The notes beneath the pieces were generated by a model. The model did no database searches and had not been told where the DNA came from. It saw nothing but the letters and a program-made list of their open reading frames with translations. Shown in pieces: positions 1 to 20,000 of a DNA stretch of 20,000 nucleotides. The number at the start of each line of letters is the position of its first letter. Within the stretch, counting starts at the first letter, position 1. The translations under genes and the position numbers were made by a program. The stretch comes from Microthyrium microscopicum (taxonomy: Eukaryota). Location of the stretch: assembly GCA_010405405.1 (NCBI GenBank), contig MU004236.1, forward strand, positions 976,405-996,404. Reading direction: 5' to 3'.

Positions 1-404
1 ACTCTACACCTTCTGGACATCTGTCATCGCCTTCTCTAGAGCTTCTCCTGTTCTTTTTTATATCTAGACCTGTCGGTGTGCTACCTGAATGCCGCCAAAC
101 TACCTTGCGACCACCAATCCTACCACGAAGAACACATCTCCAGAAGCTTCCGAGGCCATACAATACAATTCTCAATCGAACCTCGCCTTACCTTTGGAAT
201 CGACATCGCACAATAAAGCCTGTCTGCAGCAGGAACCTCCTTCCCGTCGCAATCGTAGTTGCGATCGTTAAGAACCTATAAGCCTCGGGGCGCAAAGACT
301 CCTTTTTATACAGCCGCGAGTCTCACGATATGCTGCGAGTTGCACAATCGTTTTTGCTGTAATCACCCATGAGAAATTGAGATCCACCTTCTTTGATCTT
401 CAAG

Positions 405-3400
405 ATGGCAGAGCAAGAAGAGAAGCCACATCTTCCACCGCCATCCTCAGAGACGGATGATGAGTCGGAGGAAAATGCTGGGAACATGCACATCGGGGAT
501 TCAGTAGAGCAGAATGGTCAGGCCGAACACTCGGATGAGCCATCGAGCGAAATGATGGAGAAGGTTCAAGAGGTCGAAGCTTCTCCGTCGAATGGAACTC
601 AGCTATCGCCTACGTCCATGTCACGACCGCCCCAAATATCGCAAGAAAAGTTTACCGAAATCATAATATCTCCTCCACCAACTCCTCACCCACAGCCGCC
701 TCTTACTAGAGCCCGAAGCGATTCACAATCAACCCTCGCCACGGTGTCTTCCCTTCGTCCCATTCCAAAGAGTTCGCTCCTGTTCGTGGTGAGCTCATTA
801 GAGTCGATATCCGCCTCCAAAGACGCACGGAAAAACAAAGAACTCAACGACTCGGTACAGAAAGCTCTTGCGGTTATCAAAGGGGACGGTCCGCATGACC
901 AGTTGAATCCGGAACTTTTATTCGAACCTTTACAACTAGCCTCTCAAACTCCGAACGTCCAAGTCGTTACAACCGCTCTCGACTGTATTGGAAAGCTGAT
1001 CAGTTACTCCTATTTTTCGTTGCCAGCCCATGGATCGGAAGATAAAGATGGCCCACCACTTATTGAGCGAGCCATAGACACGATATGCGATTGCTTCCAG
1101 GACGAAGCAACACCCGTAGAAACACAACTTCAAATCGTCAAATCACTTTTGTCAGCTATTTTGAATGATAAAATTGTTGTTCATGGTGCCGGTCTTCTCA
1201 AAGCGGTACGGATGACTTACAACATCTTTCTGTTATCGAAATCAAGTGCCAATCAAACCGTTGCGCAAGGCGCTTTAACGCAGATGGTTGGAACAGTCTT
1301 TGAAAGGGTGAAATACAGACTTGACTTGAAAGAGTCTCGTATAAACACGCAGAAGCCTGGTCTTGAAAGAGATAGTCAGGAGGATGTATCTGAGTCGGAC
1401 ATCAACCATGATCATATTCCTCACATCCAATCTTCAAATGGAAATGGTGACATGGACGATGATACAGAGACGGTTTCTTCAATGCCTAGCGATACCCCTG
1501 TTGAGAAACATGAGGGACCCAAAATCACTCTACAGAGTTTCGAGAACAGAAAGAGTTTTGACGACGGTAAAATAACCGAAGCTGCTCCAACTCTTGTAAC
1601 TCGAGTAAAGCGCACAAAGACGGCTTCTCGTAACGTGTCAGGTCATGACAGGAATGGCAGTGGAACTCCTGTTCCACAAGACGCGAACTCCGAGGACGAA
1701 GAGGATGAGATTTATATTCGCGACGCATATCTGGTTTTCAGAGCTATGTGTCGACTAACCACAAAACCTCTCCCAATGGAACATGCTCTTGATGTCAAGT
1801 CTCAAGGAATGAGGTCGAAGCTAGTCTCTCTGCACATCATTTACACCATTCTGTCAAACCACACTGCAGTGTTCACCTCGCCATATGCGACAATTCGAAA
1901 CAGCAGTACTGATGAGCCAACATCTTTCGTTCAGGCCATCAAGCAATATCTCTGCTTGAGCTTAAGCCGGAACGGAGCGAGCTCCGTCAAACCAGTCTTC
2001 GAGATCAGCTGTGAGATATTCTGGTTGATGATCAAGTTATTGAGAGTGATGTTGAAAAAGGAGATTGAAGTCTTCTTGAAAGAAATATACTTCTCTATCC
2101 TTGAAAAAAGAGCTGCTCCAGTCTGGCAGAAAACCACAATCCTCGGCATGTTTTACAAACTCTCTTTGGAACCAAGGGCTCTGGTGGAGGTTTATCTCAA
2201 TTACGATTGCGACAGGACAGCATTGGATAACATGTTCGAAAGAATTGTAGAACATCTCTCTAGGATGTCTTCCTCCCAAGTTTCTCTTACCCCAGTGCAA
2301 ATGGCCGCATATCTCGAGCACACTGCCAAATATGGTTCTCATTCATTCGACAAAAGTCGGCGAAATCTCCCACCATCCTTGGCCACTGTCTCAATGCATG
2401 CGCAGCAAGATTCAGATCTTGGTTATCCAGCAGAGTATGCCATGAAGCACGATTCTTTAGAGATTCTTGTCGAGATTTTACGCTCACTCGTGGCTTGGGC
2501 ACAAGGTTTATCGCAGATGGAGCTGCAGACCAATTCTTCCAGTACTCTAGCGAAACCTTCGGCCAACGATTCAAGAGAGTCCCTAGATCGTCGTGAGAGT
2601 AGCTTAACTTTACCTTCTCCACGGATCGGAACAGATTCGCCTATTGGCTTGTCGAGCCCGATGACAGAAGACGATCCAAGTCAGTTTGATCGAGAAAAAC
2701 AACGAAAGACAGCGATGGCTAGCGCAATAAAGCAGTTCAACTTTAAGCCAAAACGAGGCATCAGATCTTTGATCAAAGATGGTTTCATCACATCAGATAA
2801 CCCCGAAGACATTGCCCGGTTCCTTCTTGGCAATGAACAACTCAACAAGGCTGCACTGGGTGAATACCTCGGGGAAGGCGACAAGGAAAATGTCGAAATT
2901 ATGCACGCCTTCGTTGAGCTCATGGAATTTCGACAAACCCGTTTCGTTGATGCATTACGCCGCTTCTTACAATCTTTCAGACTTCCAGGAGAGGCCCAGA
3001 AAATTGATCGTTTCATGCTCAAATTTGCTGAAAGATATATTCTCGGGAATCCAAACGCTTTTGCCAATGCAGACACAGCATATGTTCTTGCGTATTCTGT
3101 TGTCATGCTCAACACTGATCAGCACAGTGCTAACGTAAAAGACACTAATCGAATGACACCAGAGGATTTCATCAAGAACAATCGAGGCATCAATGACAAT
3201 GCAGACTTGCCAGAAGACTACCTTCGCGGCATCTACGATGACATTCAGCATAACGAAATTGTTCTCGACACTGAACGCGAGAATGCCGCAAATCTGGGCT
3301 TATTGCCTCAGCCTTCTGCCTCATTGGCCGCTACAATTGGCCAAGCTGTTGTCAACGCAGGTAGAGATAACAAACGGGAAGAGTACGCTCAAACGGAACA

Positions 3401-6400
3401 AATAGCCAATCGTACTGAACAACTGTACAAGACCTTGCTTCGGGCTCAAAGGAAGGGTACTAAAATCCAGGTCACCAAATTCGTTCCTGCATCGTCATTC
3501 AAACACATTGGACCAATGTTCCAGGTCACTTGGATGCCATTCTTGACAGCACTATCTGGAGCAGCGCAGAACACCAATGACATTGAAACAGTTCGTCTCT
3601 GTATGGAAGGCCAAAAGCTTGCAATCCGAATTGCATGTCTCTTCGACCTTGCAGATCCCCGCCAAGCTTTTGTATCATCCCTAGCACGATTTACCAATCT
3701 TTACAACCTCAGCGAGATGAAGGCCCGAAACCTGGAGGCTCTGAAAGTGCTACTTGAGGTATCATATACAGAGGGCAACTTCTTGAACGATTCCTGGAGA
3801 GATGTCCTCACCTGCATCAGTCAACTCGATCGATTCCAACTGATATCTACTGGCGTGGATGAAGGCGTTGTTCCTGATATGATGCGGCACCACGGACAAG
3901 GAAAGGCACCGCCAAAACCAAAACGAGCCGCGAAATCGCAGCGAAAGATCCAGAGCGGAAACGTCAACTACCAAGCTGATATTGCAGAAGAGACTCGCTC
4001 CGCAGATATTGTCCGTAGTGTGGACCGCATATTCACTAACACTGCAAATCTTTCTGGAGAAGCAATTCTTCACTTCGTCAAAGCCCTTACACAAGTTTCC
4101 TGGCAAGAAATACAATCTTCGGGTCAGAGCGAGTCGCCGCGGACATATAGTCTGCAAAAGCTCGTGGAAATCAGCGCTTACAACATGACCCGAGTGAGAT
4201 TCCAGTGGGCCAATATCTGGCAAGTCTTGGGAGCGCATTTCAACCAAGTGGGTTGCCATACAAACACACATGTGGTTTATTTCGCCCTCGATTCGCTGCG
4301 CCAATTGTCGATGAAGTTCTTGGAGATTGAAGAGCTTCCTGGTTTCAAATTTCAAAAGGATTTCTTGAAGCCATTTGAGCATATCATCGGAAATTCCACG
4401 GTCGTGGCAGTGAAAGACATGGTGTTGAGATGTCTCATTCAGATGATACAAGCAAGAGGAGAGAACATTCGCAGTGGCTGGCGTACTATGTTTGGCGTTT
4501 TTACTGTTGCTGCTCGCGAACCTTACGGTATGTTTTATCCAATATACAGTGAATTTCCGCTAATTCCTCGTAGAAAATATCGTTAACTTGGCTTATGACC
4601 ACGTTACCCAAGTTTACAATAATCGATTCGGCGTTGTAATTTCCCAAGGAGCATTCGCTGATCTTGTCGTCTGCTTGACGCAGTTTTCTAAGAATCAGAA
4701 GTTTCAGCGGAAAGCTCTTCAAGCAATTGAAGCACTCAAATCCTCTGTTGGTAAAATGCTTCGAACACCGGAATGCCCCTTGTCGGTCAGGAGAATTAAG
4801 AACGGTGATGGCACCGATGACTCAAAACCTGACTCGCCGCCGATCTCTCAAACACAAGAAGAACAGTTCTGGTTCCCAGTTCTCTTCGCCTTCCATGATG
4901 TTTTGATGACAGGGGATGATCTCGAGGTCCGGTCACTGTAAGTTTCTTCCATTTCTCTCCGCGTGTGGTATCTAACCTCATCCAGGGCGCTGAATTATTT
5001 GTTCGAAACCTTGTTGACTTACGGCGGAGATTTTCCCTTGGATTTCTGGGATACTCTTTGGCGACAGCTGCTCTATCCCATCTTTATGGTATTGAGATCC
5101 AAGTCTGAAATGTCCAAAGTCGTCAATCATGAAGAACTCTCTGTTTGGTTATCAACAACCATGATTCAAGCTCTTCGGAACATGATAACACTGTTCACGC
5201 ACTTCTTCCATTCATTGGAATATATGCTAGATAGATTCCTGGAACTTCTCATTCTCTGCATTTGTCAAGAGAACGACACGCTGGCTCGCATTGGCAGCAA
5301 CTGTTTACAACAGCTCATCCTTCAGAACGTCAGCAAGTTCAACGATGAAGACTGGAACAAGACAGTAACAGCTTTTGTTGAGCTTTTCAACCGCACGGAA
5401 GCCACCGCACTTTTCGCTGCAGCGACAGCATCCGCCTTTACACCACGGAGACCGTCTGTAAATGGCGGAACTCCACATGCGCCGTCGACTGAGGCAGATG
5501 CTCTCAACTCATTAACCTTGAGTACGCCTATTGCTGAAACCGAAGAGCATGGACTATCTGAGCCAAACATCGGACTTGGCATCGACACCAAATCAGACCT
5601 CGCGAGAGAAGATTGGGGCTCAATGATGGGCTCATCACAAAACACCGACCAACCAGCCGATGACGACGGTGCTTTGACATCAGGAGAGCGACCTCAAACG
5701 CCAGCAACCGCATCCGCCGATCTAGAATCCTATCGCCCATCATCCTCCCAACAATCAACCCCCGTCCCAGTCACAGCCGCCCGACGCCGCTTCTTCAACC
5801 AAATTATCACCCAATGTGTCCTCACCCTCCTCATGATCGAAACTGTCAACGAGCTCTTCAGCAATGACACGGTCTACGCCCAAATTCCATCCCCCGAACT
5901 CCTCCGCCTCATGGCCCTTCTCAAAAAATCATACCACTTTGCCCGAAAATTCAACAGCGATCGCGAACTACGCACCCGTCTCTTCAAAGAAGGCTTCATG
6001 AAGCAACCACCTAACCTCCTCAAACAAGAATCTGGCGCTGCTGCCACCTACGTCGCCATCCTACTTCGCATGTACCACGATTCTAATCCCGCACGCGTCA
6101 ATTCTCGTTCAGCCACAGAAGCCGCGCTAGTGCCGCTTTGCGCAGACATCCTCAAGAGCTATCTGGATCTTGATGATGAGACGCAAGCACGCAACATTCT
6201 GACTTGGCGGCCCGTCGTAGTGGATGTGCTGGACGGGTATTCGAGCTTTGCGAGGCCAGAGTTTGAGAAACATATGCCGACGTTTTCACCACTTATTGTT
6301 GGGCTGCTGGGACGTGAAATGACGCCGGAGTTTCAGTTGACGCTGCAGCGTGTGGTGGCGAAGTTGTTTGAGTATAGTATTGGGGTGGATTGTAGTACTC

Positions 6401-6447
6401 ATTTGGTACAGGTTGAGCATGGGAGGAGGAGTAGTAGAGGTCGGTAA
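405..6447 (+). CDS. SEC7: Sec7/BIG-family large Arf guanine-nucleotide exchange factor; exons 405-4527, 4574-4937, 4986-6447 (5949 nt, about 1982 aa)
   Basis: Recognised motifs: DCB region (ALDCIGKLISY), HUS box (YLNYDCD), Sec7 catalytic motif FRLPGEAQKIDRFM with the Glu finger at 2991-2993, YVLAYSVVMLNTDQH, HDS motifs (FSL/YSLQKLVEI, IRSGWRTMF) and C-terminal PPNLLKQES. Intron 4528-4573 (GTATGT..GCTAAT..TAG) and intron 4938-4985 (GTAAGT..CTAAC..CAG) join the three ORFs in frame (REPY|ENIVNLAYD; EVRSL|ALNYLF). First ATG is at 405 (the track's 393 start is TTG). Confidence 0.97.
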
Positions 6448-6711
6448 AGGCATGAAGCGGATGTCGGAATTATGCATAGCATTTAGGAGCGTACTTGAGT
6501 GTAACCTATTGAGCATTTACTTACAATGTGCTTGCATGTTAAGGTCAATGTGCTTCGGTCCTTGCCAGGAGATACCAAAACAGGACCGTGTTAGTAAACT
6601 CACAGCGATTGGATGTATCCAACATGAAGAAGTCAGTCTTAGCCAAGCCATAAAGACCAGAATTGGGGTTTTCTTAGAATGAAGATGATGATATAATCAA
6701 TAATGATATAG

Positions 6712-8155
6712 CTAATGTCTAAAAAGGGAACAGTTATAAATAGCACTAGCAGTTCGATCTATGGTGACATCTTTGAACAAAGACCTAAATATGAAAGAGC
6801 AAAGCAGCCCGACTACGAGAATCTGCAAGGTGAAAGATAACGGCAAAAACACTTGAATCGTCGCGTCGTTCTCAGCCGAAGCTGGGCAAGGGTGGCTCCG
6901 CCATCTCATAGCATAATCCTTAGCCAACTTCTGACGTCGAGTTGTCCTGTCCTTCCAGTAGTCTATGATGGCCCTTTCGGGACCAATAATGACGATTTCT
7001 GAATTGGCGCCTAGATTCTCGCAGGTGGTATATTGCAAAAATGATATTCTTTTCGCGGGCAGTTCGTCATGCTTAATTGTGATCAGGCTGTGTAACTCAG
7101 AAGCGATAGTTTTCAATGCTTCGATATCGTCTGAACTGCCGTCTATATGGAATCGAAGATCCAATATCCTGGACTTGGAAGACTTTGATATTGACGGCTC
7201 TACAGTATCTCCTGTTGATGCGAAATCGAACTTCATAGGGGCAAGAACGATACGGTCAAAACTTGCAACTTCTCGCTCCCCTAGAACTGGCATTTGGTCT
7301 TTGGGAAAGTCAGGAGCTTTGCATATTTGACTCCTTAGTTGAGCCGTATGGAACCATCCTGGTGGTTTTGTTTTCAGCTCCTTCAGTGCCCAGATTAGTG
7401 CTTTTGTAAATGTTCCGTTACCACGAGCCCTTGTTAACTGTCCAGCGGGACAAGCGGCGAGGTATTCAAATCGGGGTGTACCTCGCGTTTGGAAAGTAGC
7501 GCCAGCATCGCAACAGTCGAAGATTGCAAGAACATCTCCATTCAAGCCACGGCCCAAGGTCTCAGTAATTGCCCAGTTGATAGATTGTGTTTTAGCATTT
7601 CGCAACGCTCTCACGGTTCTTTCACTGCTTGTAATCAGTGCCTATAGCTATCATGATCGATCTTGATGTAATGCGTACCGATGAAGAGTCAAGCCCTTTC
7701 TGTTTTCCGTATCTCCACAAGGCTCTGAGTACCACCCATGGCCACCGTAGTAGAAGATGAGTAAAGTGTCATCATCGTCGTGATCGTCGACAAATTCGGC
7801 TACATGACGGTTGATTTTCTGCTGAGGCTTATCATTACCAATGAGTCTCTGCACAACCACAAACTGATATTCTTCCTTGAAGACAGTTTTCAGTTCTTCG
7901 ACCTAATTCAGCTTAATATGCTTTCTGAAGAGGAACATGTGTGCACTAGAATACCTCCGCTCTGTCTATATCCGAGTTCTCCCAGGAAAGTAGCAGAACA
8001 ACTATCTTTGTGTATCGAATAAGCCTCTTGTTATTCATAACGTTGTCCTCCCACATCATATTGTAATGCGACTGTTTCTTCTGGAACTCTGCTTCGGATT
8101 CTATAGGGGTGCCATCTCCCTGTAAAGACACGACGGGTCGGGCCATGGACGCCAT
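6712..8155 (-). CDS. Caspase/metacaspase-like (peptidase C14 clan CD) protein with C-terminal hydrophobic segment; exons 8155-7955, 7902-7679, 7624-6712 (about 445 aa)
   Basis: Intron 7954-7903 (GTATTC..TAG) and intron 7678-7625 (GTACGC..CTGAT..CAG) join three ORFs in frame (DRAE|VEELKTVFKEEY; TLHR|ERTVRAL). Motifs: VLLLSW, LLIFYYGGHG (His codon 7740-7738), AIFDCCDAG (Cys 7512-7510), EYLAAC, GTFTKALI. C-terminal IQVFLPLSFTLQILVVGLLCSFIF is hydrophobic. The start could also be the ATG at 8146. Confidence 0.82.
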
Positions 8156-9198
8156 GTAGGTATTATTCTGCCAGGTTTGAGCCCGGTCTATACCAGAGCG
8201 TTGAAGCGAGGAGTAACGAGACAGGGAGATGTACCTTGTCATATGGGGCTTGGACTGATTATATTCCCTGAGGGTAAGGTAACCTTTGAAAGTCGAATTC
8301 ATCTCTATGTGCCTCATGACAGCCAGTAAGTAATGGCTAAGCCCCACAGGATCAAGAACTAGGTAGCGTCAATAATTTAGTACCATGCAGTAGAATGAGG
8401 CTCATTCTCAGAGTGTAGGGATATGCCAAGACTAGATACGGACAGCTCACAAGGCTGTTTTTACCGTTTGCGTTTCTTGGATGTCATCAATCTCATTTTT
8501 ATTATGCAAGGCTACCCAAGTCTTGGACATGGGCTTACCAGGCAAGATCCTCAGAGCCTATTGATCAAGTCTTCTCCTGTCTGATGAGCTTTTATAACGA
8601 AAAGCGGTTCTGCGTTTCGGTTGCACTGTGATGTTGAGAACTTGGGACCAACGACCCGTTTTTTGCTGCTTGAGTGAAGCCTCTTACATCATTGACCTGA
8701 ATACTCTATCCATAGCTAAGAGTGTTACCTACTGCTCAAGCAATGGCTTAGATTGAGCGATAACATACAGGCGAACATCCTCCATATCATTTCTTGAGCT
8801 AGCCAGAATACTTGGAACGTCAAGTTCGCCTCTTACATACCACTAGAATGTGTCCCAACCAACCTAGTATCGAGAGTTTCCACATTGTCAAAGGTAGTGA
8901 ATAACAACCTTGTCAGGTATCCGATACAACGTAGGCGGGCGGCTCATATTGTAGGCCACTGACTCACTGAGTGAGTTGCCTATTTGCCTGTTTCCAGTCT
9001 TCACCGAGGTAATGACATTACCCGCAAACCTGATAGAATAACATAAAATGGCGATAGAACAGTCTGTAATAGTACCATCCGGTGTCTCGCCTCAGAAAGC
9101 TAATGTCAAGTAAGCCTTGAGCGACGATACTAGATTTTGACATATTCCATCCAATCAAACGCAACACGAAAAGGTCCCCACAACCTTCCTGCATTAGC
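8156..9198. promoter_or_regulatory. Divergent intergenic region (candidate bidirectional promoter) with a TGACTCA site overlapping a palindrome
   Basis: Lies between the start codons at 8155 (-) and 9199 (+). TGACTCA at 8960-8966 overlaps the inverted repeat ACTCACT-G-AGTGAGT at 8962-8976. Confidence 0.4.
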
Positions 9199-9600
9199 AT
9201 GTCCGCCCCGCCAAAAGTACGAAAGCGGAAATCTGCCTTATGTCGATGATGCGCTAAACTTCTTTTAAAGGAACAAACTTCCTCCGAGGCTGCCGGCGGC
9301 AGTCCTCCAGATTGGCGAGCCTATGTACCTCCACGCCAGCCCAGGAACGTAAGTCTCCTTCTTCTGTACTCGCGAACCGAAGTGAACTTGTCTGATTTTC
9401 TGTGTCAGAGAACTGCGAAATTCAGTGTTGGAGACGAAATTACTGTGAAGCCAACGTTGGCTCGCTTTGCTATAGATGGAGAAGTTACTGCCAGAAAGGA
9501 AGAGAATGGGTATTGGATGTATCAGGTGAAGGACGATTTAGGTGAAAGCATTGATATGGGAGCGTATCTGAAAGAAAGAGAACTGAGTCGTCGGTCCTAA
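9199..9600 (+). CDS. 95-aa microprotein with probable SH3/Tudor-like beta-barrel; exons 9199-9216, 9271-9348, 9409-9600
   Basis: ATG at 9199. Intron 9217-9270 (GTACGA..GCTAAA..AAG) and intron 9349-9408 (GTAAGT..CTGAT..CAG) are both phase 0. The product is MSAPPK|EQTSSEAAGGSPPDWRAYVPPRQPRN|RTAKFSVGDEITVKPTLARFAIDGEVTARKEENGYWMYQVKDDLGESIDMGAYLKERELSRRS*. The pattern F-x-VGD-x-V...G-x-V...W-x-Y-x-V...E-x-EL is typical of SH3-like/Tudor folds. Exon 1 is the least certain part. Confidence 0.72.
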
Positions 9601-9622
9601 TAAAAGATGGCAGCTTTATGGC

Positions 9623-9654
9623 TATGAACAATCAATATTATGAACAATCAATAT
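9623..9654. repeat. Perfect 16-bp tandem duplication (TATGAACAATCAATAT x2)
   Basis: Read directly: 9623-9638 equals 9639-9654. Confidence 0.9.
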
Positions 9655-10005
9655 TTTGCACAAAAACTTGTCTTCCCAGGCAGCATACACTTGCCTCCAT
9701 CGATCATCGTGTTTATGTATGATTGGATGCTCATCTCTGTAGTGTTCATTAGGAACAAAATCGCAGGGCATCTTCGGCCATCCAATCAGTAGCTTCAGAG
9801 AGAATGCACAACGCCACATGAGGAATATCATACATACCGAAATCAAGCCTGATGATGAGAGGGTGGGCATACTTGAAGCTTGAGGCTCGAGATACCATGG
9901 ACCGGTCAATTGCCTGGACTTCGTATAAATACCTCAGCATTCTTCCCACCAGATCTTGATTGACAACGATCTAGTCCTCAATATCTTCAATACTCTCTGG
10001 TCGGG

Positions 10006-11307
10006 ATGGCAGATATCATCACGATTGCAAATGCTGGAGAAAAAGGTCATTCAAATAGTTTACCCCTTACTACATCGTCAACCGCGCCATCAGGATCTCA
10101 AAGGCTATGGAGGTCAGCAACTTCTTTTACCAGTATCAAACAGCTATGGAGTGGCGCTTTTTCCAAAAGTAGCACAGACTCGAATCTAAGTGAGTTACCA
10201 GCTCATAAGCCCAGAAATAGTCGATGGGGTATCAAAAAAGTCGACTTGGAAGAGACTGTGGTGCGTAAACGTAAGCATGAAGTACTCAAGACACCAAACA
10301 TGGACTAATGTCTATAGTTGAAGCATGTCCAAACGGATATCCTCGTATGGGAGCATTCTTAGACAGCCACGAAAACTTTATGATATACCGGCGGTTTGGA
10401 TACCTTCAAGCTCGGTTGCTTCTTGACAGACAAGACGACCTCCGTAAACTTGAAGAGTCATTAGACATGTTTGACCAGGAAATACATGCGGGCAAGGATG
10501 GAGCCGCACATATTCAGACTAGGGATTTGCCCAAGGCTATAGGCGAGTCTCGGAGAGAGCTGATGGCCAAGATTGAAGACGCATTCTGCGAATACTGTAC
10601 GTTACGATCTACCAAAACACCCCCAATCATTGTTCAATCAACTTATGGCTCCAAGGCTAATGATGTGGGCATAGCAAGGCTATTATCTGCGGCTCAAACG
10701 CTAGTTTCCCTTAATCGTCCTGCTCAAGCAGATCATGTTAGTGTCAAAAACTTCATTGTGGGCGAGAGGCCATTTTGTGAAGAAGAAGAAACTTGGATTG
10801 ACTGTAAGGAAGATTTGATAACATTAAGACCTGGCAGAGAGCATGCTTGGCTTGACGCAGTGATCGAGTATCTTCTTAGAGGACTACATTGCCGACTGAT
10901 TGAGTTCATCTTTTGTTCTAAAGTAAGTTTCAATGGTACTAGGTTTTGGCAGTGATTAAGATGCAGTTTAGGAAATAAAGATGAAAACAGATGGTCGGCC
11001 ACCAAGCAGTGAGGTATATTACACACAATCACGGATTGACCAGCTGGTCACAGGCATCATAACGATCATGATACTAGTACTGCTGATTGTTCCAATTTAT
11101 CTGCTATACCACCTGGCTAGTGGACGCGATAATCAACGAACACAAGCCGTATGCTTCGGCGTATTGTTGCTGTCAACTCTGGCATTTTCTGCTGTTCTGT
11201 CTTTGTTTACGAGGGCGAGACGACATGAGATACTAGGTGCTGCAGCGGCTTATTGTGCAGTCTTGGTTGTATTTTTGGGCAATGTCGGTTTGAATCAGCC
11301 GCATTAG
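10006..11307 (+). CDS. DUF6594-type fungal membrane protein (about 3 C-terminal TM helices); exons 10006-10270, 10318-10596, 10675-10922, 10972-11307 (about 375 aa)
   Basis: Introns 10271-10317 (GTAAGC..ACTAAT..TAG), 10597-10674 (GTACGT..GCTAAT..TAG) and 10923-10971 (GTAAGT..TAG) give a continuous frame. It contains CPNGYPRMGAF, FMIYRRFGYLQARLLLDRQDDLRKLEESLD, EDLITL, three hydrophobic helices and the terminal EILGAAAAYCAVLVVFLG, which I recall as characteristic of DUF6594. Confidence 0.85.

Positions 11308-20000: not shown

What the first reader, a model, noticed from the sequence alone, without database searches (positions are those of the whole stretch)
6712..11307. Candidate protease-activated membrane/cell-death module: caspase-like protease divergently paired with an SH3/Tudor-like microprotein and a DUF6594 membrane protein
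Seen in the sequence: three intact spliced genes in 4.6 kb, with the protease head-to-head with the other two, wedged between housekeeping SEC7 and a RIP'd transposon block. Established: fungal gasdermins are commonly clustered with their activating proteases (e.g. Podospora het-Q, activated by a subtilisin-like protease), and bacterial gasdermins sit next to caspase-like proteases. Inference: DUF6594, which has no function known to me, could be the substrate or effector. It has a Ser-rich, probably disordered N-terminus of about 85 aa that could be cleaved, a coiled-coil-like segment and about 3 TM helices. The microprotein could be an inhibitor, adaptor or sensor. I know of no description of this three-gene architecture as a system.
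Basis: partly seen in the sequence, partly recalled or inferred. Interest (0 to 1): 0.75.

Follow-up and report, generated by a model that had tools for sequence, protein, structure and literature searches.

The report
Conserved fungal protease–microprotein–membrane protein gene trio
Three neighbouring fungal genes (a caspase-type protease, a tiny Tudor-like protein and a membrane protein of unknown function) stay together across many distantly related moulds and lichens, which gives a first functional lead for a large orphan protein family.

Summary
Window 6712-11307 (Microthyrium microscopicum) carries three genes. All seven predicted introns are removed exactly in a public RNA-derived contig.

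They encode:
- a metacaspase-like C14 protease with its His/Cys dyad intact;
- a 95-aa protein whose 60-aa core models as a Tudor/SH3-like barrel (pLDDT 94.8);
- a DUF6594 protein with a disordered N-terminus, a helical hairpin and three C-terminal TM helices.

The adjacency is not chance. Protease relatives fetched from metagenome contigs form 53 non-redundant groups. Of the 19 with at least 3 kb on both sides, 18 have DUF6594 within 3 kb and 16 also have the microprotein. The flanking genes differ between loci. Orientation changed at least 7 times on the protease tree. Protease and DUF6594 trees agree at supported nodes. The microprotein lies directly upstream of DUF6594 in 23 of 24 cases. 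Some lichen gene models fuse all three.

So a three-part functional module is well supported and I found no description of it. The proposed mechanism, protease-triggered membrane damage or cell death, remains untested: no cleavage, binding or toxicity evidence exists, and DUF6594 resembles no known pore former.

The parts
6712..8317 (-). Metacaspase-like C14 cysteine protease gene. CDS exons are 8317-7955, 7902-7679 and 7624-6712 (stop included), giving 499 aa, identical to P0001. An alternative start ATG lies at 8155.
   Evidence: Sequence reading and translation. 100% identity to P0001. Both introns are removed in the RNA contig. PF00656 scores 33.9 bits against a cut-off of 21.4.
7738..7740 (-). 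Codon of the catalytic His, in the YYGGHG motif.
   Evidence: Read. His176 is invariant in 13 of 13 aligned family members.
7510..7518 (-). Codons of Asp-Cys-Cys in the FDCCDAG motif, which holds the catalytic Cys. I recall an Asp two residues before the Cys as typical of Arg/Lys-specific metacaspases.
   Evidence: Read. D232, C233 and C234 are invariant in 13 of 13 and 22 of 22 sequences. The S1-pocket reading is recalled and not tested here.
6787..6858 (-). C-terminal hydrophobic stretch of this species' protease, a possible tail anchor. The aligned homologues lack it.
   Evidence: Translation. The C-terminal tails of homologues show no equivalent.
8318..9198 (.). Divergent intergenic region between the protease and the microprotein, presumably a shared promoter region.
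   Evidence: Gene models. The region lies inside the RNA contig, which does not prove a single transcript.
9199..9600 (+). Microprotein gene ('MID'), 95 aa. Exons are 9199-9216, 9271-9348 and 9409-9600 (stop included).
   Evidence: Model. Both introns are removed in the RNA contig. No protein of 34-111 aa in the 5.8-billion-protein set shares words with it.
9418..9588 (+). Tudor/SH3-like five-strand beta-barrel domain of the microprotein, founding a family that Pfam does not cover.
   Evidence: An iterated HMM finds it in 41 of 80 loci plus the window. AF2 model pLDDT 94.8. Top Foldseek matches are Tudor domains. None of 24 members reaches any Pfam cut-off.
9601..10005 (+). Short 405-nt spacer between the microprotein stop and the DUF6594 start. 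It is present in the RNA contig with no joint across it.
   Evidence: The spacing from the microprotein domain end to the DUF6594 domain start is constant across loci, median 595 nt, range 484-1048.
10006..11307 (+). DUF6594 membrane protein gene, 375 aa. Exons are 10006-10270, 10318-10596, 10675-10922 and 10972-11307 (stop included).
   Evidence: Model. The three introns are removed in the RNA contig. PF20237 is matched by exons 2-4.
10006..10270 (+). Ser-rich N-terminal extension (exon 1, 88 aa). It ends in V-V-R-K (Arg codon 10264-10266), part of the conserved [V/T/I]-R-x-[L/V/I]-E-x-C-P-x-G-Y-P motif and a candidate cleavage site.
   Evidence: Translation. No Pfam hit. Motif counts: Arg in 40 of 58, [V/T/I] before it in 45 of 58. 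The equivalent stretch of the homologue model has low pLDDT.
11044..11286 (+). Three C-terminal transmembrane helices, with an invariant R-H-E motif between helices 2 and 3. This is the most conserved part of the protein.
   Evidence: The AF2 model of the homologue has helices at 273-305, 308-333 and 338-358. H339 and E340 are invariant in 60 of 60. Median pairwise identity is 53% in the TM region against 48% in the soluble part.

Best explanation
The region holds one copy of a conserved three-gene module of filamentous ascomycetes.

Shown here:
- The genes are a cytosolic metacaspase-like C14 cysteine protease, a roughly 95-aa protein with a Tudor/SH3-like barrel, and a DUF6594 protein.
- DUF6594 has a disordered N-terminal extension, a cytosolic helical domain and three TM helices. 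By the positive-inside rule its N-terminus faces the cytosol.
- All three are real, spliced and transcribed.
- The catalytic dyad is conserved.
- The three genes are kept within about 3 kb of each other across deep divergence, different genomic contexts and repeated inversions.
- The microprotein is almost always encoded directly upstream of DUF6594.

Inferred:
- The three act together as a proteolysis-controlled membrane module.
- Most likely the protease cuts the cytosolic N-terminal extension of DUF6594, at or near the conserved V-R motif before the Pfam domain. That would change the state of the membrane protein (oligomerisation, or channel or pore activity).
- The microprotein, co-expressed with DUF6594, would act as adaptor or brake.
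- Whether the outcome is cell death is open.

My odds are about 0.9 that the three are functionally coupled, about 0.4 that the coupling is cleavage of DUF6594 (or of the microprotein) by this protease, and about 0.15 that the output is regulated cell death. The confidence figure given for this explanation (0.45) is for the whole statement, mechanism included.
For: Expression and gene models: seven of seven introns are removed in an RNA-derived contig.

Protease: His176, D232, C233 and C234 are invariant, and PF00656 scores above its cut-off.

Linkage, sampled from the protease side (80 loci, 53 non-redundant groups):
- Of the 19 groups with at least 3 kb of flank on both sides, 18 have DUF6594 within 3 kb and 16 have the microprotein.
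- Weak microprotein-like ORFs sit at the expected place and strand in 2 of the other 3.
- 18 DUF6594 genes lie in the 114 kb nearest the protease against 1 in the 216 kb further out, binomial p = 6e-8.
- Flanking genes differ in all but one pair of loci, so this is not plain synteny.
- All four relative orientations occur, needing at least 7 changes on the protease tree of 31 rows.
- 9 of 11 well-supported DUF6594 clades recur in the protease tree, and the other 2 are unresolved there rather than contradicted.
- The microprotein is upstream of DUF6594 on the same strand in 23 of 24 cases, at a near-constant distance.

Linkage, sampled from the DUF6594 side: the only locus found (L081) also has the protease next to it.

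Fusion-type evidence: four public gene models join the protease to DUF6594. Three lichen models also include the microprotein domain, in the order protease, microprotein, DUF6594.

Candidate cleavage site: [V/T/I]-R-x-[L/V/I] just before the domain, with Arg in 40 of 58. The D-C-C motif fits a basic P1 preference, which I recall from metacaspases and did not test.
Against: - There is no direct evidence of binding, cleavage or toxicity.
- DUF6594 has no structural match to gasdermins or other pore formers.
- DUF6594 is the most conserved of the three, with median pairwise identity 49% against 37% for the protease and 27% for the microprotein. That looks more like a constrained housekeeping-type membrane protein than a fast-evolving immune effector.
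- The protease has no sensor or repeat domain, so nothing indicates what would trigger it.
- The motif Arg is absent in 18 of 58 homologues.
- Pairwise identities of DUF6594 and the protease do not correlate across loci (Spearman 0.03, 210 pairs), although the trees agree.
- Sampling was almost wholly from the protease side. DUF6594 is a large family, and I could not measure what share of its members has the protease.
- Five named species appear in both hit lists. Glonium stellatum has both genes on an 18.7-kb contig and Bimuria has both on a 331-kb contig. In Bogoriella megaspora the two listed genes are 35 locus tags apart. In Acephala and Halenospora the listed hits sit on contigs of different length. 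Paralogues and truncated lists may explain the last three, but I could not check.
- The lichen 'fusions' have different linkers in each species and are probably merged gene models. They show adjacency and shared orientation, not a real fusion protein.
Confidence: 0.45

Rival explanations
1. Membrane docking rather than activation. DUF6594, with the microprotein as adaptor, is a membrane anchor or scaffold that places the soluble protease at a particular membrane. There the protease cleaves other substrates. DUF6594 itself is not cut and is not an effector.
For: - The linkage evidence is the same as for the main reading.
- High conservation of the TM region and an invariant R-H-E motif fit a stable structural or enzymatic membrane partner.
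- This species' protease has its own hydrophobic C-terminal tail, which hints that membrane location matters.
- The motif Arg is not universal.
Against: No binding was shown. The long disordered N-terminal extension with a conserved motif at its end is left unexplained. No candidate third-party substrate is known.
Confidence: 0.25
2. An allorecognition or selfish toxin-antidote type locus. The trio is a killer/protector or het-like system whose action depends on allelic variants, and it is kept linked because recombination between the parts is harmful.
For: - Tight linkage that survives rearrangement is typical of such systems.
- Several copies lie in variable surroundings: a RIP block in the window, a HET-domain gene in L007, a transposase in L040 and a PD-(D/E)XK gene in L073.
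- The microprotein and the protease evolve fast.
Against: - The DUF6594 and protease trees share their well-supported clades, and DUF6594 is strongly conserved.
- Many copies sit among core genes such as Sec7, PEX6, RPN6, PGK and a Brr2-type helicase.
- No population data were available to look for polymorphism.
Confidence: 0.1
3. Neighbours without a shared function. The adjacency reflects inherited gene order or a shared promoter only.
For: Conserved neighbours without joint function do occur in fungi. No biochemical link was shown. Pairwise identities of DUF6594 and the protease do not correlate.
Against: 18 of 19 loci keep the pair while the flanking genes differ. The orientation changed at least 7 times without separating them. 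The microprotein travels with them.
Confidence: 0.04

Closest known systems
Fungal gasdermin / HET-Q2-like protease gene clusters (Podospora het-Q; Clave et al. 2022, PMC8851545, passages read)
   Same: [quoted passage not shown] That paper reports a protease neighbour within 10 kb for 80% of 1,884 gasdermin homologues. Here 18 of 19 well-flanked protease loci have DUF6594 within 3 kb. About a fifth of the gasdermin-linked proteases are caspase-clan (CHAT) enzymes.
   Different: The partner here is an all-helical protein with three TM helices, not a gasdermin fold. The protease is a small stand-alone C14 domain without TPR, WD40, ANK or NLR parts. A third, Tudor-like microprotein is part of the unit. 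Cleavage and toxicity are untested.
Metacaspases (peptidase family C14B)
   Same: The protease matches PF00656, has Y-x-G-H-G and D-C-C-x-x-G motifs around an invariant His and Cys, and has an Asp two residues before the Cys. I recall that Asp as a marker of Arg/Lys specificity.
   Different: The Pfam match is weak (34 bits). A family profile finds no solved relative by sequence. There is no obvious type I prodomain. A conserved C-terminal region of roughly 100 aa plus a basic tail has no known family. The fold and the specificity were not tested here.
Bacterial gasdermin operons with caspase-like proteases (Johnson et al., bioRxiv 10.1101/2021.06.07.447441; search listing and abstract start only)
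   Same: Genomic pairing of a caspase-clan protease with a membrane-active partner.
   Different: Those are prokaryotic operons and the effector fold is different. I found no true prokaryotic relative of this DUF6594 subfamily. The single hit in 'genome contigs' carries introns, so it is probably a fungal contig binned into a bacterial MAG.
Tudor / chromo-barrel / SH3-like small beta-barrel domains
   Same: The microprotein core models as a five-strand barrel. Its best matches are Tudor domains (2dig, 6if4, PHF20, 53BP1) with TM 0.65-0.76.
   Different: Foldseek E-values are only 0.02-0.1, and no Pfam Tudor, Agenet or SH3 model is reached. It is a stand-alone 95-aa protein in a protease/membrane-protein module, with no known link to chromatin or methyl-lysine.

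Membership tests
Peptidase C14 (caspase/metacaspase, clan CD) | Match to the family profile above its curated cut-off | tested here: met
   PF00656 scores 33.9 bits against a cut-off of 21.4 for P0001, and also matches P0125 and P0135. Exon 2 alone scores 29.1 bits.
Peptidase C14 (caspase/metacaspase, clan CD) | Catalytic His and Cys in their conserved motifs | tested here: met
   H176 (YYxGHG) and C233/C234 (FDCCxAG) are invariant in 13 of 13 sequences. D232, C233 and C234 are invariant in 22 of 22.
Peptidase C14 (caspase/metacaspase, clan CD) | Caspase-haemoglobinase fold | not tested
A sequence profile against PDB chains found nothing relevant.
Peptidase C14 (caspase/metacaspase, clan CD) | Peptidase activity and P1 specificity | not testable with these tools
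   The basic-P1 reading rests on the recalled role of the Asp in the D-x-C motif of metacaspases.
DUF6594 (PF20237) | Match over the whole profile | tested here: met
   Window exons 2-4 match model positions 1-85, 88-155 and 159-238 of 238. Homologue P0046 scores 210 bits.
DUF6594 (PF20237) | C-terminal transmembrane helices | tested here: met
   The model of P0046, 54% identical to the window protein, has three long C-terminal helices at 273-358.
Tudor / SH3-like barrel | Five-strand barrel fold similar to solved Tudor domains | tested here: inconclusive
   The model has pLDDT 94.8. Top Foldseek matches are Tudor domains with TM 0.65-0.76, but E is 0.02-0.1 and none is <= 0.001.
Tudor / SH3-like barrel | Match to a Pfam Tudor, Agenet, chromo or SH3 profile | tested here: not met
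   None of 24 family members reaches any Pfam cut-off. The best is Tudor_RapA at 16.9 bits against 26.4.
Gasdermin-protease cell-death cluster | The effector has a gasdermin fold or family match | tested here: not met
   DUF6594 is all-helical with TM helices. It has no gasdermin Pfam hit and no Foldseek match at E <= 0.001.
Gasdermin-protease cell-death cluster | A protease gene is conserved next to the membrane-protein gene | tested here: met
   18 of 19 well-flanked loci, plus L081 sampled from the DUF6594 side.
Gasdermin-protease cell-death cluster | The protease carries sensor repeats or an NLR architecture | tested here: not met
   The only Pfam domain in P0001 is PF00656. Homologues are 270-515 aa without repeats.
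Gasdermin-protease cell-death cluster | Cleavage-dependent membrane permeabilisation or toxicity | not testable with these tools
   This needs expression experiments.

The most novel reading that the evidence does not exclude
DUF6594 proteins are a new, non-gasdermin class of protease-licensed membrane executioners in filamentous fungi. A dedicated metacaspase-like protease removes the disordered N-terminal extension at the conserved V-R motif. The Tudor-like microprotein, perhaps translated from the same transcript as DUF6594, holds the system in check until triggered. This would be a third fungal regulated-cell-death route beside the HeLo/MLKL-like and gasdermin routes.
Probability: 0.15. 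Interest if true: 0.9.

Novelty: new variant of a known kind. Interest (0 to 1): 0.74.

Why it matters
DUF6594 is a Pfam family that has had no functional lead. Full-text searches for 'DUF6594' and 'PF20237' found 0 papers. A tight, ancient, rearrangement-proof linkage to a catalytically intact metacaspase-like protease and to a previously unrecognised microprotein family gives a concrete, testable hypothesis for all three.

If the protease controls the membrane protein, this adds a new protease-and-membrane-partner pairing to the fungal repertoire, beside gasdermin/HET-Q2. It would also help explain what non-canonical fungal caspase-type proteases are for.

The work also shows that two of the three genes are probably missing or mis-modelled in public annotation. 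Neither the microprotein nor this DUF6594 protein was returned by the protein searches, and lichen annotations merge the three genes.

Tried and rejected
- Whole-genome route: no genome is held for this window, and the metagenome records behind the loci cannot be searched whole. Counting from the DUF6594 side was therefore not possible, apart from L081.
- Earlier notes of this scan: nothing by place, by sequence, or for the word DUF6594.
- Microprotein sequence searches: no candidate of similar length. The all-length representative search gave 4 hits, all internal-repeat proteins with 5-12 short matched stretches, which I judged spurious. The protein atlas gave only generic small unnamed clusters and R67 DHFR.
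- DUF6594 structure searches: Foldseek against PDB gave nothing at E <= 0.001. VIA wide gave only helical-hairpin matches to residues 104-185 at Z <= 10, below the tool's own caution level for helical proteins. The atlas with PF20237 left out gave no usable hit.
- Complex prediction: protease, DUF6594 and microprotein parts of lichen model P0125, with the microprotein as partner. The result was 'no answer', score 0.00, the alignments were not used and no controls were run. It is evidence neither way.
- RNA run search: one holder was listed and it is not on record as RNA. Laying it showed spliced contigs. Contigs cannot show expression level, transcript ends, or whether the microprotein and DUF6594 share one mRNA.
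- Protease profile against PDB sequences: only two chance hits at E about 0.2.
- A fourth conserved gene: Pfam on 103 long ORF pieces from the flanks of 19 loci found none shared, apart from one syntenic pair of loci.
- Reading the microprotein as 5' exons of DUF6594: rejected for this window, because the RNA contig keeps the stop codon and the spacer with no joint across them.
- Literature: a four-term search on C14, Pezizomycotina, neighbouring genes and cell death returned nothing relevant. In the 2025 review of fungal cell death (PMC12881547), the passages matching my terms (12 places shown) describe CHAT and S8 proteases with gasdermins, and do not mention this trio.

Full report
What is there. 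The window comes from Microthyrium microscopicum, a Dothideomycete: the protease exon is 100% identical to public protein P0001. Reading both strands of 6500-11500 and translating candidate exons gave three gene models.
- Protease, minus strand: exons 8317-7955, 7902-7679 and 7624-6712, 499 aa, equal to P0001.
- Microprotein, plus strand: 9199-9216, 9271-9348 and 9409-9600, 95 aa.
- DUF6594 protein, plus strand: 10006-10270, 10318-10596, 10675-10922 and 10972-11307, 375 aa.

RNA support. One public run holds the stretch. When laid on the window, a single 11,347-nt contig covers 6400-11600 with exactly seven joints, all GT..AG on the coding strand. Each joint coincides with a predicted intron. 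At protease intron 2 the RNA uses the second AG of a NAGNAG acceptor, as P0001 does. So the run is RNA-derived, all three genes are transcribed, and the models are right. No joint links the microprotein to DUF6594, so here they are separate reading frames. The contig also spans the intergenic stretches. For an assembled contig this does not prove a single transcript.

What the proteins are.
- Protease. It matches Peptidase_C14 at 33.9 bits against a cut-off of 21.4. His176 and Asp232-Cys233-Cys234 are invariant across the family. As far as I recall, the motifs Y-Y-x-G-H-G and F-D-C-C-x-A-G resemble metacaspases more than caspases, and the Asp two residues before the Cys sits in the S1 pocket of Arg/Lys-specific enzymes. 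I did not test that. No repeat or sensor domain is present, and a family profile finds no solved relative by sequence.
- DUF6594 protein. It matches PF20237 end to end. An AlphaFold2 model of a 54%-identical homologue with 59 relatives has mean pLDDT 73.9. It shows a low-confidence N-terminal extension, a long helical hairpin, some short helices and three long C-terminal helices. The basic residues before helix 1 and between helices 2 and 3 suggest that the N-terminus faces the cytosol. It has no convincing structural relative.
- Microprotein core. It models with pLDDT 94.8 as a five-strand barrel. Its best matches are Tudor domains with TM 0.65-0.76 and E 0.02-0.1. No Pfam model covers it.

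Is the trio more than chance? First lead. A search with the last DUF6594 exon returned 112 relatives. None was the window's own protein, so this gene seems absent or differently modelled in the public set. Four of the relatives are single gene models that join the same protease family to DUF6594: three lichens and Coniosporium apollinis. The three lichen models carry, between the two parts, a stretch that aligns weakly with the window's microprotein (E = 0.028 for one pairwise comparison). Their linkers differ, so they are probably merged neighbours. Even so, they show the order protease, microprotein, DUF6594 on one strand.

Systematic test. I fetched 80 loci from metagenome contigs with a protease alignment. 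575 stretches matched a pattern, 140 were confirmed as relatives and the best 80 were kept.
- The microprotein family turned out to be real. An iterated HMM finds exactly one copy in each of 41 of the 80 loci and in the window, all at E <= 3e-10, with a conserved intron just before the K-F start of the domain.
- After collapsing loci at 90% nucleotide identity, 53 groups remain.
- Of the 19 groups with at least 3 kb on both sides, 18 have DUF6594 within 3 kb and 16 also have the microprotein. The single miss, L079, is a weak partial protease hit.
- In two of the three without a strict microprotein hit, weak barrel-like ORFs lie at the expected place and strand.
- The 34 other groups are mostly short contigs. 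Across all 53 groups, 30 show DUF6594 and 27 the microprotein.
- In the 19 long loci, 18 DUF6594 genes lie in the 114 kb nearest the protease and one, a tandem second copy, lies in the remaining 216 kb (p = 6e-8).

Not plain synteny. Pfam on 103 long ORF pieces from the flanks shows different neighbours everywhere: Sof1/RPN6, HET, PEX6/lipase, PGK/Iml2, a PKS, a Brr2-type helicase, anoctamin and others. One pair of related loci is the exception. All four relative orientations occur, and on a protease tree of 31 rows the orientation label needs at least 7 changes. A DUF6594 tree of 25 of these loci shares 9 of its 11 well-supported clades with the protease tree. The other two are unresolved there. 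The genes have therefore diverged together while being repeatedly inverted relative to each other.

The inner unit. The microprotein is upstream of DUF6594 on the same strand in 23 of 24 cases. The distance from the end of its domain to the start of the DUF6594 domain is nearly constant, median 595 nt. The exception is the L061 group, where it points toward the protease instead.

DUF6594-side sample. A scan of prokaryotic genomes with the DUF6594 alignment found one locus. It is an intron-bearing, evidently fungal contig inside a bacterial MAG, and it again has the protease next door.

Points against, or limiting.
- Sampling is from the protease side, so the share of DUF6594 genes with a protease is unknown.
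- Five named species appear in both hit lists. Two have both genes on one contig (18.7 kb in Glonium, 331 kb in Bimuria). In Bogoriella the listed genes are 35 locus tags apart. In Acephala and Halenospora they sit on contigs of different length. Paralogues may explain this, but I could not check.
- Pairwise identities of DUF6594 and the protease are uncorrelated (Spearman 0.03). DUF6594 and the microprotein correlate modestly (0.37), over 210 non-independent pairs.
- DUF6594 is the slowest-evolving of the three, with medians of 49%, 37% and 27% identity. That is not the usual picture for an immune effector.

How it most likely works. Shown: three co-inherited, co-located, expressed genes; an apparently active cytosolic cysteine protease; a membrane protein whose long disordered N-terminus would face the cytosol; and a small barrel protein coupled to the membrane protein gene. 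Inferred: the protease acts on the membrane protein. The best candidate site is the motif [V/T/I]-R-x-[L/V/I]-E-x-C-P-x-G-Y-P, which ends the disordered extension just before the Pfam domain. In 58 homologues, Arg is present in 40, the preceding V/T/I in 45, and the hydrophobic residue two places after the Arg in 57. In the window the sequence is V-V-R-K-L-E-A-C-P. The microprotein could be an adaptor or a brake. The single complex prediction gave no answer and is evidence neither way. A docking model, in which DUF6594 plus the microprotein place the protease at a membrane, fits the same data nearly as well. An allorecognition or selfish-element reading is possible but is disfavoured by the conservation and the congruent trees.

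Comparison with what is known. The nearest analogue is the fungal gasdermin/HET-Q2-like cluster. There, 80% of 1,884 gasdermin homologues have a protease gene within 10 kb, and 19% of them lie near a CHAT caspase-clan protease (PMC8851545, passages read; the matching passages of review PMC12881547 describe the same pairings). The logic of a protease gene kept beside a membrane-acting partner is the same. The partner's fold, the sensor-less protease and the third component are different, and function is untested. Full-text searches for DUF6594 and PF20237 found no paper, and a broader search found nothing on this trio. The library does not cover most subscription journals, and I read no supplements.

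Verdict. The idea that the three genes are one system is strongly supported. The cell-death mechanism is a reasonable but unproven hypothesis. I rate it as a new variant of the protease-plus-membrane-partner kind, with interest 0.74.

Noticed in passing
window 6787-6858 (-): The protease of this species ends in a roughly 24-residue hydrophobic stretch followed by 24 more residues, which may be a tail anchor. The aligned homologues have unrelated, mostly basic or acidic tails instead.
   Followed up: partly
window 9199-9600 and 10006-11307: Neither the microprotein nor this DUF6594 protein was returned as a 100% hit by the large protein searches, while the protease was. Both genes may be unannotated or differently modelled in the public proteome.
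   Followed up: partly
window 7624-7629 (-): Protease intron 2 has a NAGNAG acceptor. The RNA contig and the public protein use the downstream AG (exon starts at 7624). The upstream AG would add one Ser.
   Followed up: yes
window 12300-20000: An AT-rich block (GC 0.22) has extreme RIP indices: TpA/ApT 1.78 and (CpA+TpG)/(ApC+GpT) 0.04. It has no ORF of 150 aa or more. I did not determine what element was mutated.
   Followed up: partly
window 381-6447 (+): A large Sec7/BIG-type Arf-GEF gene (DCB, HUS, Sec7, HDS and BIG2_C domains) in at least two long exons. The same RNA contig runs on into it.
   Followed up: partly
L017 3681-5257 (+), same in L020: A second, more divergent DUF6594 copy lies in tandem about 5 kb upstream of the protease, with no microprotein hit before it.
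   Followed up: no
L081 (contig of a MAG labelled Acidobacteriaceae): The contig carries a DUF6594 gene split at the same intron positions as the fungal genes, followed by the protease. It is almost certainly fungal DNA binned into a bacterial MAG.
   Followed up: partly
P0101, P0125, P0105 (lichen proteins); P0135; P0130; P0143: Ab initio gene models merge the trio into one 800-890 aa protein, with a different linker in each species. Other DUF6594 models are merged with an amidase or with an unrelated C-terminal part. These look like annotation artefacts, but they are useful as adjacency evidence.
   Followed up: partly
L060/L061/L062 and L078: In this clade the microprotein gene points toward the protease (about 0.7 kb upstream, same strand) and away from DUF6594. 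This is the only exception to the microprotein-then-DUF6594 order.
   Followed up: no
DUF6594 alignment A3, positions 336-340 of P0046 (window about 11200-11215): Ala-x-Arg-His-Glu between TM helices 2 and 3 is invariant or nearly so in 60 sequences, as are Gln118 and Glu125 in the first long helix. This might be a functional site at the cytosolic face of the membrane.
   Followed up: no
window 8318-9198 and 9601-10005: Both intergenic stretches are contained in the spliced RNA contig. Overlapping or read-through transcription is therefore possible, including a dicistronic microprotein-DUF6594 RNA. Assembled contigs cannot settle this.
   Followed up: partly
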